Shown: piece after piece, positions 1 to 64,000 of the stretch
Layout: the number at the start of each line of letters is the position of its first letter
Position numbering within the stretch: the stretch's first letter is position 1
DNA from: Naegleria gruberi
Lineage: Eukaryota
Strand: one strand, 5' to 3'
DNA: 64,000 nucleotides
Assembly: GCA_000004985.1 (NCBI GenBank)
Contig: GG738867.1
Made by a program: the position numbers and the translations under genes
Notes under the pieces: model-generated
Told to the model about the DNA's origin: nothing
Database searches by the model: none
The model's input: only the letters and a program-made list of their open reading frames with translations

Positions 1-503
1 TTTGTAAATAAATCTTTAAATGTTAATTTTTGATGATATTGAAAACGTTGTTTCATTACATCCATTGGACACCAAAATAATCCACCAAATATATCTGCTA
101 TTAATCCACTTGTTAAATATGTTAAATTATCATTATTTAAAATTGGTAATAAATATTCTTTAGATTTTTCATATGAAACAAAATATGATGCATGTGCTGG
201 TATGGTAAATATTGATACAACTGAAAATCCTCTATATAATGATCTTAATGAATATTTAAATGTACTTGTATTTAATGAAGATGAATTAATACTACCATTT
301 AAAGAAGTAGCAGTGTTAGTGGCAGCACGTAAAATAGTATTAGTACGTATAGTATCAATTGGATGTACAACTGCATCACTAAATAATCCTGCAAGTGCTC
401 CTACAAGCATGAATTTAAATGTTCCATTAGAAGTAGAAGATGATGATGATGTTATTGTTGAGGTGTTATTATCAATGGATTGAATAGCTGTTTCTTCATT
501 CAT
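1..503 (-). CDS. Mitochondrial substrate carrier family protein, N-terminal part (3' end lies beyond window start)
   Basis: Minus-strand ORF with ATG at 503..501 stays open to position 1. Translation gives MNEETAIQSIDNN...FKFMLVGALAGLFSDAVVHPIDTIRT...CPMDVMKQRFQYHQKLTFKDLFTK. The PIDTIRT stretch is the Px[DE]xx[KR] carrier signature after a hydrophobic helix, and a second ...PMDVMKQR repeat follows. Confidence 0.7.
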   Translation of the reverse strand, partial: MNEETAIQSIDNNTSTITSSSSSTSNGTFKFMLVGALAGLFSDAVVHPIDTIRTNTILRAATNTATSLNGSINSSSLNTSTFKYSLRSLYRGFSVVSIFTIPAHASYFVSYEKSKEYLLPILNNDNLTYLTSGLIADIFGGLFWCPMDVMKQRFQYHQKLTFKDLFT

Positions 504-735
504 TTTTTTTTCAACAAGAAAATTGATTGAATTTTAATAGAAATAGGATGATGCTGATATATTTCCATTCATCTCATTAATACAAAAATAATAACAATAT
601 ATTATCAATTATTATAAAGATATCATTGATAGCAATAACAATCATCTTTTATACAACACATTGTCATCAAATTAATAATAAAATTTTAAAATTTTAAAAT
701 ATTAAATATATAATAATATTTTTTATTAAAAAAAA

Positions 736-1152
736 ATGTCATCAACTTTAGCCTCTTCACAACGATCATCATCAGGTTCATCAGCAGTAGCCTCTTCAGA
801 TTTTGATGCCAATTCGGGTAGTATTATTACAGTTATTAAAACATTGTTTGAAAATTATTCTAAACGTACATCACAAAGAGTTAAAATAGTTGATCAATAT
901 ATATTATTATGTGTATTAGTAGCAGTTGTACAATTTGTTTATTGTCAAATTGTTGGTACATTTCCATTTAATGCAATGTTAGCTGGCTTCTTTACTTGTA
1001 TTTGTTCAATGGTATTTGCTGTTTCTTTAAGAAAACAATTAAATCCTGACACTGCAAAGGAATTTAAAACTATTGTTTTAGAAAAGAGTATTGCTGATTT
1101 TGTTATCATTTCTATTTTATTGTTCTTTGTTGCTGTTAGTTATTTAGGTTAA
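736..1152 (+). CDS. dad1: DAD1/OST2 subunit of oligosaccharyltransferase
   Basis: 138-aa single-exon ORF. The core ...KIVDQYILLCVLVAVVQFVYCQIVGTFPFNAMLAGFFTCICSMVFAVSLRKQ...ADFVIISILLFFVAVSYLG matches the conserved DAD1 core (VGTFPFN, C-terminal ...NFVG-like end). A Ser-rich N-terminal extension is present. Confidence 0.8.
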   Translation: MSSTLASSQRSSSGSSAVASSDFDANSGSIITVIKTLFENYSKRTSQRVKIVDQYILLCVLVAVVQFVYCQIVGTFPFNAMLAGFFTCICSMVFAVSLRKQLNPDTAKEFKTIVLEKSIADFVIISILLFFVAVSYLG

Positions 1153-1289
1153 ATATTATTACAAACAATATTAGAAGAAGAAGTAAATGTGTTAATTGAT
1201 ATTATTATTATAATTCTTATTTTAATTTGTGTAATGATGATGATATTAACTGCACTGATGATCTTTTCATTCAATAAAAAACGATATTG

Positions 1290-2273
1290 AGAATAAGTAT
1301 TTTGATGTAAGGTTACCTTAATTTCAGTCTTGCTAAAAAGTTATAGGTACTAATGTATATCATCAACTCATATTATGGAAAATTTTTAGCCCATTTGCTG
1401 TTAAACTACAACATTTTTCAATTGTAGCATTATGTTACCATGTACGTCTTACACAGTTTACGTACGCAACCGTATTATAGTAGTTTGTACTGCAAATATA
1501 TCCTAAGTGTACAGTGAAACTGTGTGCAACATAGTTTCTAGAGAAAAACATAACTGATTGTGTAGTGAGCATTTGTCATTTCAAGATATTTCTTCACAGA
1601 ATATCTATGGTCAGGATCTCGACATATTTGATGCTCAAATAACACCGGTTTGGTTCAGTAAGCGTATTCACTCAACTTCAAAAAGCATATGTTGGTGTGA
1701 TTATTCGTTATGTTAAATCATACCAAGCTTGTTACGGGTTTTACCGTTTAACAAAACAGAATAGTGTAAGTAGTATAATGTTTGAATTTCACTAAGTATT
1801 ACATTGTACTCGTCTCCTACTTCTTCAATTTGTCAATTTACCCACTGCAAGGGCTAATGCAGGAGCTTGTGTGCATATTCATTTGAGCTCATTCCTCTCT
1901 AGTGTAAGTCTATTTCATGATTGTATTGTGTATGTGTACAAGTGAAAACTCACAACAAGGATTGGAAACTTGAAATGGAATATCGTGCTCAAGTAAGTGA
2001 TAGAAATACAGGAGATATAATTTCATACTTTCAGTTACAACTCCATGAGAACGTTTCGAATGAATGGAAAGTGGCAGCCAACGTGAATGACAACTACGGT
2101 ACCATTATTCTCCAAACAATGAGCTGAAACCACAGTATCTAATTCTGTGAATTTTGTAAACTCTGGAATTACCATAACAGTGTTCCTCAAAGAAAACTTC
2201 CCACATAATGGAGAGTTTACACATCAACCTTGGTGGTATAGGATCACTTTCAATCATTTCTGGAGGCCATGTA
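1290..2273. repeat. AT-poor non-coding island abutting an assembly gap; possible degenerate transposon or pseudogene remnant
   Basis: Base composition changes abruptly to roughly 60 percent AT, unlike the flanking 80-85 percent AT intergenic DNA. No ORF longer than 68 codons is present on either strand. The island ends at a 50-N gap. Confidence 0.3.
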
Positions 2274-2323
2274 NNNNNNNNNNNNNNNNNNNNNNNNNNN
2301 NNNNNNNNNNNNNNNNNNNNNNN
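2274..2323. other. Assembly gap (50 N)
   Basis: Run of n characters. Confidence 0.95.
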
Positions 2324-2579
2324 TGATGATATTTAATTGTTGTTATTGAGTTCTTAACATTAATGTTGTATCTTCTGTTATGAAAATAGAATGTGTGAAT
2401 TTAACTCCTAGGAGTTCTCAATCATGACAGGTTACCCAACAATTGACTGCCTCAACAAATATTGCTATGAGATAATAATAATTGTTTTTTTTGAAATGAT
2501 TGACTAATCAATGTGTAACACTTTAAATTAATTAATTAAAGGATTTTGGATTAATATCCAAAATAATAACAATAAAAAA

Positions 2580-3041
2580 ATGTATAGAAAACTAGTTGTT
2601 GCTTCATTCAAAGGAGTATATAACTCCAGAACTGCCTTCATTTCCAAGTCTTCTTCACAACAACAATTTAAAAGTTTGAACTTGGTTAGATCATTTTTCA
2701 CAACTAACAGTAGAACTCTGCAACAAGATGAAAAGAAGATTGAAATCAAAACTGTTACATCAACAGATGATAAACCTATCAATGATAATATCAAAAGTGA
2801 AAAATCAACCATCAAATCAAATGAAAATCAACAAAATTGGATAAGTCAATTACGTAAACTTTTAAAAAAAACAAATTCTCATGATGCACATTCAAACTCT
2901 TCTCGTGTAAATGAACTTGAGATTATTCGTCAAATGTTAGCAATTATTGTTTTAGGAGGATTATTCTTTTATTCTCTTAAAATGGGATATAATTTGGGTT
3001 TAGTTTTATCTTTTATTTTACTGGCATTGTTGGTTGCTTAA
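2580..3041 (+). CDS. Hypothetical small protein with basic N-terminus and C-terminal hydrophobic segment
   Basis: 153-aa ORF MYRKLVVASFKG...LAIIVLGGLFFYSLKMGYNLGLVLSFILLALLVA. The N-terminus is Arg/Ser-rich and presequence-like, and the C-terminus is transmembrane-like. No family recognised. Confidence 0.4.
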   Translation: MYRKLVVASFKGVYNSRTAFISKSSSQQQFKSLNLVRSFFTTNSRTLQQDEKKIEIKTVTSTDDKPINDNIKSEKSTIKSNENQQNWISQLRKLLKKTNSHDAHSNSSRVNELEIIRQMLAIIVLGGLFFYSLKMGYNLGLVLSFILLALLVA

Positions 3042-3464
3042 TATTGTTTTCAATAAAATTTAAACTTGAAAAAGATTTTTCACATTCCATTTGGGACAAT
3101 TGATGAAAATATGAACAATGCAAATGTACAAATAATCATAACAAATAAAGAATTTGTTGATATTTAAATTCTCCATTAATTCACTTCCAACAATAGACAA
3201 TAATTCAAAATTAGAAATATATATTTATGAATAAATAGACAGTACGGAGATGATCATCAATTGACTAGATTATCTAGTATAGGTGTATTGAAAATGCATT
3301 TCAGAAATTAACTTCATTCTCTCATTTAAATGATCAATGTTTCAATATAATTTAACCTTGAGCTTTTCAAAAAGAAATATCAACAATATAACACTCTCAC
3401 TCACACTCACATTAGGAGACTGAATTTTATTTTCAATATATTACCTTAATATAATTTAAACACT

Positions 3465-4627
3465 ATGATAGAATTAATAATTAACAAGTTTAATATTCAA
3501 TTAGATAACAAACAAAAACCATCACATGTTAATTATTATATTACATGTAAATTTAATGAAAATATTCAACATCAACAACAACAACAACCATTAAATTCAC
3601 AAGCTACCAATAATAATAATAATAATAATGAATTAAATAGTAATAATAATAGTATTGAAATATTTGAAAGTGTAAAGAGATATAATGAATTATTATCATT
3701 ACATGAATCTATTTCAACGAATTTCCCCGACATTTTATCCAATATAACATTTCCTCCTAAAATATATTTTGGTAATTTTAAGGTATGTTTTTTATTAAGC
3801 ATTTCATCTTAATATAAATTATTAAAATATAATAGAATGATAAAATTGAACAACGTAAACAATTATTACAAATATATTTAAATAATATTATTAATAATAA
3901 TTTTAATAATAATAATAATATTAAATTTAAACAATATTTATATCATTATTTTAAATCAAATTCAAATGAACCAACTATAATTAATTCAAATATTTTAATT
4001 AATTCAAATATAAATAATAATTTAAATGATAATAATAATATAAATAATTATTACAAATTTCCATTAAGAAATTTAGATGAATATTTACCAAATATGAATA
4101 AAAATGAAATAATATCAACATTTTCATTAAAAAATGAAAGTGATAATATATTATCATTATCATCTGTAACAGGTGGATTCTATGGATTATTATTAAAATC
4201 TATTAATACATTATATCCAAATATATCAATTAATGAAATTAGTAAAAAATGTTTTGAAGAAATTGGTAAATTAAAATGTCAAGAATATTTAAAAAAACAA
4301 ACAAATGAAATGAAAGAATTTAATTTAGATACAAGATCAATAATATTAACATTAATAATGGCAATATTTAATGCTAGTCCTGAATATATTTTTAAAATTG
4401 AAAAATTTGAATCACAACAATCTATCATTTCTTTAAATGGTAAAGATAGATATTTAAGATCATGTATTGCATGTAATATTAATGATTATATTGAATTTCC
4501 TACTTTGAAAGAATTTTTAATTGGTGCTAGTTTAATTTTAAATTTAAATATTTCAGTTGATATTAAAATACATGAATGTAATAATTTAGATGAATTAAAT
4601 GTTACTTATATTATTAATTTAATTTAA
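3465..4627 (+). CDS. PX (phox) domain-containing protein, 2 exons
   Basis: Exon 1 3465..3782 ends ...FPPKIYFGNFK followed by GTATGT. The intron is about 3783..3835. Exon 2 3836..4627 continues DKIEQRKQLLQIYLNNIINN..., so the RYNEL...FPPK...F...IEQRKQLLQIYL pattern fits the C-terminal half of a PX domain. Exon 2 is in frame with track ORF 4094..4627. Confidence 0.55.
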
Positions 4628-4639
4628 TTTATTATTTTT

Positions 4640-5260
4640 ATTATATTTATTAATAATTTGTATTTAAATATGAAATTCAATGGTATTCATGATGACAATT
4701 CAATTGCACTCATGCAATTTCAATGATGAAGAAGGCTGGGCTTAACGTTGCTGTAATAAAAATATTTTTATAAAATTATTATTTTTTTGGTTTGAAAAAA
4801 AAATGTCCACACCTATTATTGTTCCACCATCACCACATAAAAACTTTCATATTGCTACCTTGTATTCTCAACATGTAAATAATAATGTTGAATTCAAAAT
4901 GAAGGTGCAAGTGAAGAAATGACANNNNNNNNNNNNNNNNNNNNNNNNNNNNNNNNNNNNNNNNNNNNNNNNNNTATAAAAAGCTGAAATTCAATGGTAT
5001 TCATTTCAATTACACTCATGCAATTTCAATGATGAAGAAGGCTCAGCCGTCTGGGCTTAACGTTGATCATATTATTAATAAAAATATTTTTATAAAATTA
5101 TTATTTTTTTGGTTTGAAAAAAAAATGTCCACACCTATTATTGTTCCACCATCACCACATAAAAACTTTCATATTGCTACCTTGTATTCTCAACATGTAA
5201 ATAGTGTTGAAATTCAAAATGAAGGTGCAAGTGAAGAAATGACACTTGATGAATTACTTT
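4640..5260. repeat. Direct duplication (~285 bp, a few percent diverged) flanking an assembly gap at 4925..4974
   Basis: Segment 4640..4924 and segment 4980..5264 share ...gaaattcaatggtattcat...atgtccacacctattattgttccaccatcaccacataaaaactttcatattgctaccttgtattctcaacatgtaaat... with small indels. The N run sits between the two copies. Confidence 0.6.
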
Positions 5261-6232
5261 TAAAACTTTCTATTAAATTAAACAAGGAACAAAAAGAATT
5301 ACTTGTTTTAATTCAAGGTGAAAAGAATGAACAAGTTTATTCTAAATTGAATGAACATTTAACACTTCGTTCATATCTTGTTAATGATTCTTTAACTATT
5401 TTTGATATTATTTTATATGTTTATTTATATGATAATATTATTCAATTAACAAAGAAACAACAATTATCTCTTGTTCATTTAATTCGTTATATTAATCATT
5501 TAAAAAACAAATTTAAATATTTTAATGATGTTAAATTAAATTTACAATCTGTTAAATTTAATTATAAGAATTTATTATTACAAGAACAACAAGAATTAAA
5601 ACAAAAAGAACAATTAACAACAACAACAACAAGGTTCTGCTTCCACTTCTGCTACTACTGCTACCAAGCCTAATGCTACTACAAAGGCTACCACTGCTAC
5701 AACAACAACAAGTGATGAATTAAATCCAAATAGTATTGAATTAACAGTTGGTAAAGTATTATCATGTGAAGATCATCCAGAAGCAACTAAACTCTATGTT
5801 GAAAAGATTAGTATTACAAGTGATAATTCTAAAGTCTTGACAATTTGTAGTGGATTGAAAGGTAAAATTGAAAAGGAATTAATTAGAGATAAATTAGTAT
5901 TATTAATGACTAATTTAAAACCTTCTAAAATGGTTGGTATTGAATCTGAAGGAATGTTATTAGCTGCTACTAATGAGCAAGACCAAGTTGAATTAATTTC
6001 ATTTGATAATATTAATGATTTACAACCAGGTGATAGAATTGTAATTGATGGTTTTGATATCATTCCTGTTGATAAACAAATTAAATCTGACAAGTTGGCT
6101 AAAAAGATTTTACCTTTCATTATGACAAATGAAAATGGTATTGTTACTTGGAAAGGTACAAATCAATGGAAAGTTTTAGGAAAGGAACACGTACATCCTA
6201 TTTCTAATTTTAAGAAAGTACCAGTTAAATAA
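5125..6232 (+). CDS. AIMP1/Arc1p-like protein with C-terminal EMAP-II/Myf-type tRNA-binding domain; reading frame interrupted
   Basis: ATG at 5125 (aaaaaaaaATG). The N-terminal 183 codons MSTPIIVPPSPHK...QEQQELKQKEQL end in frame A at 5673. The C-terminal domain ...ELNPNSIELTVGKVLSCEDHPEATKLYVEKISI...LKPSKMVGIESEGMLLAA...VPVK* is in frame A+1 and is open only from about 5618 to 6232. The switch occurs inside the (aca)5 tract at 5617..5634. The TVGKV...HP.A..L....I..G....I..G........G......NLKP..M.G..S.GM.L matches the tRNA-binding OB fold. Confidence 0.6.
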
Positions 6233-6507
6233 ATTTATTATTAATATTTATTAATTTATTTATTTTATATTATTTAATATTTATTTAATATTATTTAATA
6301 ATATTATTTCATAACTGTTGTTTGTTGTGGTGGATTTGTTTGATAATATTTCAATTACAATAATATTTAAAAATTAATTGTCAAAGTCATTGAATCAATA
6401 TAATAAATAGGATAACAAATTGTCATTTATCAAAATAAAAAAGTGTATTGCTGCCAAAATTCCTACCATTGACATTTGTACCTGTCAAATTAAATAACAG
6501 TAAAAAA

Positions 6508-9288
6508 ATGAGTGTTGCTCAACAACAACAACCGGTTGTTCATACTACCACTCAACAACAACAACACATCAATCATCATCATCATCAACAACAAGAACAA
6601 CATCATTCATCAACTACTACTAATAATCAACAACAATTACAACAAGAACAACGTCAAAAATTATTAAATAAAAGAAAATTAGTAATTCAAGAAATCTTTC
6701 AAACAGAGAAGGAATATGTTAATGCACTTGAAACATTAGATAATATATTTATAACACCAATTAAACAACAACAATTATTAAAAGAAGAAGATACCAATGA
6801 ATTATTTAAAGATATACAAATTATTCTAGCTGTTAATAAGGAAGTTTTATCTTTTATTGATATTTTTATTAAATATATGGAAGATCATAATTATAATGAT
6901 GATGATCTAAATAATACTTTAAATACTTTAAATAGTAGTAATAATAATGGTAATAATAGTGTTGGTGGTGTTGGTAGTAGCAGTGTTAGTGTTGGCGGTA
7001 ATACATTAGAAGTTAATAATAATAGTAATAATAATAATAATACAATATCTCCTTCTACACCAACAAGTGGTAATGATTTTACATCATCATTCTCTAATAA
7101 TAGTCAACCAACTACTCCAACCACAAATAATACATCCAATACTAATACAAATACAACAAATACATCCAATACAACAAATACAAATTCAAATAATAACAAA
7201 GAAATTGAACAAAAGAAAAGAAATGCATTAATATTAGGTAAAAAGATAACACCAACATTAGGTGATATATTTCATTTAATGTCAGATTATTTAAAAAGTT
7301 ATAGTAGTTATTGTAACAAGTATGAATTAATATTTAAAATGATTGAAGAAAAGAAACAAAAAAAGAGTAAATTTAGAAAGTTTTTAGAACGTACAGAATT
7401 TACACCTGATGCATTCAATGATTCAATTATATCATTCATGATTAAACCAGTTCAACGTATACCACGTTATGAAATGTTATTGAGAGAATCTATTAAAACA
7501 ACTCCACAAGATCATCACGACTATTCACGTCTCATTTCAGCTGCACAAAAGATTAATAATGTTGCATCGAGAGTCAATGAAAAGATTAGAGAACAATTAT
7601 GTAGAGAGAGAGCAATACAATTATCACAACAATTTAATTCAGATCAATTACCATTCGAATTGGTAAAGAGTAGTAGAAAATTTATAGCACACACTGTTAT
7701 GGGTTACATTTCAGATCGTTCAGGTATTCAAATGAGATGTTTTATTTTATATAATGATTTAATTTTATTATGTAATTATACTGGTAGTAGTAATTCTAAT
7801 AGTAATAATAATTCAAATAATAATTCTAATAGTACAAGTAATAGTACAGATCAAATGATGACTCAATTCTTTAATAATTCTAATAATTCTAATAATACAA
7901 GTAATAGTAATACAAATAATAATAATACAAATAATTTAACGAATATAACAAATATTAATGAAACTTATTCAAATGAACAAAAAAAGAAGGAAGTTGAAAT
8001 ATTTGATAATCCTAAAGTTAAATTTCATTTGAGATGTGCCATTTCATTATTATCAACACCATTAATATGGGCAGAATCATTACCAGATGGATATTGTATT
8101 GAAAATGCATTTAAATTAGTAACACGTGATAAAACATTTATACTATTTACAGAAAACAAAATTCAACGTGATTATTGGGTACAATTAATTAATGATCAAA
8201 TGGATAAATTAAAAAAACAATTACCACATTTAAATGAAGAATCAAATGCTAATGAAATAATGTTAGTCAATAGTAGATATTTCTATTATGCAAGTGGAAG
8301 TGAAAAAGATAAGAGAATTGAAATGTTAAATTCACAAATGTCAGATTCAAGTGAAAGATTAAAAATTGAAACTTCACTTCAACAAGATCATTTAAATTTA
8401 ATTATTGAACAAATACAGAAGGATGTTGATTTTATAGATCAACAATGTTATGATCATGAATATGTTCAATCAATGAATTATTTAAAATTACAACCATCAC
8501 ATCCACTATCAAATTCACATTCACAACATAGATTATCTGTTAATTCTCTAAATAATACCTGTGTGTTATCACCTTCCATTGATGATATTAATAATAATTC
8601 AAATGGATCTGGTAATAATTTACTTTCTAATTTAAATTCATCATCTGCTTCAAATTTAATAACAACATCTGCTGCTGCTGCTGCCAATAATAGTAGTAAT
8701 AGTAATAGTAGTTCATCTATATCACAATCTAAAAGAAATAGTACAAGTATTAAGAGTTTATTTAGTGGTGGTAGTGTTAATAGTAATGCAACAACACCAA
8801 CATCATCAGTTGCAACATCACCTGTTTCAGTATCACATGGTAATTCACTTTCACTTTCAAATTTATATGATCACCACGGTGCTCATTCACCTTCATCTTC
8901 GTATGGTTCAAGTCCACCTGTATATTTATCACCAAGTAATAATGCACTATCACCTTCACATCATCAGACAGGTCATTTGAGTGCATCGATAGCATTGAGA
9001 TCATCATCATCAACATCAACAACAACAAATAGAGATAGATCTAATAGTTTATATAATACTAGAATTGTAATACCACAACAACGTAATTCACAATCACCTA
9101 CCATTTTAAAAGAATTATTTCAAAAACTTAATACTGATTTTCAAGATCAAGAATTATCAACAAGTACTTCTAATTCAACAAGTAATAACATGACAACAAG
9201 TACATCTTCTATTAGTAGTAATAATAGTAATACTAATAATAGTAATAATACAAATAAAAGATTCATTTACAAAAAAGTTAACAGTTAA
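6508..9288 (+). CDS. RhoGEF (DH domain followed by PH-like domain), Gln/Asn-rich
   Basis: ATG at 6508 (taaaaaaaATG); track ORF begins earlier at a TTG. DH domain: KRKLVIQEIFQTEKEYVNALETLDNIF...VQRIPRYEMLLRESIKTT. A PH-like segment follows, then long Ser/Asn/Thr-rich low-complexity tail. Confidence 0.7.
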   Translation: MSVAQQQQPVVHTTTQQQQHINHHHHQQQEQHHSSTTTNNQQQLQQEQRQKLLNKRKLVIQEIFQTEKEYVNALETLDNIFITPIKQQQLLKEEDTNELFKDIQIILAVNKEVLSFIDIFIKYMEDHNYNDDDLNNTLNTLNSSNNNGNNSVGGVGSSSVSVGGNTLEVNNNSNNNNNTISPSTPTSGNDFTSSFSNNSQPTTPTTNNTSNTNTNTTNTSNTTNTNSNNNKEIEQKKRNALILGKKITPTLGDIFHLMSDYLKSYSSYCNKYELIFKMIEEKKQKKSKFRKFLERTEFTPDAFNDSIISFMIKPVQRIPRYEMLLRESIKTTPQDHHDYSRLISAAQKINNVASRVNEKIREQLCRERAIQLSQQFNSDQLPFELVKSSRKFIAHTVMGYISDRSGIQMRCFILYNDLILLCNYTGSSNSNSNNNSNNNSNSTSNSTDQMMTQFFNNSNNSNNTSNSNTNNNNTNNLTNITNINETYSNEQKKKEVEIFDNPKVKFHLRCAISLLSTPLIWAESLPDGYCIENAFKLVTRDKTFILFTENKIQRDYWVQLINDQMDKLKKQLPHLNEESNANEIMLVNSRYFYYASGSEKDKRIEMLNSQMSDSSERLKIETSLQQDHLNLIIEQIQKDVDFIDQQCYDHEYVQSMNYLKLQPSHPLSNSHSQHRLSVNSLNNTCVLSPSIDDINNNSNGSGNNLLSNLNSSSASNLITTSAAAAANNSSNSNSSSSISQSKRNSTSIKSLFSGGSVNSNATTPTSSVATSPVSVSHGNSLSLSNLYDHHGAHSPSSSYGSSPPVYLSPSNNALSPSHHQTGHLSASIALRSSSSTSTTTNRDRSNSLYNTRIVIPQQRNSQSPTILKELFQKLNTDFQDQELSTSTSNSTSNNMTTSTSSISSNNSNTNNSNNTNKRFIYKKVNS

Positions 9289-9345
9289 AATGATGTCAAA
9301 ATTTAAAAAATCAGGTCAAAAGAAAAAGATCAAGACACAGATCAA

Positions 9346-10317
9346 ATGTTATATTTAAGTGATGGAGAAGGTGAAGTGGATGAACCATTCTCTACTAATT
9401 TATTATCATACATGCAAGATATAACAAGAAGAAGAATTGATATGCAATACTTTGATGAATTTATTAAATTACATGAAAAACATGCTAAACAATTTGATCC
9501 TCTCATTCAGGAATTACAATTTGGATCAAAACCACAACATAATGTTGATAGATTATTGAGGAGGAAAGTATCAGAAATTAATTATGATAATTCAAATCAA
9601 CAAGAAGATGCCATTTCATATATGAGTGGTGGTATGAGTGGTGGTATGAGTGATAATCATAGATTTAGTGTTTGTTCAGTGAATGATAATGAAATTAATA
9701 CTTCAACTGAAATTACAGTTTCTTCACCAACAACTACATCTTTATTAGATTCTTCTAATAATAATAATAATAATACAATTATTAATGAATATTCTAATGA
9801 TGATAATAATGATAATAATAATAATAATAACACAACAGATAATAGTGCAGTACTTTATCATTCCAATTCAACATTATCCAATAATTCAACAAGTGATAAT
9901 AATAATTTATTTTCAACCATAACAGAACAACTTATAAAATTAAATCCTAATAGGGTAACACCACTTGTTAAAGAACATGTAATAGAAGAAATAGGTAATA
10001 CTAAATATACAACATTAGTATTCAATCCATTATATGGATTAAAAGATTTACCTACTACTAGAAAATATAGATTACAATATATTGATGAATTTAAAGATTG
10101 GAATGAATCAAGTGTTAATGATGAATATTCAAATTTTTTAAAGAATTTTTCAGACAAGTTTGGAATTCCAAATGAAATTAACACATCATCATCACCTTCT
10201 AGATCTTCAAATGCAGATAAATCTAATCCATATAATAATAATAATAATAATAATACTAATACAACAACAACAACAGAAAATGATAAAAAGAGAAGAAGTT
10301 TATTCTTTTGGAAATAA
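9346..10317 (+). CDS. Hypothetical Asn-rich protein
   Basis: 323-aa ORF with ATG start. It contains MSGGMSGGMS and poly-Asn tracts. No recognised domain. Two in-frame stops separate it from the upstream RhoGEF. Confidence 0.4.
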   Translation: MLYLSDGEGEVDEPFSTNLLSYMQDITRRRIDMQYFDEFIKLHEKHAKQFDPLIQELQFGSKPQHNVDRLLRRKVSEINYDNSNQQEDAISYMSGGMSGGMSDNHRFSVCSVNDNEINTSTEITVSSPTTTSLLDSSNNNNNNTIINEYSNDDNNDNNNNNNTTDNSAVLYHSNSTLSNNSTSDNNNLFSTITEQLIKLNPNRVTPLVKEHVIEEIGNTKYTTLVFNPLYGLKDLPTTRKYRLQYIDEFKDWNESSVNDEYSNFLKNFSDKFGIPNEINTSSSPSRSSNADKSNPYNNNNNNNTNTTTTTENDKKRRSLFFWK

Positions 10318-10732
10318 TAAATTATTTTATTGAAAGACCTATATTGAATCTTGTTATTATCTTTTTTTAAAATCTACAAATGATGATGATTAGCATCACC
10401 TTTCTTTTTTAAAAAAATAAGACACTCTACTTACTCAAATATCACAACTACAACTAGTAGTATTAAGATTTTAATCCTTAATAACTTGATAACTTCCGAA
10501 AGGGTTATGAAATTATCATAATTATTATCATTATTCAATATAAATACTTTCCTATTCTCATACCGCGGCTGTAAATACATCATATTACATCATCCATCAT
10601 TTACTATCATTATCTCTCTCTATCTTATTACATCAAACAACATTAACAATACAAGAAACAACAATTCATCACACTAATTGTCTATTTACATCATCCTATA
10701 TTATTATTATTATTATTAATTATAAAAAGAAA

Positions 10733-13700
10733 ATGTCATCATTTAATTTACATCAACAACAACGTAATGTATCAACAACATCTACATCTCCTTTTAATTT
10801 TCATGATTTTTCATTAGAAATGACAAATTTAAATAATCAAACAATTAAAAAATCATCACGTTTAGATTCTTATTTAGGAAAGAATAATAATACTAATAAT
10901 AATAATCAAAATACTACCAATAATTCACCACGTAAATTTTTAGAAGATGATTTAGGAAATAAAGCTAATAATCCACGTCGTAGAAGATCATCTGTTATGA
11001 GACATATATCATCTATTACTACAAATAGAGATGAATCTAATATACCAAATAAAGAAAATCAAAAACAAATAATTGAAGAAGAAAAGAAAAAGAAAAGATT
11101 AGCACAATTAGAATATATATTTAGAGATCAATTAAAAGAAGAAGAAGAAAGAATGAAACAATTACAAAAAAGGAAAAATTCAAATACAAATATGGGAAAA
11201 TTATCAAGACAATCATCATTTAATTCATCATCTAATAATAATTTATTAATTAATATACCATCACCTAATAATAGTTCTAATAATACTTTATTATCACCAA
11301 ATATTCAACAACAATATTATCAATTTACAAATAATAATAATTTAAATAATAATTATTCATCATCTCCTCATTTATCACCACATAATAGTTATTTATCACT
11401 TAATCATCAAAATCATTCATCACCAAATCATTTAAATAATTCACATAATAATAATATATTATTACATAATCAAAATCATTCACCTAATTCTTCTTCTAGT
11501 CATAATTTACATTCAAGTAATTCACCTAATTCTCAAATGATAAATCGTGCTAATAATTTTCATTCATCATCACCTATAAATAATCCACCTACATTATTAT
11601 CGCCTTCATTTAATAATTTACATTCAATTCATCATCATTCTAATAATACTAATAATACTAATAATAATAATAAAATATCAAATAATAATAATAATATAAA
11701 TGATTTAAAAGCACCACCTAAATTATTTATTGATGATGATGAAGAAGATGATGAAGAATTAAAAAGACCATCAATTGTAAATTATTTAAAAAATAGAATT
11801 AAAAGAAATGATTTAAATGAAATATTACCATTTATGGATAGATTAAATTTATCATATTTAAAATATAAAGAAATACCAAATGATATTTCATTATTTTCTG
11901 GATTAATTGAATTAAATTTATCACATAATTATTTAAAAATATTTAATGGAATGTTAATAGCAGAATCATGTCCAAATTTAATTAATTTAGATTTATCTTT
12001 TAATAGAATTAATAATATAAATATGGTAATTGATTTATGTAATTTAAAAAAATTAATTACTTTAAATATATCAAATAATCCTATTAGATTTATTGATAAT
12101 AGAATTGCAATTTTACAAAAATTATTACATTTTAAACCAATTCAAATGATGGATAAGGAAAAATTAAAAGATTTGGAATTATCTAAAATTAGAAATAAAA
12201 GAAAAACATCAATGAAATTAAATCATTTTAATGATACAATTAATCATTCAAACAATTCAAATAATTCAAATAATTCAAATACAAATAATAATAACATGTT
12301 ATCACCAAGATCACCTAAAACACCAAGATCACCACGTACTGGAAATCATAAATTAATTGTAAATATTGAAACACCTTCATTATCTACTACTAATACTAAT
12401 AATAATAATAATAATGAAAATCATTTAAATACACCTAATATATCTATTACAAATAATGATATAGATCATCATCAACAATTAGATTCTAATAATAATAATT
12501 TAAGTAGTAATAATCAACATAATTCTAATACAAATACAAATAATAATGAAAATAAATTCATGTTACATACAGAGAGTAGTATAAAAAAAGATGCAAGTTT
12601 ATTTAAAAGTAATCCAATATATGAATCACAATTAACATTAAATAAAGTAAAAAAAGCTAAATTATTAATTACTAGTTTAAGAAGATGGAATCAAAAAAGA
12701 GAAAATTCATCATCATCAAATAATTCAAATAATTTAAATAATTTAAATAATTTAGAAATGAATATTAAATCTAAAATTAAACAAACTGTAAATTCACACA
12801 TTCCAATAGACATGTCACCATTTATACAATCAATGAATCAACATATTAATATTAAATCATTACAATCTGTTACAACAACAATACAATTACAAGATAATTC
12901 AAAATCTAAAGTTATTGATGTTAAAAAATTTAGAGGAGAAGATTCACCATTTCCATCTTTACAAGTTTTAAATGGATTTCCAATATCAGCTGAAGAATAT
13001 TTAATTTCCTTAAATGAAGAAATTTATGATACATGTTCAAAATCAAATAATTTAAATGATTTGGAAAAGAAAAATCAAAAAACTTTAATTTTAAAAGATA
13101 ATGCTAAAAAAATTAAAAGAAAAATTGAATTTGATTCAACTGTTGATTTTACAAATAGAAAATTTTCATTATCTGCAACAAAAGATTTATTAAAAAGAAG
13201 ATATTTACAACAAAAATCTAATTCTAGTAATAATTCTAATAATAATACTGCTAATAATACTTCATCTTTAACTTTTGATGAATTTGTTAAACATACTTGG
13301 GTTGCAGAAGATGATGAATTTGTAGATGAAGAAGAAGAAATACATTTAGAACAAAAAAAAAATAATTTAAATAATTCTAATAATAATTCTAATAATGGAA
13401 ATAATTCTAATAATACATCTGATAATAATACAAATAATTCAAATAATACAAATAATTCAAATTCAAATAATTCTAATAATAATTCTAATAATAATAATTC
13501 AAATAATATTGTAAATAATTCAACAACACAAAAATTAAAAGATTTAAATGTTCATGTTACATTTTCAGATGTAATTAAAAATGAATTTTATGAAAATCGT
13601 AAAGTGACAGATGACATTTTAAATACTAAACGTAAATCAATTATAGATTTTAGACCATTTAAAGAACAATTATTAGATTTAACACCTGATCAAATTGAAA

Positions 13701-14278
13701 TGAAATTTAAAAGAATTGAATTAAAAGAAAATTCATCTAAATTTAGAGATTTAATTGAACATAAAATTGATGATCGTGAAATTTTTATTACAAAATTAAA
13801 ACAAGAATATGAAGAATCTAAAAATCCTAAAAAAAATTTAAATTTAAATGATGAAATTACAAATTATTTACATAAAAAAGATGATCAACGAAAATTTATA
13901 CCTAAAAAAATTGAATTAATTTCAAATTCAAATACAAAATTAAATGTTCCATATTTAGATAAATTTTCATTAGGTTCAAAATATTTAGAAGAATTAGGAA
14001 TGATACATGATCATTTTAATGAAAAATCAAGAGTTAATGAAAGTAATAATAATACTTTAAATAATTTAAATAATTCCAATAATAGTAATACAAATACAAA
14101 TACAAATAATAACAATACGAACAATACAAATAATAATACAAATAATGTACAACAAGATAGTAGAAGAGAATTTGAAGAATTAAAGGCTTTGAAAATGACA
14201 AGAAAGAAATATTCATTGGAAGGTAAAAAATGTTTAATTGATGGAAAGGAATTTGTTTTTTCAAATTTATTTGTTTAA
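10733..14278 (+). CDS. Leucine-rich-repeat protein, 1181 aa, with extensive Asn-rich low complexity
   Basis: Single long ORF with ATG at 10733. LRR block: LNLSHNYLKIFNGMLIAESCPNLINLDLSFNRINNINMVIDLCNLKKLITLNISNNPIRF. Multiple (aat)n-type microsatellites with 9-nt periodicity encode N/S runs. Confidence 0.6.
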   Translation: MSSFNLHQQQRNVSTTSTSPFNFHDFSLEMTNLNNQTIKKSSRLDSYLGKNNNTNNNNQNTTNNSPRKFLEDDLGNKANNPRRRRSSVMRHISSITTNRDESNIPNKENQKQIIEEEKKKKRLAQLEYIFRDQLKEEEERMKQLQKRKNSNTNMGKLSRQSSFNSSSNNNLLINIPSPNNSSNNTLLSPNIQQQYYQFTNNNNLNNNYSSSPHLSPHNSYLSLNHQNHSSPNHLNNSHNNNILLHNQNHSPNSSSSHNLHSSNSPNSQMINRANNFHSSSPINNPPTLLSPSFNNLHSIHHHSNNTNNTNNNNKISNNNNNINDLKAPPKLFIDDDEEDDEELKRPSIVNYLKNRIKRNDLNEILPFMDRLNLSYLKYKEIPNDISLFSGLIELNLSHNYLKIFNGMLIAESCPNLINLDLSFNRINNINMVIDLCNLKKLITLNISNNPIRFIDNRIAILQKLLHFKPIQMMDKEKLKDLELSKIRNKRKTSMKLNHFNDTINHSNNSNNSNNSNTNNNNMLSPRSPKTPRSPRTGNHKLIVNIETPSLSTTNTNNNNNNENHLNTPNISITNNDIDHHQQLDSNNNNLSSNNQHNSNTNTNNNENKFMLHTESSIKKDASLFKSNPIYESQLTLNKVKKAKLLITSLRRWNQKRENSSSSNNSNNLNNLNNLEMNIKSKIKQTVNSHIPIDMSPFIQSMNQHINIKSLQSVTTTIQLQDNSKSKVIDVKKFRGEDSPFPSLQVLNGFPISAEEYLISLNEEIYDTCSKSNNLNDLEKKNQKTLILKDNAKKIKRKIEFDSTVDFTNRKFSLSATKDLLKRRYLQQKSNSSNNSNNNTANNTSSLTFDEFVKHTWVAEDDEFVDEEEEIHLEQKKNNLNNSNNNSNNGNNSNNTSDNNTNNSNNTNNSNSNNSNNNSNNNNSNNIVNNSTTQKLKDLNVHVTFSDVIKNEFYENRKVTDDILNTKRKSIIDFRPFKEQLLDLTPDQIEMKFKRIELKENSSKFRDLIEHKIDDREIFITKLKQEYEESKNPKKNLNLNDEITNYLHKKDDQRKFIPKKIELISNSNTKLNVPYLDKFSLGSKYLEELGMIHDHFNEKSRVNESNNNTLNNLNNSNNSNTNTNTNNNNTNNTNNNTNNVQQDSRREFEELKALKMTRKKYSLEGKKCLIDGKEFVFSNLFV
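13190..13510. repeat. Coding microsatellite block (aat/tct/aat 9-nt periodic repeats) encoding N/S-rich low complexity
   Basis: aataattctaataataattctaataatggaaataattctaataatacatctgataataatacaaataattcaaataatacaaataattcaaattcaaataattctaataat... Similar tracts occur at 12243..12292 and 14040..14150. Confidence 0.7.
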
Positions 14279-14365
14279 ATTATAATAAATTTTGAAGAAT
14301 TATGATTTTTACATTTATTTAATGGTGTTATTGATATTTGATTTGGTTAAAAATTGAGAAAAAAA

Positions 14366-14377
14366 TTTGGCGCCAAA
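14366..14377. promoter_or_regulatory. Perfect palindrome TTTGGCGCCAAA (E2F consensus TTTSGCGCSAAA) in the promoter of the LRRC45-like gene
   Basis: Read directly: aaaaaaatttggcgccaaatctaatt at 14361..14386, about 70 bp upstream of the first plus-strand ATG at 14438. Confidence 0.3.
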
Positions 14378-14597
14378 TCTAATTACATTTTTAAAGGCTT
14401 GTTTTAAATCCCGCCTCAATAAAACATTTTCAAAAAAATGGCCCCACAACCACACAATCCATTCGGTCACGTACAACAAAAGCTCAATTTTAGTCATCCA
14501 CTTTTGATATCGGCAGAAGATGAGGAAATTGATTCATTCATTAGACAAAGAAGGCTAAACAATTAAAGATCCAAAGAATGTTACAGCTAATTTTACT

Positions 14598-17247
14598 TTG
14601 GACTATGATTCTGTTGATGGAAAGGAACCAAGTAATCTTGATGAATCTTGGGCTAAGGATTCCGAATTAGATCCAAGAGAAATTTATATGAATCATTGTT
14701 CGAAAATTGGAATTGATCCAACATTTGAATTTATCTTTGCATTGAACGACAAGAATATCAAGTCATGTATTTTATCGAATAGGAAAAAGATGTTGACAGA
14801 TAAGGATGTTATTTGTATTGCAACAGCTCTTACAACAAACAAGCACATTTTAGAATTGGATTTGAGTGATAATAACTTGACTGAGGAAATATCCTCTTAT
14901 TTAGGAGATATGCTTAAAAGGAACACTGTTTTACAAAAATTTACTTGTGGAAATAACAAATTAGGAGATCAAGGCATTTCATACATCTATCAGTGCATTG
15001 GAAGTAATCCATTCTCGCTAGTCAATTATATAGATCTGAGAGGTAATAGAATTAGTAGTGCTGCTGCATATTTGAGTTCAGTTTTTGCTTCCAATAGAAT
15101 TCAAATTTTAAATTTACAAAACAATTTAATTGATGAAGAAGGTGCAAAAGTTATAGCCTTTGAATTGATGAATAATACATCACTAAAAGTTTTGAATTTA
15201 CAACATAACAAGATTGGTGATAAAGGTGCTTCACATATTGCTAAAATGCTTGCCTCAAATATCACATTACAAGAGTTAGATCTTGGCTCAAATAGAATCA
15301 GTGTTGAAGGTGCTTCTTCACTTGTAACAGGACTGAAGAGTAACAAATCACTTTTAAAGTTAAATTTGAGATCAAATATAATGGGTGATCCAGGAGCATA
15401 CATGTTCTCAAAATGTTTGACTCAGTAAGTTGTTTGAAAATTTCTTGTGTACCAACTAATATATGAAAAGAAATTCAAACTTTTTGGAAGAATTATATTT
15501 GGGATTCAATGGATTTACAATTGATGGAGCTGTTGCTCTTTCGAATATGCTTAAAACAAATAATAGACTCAAAAAGTTTGATATTCAAGGAATTATGCTT
15601 GATTTAACGTCAATGAAAATTATTTCTGATTCATTGAAAGAAAATCACTCACTCTTGAAATTATATCTCGATATTGATAGTGATTCTACCAAGTTAGCTC
15701 CACAAGTTGCAAAAACCATTTCAGAAGCACTTCAATCAAATAACACTTTACAAGATTTAATTATTGGTGGAGATATGGACTTTGAAGAATCTATTAATCC
15801 AAGAAATTCCATGTCAAGTGTAAGTTTATTAGTAATAATTTAAAACTCATTTCAATAATAGATGCCTAGTTCTGTTCAATCAACACCAAGGCAACATTTT
15901 TCAAAAGATATGGGAAAGAAACAATTTGCTTTGGAAGAATCTCCAAGAATTCATTTTGGTCATCCAGTTAATCATTCTCAACACTCTGCTCTTTCCCATC
16001 CAAGTATGAAACCAATTGATACTAGTTATAAAGGATTATTTGATGATGTTTTAGGTGAAGATGAAATATCAGATGTTGATAGTGAACCTGAATCAGTTAA
16101 TATTCCAGTACAAGAAACAAAACTTCACAAACAACCTTCAACTCCTTCCAATGAGAATTGCACAATCTCTCATAAGCAATTCAAACTCATTGAAGATAGA
16201 TTTGAAAAGTTGGAACAACTAGTGTTTACAATTCAAAAGGAAACAAAGGAAAGTATTAATCATCTGTTTGTTCAAGTGAGAGAGGATGTTGACAGTGTTA
16301 AAAACTATTCAACGAGATTGATTGATACCTCTTTGAAGAATTATCATAGTAATTTTGAACATATTTTGCAACAATATAATGTTAATTCTACACCTTTGAA
16401 AGGAAGTTTATCAATGTCACCAACCAAATCAATTAATAATTCGTTAGGAGCACTGAGAGAATCATCAGCCTATCTTGAACAATTAAAGGCAGAATTGGAA
16501 ATGAAGGTTGCTTCAAGTGTTAGAGAAGTTGAGGAAAGAATTCAAGGAAGAATAACAGATGTTGATTACAGATTTAATCAAAGTATTGCAACACTTCATA
16601 AATGTGTTGATGAAAAATTGGAGAGACAACAAAAAGTAATTGGAAGAATGACTGAAGAACAACGTTGGATTGAAGAGGAAGGAATTAAGCTAAGAGTACA
16701 ACATGAAGCTAAGGTTGAAAATATGATCAAGACAATTAAGACTGATTTAGAACAAATGATATCTGAATCAAAGCAATCTGTCACTGATACAAAGAGTACA
16801 CTCTCACTCAAGTACAATACTATTGAAAAGAGAGTTGAGGATTTACAAAAGAGGTTCCATTTTGAAGAGGAGAATAGACAGTTATTGAATACACTCACCA
16901 GAACTACCCAACACTTGCCAGATGATGCTTCATATGCACCACCTGTTGTTAATACCAACAATGAGGGAAATAAGAGAGGATCTTCATTGTCAATGAGAAG
17001 TAGTCCTTCCTCAACTAATAAGGGTTCAACAAATCCAATTAATCATCATCGATCACCAAATAGTCATCAACAAGATAATGTGGATCCAACTCACTACAAT
17101 ATGATTCAAGCTCTTCTTTCAAAGAGTAAGGAAGTATTGGAAAGAAATCAAGGTGCAACTTCTCCAACCTCAACAACTAGTTCACAACGTTCTCGTACTG
17201 GTAGTACAGCTTATCGTCCATCAACTCCAGCTGAAAGAGAATACTAA
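14598..17247 (+). CDS. LRRC45-like protein: RNI-type leucine-rich repeats followed by long coiled coil, at least 3 exons; 5' end unresolved
   Basis: The frame is open from 14559, with the first in-frame ATG at 14688 (MNHCSKIGIDPTFEF...). Exon A runs to 15424 (...MFSKCLTQ, GTAAGT donor). Exon B is 15471..15819 (NSNFLEELYLGFNGFTIDGAVALSNML...SMSS, GTAAGT donor). Exon C is 15862..17247 (MPSSVQSTPRQHF... coiled coil). Phases are consistent with track ORFs 15463 and 15862. The repeated LxxLxLxxNxIgdeGa units plus C-terminal coiled coil match LRRC45 architecture. Confidence 0.6.
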
Positions 17248-17248
17248 T

Positions 17249-18818
17249 TTATTCCTTTTTATTTAATTTAGATTTTAAATTTTCAAAGAAACCCTTCTTT
17301 TCATGTTCTCCTTGTTGTTCAGATGATGTATCATCCGATGATGAAGATGTTGTATTTGGAGCATTAACATTTCCAACTCTTCCAGTTTCTGATTGAGCAT
17401 ATAATTCGAATAATTCACGTTGTTGTGATGATAAAGATTTTGGAATTTGAATATTTAAATAAACATTCAAATTACCACCTGTAAACTTATTCTTTGGTTT
17501 GATACCCTTTCCTTTAACAGTAACTCTATCACCAGGTTGAACACCAGATGGAATTTGAATTTGTAATTTTTCATCTGTAATTGAATTTAATTCAACTGAA
17601 CCACCTAAAACTGCTTGTGAAAGTGAAATATTAATCTTTGTATCCAAATCATCACCCTTTCTAGTAAAAGTACGATCAGGTTCAACAAAAACTTCTAAAA
17701 ACATATCACCAGGTGGACCACCTCTTTGACCAGCAGCACCTCTACCTGGTAATCTTAAAGTAGAACCTGTATCAACACCAGAAGGTATTGTAACTTCAAC
17801 AGTTCTCATTTCAGATGTATATCCTTCACCTTTACATGATGGACAATCTTCATGAATTTTACCAGCTCCATTACAACTATCACAAGTTGATCTTAAAATG
17901 AAAAATCCTTGTTGCATTGTCATTGTACCTGTTCCATTACATTTTGTACATGATTTTGGTTTTGTACCTGCTTTAACACCTGTTGCATTACAAGGTGTAC
18001 ATTCAATAGCCTTATTAATTCTTAAATCTTTTTTAGTTCCTGTAACTGCTTCTTTAAGACTAATTCGAATAGATTTACGAACATCAGCTCCTTGACGAGG
18101 TCCACGTGGTTGTCCACCACCACCACCTGCCGATCCAAATCCAAATGGATCTCCTTCAGGTCCTATTATTTTAAATTATTATTACAATATATTAAATATT
18201 ATAAACATTACAATATATTAAATAAACATTTAAAAAATAATAATACATACCACCTGCACCAAAAGGACCACCTCTTCCAAAGAATTGATTAAATATTTCT
18301 TCAGCTTGTTCACGTGACATTCCACCACCTCCACCGAAAGGATTTCCACCACCACCAATTCCAGTCATATCATACATTCTACGTTTTTCATCATCAACTA
18401 GAATTTGATAAGCTCCATTCAATTCTGCAAATTTCTCTTTAGCATCTGCAGCCTTGTTAATATCTGGATGAAACTTTTTAGCCATTTCTTTAAATTTCTT
18501 TTTAATTTCTTCCTTAGTTGCTGTTTTTGGAACTCCTAATATTTTATATGGATCTTTTTCTTTTAATATTAAATTGGCTTTTTAGTATTATTAAATAGTA
18601 TTATTAAATATATTATTGTACAATAGTAAATGTAACTTACATGTATGAAATTGTCTAGTAAAATTATTATTCGAATTAAAAATAGAAGATTGTTTATGAC
18701 GATTTAAACTAGACTTTAAGAAGGTAGATGTGATGGTTGCGGAATGAATATTATTGCTTCCTCTTGTTAAGAGGAGGTTTCGGACTAATGATACCGAGGT
18801 TGATGTTGTTCTTCTCAT
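17249..18818 (-). CDS. Mitochondrial type-I DnaJ (Mdj1/TID1-like) chaperone, 3 exons
   Basis: Exon 1 18641..18818: [43 protein letters not shown]..., a presequence-like segment ending with a GTAAGT donor. Exon 2 18251..18577: ...[38 protein letters not shown]...DEKRRMYD is the J domain with HPD, followed by a G/F-rich region. Exon 3 17249..18162: [10 protein letters not shown]..., CxxCxGxG zinc-finger repeats ([32 protein letters not shown]) and a C-terminal domain. Introns are about 18578..18640 and 18163..18250. Confidence 0.8.
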
Positions 18819-19094
18819 TTTTTTTATTGAATTAATTTTTTTATCATCAAATCAATTTCCTTCATCAAATATTGACTGAAAAAACATCGGAATTTTTCAA
18901 GATGGTCCTACCTCTTTTTCTGAATCAAATTACGGGATGAATTCATATTACATTGATATACATTTACTTGGTTTCATATGTATTCATAATAGTAAAATAT
19001 TAAAGTAAAATAATTCATCATCCTTTTATTCAACAACTTTCTTTCAAGTGTTTTATAAAGATAAAATTCAACAAAATATTAAACATCAAATAAA

Positions 19095-19766
19095 ATGCCT
19101 GCAAAGAAACAAGTAGCACCACCATCACAGAAGAGCAAGCCTTCATCATCAACAGGCAGGAAATCAGCATCCACAACAACAAAAAAGAACAAGGCTTCTT
19201 CTTCATCAACAAAAGAAACTAAACAACAAGAATTAAAGAGAAAACGTGATGCTGATAGTGATTCCGAACAAGAAGAAGAAATTAATAATTTAAATGAATT
19301 TGATGGTGATGAATTAGTATCACATAAGAATGATTCTAAAAAAGTTAAATTTGAAGAAGATGATGATGATAATGAAGCTATTGAATCATTAAAACAAAAA
19401 GAACCACCACAAAATAGACAACCAGGTCTTGAAGATGAAGAAACTAAAAAGGAATTATCAGCAGTCATTTCTGAAATTTTAAATAGACAAATTCAAAAAG
19501 ATAAATCACAAAAGATTTCAACTGAATTACCTTTATTAGTAAATTCTAAAGCAAAGACTTATCAACGATTTATGGAATTTATGAAAGAAGAAAAAGAAGT
19601 TAAATCTGTTGAAAAGCAAAGAAGAAGATTACTTCTTAGAAATTGTCAAGCTCCAGCTATTTCAGATTGGGAAAAGGAAAAATCTCTTTCAAATGTTGCT
19701 ACTCAAGGTATAATTAAATTATTGACTGCTGTTTTACAAAAGAAGAGAGAATCTAATAATGCTTAA
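19095..19766 (+). CDS. RRP15-like nucleolar protein
   Basis: 223-aa Lys/Glu/Ser-rich ORF with ATG start. The C-terminal motif ...NVATQGIIKLLTAVLQKK resembles the conserved Rrp15p signature (ATKGVVKLFNAI...). Confidence 0.45.
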   Translation: MPAKKQVAPPSQKSKPSSSTGRKSASTTTKKNKASSSSTKETKQQELKRKRDADSDSEQEEEINNLNEFDGDELVSHKNDSKKVKFEEDDDDNEAIESLKQKEPPQNRQPGLEDEETKKELSAVISEILNRQIQKDKSQKISTELPLLVNSKAKTYQRFMEFMKEEKEVKSVEKQRRRLLLRNCQAPAISDWEKEKSLSNVATQGIIKLLTAVLQKKRESNNA

Positions 19767-19936
19767 CTTTCAAAATCCCTTTCACATAAATTTGGAATGT
19801 AGTTTTTAATGATCAATTTGGATTTTTCTCTTTCTCTCTCAATGGATTGCATTGATTGTAAAATGAATTGTTTCTTTTGTTCAACTTGTTGTCTGTGTTG
19901 AGCTATTTCCTTAGACTGTTGAATGATTCAAAGATA

Positions 19937-21022
19937 TTACATAAATAGTTGACGCATTAAAGTACTTACTACTCGCTCTTGTTCCTCAATTGCTCTTTTC
20001 AATTCTTCCAATTGTTTCATCTTTTCTTCAATTTCTTTAACTAGTCCAGTGTGATCCTCATTAAATTGATTCAAATGTGTCTCGGCTATAAGTTCATGTT
20101 TTTTCAGTGTATCTATATCTCTAGATGTTTCTCCAAGTGAATCAGATAGAATGTTCAATCTGGTTTTTGCTTTAACGAATTGAGACAGATACTTTTCAAC
20201 CTCACCTCTATTTTCACCACTTGTTTTGCTCAATATTGATTTGAAAGTCGAAACAATGGAAGGATCTATTCCTCCACTTGTTGATAATCTGTTTTCATTC
20301 GTTATTGATTCTTGTTTTTTCTTTTCTTTTTGCTGTTTTAATTCATAGTAAGAGGAAATCACTTGTTTAAGAGCAAAGTTAACAGCTTGTGATTTGATAG
20401 GAGCTCTACAAGTTGGACATTTCTTATTTGACAATAATCCTAAACAATTCTTACAAAAACAGTGTCCACATGGTACAATCATCATTGGTGTGTGATCATT
20501 ATCTAACATTAATTCAAAACAAACTCCACATTTATGATTTTCCATTTCATTATCTAAAAAGTTTTCATCTTCCTCATTCAATCCTTCATCCTTCTTTTGG
20601 TCCTCCAAAATTGATTTTGAAATCTTGTATTCTTCCTTCAATGATTTCTCAACAGTATCAGTTAATAATCCAATAAAACTTGAATTTAATTGTGTTGGTT
20701 TACCTGGATCTGAATGATGATGTACTGGAATTACTTGTTCTTTTATAATGTTTCCTTCAATTCTCTTCCTTAATTGTTCTTTTGCTCTTTCTTCCAACCA
20801 TCTGAGAGTAATGTAAATTAAGAAAGCTCATAACACCTACCTCTTCTTTTTTTCATCTAATTCCTCTCGTGTCATTGCAACCTTTGTAGTCATTGTTTGA
20901 GAATTCCTTACAGGCTGAAGAGACTGCATTTGAAGCGATTGCACGGATTGAACAGTCAGCCCAGGACTACCCTTCATCTTTGGGTCAGGATTTTTAGCTT
21001 TCGGCTTGGTTTGTTTATTCAT
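19937..21022 (-). CDS. RING-finger (C3HC4) coiled-coil protein, 2 exons
   Basis: Exon 1 20841..21022: MNKQTKPKAKNPDPK...TREELDEKKK, donor GTAGGT. Exon 2 19937..20801: R/WLEERAKEQLRKRIEG..., RING CGVCFELMLDNDHTPMMIVPCGHCFCKNCLGLLSNKKCPTCRAPI, then coiled coil. The intron, about 20802..20840, is 39 nt and keeps both track ORFs in one frame. Confidence 0.6.
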
Positions 21023-21327
21023 TATTATCTTCCGATGATGATGACTATTTAAATGTTGAGCTAAATATTAAACAAGAAGGTGGCTTGATTTTTTCCAACT
21101 TGTTTATTTTTAAAATTGTAGAAAAAGATGGCGCCAAAATAATGTTCACTTCAGTTGTGGTGAGTAGGAAGTTCAAAGAAGCAACTATATTAACTCTATT
21201 TTAGAATTATTAATATATTTACTATATTGAAAAATTACAAAATCTCACTATAGGGACATGGAAATAATAATTGTAATAATAATAATCAATAAAAAATAAT
21301 TTTTTTTATTTTTGAATTTAGAAAAAA

Positions 21328-22902
21328 ATGCTCCAACAACAATTTAAAAACAAGGCTTGTTTAATGATTGTGATGATGATGTTAGTCATCTCCTTTATTA
21401 ATGGGTTTGATATGGATGCATATAGATTAATTCAATATGATAAAGGAAGTCAACAATATGGTTCTAGATTGACCGGAGTAAATTCACCAATTAGTATTGC
21501 AAATTTTGGTTCATCATCAATTTCTGCTAGAAATATTATTGTTTTAAATATTGAACAATTATTAACTAATAACACAAAGAATGCTAAATTACAAACAATT
21601 ATTAATAGAGAAGATGTTAGTGGATTATTAATTGTTTTACCAAGAGATGGATTAAATTTTGAAATTATTGAACAATTTAAATCTATTGAAAAACAATTAC
21701 TTGTTTCTAAATTTGAAAAGCCAATTTATTTCATTTTCAAGAATGATAAAACAAGTCAAATGATTAGAGATATTGAAAATGGTAGTGATTCTATTTTAGA
21801 TGAATCTTATCAAGCTGTTATTACTGAACAAGAAGCTAAACCAATTGAACAAATTCCAGTTGTTAATATTCATAGTTTGTTAAATGGAAAATCTAATGAA
21901 AAATCACAAACCATTGGAATTGTTGCTCATTATGATACTATTAGCTCAATTCCAGGATTATCTGCAAGTGGATCTTTTGGAGATAGTACTGGTGTTATTG
22001 GATTATTAGAAATTGCTAGATTATTCCAAAAGATTAACTCTGCTCAATCTACCAAGTTATCTCATAATTTGTTATTTATCTTGACTGGTGCTAGCAGATT
22101 AGGTTTTACTGGAACTAAACATTGGTTAAAGAATGCTGATCAAAGATTAATTAATCAATTGGATTTTGTTTTATGTTTGGATAGTTTGGTTTCCATGACT
22201 GAAAAGAACAAGTTATTTATTCATATTTCTGAAAAGAGTACTGATAAGAATGTTATTAATTTATTTAAGCAATTTTTAAAGACTGCAAAACAAATGCAAA
22301 TCGATCTTCAATTCATTGAAAAGAAGGTTGAAAGAGAAATTGTTTGGGAACATGAAATATTCTCAAAGAAGGGTATTTCTTCAGCAAGTATTTCATCTCA
22401 ATCTGCTCCATCTCCATCTTTGTTAACAAAGACAAATTCATTAGATCAATTACCTCTTGATATTGAACAATTGAAGAGAAATGTTAGATTAATTACTGAA
22501 TCTATTGCTAATCACTTGTCGGAAAATATCAAGATTGATAATTTGGATTATGATGAAAAGTTTATCAGATCCTTCTTGAAAATTATGACTAAATCATCAA
22601 GATTTACTCCAACATTGAATAAGGATAATGAAATTGTTAAGAATCTCAAAGTTACTCTCCAACAATACACAAGTCAAGCTCAAGTTCAAGATTTCATTAT
22701 TGGTAATTCACCATACAAATTCTTTACCAATACTATTGTCAAATTATCCATTCATAAGGTCTCACCAATTTCATTGGATTTAATTTTAATTTCATGTGTT
22801 CTTACTTATTTGTTAGCTTTACACATCTATCTTGTTGGAACCAAATCATTTACTTCTAATTTACTTTCATTATTCGAAAAACAAGAAAGAAAGAAGAAAT
22901 AA
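21328..22902 (+). CDS. Nicalin (nicastrin-like, NCLN) homolog
   Basis: 524-aa ORF with a signal-peptide-like N-terminus, the core GIVAHYDTISSIPGLSASGSFGDSTGVIGLLEIARLF (nicalin/aminopeptidase-like HYD...G.DS.GSG motif), and a C-terminal TM segment. Confidence 0.65.
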   Translation: MLQQQFKNKACLMIVMMMLVISFINGFDMDAYRLIQYDKGSQQYGSRLTGVNSPISIANFGSSSISARNIIVLNIEQLLTNNTKNAKLQTIINREDVSGLLIVLPRDGLNFEIIEQFKSIEKQLLVSKFEKPIYFIFKNDKTSQMIRDIENGSDSILDESYQAVITEQEAKPIEQIPVVNIHSLLNGKSNEKSQTIGIVAHYDTISSIPGLSASGSFGDSTGVIGLLEIARLFQKINSAQSTKLSHNLLFILTGASRLGFTGTKHWLKNADQRLINQLDFVLCLDSLVSMTEKNKLFIHISEKSTDKNVINLFKQFLKTAKQMQIDLQFIEKKVEREIVWEHEIFSKKGISSASISSQSAPSPSLLTKTNSLDQLPLDIEQLKRNVRLITESIANHLSENIKIDNLDYDEKFIRSFLKIMTKSSRFTPTLNKDNEIVKNLKVTLQQYTSQAQVQDFIIGNSPYKFFTNTIVKLSIHKVSPISLDLILISCVLTYLLALHIYLVGTKSFTSNLLSLFEKQERKKK

Positions 22903-23089
22903 ATATTCACCATTATTTCAAAAACATTGTTTTATTGAACCCAACATCAATTAATGTGATTGAGAAACAACAGTATTATCATAATCATACTCTGTTGGTA
23001 GTGGTTATTTGAATGTGGAGAAAGAAATAAATTCAAATAAAATTCCAAAAAAATATTCAATACAACATTCTCTCTAGGCTACTTTGAAA

Positions 23090-23405
23090 ATGCACAAGAA
23101 ACAAAAGATGATGACCCAGCCAATTGTAAGTATTTAAATACATGATCGGATCATTTTAACAATAATTAAAGACTCAAGTTTTTGAGTATTTGAAGCAGGG
23201 AAGTAGAATTCAAATATGGTTATATGAAAATACTGATTTACGGATAGAAGGAAATATTCTAGGATTTGATGAATATATGAATATTGTTTTGGATGAAACG
23301 GAAGAAATTTATACAAAGAAATCACAAAGAAAGAAAATTGGAAGAATATTATTAAAAGGTGATAATATTTCTCTTATTAGAGATGTTACAAATGTAAAAC
23401 AATAA
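23090..23405 (+). CDS. snrpE: Small nuclear ribonucleoprotein E (SmE), 2 exons
   Basis: Exon 1 23090..23125 ([18 protein letters not shown] donor). Exon 2 about 23172..23405: [72 protein letters not shown]. This is collinear with metazoan SmE ([22 protein letters not shown]...GFDEYMNLVLDDAEE...GRIMLKGDNITL). Confidence 0.8.
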
Positions 23406-23527
23406 ATGTAATTTATAGAAGAGCCAATAATTCATGATCAATTTTATGTAAATCCAATATTACCATCTGTGCACTTGAATATTTAAATATTTAATTAAAG
23501 GCTTGAAAAAAGACAATATCAAAAAAA

Positions 23528-23917
23528 ATGAATAAGAACAATCCACCTTCTGCTCTCTCATCATATGATTACGCATCCGATTCAAACCCAGATGTTCTTC
23601 AAAGAATTGATGCTGGTACAGGTAGATTCAAGTACGCAACATATTATCTTATCAAAAGACCAATGGCTGCTTTTGGCTTCTTTTCATGTGCTGCATCATT
23701 CTTTTCAATGGTTGCTAGTTTAGTGAGTGGTCAAAATGCTAGAACTGTAAAGTTTTGGAATACTAGTTTTGTACTTTCAGCTGCTGTTGGATTATTATCT
23801 ATTCAATATTATTCTAATAATCCTCCAAAATTTACAAATTATGGTGAAGAAGCCATTAGAAAAGGAATTGCCAAGTATTCTAATGCTCAAAAGAACAAGC
23901 CAAAATGGGAAAATTAA
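23528..23917 (+). CDS. Hypothetical small membrane protein
   Basis: 129-aa ORF with ATG in an A-rich context and two hydrophobic segments. No family recognised. Confidence 0.4.
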   Translation: MNKNNPPSALSSYDYASDSNPDVLQRIDAGTGRFKYATYYLIKRPMAAFGFFSCAASFFSMVASLVSGQNARTVKFWNTSFVLSAAVGLLSIQYYSNNPPKFTNYGEEAIRKGIAKYSNAQKNKPKWEN

Positions 23918-24256
23918 TTTACAAATAATTACAATTTGAAATCTATAACGGAAATTGTTAAAGATCTTTTGTGAATAATCAAATTGCAGAGTTGTGATGT
24001 TTTATTGTAGCATCACAAAAGAAAAACACAGAAGAGGATGATGAACCAAATTTATATTGGGTTATTGAAAATAAAAAAGACAGATCTCACTATTAATCTT
24101 TTATCAGAATAAATAGTAGAAATATTAAGGAAATATTGTCAATTCAATTCTCATAATATTAACTGATTCTCTCCATCATTTGATGACTGTAGTATTTATC
24201 ACGTTCCACATCCTCCCAACGTAAGCAAAATTCTATTAAAAAATTCAATCAAAAAA

Positions 24257-25944
24257 ATGTTGCCACAAGACAATAACACTCCACCACAAGATCCTTCCGA
24301 TCCAAACCAAGCTGTCCAAGCAGCTGGTATGAATGAAATGAACCAAAAACTCTCAGAATTATCCGAAAGAGAAACTGAAGAATTGGTTAAAAGTTTCCAA
24401 GATCACTTTAACGATTGTACCAAAGCTTGTAAGAAGCCTAATATTTTAGTTGCTGGTATTACTGGTGCTGGTAGGTTTATTTAATGATCTGTGATGATTT
24501 GATTGTTATTATTGGAATTTAATTATAATAATATTCTTTTTAATGGCGATTAATGATGACGATGAATTAATTATTATTATTATTGGATTTAATATTATTT
24601 TGATTAGGTAAAAGTAGTTTAGTTAATGCAGTTTTTGGTGAAGAATTAGCTAGAGCAGGTGCCGGTATGCCTGTGACTCAACATTTCCAAAAGTATGAAC
24701 CATCCGATAAGCCAGTTGTTATTTATGACTCTAAAGGATTGGAATGGAACAGTCACGAAGAATTTATTAAAGAAACTGGTAAATTCTTTATGCAATTGAG
24801 ACAATCACCAGATGTTACTAATCATATCCACGTTGTTTGGTATGTTGTCAATACTGCTCGTGGTAGATTTGAAAACTTTGAAGCTGAAGTTGTTAGAGAA
24901 GTTTTCTCACCAACACCTGTCATTTTCGTTTTAAATAAGAGTGATTTGGCTGATACAACTCAATTGAAGGCAATTAAGAAAGTTATTGAAGATGAAAAAT
25001 TGGAACATAATAAGGGTATTCATGTTTGTATTTCAAAGAGAGAAAATTGGACTCAATCTTGGTGTCCTGATTGTTTAAGTGATGACGTTTTTTATGATGA
25101 AGAAACTAAACAATTAGAATGTAGCGATTGTGGTTATAATTGTATTCTCCAAGATAGTTATGGTATGAAGAAGTTGATTAATCATACTTGTGAACTTTTA
25201 CCTGAATTGGCAAGAGATGCTTTCATGTACTCACAAATTGCATCAATGGCTGAAAAGGATAGAAGAGCTAAAGAAATTGTTATTGATTATACCAAGGAAA
25301 TTACAATTGATGCCAAAGGTTCATTTATCAAAAAGATTGCAGAAATGTGTGCTAAATTATTTGTTATTTGGGGTTGGCCATTAACTGGTGACACTTTCAA
25401 AGAAGGTTTGGCTGATATGCAACGTGAATACATGTCTCAACTTAATTTCAAGGAAAGATATGCTGCTGTTGCTGTTGACAAATTGTTTGGGTCAAGACTT
25501 TCTAAAGCTTTCAGTGGTGTCATTGGTTTAACAATGAACAGAGGTATGAAGAAATTGAACGAACAATTGATTGAAAAATGTGCTAAGGGCGAACTTAAGG
25601 AAATGAAAATGGAAGATTTTATTAAGGAATCTGATTTGACAGAAGATTTCATCAAATTCTTCTTTGAAATAGCTCTTACACAAGGTGTAGATGTTGCTCT
25701 CGATAAGTTATGGGATTTGTCAAGTGAAGAATTGGTTCAATTGATGGGTCAAATGGACTTTAATAATGCTGGATTATTTGGTAACGTTAACTTTGAAGAA
25801 GCAGCTAACATTGAACAAATTGAACAACTCATTCAAAATGTTGATGATGTTTCCATCTCTGAAGTTGATGTCGAAGGCTTAGATGAAGAAGAAAAAGCAC
25901 TTTTGAAGAAATCACCAGAAGATGAACAACCACCTGTTGATTAA
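24257..25944 (+). CDS. P-loop GTPase (MMR_HSR1/IIGP-like) with C-terminal Cys-rich segment, 2 exons
   Basis: Exon 1 24257..24470 ends ...NILVAGITGAG with a GTAGGT donor. The intron is about 24471..24607. Exon 2 24608..25944 starts KSSLVNAVFGEELARAGAGMPVTQ.... The splice reconstitutes the G1 motif GITGAGKSS; DSKG (G3) and NKSD (G4) are present. CPDCLSDD...CSDCGYNC follows. Confidence 0.6.
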
Positions 25945-26153
25945 ATATTATTCATCCCATGTATTTATTGAAATAATTCGGAGTTAAGAGATCTTTTGAC
26001 TTTCTTCAAAAGGTTACGGTAGAATTGTTTTGTCGTTGTCTTATTGTCATCAACGTTTATCAAATTAAGGTCTCCCCAGAGAGTTGGATGAATACACTAC
26101 TACAGCAATTCTGTTTTGTTTGTGCCTTAGCTAAAAAGACAAACTGTAAAAAA

Positions 26154-29100
26154 ATGAGTAACGCGGTTTTAACTTCTGCAGATTTTGATTTTAGTAAGAA
26201 TGAAATCAAGTCCTACGTAAAAGTAAGTAAGAATGAAGCCTTATAGATTGGAGTTGTTAATTTATAAAGCTTGATTTTGATTTTGAAGGACAACGTGATC
26301 GGGAGTTAACTCTTCGTAAGGGAGATGTTGTTGGTGTAACAAAAGATAATATTGCTGGATGGAGTATTGGTAAAATTGGTGATCGAATTGGATTATTTCC
26401 AGCCTCATTCGCATCACCAGTTAAATGTGCAGAAGAGCAAGCAGGTAAAATTGTATTAAAGATTTGGAGAAGTTACAAATTTAAAAAGGGATTATTAGGA
26501 AGTATGTGATTTCTTCATTCTTAATATTAAATTAATATCTATCTAAATATAATAATACTACCAATACAAATAGAAAATAGAGTTAGAGAAATTATGTGTA
26601 TCGTTAACGAATTGGTGGACACAGAGAAGAGTTATTTGTACTTTTTGGAAATTCTTGATACTCTTTATATTCAAATGTTTGAACAAAGAATTGAAGCTAA
26701 AAAACCAATTATTTCACAAGATGAAATTAAGAAACTCTTTGGTAATGGTAAGTTTGAGAGTTTCGATTTTATAGAATTTGATCATCATTGAATAACTAGT
26801 GAGACAAATCAGAAATTTAACAAAAATTCTATTGAATGAAATTCAAAAACAGAAAGATGAAATTACTAATAGTGGCAATATTCCAAAGATTCTTGATGTA
26901 TTTGTTAGACATGTAAGTTGTTGAAACTCTATATTTTAACCAATATTACCATTACTACTTCCACCATCTAAATTGCAACAATTTATTACTATTTCTATTA
27001 TTTTAGCTTCCATTTCTAAATTTCTATAGTGATTATGTTAAAGGTTATGATATGGCAGTTGAAATTACTAATGATTTATGTAAGAAGAATAAGGAATTTG
27101 AAAAAATATTGAAACAATTTAGAGATGATCCAAGATCTAAAGGATTAGGTTTAAGAGATTTATTACCAAAACCAATGCAAAGAATATTTGGTTATAAGAA
27201 TTTGTTTGATAGATTAGTTAAGATTACACCATCAGAATCTGTAATTTATTGTAAAGTAAAATCATTGGGTGATAATATGGAAAAGATTGTATCAAGAATT
27301 AATGAAAGTAAGAGACATTTTGAAACCACACAAAAAGTAGCAAGTCAACTTGGTAAATTATTAATTTCATGGAGAAAATTCATGAAGGAAGGTAGAATTA
27401 GAATTGTAAATGAAAAGGGAGAAGAATGGGCAGATTGTTATTTGGCATCTGATATATTTGCTTATACAACAGGAAAGAAAGATATTGCTTATTTCCCATT
27501 AGTATTTACTACTTTATCTGATAATGGTGAAACATCTTTAATTTTATTAACTCTTAATGAACCTCCACTCATGTTAAGATTTTCTGATGTTTCTGAAAAG
27601 AATGAATGGTTTAACTTGACACGAAGAAATATTGAAGAAGAAAAAGCTCTCAATGCTAAAAAGTATAATATTACAAATCCAATTGATGAAGCTAGTAGAT
27701 GGGTTCAATCAATTGGTGAATTTGAACAAAAGAATAAGGCAATTGATATGTTAATAGCTGAATATTCTGTTCATAAAGCATCATTGAAAGAGTATGAAAG
27801 TTCTATCAATTCATACAAGAGTGAAATTAGAGATTTGATTGAAAATATTAAAAAGATACATGAAGAAAGAAAGAAATTAGATAATACTTTAGAAGAAAGT
27901 AAGAATATTCAAGAATTAGTGAATGAGCAGGAATCATTATTATCAACTGTTGAAAAACAAAGAGAAATGTTCCTTAGTTTATGTACCGATGAAAGTTCAT
28001 TTAGAAAATTATTTGGAACATCTGATACTAAATTCCAAGCTGAAAAAGGAAACTTTGATCAAGTTAGAAATCAAAGAAATTCATTCGATTCTCAAAATTC
28101 AAATTATTTAACCTCAAATGTAATTATTGATGCAAAAACTCAAGAATCGATTGAACAATTGAAGAGAGAATATGGAGAAGAATTTTCACTTATTCACAAT
28201 GTTATTCAACAATTGGATCATCAAGAAATTAATTATGAAATGGTTTATCAAAAACAAGAATATGAAAATAGAAACAAGTTTTTGGAAGAAAGAAATAGAA
28301 CCCTTGAAGAGAATAATCAGAAATTGAATAGAAAAGTTACAAAATTATATGAAAAGATTAAATTACTTGAAAGCAGTATGACTGAAACTTTACAAAAGAA
28401 TAGTTTTGACAAATTCTCAATTGAAATTAAGAGTTTATTTGAACAAAATGATGAAATCAATGTTAAAAAAATTGAAACTGCATGTGAAAGAATTGGAGCT
28501 AGTGAAATTGATAGTAAATATGAAGAAACTATCAAGAAGAAGGATGCAGAAATTGAAGAGTTGAAGAAGATAATTTCTGATTTTAATAATGCTAGAAACG
28601 ATGATGAAGTTATTGAAGATGTCAATGAATTAAGTAGTAGAAATGCTAAATTGATGAATGAAATTAAATTAGTAACAACAACATTGGGTAATGTTAGAGA
28701 AGAAAAGATTAATGAGAGAAAACATATTTCTAAACAATTAGAAGAACTCTCAATTACATACAAATCCCAAATTCAATACTACATTTCAACAAACAAAATG
28801 TTGTTGAATCAAATTTCAACTTCCCAACAAGCTGTTACTGATATGCAATTAGAACTTGCAAATATGTTTGAAAAATTGGAAAGAAACTTTATCAGAAACT
28901 CTGATAGTAGCCAAACAATTGATGAGTTAAGACAACAATTGGAAAAGTCAAAACAAGATAATATGAAACTTCAATTCTCTCTTGCCCACTCAATCACAAA
29001 GGAAATGAAATGTCAAAAGTTGTTGGAAGAAGAAAAGCAAAAACTTATCCAATCCGAACAAAAACTGTCTCAATCTGATCAAGAACTCAACGCGTTGAGA

Positions 29101-29466
29101 AGAAAATCTTTCAGACTCCCAACAACTGAAACATTACCATCAAGATTCTCAATCAGAGAACTTCCAGAAACACCTATAACAACTCAAGTTTTCCAAAGAG
29201 TAGAACCAAAAGAATTGCCACAAAGACCTGTTTCCATGGTTATTCCTGAATCAGCTTCAAACGATATTCAGGAAGAAATTGAGGATTATGTGGACCCTAC
29301 AAGTTCTGATAAACCAAGAGCTTCTCCAATGAGAAGTAGTATTTCAAATGAGGATCCTAGAAGAAGAACTATCAGCTTCTTGAATCCATTGCTTGGAATG
29401 AACAGTAAACAAGATACAAATTTGATAGATGAAATGAAGAATCGTTTCAGTCTTAAAAAGAAATAA
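26154..29466 (+). CDS. SH3 + DH (RhoGEF) + PH-like + coiled-coil protein, 5 exons
   Basis: Exons are about 26154..26226, 26289..26501, 26583..26747, 26800..26912 and 27007..29466, all with GTAAGT/GTATGT donors and AG acceptors; phases are consistent with track ORFs 26025, 26594 and 27052. SH3: ADFDFSKNEIKSYVK.QRDRELTLRKGDVVGVTKDNIAGWSIGKIGDRIGLFPASFASPV. DH: REIMCIVNELVDTEKSYLYFLEIL...LLPKPMQRIFGYKNLFDRLVK. About 500 aa of heptad-rich coiled coil follow. Confidence 0.65.
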
Positions 29467-29471
29467 AAGAT

Positions 29472-31125
29472 TTATTTGAATACAATCTTCTTGACTAATT
29501 GTTTGTAATTCTTTTTCTCATTAGTGGCTATTGGATTGGACTTGATTGACTTTTGATGTGTCGCAAGTTGTTTAGATTCTACCTTTTTCGCTTGTGTTGG
29601 TGCTTTGGTTGGTAAGACTTCCTTAATTCTTTTTATAGGGCTAACTCCCTTAATAGATTTGAAAGCAAAATCAACTTTTTTAGATGATAAGTGAAGAGGG
29701 TTAAAATCTTCAATTGTTTCTAAATTGTTTAGCTTTTGGTTCATTTCACTAAGTTGTTCTTCAGTATGTATCATGACTGGAATATGGACTGGTGGTAAAA
29801 TCTCATCAGTTGTTGAAAGTTGTTGAATGTAAAGACATCTACATTGAGAGTCTGGAAATATTATGAAATGATACAATATTCCACTACCCTTAATGCTCGT
29901 ACCATCAATGTTAGATGTTGAGGTGCAAACAATACCGAACTTTCCCTCGTTCAAAGTAGTACATAGAGAGGCTATATTCCCCTCATTTCTCTCCAAATCA
30001 TGAATATCATAGGAAATGTCAGTAAATGGCACCATGACATATGATCTTTCAAAGAGCAATTCGTATGGAACAGAAGATAAGTGAACCTTACTTATAACTT
30101 GAATGTCAATGTTTTCAGAATGTGTCTCTGAAGCAGACTCATCATTAGCTGGAAGACGTATTTGAGCCATTGGAGAGTTTAACAAGAGAGCTGGTGTGGT
30201 ATCGCTACTATCGATCATTTTCAGAGTCTTACTACAAATAAAACCTCTTGGCAATGTTTGGTAAAATAAATTTGAATTCACCTTTTCACCATGACACAAG
30301 CATAATCTTTCTTTCATTTCAACATTCAAACAATTAGAAGAACCAGTTGACAGAATGCTCAAATTTAGAGGCTCTTTGTCATTCATGAGAAATAACCTTG
30401 CTCCACCAATCTCTATCTTCATTAGATGTTTTGTTGATTGAAATAATTCTCTCGAGATACAAATAGGATCATTGAAAATTGAACTAATCCTGATGTTTGG
30501 ATAGTTTTCAACACACTTGATAACCTCCTGATCAATGATAACTTCTTCCTCAAAATCATGAATAACCCTTACTATATGCAGGTCCTTATTTTCATTATAC
30601 ATTTGCTAAATCAAATATTAAATTTAGTTAAATATTAAATTGTAAAACATACACGAAATACTTCTTCAAGAGAATCTCCTTTAGAAAATTGATTCATTGT
30701 GAAGAGTATAATCTGAGTAGACTCACATTCTCCAACCATGTAATTATCAAGAAATGAGTTCAAGATGGAGATACTATTCGAAAGTGAATTTTTTCTAAAG
30801 CCTTCGAAAAGATTAACTAATATTGGAATACAAAATATCACATACCTTGATCCTTATCCGATGTGGATTTCATATTCCTTGCAATTGATTGTAAACTCAA
30901 CTCATCGACTGGAATTAATTCTTCTACAATTGACTGATTAGTAATTTTGAGAAGGGAAAACAAAATCCTGTATTTCCTAGATGCTACCAATGACACTTTA
31001 AGAGCCCATTCCTTTAATGAATCCATTACATTATTCATCAATTCATTTCTCAATCCTGATTGAAGGCTAGATTGATCCACAATTAAATGAACGATTTGAT
31101 TTGAGCGTGATTGATTAAGAGTCAT
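29472..31125 (-). CDS. Hypothetical conserved-looking protein (~535 aa), 3 exons
   Basis: Exon 1 about 30846..31125 (MTLNQSRSNQIVHLIVDQSSLQSGLRNEL...SDKDQ, donor GTATGT). Exon 2 is about 30653..30816 and exon 3 is 29472..30605. The first intron is only 29 nt; the second is 47 nt. No family assigned. Confidence 0.4.
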
Positions 31126-31530
31126 CTTGAATGTTTTTTTTTAAATTGGAAATTTCTAAGGCTTTTCTCAAAAGTGATCCATTCATTTCACTGCGTTGTG
31201 TATTATTAATAGATTTGATAAATGAATCAGAGAAAGAGAGGAAGAGAAGCTGTCTGAGTATGGAGGAGCATATGAGCAATTAAACATAATAGGTATGGAT
31301 TGAGATTTAAAATGTAATTGAATGATTTTGAAAATGAATAAATAGAGTCGTATTCAGCAATCCATTAAAGTCATCCATCAACGACATGTTAACGTTGAAT
31401 AATGGATTTCTGCTGATGAAGGCTTGTTATTTTTGTTATTGGGTAATAATAAAATTATTGAGTGGCGCAGTTTGATTCTAATTTACATCCATCGTTGTCT
31501 TTCCTTTTTCTTTTTTTTAAATTTAAAAAA

Positions 31531-32336
31531 ATGAAAATTATCTATTTGCTAGGAGCCTTGATAGTTCTCTTATCTGTTATTCTTCCACACGTTAAATCGG
31601 CAGATACAACTACCATTGACTGTACTAAACCATGTTGGCCAGGTATGGATCCACAAGGAAAACAAACCTCCTGTACAACAAAACAAGCAACCAAACTTGT
31701 TGTTGAATTGAGTAACAACGAAACCAGCAAATTTTATCCTTTCTGCGTTTTAGTTGACGAGTTATCCGAACTTACACTCAACGGTAGTACGTTTTATTAT
31801 TTGAATGAAAATTTATTTATTATTATTATTGGATCTAATTCATCATGATGAAACTCTAAATTTTGTGGAATTTTAATACAACAACAGCAAGTTCTTTCAT
31901 GAATGCTAGTGAAAATAGTACTGTCACTCTTTGGGTTGGAAGTTTTTCATCCGATAAATATTATTATAGATCTGTGAAGACTGTTAGCTCTAGAGAATCC
32001 TTCACTATGTACTACACTGTTGGTATTCAATTGTCTTCAGGAGTTTTGAATTCTACTTCAGTTTCTCAACCAATTAAGTTTGTTGAAAATTGTGATTCTG
32101 CTAAGGTTGCCTGTTCACTTGATCTAACATTGCCCTGTGTACGTGAAAAACAGTGTGGAATGTACTATGACCAGTCAACAGAGAAGCAACAAGATGTAAA
32201 AGTATTTATTTCTTGGACAGGAACTGATACCACTGGAACTCCATTAAGAAGTTATGGTTTATTGCCATCTAACTTCCGTTACCTTGCCTTTGAAAATTAC
32301 TTTAACCAATTTGTTGGCCTTATCACTCCACAATAA
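31531..32336 (+). CDS. Secreted Cys-containing hypothetical protein, 2 exons
   Basis: ATG at 31531 gives signal peptide MKIIYLLGALIVLLSVILPHVKSADTTT. The donor is at 31784 or 31787 (GTAGTA/GTACGT) and the acceptor ...caacag is near 31886. Exon 2 is in the frame of track ORF 31863..32336. Confidence 0.45.
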
Positions 32337-32393
32337 TTTTGTAACATCACACTATCGTTTTATTATTATAAACAACAACAAGAATATAAAAAT

Positions 32394-32750
32394 ATGACAA
32401 GATCATCATCTTGGTTTTCTTCCGAATCTTTCTTTTTAATATTGGGTGGTATTGCTTATTGGATTTTCTCAGTTTTCTTTTCTAATTATTCTAATCCTTC
32501 TTCTTCTAGACCTTCACTAGATGCTAACAGTAGTAATGGTGATGGAACATTCTTTCAATTTTTAAAACAATTTGCTCAAAAGGGAGGAATCAAACACATG
32601 TTTCCAGGAGATGATTCACGTGATTCTAGTATTCAATTTGAATTAATTTCACAAGTGCATTGTACTACTTCAGTTGGAAAACCCATCAGTGTCACGGTAA
32701 GAAATACACCAACCGATAGAAGAAGAATGAGAATGTTCGGAGGCTTTTAA
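32394..32750 (+). CDS. Hypothetical small protein with N-terminal TM segment
   Basis: 118-aa ORF with ATG start. No similarity recognised. Confidence 0.3.
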   Translation: MTRSSSWFSSESFFLILGGIAYWIFSVFFSNYSNPSSSRPSLDANSSNGDGTFFQFLKQFAQKGGIKHMFPGDDSRDSSIQFELISQVHCTTSVGKPISVTVRNTPTDRRRMRMFGGF

Positions 32751-32930
32751 TTCATGATGATGATTTCTAGAAAGAAGGGAAATAGAATTACAATTCATAA
32801 TATCATCAGACTAACATTGACAATTTAAGCTCATCCTATGTGTGTATTGGTTGGTTTGGTTTATTATGAATTGTATTAATCATCATCATTAATTTATTGG
32901 AACAACATTTTAATTTCATAATTTAAAAAA

Positions 32931-33677
32931 ATGAGTTCGCGTATTGAATACATTTCACCTGAAGGATTGCGAGTTGATGGAAGACGTTCCCATGAAATTA
33001 GAAATATTAAATTTAAATTAAATTTATTTAGTAGAGCCGATGGATCAGCATATTATGAACAGGGCAATACACGTGTATTAGCTGCTGTTTATGGTCCGAG
33101 AGAAGTCAAAAATAAATCACAAATGAAGAATGATAGAGCAATTATTAATTGTGAATATAGTATGGCAACATTTAGTACAGGAGAAAGAAAGAGACAATTC
33201 AAAAAGGATAGAAGATCGACTGAAATTTCAGTTGTGATTAGACAAACATTTGAATCTGTAATTTTAACACATTTATATCCAAGAACACAAATTGATATTT
33301 TCATGCAAGTTCTTCAAGCTGATGGAGGTACTAGATGTGCTTGTATAAATGCTGCAACACTTGCCTTATTAGATGCAGGTATTCCAATGAAAGATTTTGT
33401 TGTTTCATGTGCTGCTGGATTTATTCAAGGTTCTCCATTAACAGATTTAAATTATATTGAAGATTGTGCTGGTGGTCCAGATGTACCAATTGCTCTTCTT
33501 CCAAAACATGATAAGGTCACTTTATTACAAATGGATTCGAAATTATCTTTGGATCAATTTGAAAAGGTTTTGGAACATGCAATAGAGGGTTGTAAACAAA
33601 TTCACAAAGTTATAGATGAACAATTGAAGAAACATACGTATGCACTGGTGAATAAAAGAGGTCTGTTTTCGGCCTAA
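32931..33677 (+). CDS. rrp41: Exosome complex component RRP41 (RNase PH-like, EXOSC4/Ski6)
   Basis: 248-aa ORF. LRVDGRRSHEIRNIKFKL...ADGSAYYEQGNTRVLAAVYGPREV... is the canonical RNase PH domain 1 N-terminus of Rrp41. Confidence 0.8.
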   Translation: MSSRIEYISPEGLRVDGRRSHEIRNIKFKLNLFSRADGSAYYEQGNTRVLAAVYGPREVKNKSQMKNDRAIINCEYSMATFSTGERKRQFKKDRRSTEISVVIRQTFESVILTHLYPRTQIDIFMQVLQADGGTRCACINAATLALLDAGIPMKDFVVSCAAGFIQGSPLTDLNYIEDCAGGPDVPIALLPKHDKVTLLQMDSKLSLDQFEKVLEHAIEGCKQIHKVIDEQLKKHTYALVNKRGLFSA

Positions 33678-33777
33678 TTATATTACATTGTAATATCCTT
33701 TATCTCTTTCTTTGTTATTGTTCTGAAGCCATGTAAAGGGTGAACTGATTTATATTTCAGAAATTAAGATAGTTGAT

Positions 33778-33895
33778 GGCTACGGCCATATCACGATGAA
33801 TGCACCTCATCCCGTCCGATTTGAGAAGTTAAGCATCGTCGAGCCACATCAGTACTGAGGTTGGAGACAACTTGGGAACCTGTGGTGCTGTAGTC
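33778..33895 (+). rRNA. 5S ribosomal RNA gene, copy 1
   Basis: GGCTACGGCCATATCACGATGAATGCACCTCATCCCGTCCGATTTGAGAAGTTAAGCATCGTCGAGCCACATCAGTACTGAGGTTGGAGACAACTTGGGAACCTGTGGTGCTGTAGTC. The 5' and 3' ends pair as helix I, box A-like AGTTAAGC and box C-like GGTTGGAGAC are present, and a T5 terminator follows. Confidence 0.85.
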
Positions 33896-34022
33896 TTTTT
33901 CTTGCAGATTTCACACTTTTGAACTTGGTTTTTCAACAATATTGGCTTGTTTTTATTGGTTTTCAATATTGATTCATTGAGATATTTCCACAACAAAACA
34001 AAATAACTAAATAACCAACACT

Positions 34023-34274
34023 ATGAGCAAAATGCCAGCTAGAAATACTTCATCAAATTCTTCTTACGAAGATAGAATTCCAACAAAAACGGTCTGGTCA
34101 AGATCTAAACCAATTATAGATGGAACTAGACATCGTAATAAAATTGATTATCATCTTGCAAATTTAAATGGTAAACAAATTTCAGTGAAAAGATCTTCGA
34201 AAAATTCAATTGAAAAGAGAGCTAAACAACAATCAACCACCACTAAGAAGATTACCAAATCGAAAAAGATGTAA
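34023..34274 (+). CDS. Small basic ORF (83 aa) between the two 5S genes; may be non-coding
   Basis: MSKMPARNTSSNSSYEDRIPTKTVWSRSKPIIDGTRHRNK...KKITKSKKM with an ATG start. Very basic. No similarity recognised. Confidence 0.25.
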   Translation: MSKMPARNTSSNSSYEDRIPTKTVWSRSKPIIDGTRHRNKIDYHLANLNGKQISVKRSSKNSIEKRAKQQSTTTKKITKSKKM

Positions 34275-34881
34275 ATTAACTTGTAACTAATTCAGTAAAT
34301 TGTAAATAACGTTTTGAAATAGATGAAGTTTCAATTTAGAATTGATCAGAATATGAGAAACCAAAATTTGCATCAAGCAATTCAACATGGCAACAGTTCA
34401 ATAAATACTAGGTTGATCAACCTTATCTATTTCTTCAAACAAAACCTGAACCAACAAGATTCTGTCTTCGTTGCCTTCACTGTTCATACAGTCAAAGACT
34501 GTAGCGGGATTGTCGCCATATTCCTGGCAGGCTTCCCGTCGTATCTAATTAATTGAAAATTTTTTTAATTGACATTGCTTCTAAGTAGCGATCTAGTAGA
34601 ATTCGACTCTAAGTTACACAACTTAAAGGCAGTTATAAATATGGTTACTAAAGTTCAAAGTGTTAGATCATTAAGTACTGGTTGGAAATAATGCTCCAAT
34701 TGTTAAAGTTATTGATAACTATAAGGATGAGCAAAATGGTTCTTTCATCCAATTTGATGGAACTCAATTGAAATGGTCATACATTTGCTATTTTACTGAG
34801 TTACGGATGTGGTTTGCCTTGTATTCAGTGGATTATATATAGAGTGAACTGATTTATATTTCAGAAATTAAGATAGTTGAT

Positions 34882-34999
34882 GGCTACGGCCATATCACGA
34901 TGAATGCACCTCATCCCGTCCGATTTGAGAAGTTAAGCATCGTCGAGCCACATCAGTACTGAGGTTGGAGACAACTTGGGAACCTGTGGTGCTGTAGTC
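34882..34999 (+). rRNA. 5S ribosomal RNA gene, copy 2
   Basis: Identical to copy 1 and preceded by the same ~40-bp element gtgaactgatttatatttcagaaattaagatagttgat. A T-rich terminator is immediately downstream. Confidence 0.85.
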
Positions 35000-35209
35000 T
35001 TTTATCTTTTTGTCTTTTTGTGGAATAGAATGACCATTCAATTAGAAACAGTAAAAGTATGAAACAAATTTGTTGTTTTATTTCATATAAATAGGCTTCT
35101 CCCATATTTGTCAAGCTAATGAAATAATTTTCATAATATGGAATTATTGACACAACTTTTGAATAACATCTGTCAATTTTAATTTCAATTCCAGATCTTT
35201 CATCCTTCA

Positions 35210-35746
35210 AGATGAAAAGTTATAGTTCATCGTCACTATCTTCATCACTTTCTTCATATAAAAGATAAAGCTGTCCCTCCTTTCATCCACATATAATACA
35301 TCAATATTATTGTAATCTGATTGATTTAAATTAATTTCTCTTTTTTTTGATCCATTCAATAAATCCATTACATAGATTGTATTAATATTATGTATGATAT
35401 ACATTTCATTCTTTGATTTAGCACAATTCATTTTATACTTTGAACTAATCTTACTTTCCCAAATAGGAGATTCTTTTGAATAATCTGTTACATTATCTAA
35501 TATTTTATATTTCTTAATACAATCTCTTGTTCCAATATAAACATTCTGAAATTGACTGTCAATCTGAACAGAACTAAATAAAGGTAATTTAAATTTAAGT
35601 TTCCATGATTTACATTCTGAATCAAATACATAACATTGTTTCTTGGTAGTTATGGCAATTATTAAATTATTTAATTGCTTAGTTGTAACTGTAGTTAAAT
35701 ATGTAATACCAGCAAGTTCTGGAATTGTATCTATTTTATGGAAAGA
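35210..35746 (-). CDS. Hypothetical protein, terminal exon(s); 5' exon not identified
   Basis: The minus-strand frame is open from 35746 to the stop at 35210 (179 codons, ...HKIDTIPELAGITYLTTVTTKQLNN...MNCAKSKNEMYII...NYNFSS*). It has no in-frame ATG until 35431, so an upstream exon is expected. Confidence 0.3.
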
Positions 35747-36090
35747 TCAACTAGGAGGAAATTAATTTTGAAATAATGGATGGAATAATGGATGGAATAA
35801 TATCAGTTTTACTAATTCTTGTTCATCTTCGTGCTGTTCTCTTTGGGGAATTTCACTACATATTGCAGCTTTAAGCTTTTTGGAGTGCTGATCATTTATA
35901 CTAATTTGTCGCAGTTGACTTTCTCTTCATTTTTTTTAATTTGGGAGGAAATTGGAAGTTTTTTTAGAGGAATAAATTTCTGAATTTGACCATTAAATTG
36001 AGCAAACACATATCTTTCAATTTATTCAAATATTGGGATCATCCAGATTCATTTATTTACATTGTTATTTTTTATTTAAAATTAAAAAAA

Positions 36091-37575
36091 ATGCAAACAA
36101 TTCAAAAGGCATTTAATATTGATCATTCTTTAAATTGGATCGGAAAGGAATTAAAAATATATGATCGTTCCAATGATAATGAAGATAAATCCTATGATGA
36201 ATGGTTATTAAATTATTCGGATACACTTGTTGCTGTTTCAAGGGATTGTAAATTAGTTGGAATTGGACATTATCGTCATTGTTATTTATGTATATATGAT
36301 AATTCTATAAATGAATTTGAATTAATTCAAGTAAATTCACCATGTAAATATGAAGGGTAAATATGAATATTATTATTTTAATATTTATTTGGATTAAGAG
36401 AGAAAATTACTTGTTTAATGTGGATTTCATTTAGTAATCAAAATTTTCTAATGATTGGATCTTCGGAAGGTTATTTGAGAATTTATGATGTTCAACAAGA
36501 TAAAATTATTCGTGAAGAGAGATTTCACGATTTGGAAATTGTTAAAATTCGATCACAAAGTGTTTTTCACAACACACTTCTTCCAAATTTTCAAAAAGAA
36601 ATTATTTTAATAATATATCCTAATCATGTCATCACTATTGATCCTCTCCATCTCAAAAAGGAATTAAATAGTGAAAATCCTTCCATGGATTTGGATGATT
36701 TAGAATACAAGAAATGGAATTTACAAGAATTTGCTAAACTTAATGATGCTTGTTGTTTATATTCTCATTGTTCTGATTCTTCAATTTTTGAAGTGATGGA
36801 AGAAAAGAGTGAATTTGATATTGTAGCGGTTGGTAAATCAACACTAGCTCTCTACTCAACAGCTAATGAAATTGTTGAATATGTGAGAAAGAGAACAAGA
36901 GTGAAGAAAATTGCAACACAAGTAGCAAGCAAAGTTTATTCTCTTGCATCCAATTACAGCTCATGGTTATGGGGAGGAAATAAGGAAGTTGAGCAACCGA
37001 GTGAACCTGAAGAACCAGAAATATTACCAGGTACACGTATTCCAATTTCCAATCGATTCATAGATGAAAAGAGAGAAATATTTCATGCTGATTTGGATTA
37101 TACAGGAAAATATTTGGCAACGAGTGATTCTTTGGGAAGAATTTTAATATTTGATTTATCAACCATGACTGTTATGAAAGTATTTAAAGGATACAGAGAA
37201 GCTCATTGTTATTGGTTTTTCACTGGATCAGAACCTGAAAATATGAATAGTGAATCAAATATTGAATTATTATTGATATTTGCACCTAGGAGAGGCATAT
37301 TGGAATGTTGGACCATTGATGGAAGGAGATTATATGCACTAACCGTTGGAACTGATAAGAGATTTATTAAGGCATCTGGAAATTTCATTGAAGGAAAAGA
37401 AACAACCTTTCATCCTTCACAATTTTATCTCATCTCACAAACAGATGGATCCATTCAACAAGTAGAATTTGACATTTCACTTGAAAAGATACAAAAAAGT
37501 GATTTTATTGATAATTCCTCTTCTTCAGGTTCTGCAAATCCATTCAAATTACTAATGGAAAATAAACTCAATTAA
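36091..37575 (+). CDS. RAB3GAP2-like protein (Rab3-GAP regulatory subunit N-terminal domain), 2 exons, ending at an in-frame TAA
   Basis: Exon 1 36091..36356 (MQTIQKAFNIDHSLNWIGKEL...SPCKYEG, donor GTAAAT). Exon 2 36435..37575 after acceptor tttcatttag. The block HADLDYTGKYLATSDSLGRILIFDLSTMTVMKVFKGYREAHCYWF...[28 protein letters not shown] is collinear with human RAB3GAP2 ...[35 protein letters not shown]...[29 protein letters not shown]. Confidence 0.65.
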
Positions 37576-38835
37576 TTCAACAATACAACAATACATTCAA
37601 CAGCTTCTATTAAATTATTGAACATTACAAATTACAAAAAAATGTGGTTACTCGTAGAAACACAACAATTCGTCATCAATAATAGTGAAGACATATCGGA
37701 ACCAACACCATCCGATTCTTCTTCTATTGCAATAATTCCATCAGCAACATCATCCAATATTACTAACACTAGTGGTGATGATAATAATCAGCAACAACAT
37801 CAAGAATCAATTACATCCTCCTCTTCATCCTCTTCATCATCAACAATAATTTTGAATAATTCATTTCTTCATGAAGCACCTTTGAATGTAAATTTAACTG
37901 AATTAAATTCAGCACTTTCAAGAATTGTTAAAGGAAGACATGTTTTATTTTCATGTTTTGAATATTTACTTTCTAATCAATTAATTAAAAAGGCTAAAGA
38001 TGAACAAGAATTAAAAGAAAAAGAATCAATTTTATATAATGAATTATTTCCAATATTTCAAAATTGTTGTGACAAATCATTTATAATAAGTCATAAAATT
38101 CCAATTACACCTCAAATAATTCATGAAGAAAAGACAAATTTAAAAAAGATTTGTGAAAAACATTTAAATTCAAATAATTTTATAACTTTATGTAAACTTA
38201 TTGATGCAATTGAAAAGAATACAGATTATATTCACTCAATAACATGTTTTAATGGTAAAAAGAGTCTTTCACATTCAGATTATAAAAAGTATGATGATTT
38301 GAGACGAGTATTTGCAACAGATAATGAAAAAACAAAAATTAACATCAAGATTGAAATTAAATTGAATACACCAGTTCATATTCATTTAACTAAATGTGAA
38401 TTTGCACCTCCCCTAATAGAAAACAAGAAGAGAAAGGCAAGACAATTAACAAATCTTGAAGAAGAAATGCTTTCCAATAATGATGAAAATGGATCTTTCT
38501 TTCATATTAAAAAGAAGAAGGTTGAAAAGTATGGTCCAAGAAGATTGAAAATTCCAGATGATCTCGCAATTAAAAAGGAACAATTGGAATATATTGGAGA
38601 ATCAAGCATGTTAAAAAATAGATTAAAGAATGAAAGATTACAGAAAATGCTTTTAGAAGTTGATGCTAATTATGATAGAGAACAAGTTTTGGATTTCTTT
38701 TTGGAAACTGAACCTGAATTTTTAATATTCTGTGAAGAGTTACTTTACATTATGGGAAGAAGAGATGATAATGATTTGAAACAAATTCATGAAGTTAATG
38801 CTAAATATGAACAAATGAAACAGAATAAACAATAA
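37576..38835 (+). CDS. ORF in the same frame immediately downstream of the RAB3GAP2-like stop codon (possible C-terminal part of the same gene); first ATG at 37642
   Basis: Frame is open from 37576 (FNNTTIHSTASIKLLNITNYKKMWLLVETQ...) to 38835. 37618-36418 = 1200, so it shares the frame of the upstream ORF. Only 66 nt separate the upstream stop and the ATG. Confidence 0.4.
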   Translation, partial: FNNTTIHSTASIKLLNITNYKKMWLLVETQQFVINNSEDISEPTPSDSSSIAIIPSATSSNITNTSGDDNNQQQHQESITSSSSSSSSSTIILNNSFLHEAPLNVNLTELNSALSRIVKGRHVLFSCFEYLLSNQLIKKAKDEQELKEKESILYNELFPIFQNCCDKSFIISHKIPITPQIIHEEKTNLKKICEKHLNSNNFITLCKLIDAIEKNTDYIHSITCFNGKKSLSHSDYKKYDDLRRVFATDNEKTKINIKIEIKLNTPVHIHLTKCEFAPPLIENKKRKARQLTNLEEEMLSNNDENGSFFHIKKKKVEKYGPRRLKIPDDLAIKKEQLEYIGESSMLKNRLKNERLQKMLLEVDANYDREQVLDFFLETEPEFLIFCEELLYIMGRRDDNDLKQIHEVNAKYEQMKQNKQ

Positions 38836-39159
38836 GATTATAGTACTTTAGAGAATTTGCCTTAATATATTTTCATGTGGTGTATCTTTGAAGATTACAG
38901 ATGAAACAATTGTATTCAAATGAATTAGATTAATAGACATTTTAGATTTACCGTGAGTGAACCATCAGGATTAAATCACCTCACTCTGCTCAGTTTATTT
39001 ACAGTTTTACAATACCAAATTTTGAATAAATTCCTTAAAAAGCTTTGCCAATTGTTGTACATACTAAAAGTCTAGTGCCCACAAAAACAGGAACAAAAAG
39101 GCGACAATTCCAAGCAAGACCTAAATGTTCAACTAGCCTGTGTGAAAGCAGAGAAAAAA

Positions 39160-39310
39160 AAGTCGCGCAATTCTTTTGAAATTCTCATTTTCGCGCTTAA
39201 TTCGCTGTAGACGCAAATTGTCTGCACAATGCTTTTTTGATTCTCAAACAACCATAAGCCGAATGATAGTGTAAAAATAAGCTCGTTGGTTTTTCGCGTT
39301 CCGCGTTTCT
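39160..39310. promoter_or_regulatory. GC-enriched promoter segment with several E2F-like TTTCGCGC / CGCGAAA motifs upstream of the 39350 gene
   Basis: Read directly: agtcgcgcaattc (39161), ttttcgcgcttaattcgc (39187), tttttcgcgttccgcgtttc (39290). The segment is unusually CG-containing for this genome. Confidence 0.3.
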
Positions 39311-39349
39311 CTTTCTTCGTGGATATCAAGCCAAACAAAAAAGCGAAAG

Positions 39350-40888
39350 ATGTACCCACAACCACAAAGTATTAATCAACACTACCCTCCACCAACATCA
39401 TCATCAATTTTACCTTCAATTCCATCAACAACAAGTTTTACTAATACCAATGGTGGCTCTACTATTCTTCATCATCAATACGTGAATAATAGTAATAACA
39501 ATGGATTGATTAATTCCTCTTCACAATCCAATCAATATGGTTATCAACAACAACAAAATGATGATTTAAATAAGAAAGCTTTAACATTACTTTTCAATAG
39601 AACTCCATCAAAACCAGCTACAACTTATTATGATTCGAAGTGTTATGCTACTTCCGGTGTTAGTACTGCCTTACATTATCATGATTCCTCCAATCATCAC
39701 TCGAAAAACATGTTCAGTCAACAACAATACTATCCAAATTATTTGGTTCAAAATATTTCAACAACAACTCAACAACCTGTTAATAATACGACTAACATGT
39801 ACAATCAATTCAATCAAATTTACCCAACCACTACCAGTGCACACGCTCCAGTTAATCCTGTGAGCGCTCACACTATTCCATCCCCTCTTCTTTCCAAAAC
39901 TCAAACTACTACTTTCCACAATAATATTGTTGAATCTGGTGTCATCTCCAATACTACCAATGTTACCTCCGTTAAGACTGTTAGCACTCCTGAACAATCC
40001 ACTATTGATCAAAAAGTGATATCTTCCACAACAAATAATTTGCAATCCTTTAATGAAATTATTGGAATGATAGACGAAAAAAAGAAGCGGAAGGACTCAT
40101 CAGATCAACAACAAAACAAGAAGAGAAAAAAGGAACCTGTCCAAGTTAAGGAAGAAGATGAAGAGGAGGAATGTGAAGAAGAAGTTGTCGAAGAAGATTT
40201 TGTTAATGGTTCTTCCACTGAAAAATTGTTGCCAATAAGAGCTCTCGCTCATCTTGTTGGACTTTCTAAAGATGAAGGTAAAACATGGAGATACAGAGAT
40301 GTTCGTAGAGCTTTATTCGAGAAGACATCAAAGGAACACAGCAACTTTATTGAAAAGAATCAACAACATTCAATTCTTAGACAAAGACTTCCTCACAAGT
40401 TGACTCTTGTTAGCTTCTGTAAAAGGATTATGTTGCTTGTCTTCCACTTTATTATAAGAGATGGTAGAGAGCCAAAGTTCTTTTTGCGCACTCATGTCAA
40501 GAAGGATCTTATTGAAAATACCTTAGAAAACGAGGCACCTGAATTTTACAAGAAGATTAATTGCAATATTGCCATGAAGATACACGCTTTCATTTGTACT
40601 GGTTTATCAATTGAGCAAGCTGCAAAAAATGTTCTTCAAAATATTCCACAAGGTGATAAATCTGCCGTAGCAACAGTCAACGTTACTCAATGCTCTAGTT
40701 CAACAAATAGTTCTGAACAACATTCATCCAATTCTATAGAACCAAAAACTAGTCCAATTCTTGATTCTCCAACTCTTTCCCCAATCAATCCAACACTCCC
40801 TTCGCTTCGTGATTTGCTGAAACAACCAAGTGCTCTGTCAGCTCACGTTAATTGTCAATCCTGTCCACACTGTAAGCAAGAGATTTAA
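39350..40888 (+). CDS. Hypothetical nuclear-type protein (Gln/Asn/Thr-rich N-terminus, acidic stretch, KKRKK NLS)
   Basis: 512-aa ORF with ATG at 39350. The C-terminal half (...LLPIRALAHLVGLSKDEGKTWRYRDVRRALFEK...) is not low-complexity and looks like a folded domain, but no family was recognised. Confidence 0.45.
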   Translation: MYPQPQSINQHYPPPTSSSILPSIPSTTSFTNTNGGSTILHHQYVNNSNNNGLINSSSQSNQYGYQQQQNDDLNKKALTLLFNRTPSKPATTYYDSKCYATSGVSTALHYHDSSNHHSKNMFSQQQYYPNYLVQNISTTTQQPVNNTTNMYNQFNQIYPTTTSAHAPVNPVSAHTIPSPLLSKTQTTTFHNNIVESGVISNTTNVTSVKTVSTPEQSTIDQKVISSTTNNLQSFNEIIGMIDEKKKRKDSSDQQQNKKRKKEPVQVKEEDEEEECEEEVVEEDFVNGSSTEKLLPIRALAHLVGLSKDEGKTWRYRDVRRALFEKTSKEHSNFIEKNQQHSILRQRLPHKLTLVSFCKRIMLLVFHFIIRDGREPKFFLRTHVKKDLIENTLENEAPEFYKKINCNIAMKIHAFICTGLSIEQAAKNVLQNIPQGDKSAVATVNVTQCSSSTNSSEQHSSNSIEPKTSPILDSPTLSPINPTLPSLRDLLKQPSALSAHVNCQSCPHCKQEI

Positions 40889-40953
40889 AAAGGCAACCAG
40901 TTAAACATCAAGTCCAAGATGAATCCTTTTGATTCAAATTTTGAAATAAAAAA

Positions 40954-42368
40954 ATGTACGAAAACAAGCTAAACAGTTACAATAACAAACAAGGTTCAAC
41001 GTTATATCTGGTTGGTGAATTAATGTCACTTTCACATGCTGTATTTCCAGGAGAGCACGTATTCAAAGTTTCTTCCACTTCAGTTTCAGAATTTGAACCT
41101 TTTAAAATTGATGATACTAATTCCGATCTTACAAAGATTGCTGATGCTATTTATCAAAAAGTGGTTCATTTACCAAATATCAATGTTGTAAAAGGTATGA
41201 AATTTGCGTTACTTGCGTTTGTTAAATTTAGTATTATAATAATAATAATATCTGTAAAAATGATGTTGAACAAAATCAATCGATTAACACTGTGATATTT
41301 AGTAATTTCTGGTCGTCATCACACTCATCTCATCACATTCGAAGGAAGAATTTTGAGTTTTGGAACAAATGGTAATGGTGAATTATGTTGTGGAGTATCT
41401 GGAGCATTAGGTGGTTCTCCAATTAGAGGTCTCATTAGAGCTGAAGGTTTGTTTTTAATGATTATAAGTTTGATTGTAAATTCATTTGTTAACAAATTAC
41501 AACAACAACAACAATATAGGTGTTATCAATGAATATAAAATAATTGACGGAGCTGGAGGTGGATATCACAGTATTTTCATTTCAATTGATGGTTCAGTAT
41601 TTGTAAATGGATCTAATTCAGCTAATCAATTGGGAATTTCAGATACTGAATCTCAAAAGAAACCAGTTAAACTTCCAAGTGATTATTTTGATGGTCAACC
41701 TATTTGTAAAGTAGGAGCTAACAATACTCATTCTGTATTTATTACAAGAAATTCTCAAGTTTATGTTGCAGGATCTGATTCTAATGGATGTTGTGCAGGT
41801 ATTAAAAGTAGTTCAGTACCTTTATTATTGAAATTTCCAATACAATTTACACCAATTGATGTCAGTTGTGGTTATGATGATACTAAATTTCTAACAAGTC
41901 AAGGTGTGTNNNNNNNNNNNNNNNNNNNNNNNNNNNNNNNNNNNNNNNNNNNNNNNNNNNNNNNNNNNNNNNNNTCATTCGAGGTTTTCAGATATTATTA
42001 AAATATCAAATGGATATTTCTGTCAATCATTTCAAACAAGTGATTTTTTGGTTCATGGAAGTTCAGTAATTGAAGATCAATTTCTTGAAAATTTTCATTC
42101 AGGTGATTATGACATTTATATTACAAAGGAATTTAATCCAAAAACTAAAGGATTTGGATTTATTAGAAAGTTGGATGGAACTGATTTGACTGGTGAATTT
42201 AACTTTAATGATTTGGTTGAACAAGTTGGAATTTCATCTCAAAGAAATCATTTTATTATTCATACTTATAGAGATGATTATAATCCAATTCATGAACATT
42301 TCATATTCTTTATTAAATTAATTGGAAATGACAGATTACCTTTAAATGATATTAAATTTATTTTTTAA
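40954..42368 (+). CDS. RCC1-repeat protein, at least 4 exons, interrupted by assembly gap 41910..41974
   Basis: Exons are about 40954..41194, 41303..41446 (ISGRHHTHLITFEGRILSFGTNGNGELCCGVSGALGGSPIRGLIRAEG) and 41520..41909 (GVINEYKIIDGAGGGYHSIFISIDGSVFVNGSNSANQLGISD...VYVAGSDSNGCCAG...); then 41975..42368 after the gap. The repeated hS..lt.dG.v...G.N..GQLG pattern is typical of RCC1 blades. Confidence 0.6.
41910..41974. other. Assembly gap (65 N) inside the RCC1-repeat gene
   Basis: Run of n characters. Confidence 0.95.
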
Positions 42369-42676
42369 ATTATAATTGTAAAATAAAAACAATTAAATAT
42401 ATTTAATGAACCTTTATTTAACTATGGAAAGTTTAATGTTTATTAACTATAAACCAACTATTTCTGGAATCTATTGTTTGGTGTGGATTACAAAATCCAG
42501 AAACGGATGATTTTGAACATGTACTGAAAAGGCTTGAAGATTTTAAATTTCGTTATTTTAAAAAAAAAATTCAATCAGAAAACAAAGGCTGTGTGACAGA
42601 CTTTAATATTTCATCATAAACACAAATACAAATTTTTGATCGGATTTTTTAAAGTATACAATTCATCATCTTTATA

Positions 42677-43105
42677 ATGGCTTATTTACTTCCACACTTG
42701 AATTCTGGATGGGCTGTTGATCAGGCAATAGTAACAGAGGAGGATAGAATTATTGTGATACGGTTTGGACATGACTGGGATGCAACTTGTATGGAAATGG
42801 ATGAAACTTTGAGTAAAATTGCGGAAAAAGTAAAGAATATGTGTATTATTTATTTAGTGGATATTACTAAAGTACCAGATTTTAACAAAATGTATGAATT
42901 ATATGATGCCTGTTCGGTGATGTTTTTCTTTAGAAATAAGCATATTATGATAGATTTAGGAACTGGTGATAATAACAAAATTAATTGGGCAATAACTGAC
43001 AAACAAGAAATGATTGATATTATTGAAACTGTGTATAGAGGAGCTAAAAAAGGAAGAGGTTTGGTTATTTCACCAAAAGATTATTCAACGAAACATAAAT
43101 TTTAA
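42677..43105 (+). CDS. dim1: Dim1/DIB1 (U5 snRNP 15-kDa thioredoxin-like protein 4A)
   Basis: 142-aa ORF MAYLLPHLNSGWAVDQAIVTEEDRIIVIRFGHDWDATCMEMDETLSKIAEKVKNMCIIYLVDITKVPDFNKMYELYDACSVMFFFRNKHIMIDLGTGDNNKINWAITDKQEMIDIIETVYRGAKKGRGLVISPKDYSTKHKF. It is nearly collinear with human TXNL4A. Confidence 0.85.
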   Translation: MAYLLPHLNSGWAVDQAIVTEEDRIIVIRFGHDWDATCMEMDETLSKIAEKVKNMCIIYLVDITKVPDFNKMYELYDACSVMFFFRNKHIMIDLGTGDNNKINWAITDKQEMIDIIETVYRGAKKGRGLVISPKDYSTKHKF

Positions 43106-43129
43106 TTTTCTTAGAAGAAATGGAATAAT

Positions 43130-44839
43130 TTATTCTCGATTATTGGTCATTTCTAATTTAAAACATAGAGCAAATACTTTGGAATTTTCTAATTGATATT
43201 CTAATATTATTTTGTCCATACAAAGAAATAGAGTTATTTCAAAGGATGGCGTTTCATTCCAAATTTGCTTAAATACTTTCTTTGGTATAGAGTCAGCAAT
43301 ATTAAATTTGGAAATGATATCGCCACTACTATTTCTTATCAGAAATATATCTCCATTGGATAGTAATCCACACATCAAGTCTGTTTCACTATCATAATCG
43401 AATGCTAATAATTCTGTTATGAAATATGAATCAACTCTTTTAGCAGCTCTCTTAGGTCTTTCTGTACTTGGATTATTTCTATTTCTTGAGACTAAACTCA
43501 TAATATTGATTTCATAATTCAATACCAATTCGTTAGATCTCTTATTAACCGAAATATTTCTGATAAAATTAGGATGAATGAAAATAATTCTTTCATATCT
43601 GTCTACCATTAATTCTGGGCTCACGGCTACACCTGTTAGTTTTTCATTGAACATGATCAAATCGTGTGGATCATTAATTTTACATAGCCTGTTGTTTTCT
43701 GTTTTCTTTTGATTGATTGCCCAGAGCTCATATCTTAGTTTGTTATTTTCTTTGAGTTTTTGAAGTGTTGTAATTGCACCTGGTATTGAAACATCAAAGT
43801 AAATGAAATCAGATTTCAATATTACTTTACAAAATCCATTAGTATTCAATTGAATAATTCCATTACTAGATGTATAATTTTTGTAACACTTTGGTTTTGC
43901 TGAAGAAAATGCCAATAATGGATAGCTTATTGGTATTGAGGTGTCAATCGTCATTAATGGAAGAGAATTCGGATCAATATCAAGAGTTATTGGTATTCTC
44001 TTTTTCATTCCATAATAATCTTGAACAAGATCAATATCACTTGCCAATAATGTTGTAAAATTTTGAATAAATTGATCTAGATTATAAATCTTGATTTCAT
44101 CATTCTCATATCCAAGAAACATCATTGAACTTTGTAAAGAAACTGTTGATAACTGTCGGCCGAATACATTCCTCTTTAGAAGAAACTTTGTTTTTAATCC
44201 GAATGAATGTGAATTCTTCTTAAAATTCAACACAGTTATTTCAATAGCACTTCTATCTTTTAAATTTGAAACAAAATAAATTGATTCATAATGATGATTA
44301 ATTCTAATTTTCGTTAAACCAACTGAGGAATATTCCGACTTTTGAGACCCCAAATATAAATACAGAGGCATATTATCCTCTTTAATTACCTGACTATTCT
44401 CACTATTAAAATGATAGAGATAATTTGATTTTGTAAGGCAAATGGTTTGATTCCAATAAGAACTTGATGGATTTGAAATAACCATCACATCACAAATCTT
44501 ATCATCCAATATTTCCTCACTATTCTTTTTCTTTTTTCCAGTTGATTTCGTATCAAGACTAATGTTATGAAATAAATTACCATCATCATTATAAACTTTC
44601 TTATAATTAGTTGTAAAGAATTTCTCTGCAAATACAATATTATCCTTATCTTTCAAATGATAATTATAATTATATGAATATAATTGGGATTGAATCATTG
44701 ATTCGGAAAGTATTTCCTTGTAATGAAATGCATCAGATGCATAATAATTATGAGGATTTTTCTTTGACTGATCCCTAAAATCAATGGAACGATTGAATAA
44801 TTTTCTACAAAGTGACATTCTATTATCCTGTTGTTGCAT
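43130..44839 (-). CDS. Hypothetical protein, 569 aa, single exon
   Basis: Long minus-strand ORF with ATG start (MQQQDNRMSLCRKLFNRSIDF...). Non-repetitive composition. No family recognised. Confidence 0.45.
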   Translation of the reverse strand: MQQQDNRMSLCRKLFNRSIDFRDQSKKNPHNYYASDAFHYKEILSESMIQSQLYSYNYNYHLKDKDNIVFAEKFFTTNYKKVYNDDGNLFHNISLDTKSTGKKKKNSEEILDDKICDVMVISNPSSSYWNQTICLTKSNYLYHFNSENSQVIKEDNMPLYLYLGSQKSEYSSVGLTKIRINHHYESIYFVSNLKDRSAIEITVLNFKKNSHSFGLKTKFLLKRNVFGRQLSTVSLQSSMMFLGYENDEIKIYNLDQFIQNFTTLLASDIDLVQDYYGMKKRIPITLDIDPNSLPLMTIDTSIPISYPLLAFSSAKPKCYKNYTSSNGIIQLNTNGFCKVILKSDFIYFDVSIPGAITTLQKLKENNKLRYELWAINQKKTENNRLCKINDPHDLIMFNEKLTGVAVSPELMVDRYERIIFIHPNFIRNISVNKRSNELVLNYEINIMSLVSRNRNNPSTERPKRAAKRVDSYFITELLAFDYDSETDLMCGLLSNGDIFLIRNSSGDIISKFNIADSIPKKVFKQIWNETPSFEITLFLCMDKIILEYQLENSKVFALCFKLEMTNNRE

Positions 44840-45086
44840 TTTTTTTTACTTTGAAACAACTAAAATTTTGGTAACACCCAAGTTTGTAAGAAATGTTGTA
44901 AAAATATTTCAGCACCATTTGAATTTAAATGAGTTTTTGCTTAATTTTCTCTATTCGGTTAGTATGAGAATTTGTACCATTTTTGAATTCTAAAATTGAA
45001 TCGAGACCGTGATGATTCATTGTAAGTTGTTCTTATAATTTTGGCGGTAATCTTTTCACGTTTTTTAATTTAATAATAATAAAAAA

Positions 45087-46192
45087 ATGCCAAATCTCTC
45101 GGCAATGTTTGCCAACTTGACGAAGGGTCTTCGTGATGGAATGAATTTTCCATTTGCGATTGAAATTTTTGCAAAGTCAAAGACTTTGAAACCACTATTT
45201 GTGCAATGTTTTATTTTGAATGGATTTTTATTTGTTGGAAGTATTATATTTTTCGATTATATTGCTGCTCCATTGTTTGATTCTGCAAGTTCTTCTTCGG
45301 GTGCTCTGAATAATATAAATAATGATAATAGTATGGATGTATCGGGAGGTTCTTATGATTATATTTCTATTATACTTGGAGTTTTATTTGCTAGTTTGAA
45401 GAATGTATGTTGTTGTAATATTAGGTAGTTGTGGTGGATGATTTATTTCGGATTAATAGTTATTTTGGATTTGGCCTCTTTATACTATCAGTTTTATTCT
45501 TTCTGCTTCGTGGTATGATGGAATTGCAGAACATGTTGCTAAAAAACTCTCACTTCACACAAGAGCTGCCAACTCGAATACAAATACGAATAGTTTGGAT
45601 TTTAGAAGGTAATTATTTGAAATTTAAATGAAATTCTCAATTTTGAATATTATTAGTAATATTATTAAGAAAATTAGTGACCTTATTTATAGGCCTATTA
45701 TTTTCTTGGTATTTGTAACTCAAGCCTCATTACTCTCCTTAATTCCAATGGTTGGAACTGTGGCAGGTTTTGTTTTATATAGTTGGCTTTATGCATTTTA
45801 TGCATTTGAATATGTATGGTCTTATAAGGGATATTCATTGAAGAAGAGAATTAAGTATTTCGAAGAAAGATGGGGTTATATGCTTGCTTTTGGTGCGCCA
45901 AATGCCTTAATATCAAATTATTTCCCATTCTTTTTATCTTCAGGTGTTTGGGCCATGATTTTCCCAATTGTAAGTTTATTGAAATTTAATTATTGAATAT
46001 TTAATAATTTTTTAGTTTATTGTTTTAGCAATGGTAAGCAAACCACCATCAGCAAGTGAAGTTGAAAGTGAAAATCTGAAACCATTTAAAATCTTCGCTA
46101 CAGCAATTCAATTTTCTAGCTGGATTCTTAACCTTGTTAAACGTGTTGTTCAAAATCAAAATCAAGAACAACCAAACAAAAAGGAGGATTAG
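45087..46192 (+). CDS. ei24: EI24 (etoposide-induced 2.4 / autophagy-associated transmembrane protein) homolog; internal exon structure unresolved
   Basis: N-terminal exon 45087..45404 (MPNLSAMFANLTKGLRDGMNFPFAIEIF...ILGVLFASLKN). A middle region in track frame 45628.. (...ISDLIYRPIIFLVFVTQASLLSLIPMVGTVAGFVLYSWLYAFYAFEYVWSYKGYSLKKRIKYFEERWGYMLAFGAPNALIS...IFPI) ends at a GTAAGT donor at 45970. The terminal exon is 46016..46192. The blocks are collinear with human EI24 (...[85 protein letters not shown]...). Confidence 0.6.
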
Positions 46193-46229
46193 TGTAAAAT
46201 ATTGAAATTCTGTAAATATGTAAAATATA

Positions 46230-48584
46230 TTAGTTATCAGATCTTAATGAATAAAGAATAGCGCAAACAGTTGCAATAAAAGGTAAAACAACCATCCATT
46301 TGAAGAAGGAGAAGAATGAAATGTTAAAGCTCAATGTGATATGGTCAGTGTATAATTGACTAAATTCGTTTCTCATTTCAACAGAAACCATAGTGTTATG
46401 CAATCTGTCTTCAGGAGAAGTCAATTCAACTCTGTATGAACCTGGTTGAGTGTACTTTTGTTCGAAAAGAACTTTAGAGGCACCAAGAACAACACGAACA
46501 TCATAGGTAATTGGAAGATGATCTTTGGAATTCTTTCTGTTATCAATAATTTCGAATTCAATGGCAAATTTGGATCCAACAATATCCTTATATTCTCTGT
46601 TTTTGATATAAATACCATACAATCCGTTTCTATACTTGAATCCATTCTCGAATTGCATTTGGTAAGCAGTTGTTTTAAGTGGGTGGTATGGTGATTCAGT
46701 AGACAAACAGATAAGATTACCGTTCATAGTACTGACAAGGAGATCAAGTTTTCCATTTCCAGTTAAATCATCAGCAAGAACTTGACTGTATGATTTTTCT
46801 CCAATATCAACCTTATCAACGCAACCACTCTTACCATTAACAATATACAAATATCCATCAAATGAAGGCAAAACAATATCGAGAGAATTATCAGATCTTG
46901 TTCCATTTGACAAATCAATAAGGAGTGCAGGACTGTAAATTGATGAGCCAGTCTTAACCGGGAAGTGTGGTAAAACTTTACCAGTTTCACCTGAAACAGC
47001 CCAAATATGTCCAGTTGATGTACCAACAACCAAATCCAATTTACCATCACCATCAACATCACCAACAGTTGGAGCTTGAGCAGCTGATCCTGAAAGTCTT
47101 TGAGACCAAATTTCCTTACCCTTACCATCGAAACAAACAAGGTTAGAGTTAAAATCAACAGCACAAATTTCAATATATCCATCTTGATTGATATCTTCAG
47201 CAATAACTTGTCCTTGAATTTCACCCATCAAAACTGGGAATCCATCCAATAATTTTCCTTGATTGTTATAGGCATAAATCCATCCCAATCCAGTACCAAC
47301 AATAACATCCAATGATCCATCACCATCAATATCGGCAACAGTTGGATTACCATAGATATAAGCCTTTTGTTTAACATTATCTGTTGTCATATCAAGGTGA
47401 GCATGCCATTTAATTTTTCTTGTAGATAAATCATAAACAGCAATGCCACCTGCTACATATTTGTCCATATCAATATCAACGTCAAGCTCAAACATATTTT
47501 GATGATAATATTCTCTATCATAGAAATATGAAACTGATGCGATCAATTCTTCCTTTCCATCATTATCAATATCAGCAATAACTGGTGTAGATAAGATGTG
47601 AGCATCTACAGTAATAAATTCCTTTCCATCTTTTTTAACAGTAGTGTGATGAGAGAAATGTTTGTGTTCTACTGATTCAATTTTTTCTCCAATGAAAGGT
47701 CTCAAAGATTGAGGAGTGTGAACTTTTTGTTGAACTAATGAAAGAGATGCTCTTGCTTCTGAGCTCAATGATCCTTCTGTTGAAGTTGGAGCCTTTGCAA
47801 CTTGAAGTAATTTTCTCTTTTGCTTGGAACGAGTTCTTGGATTTTCTTTTGGTGTTTCTTTAGGAGCATCCTTTGGCTTATTCTTAGCAACCTCAGCATG
47901 CTTTTCAGATTCCTTTTGTGAGAGAGAAATAGATACATCAAATTTTTCATTTTCCAAACCCTTATACCAGAATTTATCTACCATTAATCCTGGAACTGCA
48001 AATGTCTTATCACTGAGTAATTCACCTTTCCAATTGAAAAACAAAATTTCACCATTTGCTGTGGTAACAACAATATCTTTGATATTATCACCATCAATAT
48101 CGTGAAGAACAATTGAAGAGTGAGAGGCAAGTTGGCTATGAGCATAAGGCCAATGGCTGTTACCTTCCTTGTGTTCAGCTCCACTATCACCATTTAAAAC
48201 TTGAATGTAGCGAACAAATGTTGGTACAACAACAAATTTCTTGTCTCCATGTTGATTTGATTTTACATTCATCAAATTTGTAATGATCGGTGTTTGATAG
48301 ACGGAACTATCTACATTGGATCTCCATGTGATACCAACATCAAGTTTACATTTTCCTTTGTTTCTAATCTTTGTTGCATCAGTGTTATGTTTAACATCTT
48401 CTGCCGAGACGGCTGTAGTTTCTGAAAATTTACTCTTTGGTTGATCAGCATCTTTTCTAATAGGTTTTGATTGTTGGGCATTCACATGATCAATAATAGA
48501 AAGGCTATTCATCAAAATAAATAAGCCTAAAATCAAAGCGATGAAGGGCAGCAATGATTTAGCCCCGATGCTTTTCGTGAACAT
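46230..48584 (-). CDS. FG-GAP repeat protein (DEX1 / ITFG-like), signal peptide and C-terminal TM
   Basis: 784-aa single ORF with N-terminal hydrophobic signal and repeated DIDGDG..D / DVDGDGKLD calcium-binding-like FG-GAP motifs (ADIDNDGKEE, VADIDGDGSLDVIVGT, EDINQDGYIE, VGDVDGDGKLDLVVGT, DDLTGNGKLDLLV). There is a C-terminal TM segment. Confidence 0.55.
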   Translation of the reverse strand: MFTKSIGAKSLLPFIALILGLFILMNSLSIIDHVNAQQSKPIRKDADQPKSKFSETTAVSAEDVKHNTDATKIRNKGKCKLDVGITWRSNVDSSVYQTPIITNLMNVKSNQHGDKKFVVVPTFVRYIQVLNGDSGAEHKEGNSHWPYAHSQLASHSSIVLHDIDGDNIKDIVVTTANGEILFFNWKGELLSDKTFAVPGLMVDKFWYKGLENEKFDVSISLSQKESEKHAEVAKNKPKDAPKETPKENPRTRSKQKRKLLQVAKAPTSTEGSLSSEARASLSLVQQKVHTPQSLRPFIGEKIESVEHKHFSHHTTVKKDGKEFITVDAHILSTPVIADIDNDGKEELIASVSYFYDREYYHQNMFELDVDIDMDKYVAGGIAVYDLSTRKIKWHAHLDMTTDNVKQKAYIYGNPTVADIDGDGSLDVIVGTGLGWIYAYNNQGKLLDGFPVLMGEIQGQVIAEDINQDGYIEICAVDFNSNLVCFDGKGKEIWSQRLSGSAAQAPTVGDVDGDGKLDLVVGTSTGHIWAVSGETGKVLPHFPVKTGSSIYSPALLIDLSNGTRSDNSLDIVLPSFDGYLYIVNGKSGCVDKVDIGEKSYSQVLADDLTGNGKLDLLVSTMNGNLICLSTESPYHPLKTTAYQMQFENGFKYRNGLYGIYIKNREYKDIVGSKFAIEFEIIDNRKNSKDHLPITYDVRVVLGASKVLFEQKYTQPGSYRVELTSPEDRLHNTMVSVEMRNEFSQLYTDHITLSFNISFFSFFKWMVVLPFIATVCAILYSLRSDN

Positions 48585-48805
48585 TTTTTTGATTGCAAAA
48601 ATGTTTTACTTCATCACAATATGCTGTGTGGCTCTTTCTAAGAGGAGGTTTTGCTTACGTGTTTTTCAGTGTAATTATTAATATTAATATTAAATATATT
48701 AAATTAAAAAGTGTATTACAATATATTATACATGACTATTACAGCTGATTGAGTGGTTCATTAGCTAAGTTACTACTACACCTTCAATTTAATTGAAAAG
48801 AAAAA

Positions 48806-51151
48806 ATGTCGCAAACAATTACTTGTTTAGATTTAGTAGAAGAAACTCTAAAGGTTAATTTGGATCATTTTCTTCGGAATGGTCAAGTTGAAGAGTGTTT
48901 TGAAAGATCTAGATATGATCAGTTTTTATCATTCCTCGATAAGAATATTTTCAATCAAGTTTGTCAAGCTAATAGTAGTCATCTATTCATTTCAAAGGCT
49001 GGATTATATGCAATTTATAATACTTTATTTGTTTTAAATAAGAGTGAAGAGTCATCACCTATTCTATGTATGAAAAGATGTATGATTATTACATTGGGAA
49101 TGTTTTATAGAAATGAAGGATTATTCAATGAACATTATTGGACATTGCCGACCAATGAAAAGATTGAAAATAATTTATTTAAGAATTACATGATTGAAAT
49201 GTTGAGAATTAATGAATCTTCTATGGATTTTACAATGAATTTAGATGATGTTGATTTTTTGAAAACTTCAATATTCAATTCTCTTTGTACATTCCTTGAT
49301 TGCCACAACAGTTCAATGAATTGGTTCACGAATGAGATTGATTGCTTTGAGACGATTTTTAAACATAATATTAAGAGTGAAAATATATATTTAAGACAGG
49401 CATGTATACAGTGTTTACTATTAGTTTCGCAGTATTGGTATCAGAATGGAAAGGGGGATTTTCTAATCAGAAAGATTTTAGATTTATTGGAACCTTTTAA
49501 GAAGGAAAATATTTTAGAATATTTGGAATTTATTCTTCAATTAGTAACTCTGAGTTTTAATGACCATAATAATACATTTGATTTTACAATGATGAGGCCT
49601 TTGAGTACAACCATTCTTCAAGAGGTTCTGCTACAAACAAAACTGATTGAAATTTTGATTCAGGATGATTCTATTTCTGAGACACATGATTTGAGAGTTG
49701 TAGAAAGGCTATACGACATTTTAATTTACCTTTCTAATCACTCAAGTGTTGAGAATTCAAATTCATTGCTAAAGTTATCAGGTCCATGTGATTCTATTGG
49801 ACATACAATTGAAATTATTCAACTATGCCTTTTATCAAATGATAATGGATTCCAAGAAATTGGTATCAAAATTATTTCCAACTTTTCCAAAGAAATTTTA
49901 TTTATTAAGCTTGCAGACAAGATTATTCCACTCATGTCAATACTAATCAATATGTGGAAATCTCTAATTAATCCAGAAACAAACTCTTTCACCAACTTTA
50001 CCTTTATGAGCATGAAACAAAAGGGAAAATTTATTTTAGGCATAACCAAATGTCTCACTAGATTCATTAATGATAAATCCATCTCAAATCTATTTGAAAA
50101 AATGGCTCTACAGAATACCATTATTGAAACTGCTAGATTGTACGATCACATTAATAATCCCCTTTGCTCTAAAGTATTTGAGTTACTGTATAGTTGGTCC
50201 TACCACTCAAATATTCAACTTGATACTGAGCATTCTAATTATTTATGGTTTCTTTTTCACAACACACTGGTACCAAAGACATTCACCGTAGTTAGCAAGA
50301 TTATTCCACTTGTATGTTTGGATGAAGAGCAAACATTTGCCATTGTATCTGATAGATGTTTGGATATGAATTGGGAAATACGTGATTCAGTAATTGATTT
50401 TTTAAGATTTATATTTATTGAGAGCAATAATCATCCTTCATTCTTAAAGATTGCAAATTATTGTTGTGAAAAGCAATCAGATCTCCTTAAATTAATTGAC
50501 CAAAAGCTTGTTGACAAGGAACACTTTGTTGTACTCATGACCTTCAAAGCTCTCTATTCAATGATACTATTTATGGTTAATTCAAAGAAATCACCAATGA
50601 CTATTCAATTTTTAATCAAAATATTTGAGACAGCCAACCAGAACACAGAATATTTCATTAAGAAGGAAGCTATTGAGATTTGCAAAAACTTGATTGTCAA
50701 AAAGGTAATAACACTGACTGACATTTTAGAAAATCCAACTATGGTGAAGTGTATATCAACTGTTGTTGAGTTTTCATCAATGGAATGTGATGTTGAGGTA
50801 GCCAACCAATTTTTACAGTTATCGAATGTTATCATTAATTTACAAGATCAACCTATTGCACAAGTTCTACAATTTCTGATAGAAATTAACTCTACACCAG
50901 TCATTAAGGAATATTTCGAAAATACCATGGTTGAAAGTAACAATAATCTATCCATTTCAATAATTGCGAACATTTCAAGACAATTATCAAATCTTCCACT
51001 TTCATCTCCTCTTCTTAACCATTCATTCTGTGAGTTCATTCAATCTTGCCATACTTCCCTCCATCATCACGATAATCACCACGAACATGTTTCTCTAGTT
51101 CAGGATTTCTTTAATTTTGACAATGATGATTATGATTGTCAGTGTTGTTAA
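48806..51151 (+). CDS. Hypothetical large alpha-helical (HEAT/ARM-like) protein, 781 aa
   Basis: Single ORF with ATG in an A-rich context. Leu/Ile-rich helical composition. The C-terminus is His-rich and ends in CQCC. No family recognised. Confidence 0.45.
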   Translation: MSQTITCLDLVEETLKVNLDHFLRNGQVEECFERSRYDQFLSFLDKNIFNQVCQANSSHLFISKAGLYAIYNTLFVLNKSEESSPILCMKRCMIITLGMFYRNEGLFNEHYWTLPTNEKIENNLFKNYMIEMLRINESSMDFTMNLDDVDFLKTSIFNSLCTFLDCHNSSMNWFTNEIDCFETIFKHNIKSENIYLRQACIQCLLLVSQYWYQNGKGDFLIRKILDLLEPFKKENILEYLEFILQLVTLSFNDHNNTFDFTMMRPLSTTILQEVLLQTKLIEILIQDDSISETHDLRVVERLYDILIYLSNHSSVENSNSLLKLSGPCDSIGHTIEIIQLCLLSNDNGFQEIGIKIISNFSKEILFIKLADKIIPLMSILINMWKSLINPETNSFTNFTFMSMKQKGKFILGITKCLTRFINDKSISNLFEKMALQNTIIETARLYDHINNPLCSKVFELLYSWSYHSNIQLDTEHSNYLWFLFHNTLVPKTFTVVSKIIPLVCLDEEQTFAIVSDRCLDMNWEIRDSVIDFLRFIFIESNNHPSFLKIANYCCEKQSDLLKLIDQKLVDKEHFVVLMTFKALYSMILFMVNSKKSPMTIQFLIKIFETANQNTEYFIKKEAIEICKNLIVKKVITLTDILENPTMVKCISTVVEFSSMECDVEVANQFLQLSNVIINLQDQPIAQVLQFLIEINSTPVIKEYFENTMVESNNNLSISIIANISRQLSNLPLSSPLLNHSFCEFIQSCHTSLHHHDNHHEHVSLVQDFFNFDNDDYDCQCC

Positions 51152-51183
51152 AGAAGAAAATTAAGATTAGAGAGGAAAATAAA

Positions 51184-52725
51184 TTATTTACTGGAATTGA
51201 AAAGTACACTCGCTTTCTCAATTTGTTGCTGTACATCAGTTAAGGTATAGTTCTTTTGCTCAATAATAAAAAATAGTTCTTTTTCAGCAACAGACTTTAA
51301 GGCAACCCAACCTTCTTTCTTGTTTTTCAGAATAATTTCTTTTGCCTGATTACTATTAAGGAAATTGTTTCAATTCAACATTAAAGACAATAATATACTT
51401 ACACTTTCAATTGGGAACGTATGGTACACAAATTTTGAAGAGTTTCCTTAAGTGCCAATGATGGTGTTTGCATGTTGAGACTTGTTTTAAGAGCCAAACT
51501 CGAACCATTAAAGAAAATATATTTCAAAACACTATCACCACTATTTTAAAGAAGTATGTAATCAACAAAATTATCACAATTGTTTAAACTTACTTTTTGA
51601 AAATATAATCAGATAGTGTCTTGTAAAGATTGTTAATATCCTCATTCAAATAATCTCTCAAACTCGTGTAAAATGTTAAATTTGAGCAAACTGTTGGATC
51701 CACGAATAAAACTAATTGAAGTCTATTCATCTAAATATCATAAGTTAATATTTTGTACTTGTATTATGAAATATTCTTACCTTGTAAATAATAACATTTG
51801 ATCCTTCTGTTAAATCACCATTAATAAATACTTTTGGTGCACTGAATCGTGTAACTGAAGATTGAATATCCTCTGGACCAGTTATGAAAATACCAGAGGT
51901 AGTATTTGCATTCTGAGAATTATACTTGACTCTCTCATCAATAATATTGGAAAGATATTGTGAAATAATTCTACTCTCCTCTTGAGAAATTCCATTATAA
52001 ACTAAATATGAATCAAAAATAAATAAACATCCTCTAATTACTTCATCCCTGCTCGATGAATTTGGTATTTTAGCTTTAGATTTAAATGAACTGAATTTTG
52101 AAACAACTTGATTGATAAATGATTGAATACTGAGAAAATCATTTGGTAAAATTGGAAGATAATGAACTCCTCCAAGAATATCAAAAATATTCCAATTATT
52201 GAAACTTGCATTCTTCCAGTAATTTTCCAAAAACAAGTCCATAGTTGCTCTCAAAGATTCAATACCATTTGTATTCACAATATTATCCATTTCACCATGA
52301 AATATTCTAAATGTTCTATAGGCATCTTGTAATTTAGATTTTAATAATAAATAGGGTAAATTTCCGTCATTATAAACAGAAAAATCTTGAATTGGACCAG
52401 TTGTACTCAAAGCTGTAACGCCCTGATATGTGTGTTTAACAAATAATGCCATCCAATAACCTGGTTCAGGTTCAATAAATACAAATTTTGAATTATCAGT
52501 AAATAGCGAATCACAAACTGTTTCCGATCCAAATGTTTTTGAAAAGTGTGTCAATGCTTCCACAACACCAACACTAATCATCTTGTCGTTGAGTGGTTTG
52601 TTTGGTGGAAAATATCCAATAATTTTCAAATAATCATCCTCTTCGGCTCTTCCTTCAAATTTTCTATTAAAAACAAAACATTTTTCAAATTGAATGACAA
52701 TATCATCCACATTTGATGATGACAT
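51184..52725 (-). CDS. ccz1: CCZ1 (Mon1-Ccz1 Rab7 GEF subunit) homolog, 4 exons
   Basis: Exons on the minus strand are 51781..52725, 51594..51730, 51403..51540 and 51184..51352, with introns of 50, 53 and 50 nt and GTAAGA/GTAAGT donors. The blocks CFVFNRKF, SVGVVEALTHFSKTF, SIQSFINQVVS, FITGPED...PKVFINGDLTEGSNVIIYK and the C-terminal KEIILKNKKEGWVALKSVAEKELFFIIEQKNYTLTDVQQQIEKASVLFN align in order with human CCZ1 (FFIYNP, NVGLCEAIVQFTRTF, KIQSFINRMEE, FLTGP...PKIFVNTDDTYEELHLIVYK, EEIIVKAMSDYWVVGKKSDRRELYVILNQKNANLIEVNEEVKKLCATQF). Confidence 0.75.
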
Positions 52726-52802
52726 TTTTTTACAATTTAATCAAATAATAATTTAATTATTATTTATTATAATATCTACACATAGCAAACAATATTGTAC
52801 AA

Positions 52803-53280
52803 TTATCCTGGAGGCCATTTGAGTTGTCTACCACCAATCATGTGAATATGGAGATCTGATTTTCATATAAATTCATTAAATTGATAAAATTAAGAGTAAG
52901 AACAATCCACAAAACAATAATCACTTCTACTTACAGTTAATAGATTGTTGTCCATGAATACCACTGTTAATAACCAAACGATAACCATCCAACAAATCTT
53001 CTTGCTTGGCAACTTGACCAGCAACAAACAACAAGTGTCCCAAAGCAGGGGCATCACTTTCAGTAGTAGAATGAACATTACCAACTTGCAAAACCTTGGA
53101 AATGATCAAATAGTGAGCAGGGGCTTGTGGATTAATATCCTTGAAAGCAAGAGTCTTATCGTCCTCATAAACTTTAGCACAAGCCAATTCACCACGAGCA
53201 AACTTGGCAAACAATGTTTCACTTGGATTAACAGCAAGATGATCGGCTGATACTCCAGGCTTCTCTCCCGAACTACTCAT
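52803..53280 (-). CDS. hint: HINT (histidine triad nucleotide-binding protein), 2 exons
   Basis: Exon 1 52935..53280 (MSSSGEKPG...TLFAKFARGELACAKVYEDDKTLAFKDINPQAPAHYLIISK...GHLLFVAGQVAKQEDLLDGYRLVINSGIHGQQSIN). The intron is 79 nt (GTAAGT...aaaatcag). Exon 2 52803..52855 (YLHIHMIGGRQLKWPPG*). The splice restores the histidine triad HIHM and the conserved C-terminal GGRQ..WPPG. The track ORF begins further upstream at an alternative start. Confidence 0.8.
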
Positions 53281-53672
53281 TTTGTATGATGATGAAGTAT
53301 GAAAGTATGAAAGACTTGTATTTTTTTGATGATGAATTAAAGATTGAAAGGCTTGATGAGATTCATTCCGAGAAAAGATTGTCATCATGATGTGATTTCA
53401 AATGAAGAAATTTGTGTGTGTGGTTTTTATTAAGTCGACAGTTATGGAAGATTATAGATTACTAACCTTTTGATGGTGATCGGAGAGATGATAAAACACC
53501 CCTACCATTACTAATTCCAATTTTTTTCATTTTAATTTATTAAAGTTAATAATCAATTAATAGTAACAAAATAGTATTGATTGAACAATTATTTAAATGT
53601 GATGGTTGAAGTTCAAGCCAAACAATTAATTGAAATCATTGTAAAACAAAGCCAGGATTAGTTCGAAAAAAA

Positions 53673-55082
53673 ATGGAAAAACGTAAACGAGCCAATGAAG
53701 ATCCAATGATAGCTAATGATGATGAAGAAACAACACTTAGAGTAAATGACCAACTTTGTCCCCATCAATTAGCCTATGAAGAGTTGGAAACCTATAGAAT
53801 GACTAAATTGGTTCAATTCAACAAGGAGAAGGAAGATCATCTCACAAGAAAGAAAGAGTTGGAGATTTTAGCTGATTTTTTAAAGCCTTCCACTGATAAA
53901 GAAGTGGAAACTTTATCAGATCCAACATTGGAGGAAATTATAAACTCACAAGATGCAGAGAATTTAATTAAATTGAATGTTGGAGGGAAGATCTTTACTA
54001 CCACACGTTCCACAATTATGAAGAGAGATAACATGTTAAAAGTAATGTTAAATTCAGAGTTTAAAATTGATACAGATGATAATGGTAATATATTGTTTGC
54101 TGATCGAAACCCTGATTACTTTCAGTTAATTTTAGAGCATTTGAGAACTGGTAAGTTTCTAATAATTTCCGAGATTACTAATTCTTTTAAAGGTTCCACA
54201 ACACATATTGGTATTTGGGAGGGAAACAAATATTTGACTAAACTGAGACATCTTTTAGATGAATCTGAGTTTTTTGGTACAGCAAAATTGAGTGATTCTA
54301 TTCGTATCATGATTGGCGAAAAGACTGAGGATAGTCAAGAAGAGAAAACAGAAGATTCCACTATGGTTGATAGTGGTGTAGTTGATATTCCTCCAAACAA
54401 CAAAATGTTTGATGATCAAGAAAAGCAAGATGAAGATTGGATACAAGAATTCTCCAAGCTTACTATTCAACAAAAGCAAAATTTAGATAATTACTTTATT
54501 GAAACTGAAAAACAATTACAAAAGGAGAAGGAAGAAATTATTGAGAAGGAAAAGGCTCTGAAAATGTTTGATGTGACATTTAATGTTAGAGGAGTTCTAT
54601 TCAAAGTCAATATTGAAAAGATTTTGAAACATAGCAATTCTCTCTTTATTCCAATGGTAAAAAAGATTGCATTATCTGGTGAGAAGGTCATCTTTATAGA
54701 TAGAGATCCAACTGTATTCTCAGTATTTTTCCATTATATTGAAACTGGAAATGCAAACATTCCACCTGAAGATTTTAAAAAGAAACAATTGTATAAGGAA
54801 GCTAAATTATTCAAATTGGATTCGTTTTTAGAATATTTTAATCCAATCCGTTTTCCTATGGAGTTGTATGGTAAAGAGAATTTAGAAATTAAGAAAGAGG
54901 AGGATATTTTGAGAGGAATGTTTGCAACTGATAGAGAGAACCCTGTTTTAAATGATCCTTATTTATTGTTACTTAACGTTTTTGGAAAGGATGGTAATTT
55001 AAGAAATTCTTTCAAGATTAAGGAAGAAGTTCCAAAAGATATTGGTCTAATTTTTGACTTTGAAAATCCAGTAGGTTTTTAA
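53673..55082 (+). CDS. Double BTB/POZ (KCTD/T1-type) domain protein
   Basis: 469-aa ORF. First BTB: IKLNVGGKIFTTTRSTIMKRD.MLKVML...FADRNPDYFQLILEHLRTGK. Second BTB: VTFNVRGVLFKVNIEKILKHSNSLF...IFIDRDPTVFSVFFHYIETGN. These are classic tetramerisation-type BTB signatures. Confidence 0.65.
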   Translation: MEKRKRANEDPMIANDDEETTLRVNDQLCPHQLAYEELETYRMTKLVQFNKEKEDHLTRKKELEILADFLKPSTDKEVETLSDPTLEEIINSQDAENLIKLNVGGKIFTTTRSTIMKRDNMLKVMLNSEFKIDTDDNGNILFADRNPDYFQLILEHLRTGKFLIISEITNSFKGSTTHIGIWEGNKYLTKLRHLLDESEFFGTAKLSDSIRIMIGEKTEDSQEEKTEDSTMVDSGVVDIPPNNKMFDDQEKQDEDWIQEFSKLTIQQKQNLDNYFIETEKQLQKEKEEIIEKEKALKMFDVTFNVRGVLFKVNIEKILKHSNSLFIPMVKKIALSGEKVIFIDRDPTVFSVFFHYIETGNANIPPEDFKKKQLYKEAKLFKLDSFLEYFNPIRFPMELYGKENLEIKKEEDILRGMFATDRENPVLNDPYLLLLNVFGKDGNLRNSFKIKEEVPKDIGLIFDFENPVGF

Positions 55083-55115
55083 TTTTATATTCGATTGTGG
55101 TTAACTCTATAAAAG

Positions 55116-56986
55116 GTGGAGAAATCTGACTTGTGTACACCAAAAAATCGGCTTCAACCACCAAAAGTTCCAGAGTTATGTGAAACAAAGGAGGAATTTT
55201 ATACTCAATTTAATGCTTTTACTTATGGAATGTTTAGGAACATGGATTGGGCCAATGTATTCATTGCAGGTAGGTTTTTAAATTTATTCCAATGTGGTTA
55301 ACTGTTATTAGGTGGATCTGTGTTGGCAACTCTCTTGAAGGTTTCACATTATCTAGCTGGATCTGTAACTAAAAAGAATGATTCTAAACAGAAAATCATT
55401 TCTTGGGATATTGATGATGGAGATCAAATTTTGGAAAAAGAGGAAGATGTGGTGATGAACAGCGATAATGAATATTTTTCTGACACAGATAGTGATGCTA
55501 GTACCATTGAATATGATGGTTATCAGCCTTACTATTCTCAAAGAGAAAAAAACTCTAAGAAAACATCTTTGGTTGATGAAAGATTAGCCAAATATTTTAC
55601 AGGGGCATCTATGTGGAAAGATTCTGATATTGATATATTCTTGTATGATCTTACACCAGAACAAGCAGAACAAAAAATTGAATATCTCTATAACCTCTTC
55701 AAGAAAAACCTGAAAGATCTTTCTCCAAACAAATATTGTGATATCAAATCAGTGTCCATTGAGGAAAAAGGAAGTTATAGAGCATGGCGTCCTACCAGAG
55801 AATATTTGGAAAGTGGTCCAGTTCATAAATATGATGATCCTGAAGATATTATGATCATTAGAACAGAACATGCAATAACCTTTCGTATGAATCATCCAAT
55901 TCGTTCTATTCAAATCATTTTGCGTTTATACAAAAGCCCTGCTGAGATACTTATAGGATTTGATTTGGCATCTTGTTCTATTGGCTTTGATGGTCATGAA
56001 GTTTATTGCTTGCCAAGAACTAGAAAGGCCTTATTGACTCGGTGTAATCTAGTCGATCCAGATAGACAATCATTGTCCTACGAAACAAGATTAGTCAAGT
56101 ATGCTCTGAGAGGTAAGTAATGAAATTAAGAAATTAATGCTATTTCATGTAGGATTTCGTATTGGTGTCGCAGGCTATAATCCCAGTAAAATAGCTAGAC
56201 ACTCACTTGTTAGTAGTGTATTTTCTTTCCCCAGAAGTAATATTAAATCTGTCAGTGGTTTAGCCAGAATTCTATTAATTAGATCTGCTTATAAATACTG
56301 TGATGACCACACTAGAATTTTCACAAGAATTAGAGGAACAGGAAGTGATTTGAAAAAGACTGAGAAAGAAATTTCAAATCCACCAAGAGATCATGATTAT
56401 GCACAAGTTGATTTCTCTTCACAATTTTTTGGATTACATATCTTTAACAGAAAAATTGAAAAAAAGATTAATTATTTACAAGAGCAGAAAATATTGAAAA
56501 AGAAACCATTTTTTGAATTTGCTTTGAATGATATCCAGAAAATTATCAAACCAACACCAGACCAACAAATCTCATCTCTTCCATCACGTATTGAATGGAT
56601 AACAATTGAACCAGGAAGGCAATCTATCGGATCATTCCATCCCTCTGACAAGTAAGTTTCCAATACATTTCCCTTGATATTAACACTAACTCAGAAACTT
56701 CTTAGAAGATGCATACACAGATATTTCCTCACCTCTAACGAAAAAGAAGATTAAAATCAATTGGTATTGGTATACGAATGGAATGAAGCAACAACTATTC
56801 GATAAAGAAATGATCATTGAAATTGAAAAACAATACAGAAATCGGTCAACCCTTTCTGGAAAAGAATGTGAAATTGGCTTTTTCAAATTCAATTTTAATA
56901 ACATGAGTGTGGAACACAATGGACAATGGTATGATATTGACAGAGTTAAACAACCATACAATTACAAATATTTTACCAAGAAATAG
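55116..56986 (+). CDS. WWE-domain protein with unrecognised N-terminal globular domain, 4 exons
   Basis: Exons are 55116..55269, 55312..56112, 56153..56651 and 56695..56986, with GTAGGT/GTAAGT donors and introns of 42, 40 and 43 nt; phases agree with track ORFs 55320, 56137 and 56783. The C-terminal exon encodes KINWYWYTNGMKQQLFDKEMIIEIEKQYRNRSTLSGKECEIGFFKFNFNNMSVEHNGQWYDIDRV, which fits the W.W......W..Y.....IE.ay......Y.i.F..m.Q.N...G..R.v.R pattern of WWE. Confidence 0.5.
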
Positions 56987-57106
56987 TCCACCCTGTTAAC
57001 AAATTGTCCTCGTAAAATTCTGATCAGGTTGAACTCCAATATATTATTCCACACCAATCATCAATAAATCATCAAAATTAATATCATTGGATCACTTACA
57101 AAAAAA

Positions 57107-58414
57107 ATGGCTCAAAACATCAGTGACGAAGATTTTATCGAGAGAACAAGATCTAATATCGGAAAGAGAGGATTCTTTTATTTTATCCCAACCATTTCCA
57201 TTCTCCTCTACATGATCATTCCAATTGTTGCCTTGAGTAGTTTTGTTGGATTTTTAGCAGTTAATTTTAAAACAGAAAAAGAAAGAATTGATTATTTGCA
57301 ACATTTTGGTAATAGTGCATATAATTTAACTAGTTCCTACTCTGGAAAGGTGATCAATATGGTAAATTCTGACAAGTTGTCTGCTGAACAAAGTGTTGAA
57401 ATGGTTCATGCTAAATTACGTTCATTCTTTACTTTTACTGAATTGAATTATGCCATTATTGTAACATCAATGATTGGATTGGTTATTTATATGAGAGTTG
57501 TTGTAATGACAAAGCTTATTGTTTTTACATGGTTGAGAAGATTGATTTTTGGAGCTATTCCTGATGATTTCATGTTGGTTGACTTTTGTAAGTTTTAAAA
57601 TTTGTTTCTAATTCTTAAAATTGAAAAGTGACTTTGAAAAAGGAAAGAACCATTGAAAATATCAAAGGTTTAATTGATCAATTATTTGAAATTACCAAAC
57701 TTAACATTCAAGATATTGATACCATTATTGTTGATACCACAAATAAGGATAAGGTAATTGATGACTTGATGGTTCATTTGGATGAAAGTAAGAAGAATAT
57801 CAAAATGGTTTCACTTTGTGGAATGAATATTTCCTCATTCAATTTAGTTAAGGATACTCTTCCAAAGAAGTCAAGAGCTTTGATTGTTACAAATAATGGA
57901 AATAAGGATACAACTGTTGTTGTGGTTTCTAATAATCCAAAAGATGTTAAAATCTCCAAGTACATTCTAGGTAAGTGAATGTTTTGAATTCTAGTGTTTA
58001 ATTCTCTTTCTTCAGTTAAATCTGAAACAGTTGTTGCCAGTGAAAATTCAGAATCTGATATTGCTTCAGCATGGAATAATTCTAAATGTGCTCATCTTTG
58101 TTTGGGTATTACTGAAGAAAAGTTGAATACTGTAAAGAAAGGTATGTGAAATTTACTTAGTATTAATTTCAAATGAATCTTTTAAAGAACTTGAAGAATC
58201 AACCTTGGAACCAACTTTGAAATCTTTCCATCACTTTGGAGCAAACACTACTTCCTTTAATGGTAAGTTATTTTTTACAATAATCACATTTACTCTTTAA
58301 TAACCAGCATTGGAATTTATTGAAAATAAGCGTAAAGGAAAGAGGAATGATTTGATTCTACAAATGAATTGTGGAACCAATTCAATTACTAAAATTGTTT
58401 GGAAAGTTATATAA
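57107..58414 (+). CDS. Hypothetical membrane protein, 5 exons
   Basis: Exons are 57107..57587, 57629..57970, 58016..58141, 58188..58262 and 58308..58414. All four introns (41-46 nt) have GTAAGT/GTATGT donors and AG acceptors and restore one continuous frame. The N-terminal half has 3-4 hydrophobic segments. No family recognised. Confidence 0.5.
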
Positions 58415-58454
58415 AAATTTCATTATTATTATTCTACACACAAAATTATTGGGA

Positions 58455-59027
58455 TTATTCAGATGAGGATCTTTCTTGGTTAATCTTAACCTTAACTGGA
58501 TTTTCAGTGAGAAGTTGTTGTTCAATTTGTAACAGCAGTTTTTGTGCTTGTTCAGCATCGAGTGCTTGTTGTTTCAATCCACTAGCAACGACGTTCTTAA
58601 CAATCATATTGTCATAAACGAATGATTTGTTCTTACTAATCTTTTGTCCATTATGCATAATTTGAATAATATCACCAACATCGGTTTCATTAGTTTCATC
58701 ATGATAGCTATTTTCCAATAAATAAAACAAATTCCAAACAATTCCGTATTAAATTAATTGATATAAAGATACCACACAAAATAATTCAACAACATTAAAA
58801 CATTCCATAAAAAACAAAATGTTGAACAACAAAATTAATTTCCGCGTTTCAAACATTTTCTCTACTTACAATATCTTTTTATGTTTACGGATCATAACAC
58901 CATATTTTGTATTCCAGTGATATCTAGGGACCAACAAGACACCAGTCTTTTCCATCTTCTTTGAAGCGACGGTACCGACAAGTCTTGTACTACTACTAAT
59001 GTTGGCGAGGTTTATTAAGTGACGCAT
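58455..59027 (-). CDS. Hypothetical small protein (137 aa), 2 exons
   Basis: Exon 1 58870..59027 (MRHLINLANISSSTRLVGTVASKKMEKTGVLLVPRYHWNTKYGVMIRKHKKI, GTAAGT donor). The intron is 156 nt. Exon 2 58455..58707 (FYHDETNETDVGDIIQIMHNGQKISKNKSFVYDNMIVKNVVASGLKQQALDAEQAQKLLLQIEQQLLTE...). Confidence 0.4.
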
Positions 59028-59292
59028 TTTTTCCAATCAATTTTTGAGGTTTTTTTATTTTTAAAAATTTTATTTAAATTTATTGGCCAATAAATTAAAC
59101 CTACGAAAGAAAGGGATGAATTTTCATAATGAATATTATTGGCAAGTTGGTATTTTGGACAAGTGGAATGGATTTACCATGTGTTGAAGGTCAACACACT
59201 TGAGGACATCTTTGGTAAATTTTTTCATTTCGTCTAAATTAGTCCTTCTGATTAAAATAGTTTCGAACAAATATCAAAAAAACATCTCAACA

Positions 59293-59976
59293 ATGAGCAG
59301 CCACATCTTGCCATCGAAAACCTCTGATCTCTCATCTAGCCACTATATTGATGGTAAATATAGTGACATCTATGAGAAGAGAAGACAAATAGAAAATATT
59401 CGATTCGATCCAAATATTCCGAATGAACAAAAGGTTGAAATATTAAAAGTTGAATTTGAAAATCTAAATAGATTGGAACATGATCTTTTACTCCTACAAA
59501 AAGAATCATACAATACTTTGGAAGAAGAACTAGATTTAGATTCAATTAAACTTGTCATTGGCTTTCCAAAATATATTCAACATGATTTGACAAGTAATAA
59601 TAATATTTCAACTTCAAACACTGTTATAAGGGATGATTCATCTATTTCAAGTAGTGGTACTGGTAGTAGTGGTATTAACACTGTTGGTGGACTTAATCCA
59701 TTTGTTGATGTTATTGTTGGAAGAGGAAGATCTAGAACACTCGATCATAATCCATTTACAAAAGCTACATCACTTGGAGCAATGTCACAAAAGGATACTT
59801 TCAGATATCATGAAAATAAGTATGAAGCAAAGAAATTGAAAGATGAAATTCGTGAATTGAGAGCTGAATTACTTTTATTAAAGAGAAAAAAGAAAATGTC
59901 AGATTTGGAAGAAGAAAGAACAATTGAATTAGAAGATCAAATTAAAGATAAGGAAAGTTCAATCTTAAAGGTTTAA
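59293..59976 (+). CDS. Hypothetical coiled-coil protein
   Basis: ATG at 59293 (MSSHILPSKTSDLSS...). The C-terminus is heptad-rich (KLKDEIRELRAELLLLKRKKKMSDLEEERTIELEDQIKDKESSILKV). The track ORF starts earlier at an alternative codon. Confidence 0.4.
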   Translation: MSSHILPSKTSDLSSSHYIDGKYSDIYEKRRQIENIRFDPNIPNEQKVEILKVEFENLNRLEHDLLLLQKESYNTLEEELDLDSIKLVIGFPKYIQHDLTSNNNISTSNTVIRDDSSISSSGTGSSGINTVGGLNPFVDVIVGRGRSRTLDHNPFTKATSLGAMSQKDTFRYHENKYEAKKLKDEIRELRAELLLLKRKKKMSDLEEERTIELEDQIKDKESSILKV

Positions 59977-60020
59977 TTAGATTTGATAAATTTGAAATTG
60001 TACATAAAATTTAATTTACA

Positions 60021-61705
60021 TTAGTTTTGATTAATGCCATCTAAATACTTTCTAAGGTCGTCGAACTGCTTATGAAGTTCATCTATTGAGATAGGTTTAG
60101 ATTCAGAAAGACGTTTAGGAGCTCTATTTAAGCTGTTTAACAATGTACCAACAACTTCTTCATCATCAAAGCCATCACTTTCTTGAAGCATTGTCATATC
60201 ATCAACTGAACCAATGAAAGGGAAATCATCATCAATTATACTTTCTTGATGGTCTTCATCTTCATCATCACTGGAATCCAGTCCTTCCAATAAATTTGGC
60301 ATAAAATCAATAACTTTATGCTTATCCAATGAACGAGGCATATCTTGGAATCCATTTCCAGTGAATAGGGAAGGAATAGTATCAATTCTTTCAAAGTTAT
60401 TCAAAGATCCAGGTGATTGTTTCAATGATTCTGATAACATAGATGGTGGATGATATGATCCCATTGGAGAAAATTTAATTTCTCCAAAGCTTCCAAATGG
60501 TGGAGAAACTGAAGATTGATAAGCAAGATTCAAATTTGCACCACTATTTTGTCTAGGAATAGAAGTTCCGGTAGCAGGTGATGCTCCCAACATTGGATTT
60601 GAGAAAGGAGGTGTTTCAGTTGGAAGGAATTTTGGTTTTTGTCTTTCAAAAGTGAGTGGAATATTCATTGGTTTACTCAATGAGCTACTTGTTGCAGTGT
60701 TAATAGTTGGTCCATCAATATCCTCTGGATTTTGAATAATTGGAGTATTCTTTTTTGGTGGCATACTCATTGTTCTCTTTCTATCAAATTCCAAAGGTGG
60801 AACCTTCTCCTTTAAAGAGGAAGGTTCAGTTTTCTGATCGTTGAAATTAACATGCATATGCGCAATAGATTGAGTTCTCTTTCTTTTATCTTCTTGATCA
60901 CGAGTATCAGAGAAGTAATCCTTATCTATTTGACTTTCTGTAAGGACTGAATGTTCATTTGTTGTCAATAACTCGGAAAGCTTTTGTTTTCTATATTTTA
61001 CACTAATTTTCATTTTACAAAGGGATGTGGCTTCTATTGATGAAAAATCAACAGTTCTCAAATATGCTAAATAGTTAAGGTAAGAATTTCAAAACTTTCA
61101 AAACTTACTTGTCTCATTTGGAGAGGTTTCAGTTGGGGAAATAGTAAAATTAAGGGTATAACCCAATCCAGTTCTATGTTTTTGTAATTTTTGAAATACA
61201 GAGTATGATGGTAATAATAAAATGTATGAGAAGAGGGATCTTATTAAAACAATAGATTTCCTATATGCAGAACGGAGATGATAATTTAAATCTTCTTGTT
61301 GTTTGTCTGAAAGAGGACTTTCCTTTGATTTATCAGTTACTTCAATACACCATCTTTCCAATAAATGTTTTTTAGAAGATCCAGTCTCTTCCGCATAAAT
61401 ATCAATATAAATGTTTTTTGGTTGATTTGGATTAGAATTATTATTATTTGTATTTCCTGAAAAACTCTTGAAAAGTCTCTCCAATAACGAATTTACACCT
61501 TCTGTTTCTTGAAGTTTAATTTGAAACTGTTGTTGCATTAGAAGAAGAATTAATTATTTGGAAAACGTACCCATGATGCTTTGTCCTTCTCGTATTTCAC
61601 TACAGGGAAGTTAATACGATTATTCAAAATAAGATTTACAGATTTATATACAAATTCCTTCCAAAGGTGTTCAAATGAAACTTTGTTTGAAGTGGCGGAA
61701 GACAT
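60021..61705 (-). CDS. atg13: ATG13 (autophagy-related protein 13, HORMA domain) homolog, 3 exons
   Basis: Exons are 61571..61705 (MSSATSNKVSFEHLWKEFVYKSVNLILNNRINFPVVKYEKDKASW, donor GTACGT), 61109..61526 and 60021..61066, with introns of 44 and 42 nt. EHLWKEFVYKSVNLILNNR aligns with human [33 protein letters not shown] with DWFNLAIKDIPEV, LLERWCIEVTDKSK with ELEIWCLEMNEKCD, and IVLIRSLFSYILLLPSYSVFQKL with [23 protein letters not shown]. A long Ser/Pro-rich disordered C-terminus follows. Confidence 0.75.
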
Positions 61706-61975
61706 GCTAAATTTTAAAATTGGTTAATTACTACTCGCTCGGGTTATGATCATATAAGATCACTTTACAACTATTGTACAAGAAATTATTGTTGTTATTC
61801 ACTGAACACAATGCAAATTACAACAACAAAAAAGAATCCACGTAACGTGATGAAGGTGGAAATGAATGTATGAAATTTTTTTTAAAGTTAAAAATAAATT
61901 GAAGAGAAGGAATAACAAGTAAGGTTTACAACCTCAATATCAGCACAATATACGGACACTTGACAACATATTTAT

Positions 61976-64000
61976 TTAATTGTATTGATACTTTGATTCA
62001 ACTCTTCTTTCAAAAAATTTGATAACTTCTTCAATTAACCAAACACTAGAAGAAACAAGAGTAACATAAAGTAACTCAGATAAACTCAAAGGTTCTGTTT
62101 CAAAAATACCTCTCATTACTGGAACATATAACATGGATAATTGACCTAACAAACAGCCTCCAACAGAAAGGGCAAGTGGAATATTTGTCAACCAACCAAC
62201 TTGGAAAACTGATTTCTTTTCAGATCTACAATTGAATGCATTGAAAATTTGGAAGAAAACAAAAGTAGTAAATGTAATTGATGTTGTGTGTGCTGTGACA
62301 ACTCCATCATGTGCCATTTCACGAATAAAAACGTATAATGTACCAATAACCATAATAAGGGCAGAAAGGGCAACAGACATGACAATCTTACCAGAGGTAA
62401 TTGGCTTTTTAGTATCTCTAGGTGGTTGATTCATTACATCTTCATCAACTGGTTCAACACCAAGTGATTGAGCTGGTGGACCATCCATGATAATATTAAT
62501 AAATAAAATTTGCATTGGATTCAATGGTAAAGGATAACCCATAAATGTGCAGAAAATAATGATAAACATGCAACTAACTGAGGTGGTAAGTTGATATCTC
62601 AAGAAGCTCTTAATATTTCTGAAAATACCCTTGCCTTCTTCAATTGCAGAAAGAATAGTTGGGAAGTTATCATCTGCTAAAATCATTTCTGAAGCTTCCT
62701 TACTGACATCTGTACCAGATTTACCCATAGCAATACCAATGTTAGCCATTTTGAGAGCTGGAGCATCATTAATACCATCTCCAGTCATGGCAACAACGTA
62801 TTCAGCCTTTTGGTAAGCGCTGACAATCTTCATCTTGTGAACAGGAGCCATTCTATAGAAAACTCTTGCCTTATAAATCTTATCCTCAAAGTCTGAAGTA
62901 GATAAATCTTCAACAGACAAAGCATATTCCTTTTCATCACCATCTTCAGGAACAATATTAAGCTCCTTAGCAATGGCAACAGCTGTTTTCATAGAGTCAC
63001 CAGTAATCATGACAACTTTAACACCACCCTTATATAATGCAGAGACAGCTTCCTTAACACCTGGTCTTGGAGGGTCATAAATACCAACAACACCAACAAA
63101 TGTAAGTTCAGAACTTGGTTTGTCACCAACACACAAAGCCATAACTCTGAGAGCACTTTCAGCAAAGAGTGAAGATGTATTTTCAATTTCTCTTCTCAAT
63201 TGATCGTTCAGTGGTTTCTTTTGATTTTCTGTTCCGATACAATAATGAGTACAATTTCCTAAAATGTTTTCAATAGCACCCTTAACATAGTACATTTCCT
63301 TTCCTGTTTCAATATTCTTACTCTTGACAGCCATCCACTTATGTTCAGAACTGAAAGGTATTTCTTCAACTCTCTTATGTTTAGATCTAATATCAGCAAC
63401 ATCCAATCCACCTTTTTGAGCAGCAGTGATGAGAGCAGCTTCAGTTGGTTGACCAACAATCTTGGAAGTAGCAAAATCAACTGAGGCGTTATTACAAACA
63501 ACACCAACTTTAAGTAAGGTATGAAGATGAGAAACTTCAGTTGGTTTGATAGCTTCTCCCAAATTATGATCATATCTATTCTTAAGAGAAGAAATAGAGG
63601 CCTTATGGAAAGAACCTTCGTATGCTTGATAACCAAGACCAGTAACATTAATCACAGCATCTTGTTCAGCAAGAGTGAAAGCCTTGACCAAGGTCATTTC
63701 ATTCTTTGTTAAGGTACCAGTTTTGTCGACACAAACAACATTACAAGCACCCAAAGATTCAACCGATGGTAATTTTCTAACAATAGCCTTCTTTTTAGAC
63801 ATTCTAATAACACCCATAGCAAGAGTGACAGTAACTACAATAGGTAAACCTTCTGGAATAGCAGCTACAGCCAAACTAATACCCATTTGGAACATTTCCA
63901 ACCATGGCTTACCAGTTAAACCACCAATTAAGAATATAACTCCAATAACTCCAAAAGATAAGTAGGAAATCTTTTGAGATAAATCATCCATAGCATCTTG
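61976..64000 (-). CDS. Secretory-pathway Ca2+/Mn2+ P-type ATPase (PMR1/SPCA-type), C-terminal ~675 codons; 5' end beyond window
   Basis: The minus-strand ORF stays open to the window edge. [55 protein letters not shown] is nearly identical in pattern to SPCA1 [55 protein letters not shown]. The hinge [24 protein letters not shown] is present. The short C-terminus lacks a calmodulin-binding tail. Confidence 0.8.
   Translation of the reverse strand, partial: [674 protein letters not shown]

What the first reader, a model, noticed from the sequence alone, without database searches (positions are those of the whole stretch)
33737..35000. Two identical 5S rRNA genes in tandem in a protein-coding chromosomal neighbourhood, each with the same 40-bp upstream element
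Identical 118-nt 5S genes lie at 33778..33895 and 34882..34999 on the plus strand, 1.1 kb apart. Each is preceded by the identical sequence gtgaactgatttatatttcagaaattaagatagttgat and followed by a T run. Sequence further upstream and downstream of the two units is unrelated. The duplicated unit is therefore about 160 bp, and the conserved 5' element is a candidate upstream promoter element for RNA polymerase III. In the best-studied dictyostelid, Dictyostelium discoideum, 5S genes sit on the extrachromosomal rDNA palindrome. Dispersed chromosomal 5S copies between RRP41 and a RAB3GAP2-like gene would therefore be a notable difference, or would indicate a different lineage.
Basis: partly seen in the sequence, partly recalled or inferred. 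Interest (0 to 1): 0.55.

Follow-up and report, generated by a model that had tools for sequence, protein, structure and literature searches.

The report
Two catalogued Naegleria gruberi 5S genes
The two identical 5S ribosomal RNA genes are real. The DNA comes from the amoeba Naegleria gruberi, not a slime mould, and these two copies are already listed among its roughly 279 scattered chromosomal 5S genes, so the finding is ordinary.

Summary
Two identical 5S rRNA genes (Rfam RF00001, 105.4 bits each) lie at 33778-33896 and 34882-35000 on the + strand. Each has the same 38 bp upstream and a T-run downstream, and the flanks beyond are unrelated.

The lineage guess is wrong. The window is Naegleria gruberi scaffold_23:1-64000. 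A window protein is 100% identical to an N. gruberi protein. Table S1 of PMC3369914 lists 5S genes at scaffold_23 33781-33897 and 34885-35001. That paper reports 279 putative chromosomal 5S genes, an upstream TATA box, an internal control region, and no link to the rDNA. Naegleria rDNA plasmids carry only 18S, 5.8S and 28S, so chromosomal 5S genes are expected.

New details from this work:
- Orthologous loci in N. lovaniensis, Willaertia magna and two uncultured relatives carry Eaf7 and no 5S. These copies therefore arose in the N. gruberi lineage.
- The 38-bp element holds a TATA-like TTTATATTT at -29..-21.
- A relative with a 5S differing by 1 nt conserves only the proximal ~30 bp (18/30, p about 0.001).
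- Three dispersed copies in another related species share no upstream sequence.

A promoter role is plausible but unproven. A conserved, structured 64-nt element of unknown nature lies between the two genes.

The parts
33740..33777 (+). 38-bp upstream element, copy 1 (GTGAACTGATTTATATTTCAGAAATTAAGATAGTTGAT). TATA-like TTTATATTT at 33749-33757, which is -29..-21.
   Evidence: Exact duplicate of 34844-34881; only two occurrences in the window with up to 3 mismatches, 0 expected. TATA position.
33778..33896 (+). 5S rRNA gene 1. This is R33378, scaffold_23 33781-33897, in PMC3369914 Table S1.
   Evidence: RF00001, 105.4 bits, full-length. Box A consensus matched at +50..+64; box C-like at +80..+97 with 2 mismatches. 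Published coordinates.
33896..33900 (+). T-run (TTTTT), the likely Pol III terminator of gene 1.
   Evidence: Read directly from the sequence.
34844..34881 (+). 38-bp upstream element, copy 2. TATA-like at 34853-34861.
   Evidence: Identical to copy 1.
34882..35000 (+). 5S rRNA gene 2. This is R33659, scaffold_23 34885-35001, in PMC3369914 Table S1.
   Evidence: RF00001, 105.4 bits. Published coordinates.
35000..35003 (+). T-run (TTTT), the likely Pol III terminator of gene 2.
   Evidence: Read directly from the sequence.
32931..33677 (+). RRP41 (exosome RNase PH subunit), the upstream neighbour. It ends 100 bp before gene 1.
   Evidence: 96% identical to P0001 and 88% to the Willaertia magna protein; the hits carry PF01138/PF03725.
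36418..37575 (+). Main exon of the RAB3GAP2_N-domain gene, the downstream neighbour.
   Evidence: Pfam PF14655, E=1.2e-48. 100% identical to an N. gruberi predicted protein, P0121.
34482..34545 (+). Conserved structured 64-nt element of unknown nature in the spacer between the two 5S genes. It forms two adjacent hairpins and is not part of the 5S units.
   Evidence: 83-90% identical copies in L022 and twice in L025, both contigs that also carry Naegleria-type 5S genes. RNAalifold finds 20 pairs, 5 with compensatory changes, and G-U pairs favour the + strand. A covariance model finds only these 4 copies in 198 kb. No Rfam hit at E<=1.
34023..34274 (+). 83-aa basic ORF in the spacer, with no support as a gene.
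   Evidence: ORF list; no Pfam match.

Best explanation
These are two of the roughly 279 scattered chromosomal 5S rRNA genes of Naegleria gruberi, at scaffold_23 positions 33.8 and 34.9 kb. Naegleria keeps 18S/5.8S/28S on a multicopy circular plasmid that lacks 5S, so 5S must be supplied by chromosomal genes. Each copy is a self-contained RNA polymerase III unit of about 160 bp. It has a TATA-like box near -25, an internal control region (box A at +50, a box C-like sequence at +80), and a run of four or five T as terminator. These functional assignments are inferred. The 160 bp of perfect identity inside unrelated flanks shows a recent DNA-level copying event. This was either gene conversion or insertion of a short unit, not retroposition, because untranscribed upstream DNA is included. 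The copies were gained at this locus in the N. gruberi lineage. Related species have the Eaf7 gene there and no 5S.
For: 1. 5S identity: RF00001, 105.4 bits, twice, both full length.
2. Organism: the window protein 36418-37572 is 100% identical to 'predicted protein [Naegleria gruberi]' on a 424,055-bp contig. PMC3369914 Table S1 lists scaffold_23 33781-33897 and 34885-35001, the same coordinates and the same 1104-bp spacing.
3. Genome-wide pattern: my tabulation of that table gives 279 entries on 117 scaffolds, and 62 have a neighbour within 5 kb.
4. Published description: the paper's Table 1 records for N. gruberi 279 copies, not located with the rDNA units, ICR present, TATA box present.
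5. rDNA plasmid: Naegleria plasmids encode only 18S, 5.8S and 28S (PMC12482156).
6. Promoter elements: TATA-like TTTATATTT at -29..-21, box A exact at +50, box C with 2 mismatches at +80.
7. Synteny: N. lovaniensis L017, metagenomic L020, W. magna L001 and L002/L018 have RRP41 then Eaf7(-) then RAB3GAP2 or the ZNHIT3-like gene. None has a 5S.
8. Dispersed context in a relative: L007 holds a single 5S, differing by 1 nt, between protein genes.
Against: No transcription data were available, so promoter, start site and terminator are inferred. Cross-species support for the upstream element is modest. Anchored ungapped identity to L007 is 18/30 (p about 0.001 before correction for the six lengths tried). 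Gapped and local alignments are not significant, with p=0.16 and 0.22. Three dispersed copies in a related species share nothing upstream. Box C departs from the consensus at two positions. PMC3369914 reports that TFIIIA was not found in N. gruberi by BLAST, so a classical type 1 mechanism is not assured.
Confidence: 0.9

Rival explanations
1. This is a dictyostelid genome in which 5S genes have left the extrachromosomal rDNA palindrome and dispersed onto chromosomes.
For: The DNA is AT-rich (29% GC) with long AAT/poly-Asn tracts, which resembles Dictyostelium.
Against: The best named RRP41 hit is Willaertia magna at 88%, and no dictyostelid is among the top 120. Nucleotide-level synteny holds with W. 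magna and N. lovaniensis. There is a 100% protein match to N. gruberi. Published N. gruberi 5S coordinates coincide with the window.
Confidence: 0.01
2. The 5S copies are an assembly artefact: a collapsed or mis-joined rDNA element placed in this scaffold.
For: The scaffold is a draft with N gaps at 2274-2323, 4925-4974 and 41910-41974. One gap is flanked by a duplicated 128-bp edge. The local gene order also differs from relatives, since Eaf7 is missing.
Against: There are no N runs within 33-36 kb. Both flanks are syntenic single-copy genes. The Naegleria rDNA plasmid does not carry 5S. Dispersed singletons and loose pairs are the genome-wide pattern, with 117 scaffolds holding 5S entries. 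A relative also has a lone 5S between protein genes.
Confidence: 0.03
3. The 38-bp identity only marks the edge of a recent duplication or conversion tract and has no promoter function beyond a generic A/T-rich box. Transcription is directed by the internal control region.
For: Three dispersed copies with identical gene bodies in a related species (L023-L025) have unrelated upstream sequence right up to -1. About ten dispersed copies of another 5S type (VFQM/VFQO contigs, lineage not determined) also have non-conserved upstream flanks. Gapped alignment of the N. gruberi and L007 upstream regions is not significant. A shared TTAAGA-type motif is not significant by my own rough estimate once motif choice is allowed for (not a tool result).
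Against: Position-anchored identity with L007 is 18/30 in the proximal 30 bp against 9.4 +/- 2.6 expected. The TATA-like box sits at the position where TFIIIB/TBP binds in other systems (established knowledge). PMC3369914 independently reports a TATA box upstream of N. gruberi 5S genes and failed to find TFIIIA.
Confidence: 0.4
4. The copies are retroposed 5S pseudogenes or SINE-like elements rather than functional genes.
For: They are dispersed, short, identical units in unrelated flanks.
Against: The shared unit includes 38 bp of untranscribed upstream DNA. There is no poly(A) tail and no obvious target-site duplication. The genes score as full-length canonical 5S with all helices paired. 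They are identical to the 5S body in contig L021 and differ by 1 nt from that in L007.
Confidence: 0.03

Closest known systems
Naegleria gruberi chromosomal 5S rRNA gene family (279 putative genes; PMC3369914, Table S1, Table 1, Figure 2)
   Same: These are the same two genes, entries R33378 and R33659 on scaffold_23, at the same coordinates and spacing. They have an upstream TATA box, an internal control region and T-run terminators, and they are not linked to the rDNA.
   Different: Nothing essential differs. Added here are the exact extent of the shared unit (38 bp + gene + T-run), the absence of 5S at the orthologous locus in four relatives, and the second-tightest spacing among the listed pairs.
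Dispersed 5S genes with upstream TATA elements in other eukaryotes (Schizosaccharomyces pombe, Neurospora crassa and Trichomonas vaginalis, recalled from the literature; Yarrowia lipolytica scattered 5S genes, PMC2566860)
   Same: The 5S genes are scattered among protein-coding genes rather than in long tandem arrays. Each has its own short flanks, with a TATA-like box near -25/-30.
   Different: The lineage is different (Heterolobosea). There is no tRNA-5S dicistron as in Yarrowia, and no tRNA in the window. Functional dependence on the TATA box has not been shown for Naegleria.
[quoted passage not shown]
   Same: Both organisms keep the large rRNA genes on a multicopy extrachromosomal element.
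   Different: In D. discoideum the 5S gene sits on that element. In Naegleria the plasmid carries only 18S/5.8S/28S (PMC12482156) and 5S is chromosomal. The window is not from a dictyostelid.

Membership tests
5S rRNA (Rfam RF00001) | Covariance-model score at or above the gathering threshold over the full model | tested here: met
   105.4 bits against 38, model 1-120/120, both copies.
5S rRNA (Rfam RF00001) | Three-way junction fold with helices I-V and conserved loops | tested here: met
   The cmscan alignment shows all helices paired, no non-canonical pair flagged, and posterior probabilities at maximum.
5S rRNA (Rfam RF00001) | Expression and incorporation into ribosomes | not testable with these tools
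   No RNA data were available. The identical gene body in contig L021, and one differing by 1 nt in L007, argue for constraint.
N. gruberi catalogued 5S genes (PMC3369914 Table S1) | Same scaffold, coordinates and spacing as a listed entry | tested here: met
   scaffold_23 33781-33897 and 34885-35001 against window 33778-33896 and 34882-35000. The organism is confirmed by a 100% protein match.
Type 1 Pol III promoter (TFIIIA-dependent internal control region) | Box A consensus near +50 | tested here: met
   AGTTAAGCATCGTCG at +50..+64 matches N-S-Y-Y-A-A-N-C-N7.
Type 1 Pol III promoter (TFIIIA-dependent internal control region) | Box C consensus near +80 | tested here: inconclusive
   GAGGTTGGAGACAACTTG at +80..+97 has 2 mismatches to NNGRTGGGNGWCCNYNNG.
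Type 1 Pol III promoter (TFIIIA-dependent internal control region) | TFIIIA present in the genome | not tested
   PMC3369914 reports no TFIIIA found in N. gruberi by BLASTp/PSI-BLAST. This was not re-examined here.
Upstream TATA-assisted 5S promoters | TATA-like box about 25-30 bp upstream of +1 | tested here: met
   TTTATATTT at -29..-21 in both copies. A/T-rich boxes lie at a similar position in L007, L023 and most of the other 5S loci recovered.
Upstream TATA-assisted 5S promoters | Transcription depends on the upstream element | not testable with these tools
   This needs in vitro transcription or a reporter assay.
Dictyostelid rDNA-palindrome-linked 5S | Dictyostelid host and linkage to 17S/26S rDNA | tested here: not met
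   The host is N. gruberi. No other rRNA is present in the window.
Retroposed 5S pseudogene / 5S-derived SINE | Copy limited to transcribed sequence, with an A-rich tail and target-site duplication | tested here: not met
   The shared unit includes 38 bp upstream of +1. There is no A-tail and no flanking direct repeat.

The most novel reading that the evidence does not exclude
Two readings remain open. (a) In the N. gruberi lineage the proximal ~30-38 bp upstream block (TATA-like box plus AGAAATTAAGATAGTTGAT) is a lineage-specific external promoter on which 5S transcription depends. This would fit the reported failure to find TFIIIA, and would make these genes work more like type 3 than type 1 Pol III genes. 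(b) The conserved, structured 64-nt element at 34482-34545 recurs next to 5S and tRNA genes in two other Naegleria-type contigs. It could be an undescribed small RNA gene, or the conserved hairpin end of a mobile element that moves 5S units around.
Probability: 0.2. Interest if true: 0.45.

Novelty: already known. Interest (0 to 1): 0.12.

Why it matters
It matters little as a discovery. The genes, their dispersed chromosomal arrangement and their TATA box were published in 2012 for this genome. The check is useful mainly as a correction, because AT-rich DNA with poly-Asn tracts does not by itself identify a dictyostelid. Two modest points go beyond the literature consulted here. First, the 5S copies at this locus are absent from the orthologous interval in four relatives and sit where Eaf7 lies in them. 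This documents turnover of 5S gene positions within the Naegleria/Willaertia clade. Second, an unannotated structured element sits between the two genes and recurs beside Pol III genes in related contigs.

Tried and rejected
- The exact-protein look-up of RRP41 and of the N. gruberi protein P0121 found no contig on record. The rest of the N. gruberi genome could therefore not be fetched, and the question 'does the 38-bp element accompany every 5S?' stays open.
- Heidel et al. 2011 (dictyostelid genomes) is not held in the library. It became irrelevant once the lineage was settled.
- The 5S core pattern gave nothing in viral contigs or in bacterial/archaeal genome contigs.
- The pattern for the 64-nt element gave nothing in viral contigs or in bacterial/archaeal genome contigs.
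- Gapped and local alignment tests of the upstream region against L007 were not significant. Only the position-anchored ungapped test was.
- A shared TTAAGA-type motif in three of six upstream regions is not significant once the post hoc choice of motif is allowed for (my own rough estimate, not a tool result).
- Eaf7 was searched for in the window by tblastn and not found; the best E was about 3.
- The spacer ORFs of 83 and 77 aa have no Pfam match. The 77-aa ORF covers the structured element. By hand translation of the aligned copies, the changes fall mostly on codon positions 1 and 2, and they preserve base pairs. A coding reading was therefore rejected.
- The Rfam search at E<=1 over 33-37 kb gave nothing besides 5S, apart from a chance-level snoZ165 hit (24.8 bits against a gathering score of 90).
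- The sigma-70/terminator scan is not applicable to a eukaryote and was uninformative.

Full report
**Observation**

There are exactly two Rfam matches in 64 kb. Both are 5S_rRNA (RF00001) at 105.4 bits (threshold 38), both span the full model, and they lie at 33778-33896 and 34882-35000 on the + strand.

The genes are identical. Perfect identity extends from 33740 to 33899 in copy 1 and from 34844 to 35003 in copy 2. That is 38 bp upstream, the 119-nt gene and the first Ts of the terminator. The 38-mer occurs only at these two places even with three mismatches allowed, against none expected. Outside this roughly 160-bp unit the flanks are unrelated.

There is no tRNA gene in the window. A permissive Rfam search of 33-37 kb adds nothing credible.

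**Which organism**

The proteins say otherwise.
- RRP41 (32931-33677) is 96% identical to an unnamed protein from a Logan-assembled sequencing run (SRR29240419). It is 88% identical to a Willaertia magna protein. No dictyostelid appears among the best 120 hits.
- Nucleotide-level synteny with a W. magna contig and with Naegleria lovaniensis extends over several genes on both sides.
- The RAB3GAP2_N-domain exon (36418-37572; Pfam E=1.2e-48) is 100% identical to 'predicted protein [Naegleria gruberi]' on a 424,055-bp contig.
- Table S1 of PMC3369914 lists putative N. gruberi 5S genes R33378 at scaffold_23 33781-33897 and R33659 at scaffold_23 34885-35001. These coordinates equal the window coordinates with a 3-nt offset in the call boundaries, and the spacing is the same 1104 bp.

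The window is therefore N. gruberi scaffold_23:1-64000, and the two genes were catalogued in 2012.

**What is already known**

- PMC3369914 reports 279 putative 5S genes in N. gruberi. They are not located with the rDNA units, and they have an internal control region and an upstream TATA box. TFIIIA was not found by BLAST.
- PMC12482156 states that Naegleria rRNA genes are on a circular extrachromosomal plasmid. The plasmids recovered there encode single copies of 18S, 5.8S and 28S, which means no 5S.
- I tabulated the 279 listed positions. They fall on 117 scaffolds. Sixty-two entries have a neighbour within 5 kb, and the median gap between neighbours on a scaffold is about 34 kb. The pair studied here (1104 bp) is the second tightest.

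Scattered singletons and loose pairs among protein-coding genes are thus the normal state of this genome.

**Anatomy and likely mechanism**

- Each unit has a TATA-like TTTATATTT at -29..-21.
- Each has an exact match to the box A consensus at +50..+64 and a box C-like sequence at +80..+97 with two mismatches.
- Each ends in a run of four or five Ts.

From established knowledge of Pol III genes, this is a self-contained 5S transcription unit. TBP/TFIIIB would sit over the upstream box. Internal elements would recruit TFIIIC, with or without a TFIIIA-like factor. Termination would occur at the T-run. None of these steps is shown here; they are inferred.

The shared unit includes untranscribed upstream DNA. 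It lacks an A-tail or target-site duplication. The two copies therefore arose by a DNA-level event, either conversion or insertion of a short unit, and not by retroposition.

**Is the 38-bp block a promoter?**

I looked for further 5S loci of this type in two ways.
- A metagenome scan with a 24-nt 5S core.
- A protein search with the antisense ORF that runs through the gene. Gene callers sometimes report this ORF as a 'protein'.

The results were as follows.
- Contig L007 carries a single 5S that differs by 1 nt from N. gruberi's and lies between protein-coding genes. Its upstream region resembles the N. gruberi block only in the proximal part. Anchored ungapped identity is 18/30 against 9.4 +/- 2.6 expected, p about 0.001 before allowing for the six lengths tried. 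Gapped and local alignments are not significant.
- L022 carries a variant 5S in a tRNA cluster. It shares TTCAG-TATTAAGAT, but 8 nt further from +1.
- In a related species from one ENA assembly, three dispersed copies (L023-L025) have identical gene bodies and entirely unrelated upstream sequence.
- About ten dispersed copies of another 5S type (VFQM/VFQO contigs, lineage not determined) likewise share only an A/T-rich patch near -25 to -30 and TTC at -1.

The fair conclusion is that an A/T-rich box near -25 is general. The proximal block may be a lineage-specific addition. The perfect 38-bp identity in this pair mostly records how recent the copying was. Testing whether all N. gruberi copies carry the block needs the whole assembly, which I could not reach.

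**Origin at this locus**

The interval after RRP41 differs between N. gruberi and its relatives.
- In N. lovaniensis (L017), an uncultured relative (L020), W. magna (L001) and the SRR29240419 organism (L002/L018), Eaf7 lies on the opposite strand immediately downstream of RRP41.
- In the Naegleria-type loci, RAB3GAP2 follows Eaf7. In L020 it is immediately downstream of Eaf7. In N. lovaniensis a 377-aa gene and a reverse-transcriptase gene intervene. In SRR29240419 the contigs break between Eaf7 and RAB3GAP2.
- In W. magna the ZNHIT3-like gene follows Eaf7, and the RAB3GAP2 homologue lies elsewhere on the same contig.
- None of these loci has a 5S gene.
- In N. gruberi, Eaf7 is absent from the whole window. 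The interval instead holds about 2.3 kb of mostly non-coding DNA with the two 5S genes.

The 5S genes were therefore gained here in the N. gruberi lineage. This is evidence for turnover of 5S gene positions. A mis-assembly is unlikely. There is no gap in 33-36 kb, both flanks are syntenic, and the rDNA plasmid has no 5S to be mis-joined.

**A by-product: a conserved structured element**

The spacer between the two genes contains a 64-nt, relatively GC-rich element at 34482-34545 (+).
- It recurs at 83-90% identity in L022, next to 5S and tRNA genes, and twice in L025, next to a 5S gene.
- RNAalifold predicts two adjacent hairpins with 20 pairs. Five pairs carry compensatory changes, and G-U pairs favour the + strand.
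- No Rfam family matches. Nothing was found in viral or prokaryotic collections.
- By my reading of the aligned flanks, there is no consistent terminator on either strand. The differences between copies do not look like protein-coding change.

Its nature is unknown. It could be a small RNA, or the conserved end of a mobile element.

**Verdict**

It is wrong on lineage and on novelty. The feature is already known, and interest is low.

Noticed in passing
window 34482-34545 (+); L022 1077-1140 (+); L025 1253-1316 (-) and 2627-2690 (-): A conserved 64-nt element forms two adjacent hairpins. Five base pairs carry compensatory changes. It lies between the two 5S genes and recurs beside 5S/tRNA genes in two other Naegleria-type contigs. 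There is no Rfam match and no consistent terminator. It may be a small RNA gene or the end of a mobile element.
   Followed up: partly
window 33678-36400 compared with L017 4356-4763, L020 3372-3725, L002 10751-11158, L001 10741-11100: The Eaf7 gene lies immediately downstream of RRP41 in N. lovaniensis, W. magna and two uncultured relatives. It is missing from this interval and from the whole 64-kb window in N. gruberi. Mostly non-coding DNA with the two 5S genes takes its place.
   Followed up: partly
window 4754-4881 and 5076-5203, flanking the N-run 4925-4974: A 128-bp perfect direct repeat sits on either side of a scaffold gap. Further similar sequence surrounds it. It looks like unmerged overlapping gap edges in the draft assembly rather than biology. 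Other N-runs lie at 2274-2323 and 41910-41974.
   Followed up: partly
L022 1-1354: A metagenomic contig with a Naegleria-type 5S variant. The variant has a 2-nt insertion in the helix III/loop C region and scores 92 bits. It is packed with tRNA-Met, two tRNA-Glu and a partial tRNA within 1.35 kb, so this is a dense Pol III gene cluster. The contig also holds a roughly 40-bp direct repeat (CCGGTCAAATTGATTTTGTTGGCTAAGAATCAAATTCGAG).
   Followed up: no
L017 6334-9921: In N. lovaniensis a reverse-transcriptase/RNase H gene (retroelement) is inserted in the same RRP41-RAB3GAP2 interval that holds the 5S genes in N. gruberi. The interval seems prone to insertions.
   Followed up: no
window 34895-35041 (-) and 33829-33996 (-): The antisense strand of the 5S gene is an open reading frame. 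Eight 'proteins' in the public protein collection are simply this antisense translation of Naegleria-type 5S genes called on metagenomic contigs. They are spurious gene calls.
   Followed up: yes
window 3500-14200: Very long AAT-rich (poly-Asn/Ser/Thr) coding tracts bring GC down to 18-24%. This low-complexity composition is what makes the sequence look dictyostelid-like.
   Followed up: no
L003-L006, L008-L012, L014, L015 (VFQM/VFQO metagenome contigs): About ten dispersed copies of a second 5S type (GGGTACGGTCATCTTG...) share the helix III/loop C core. Each lies in a different flank, with only an A/T-rich patch near -25 and TTC at -1 in common. The organism was not identified.
   Followed up: no
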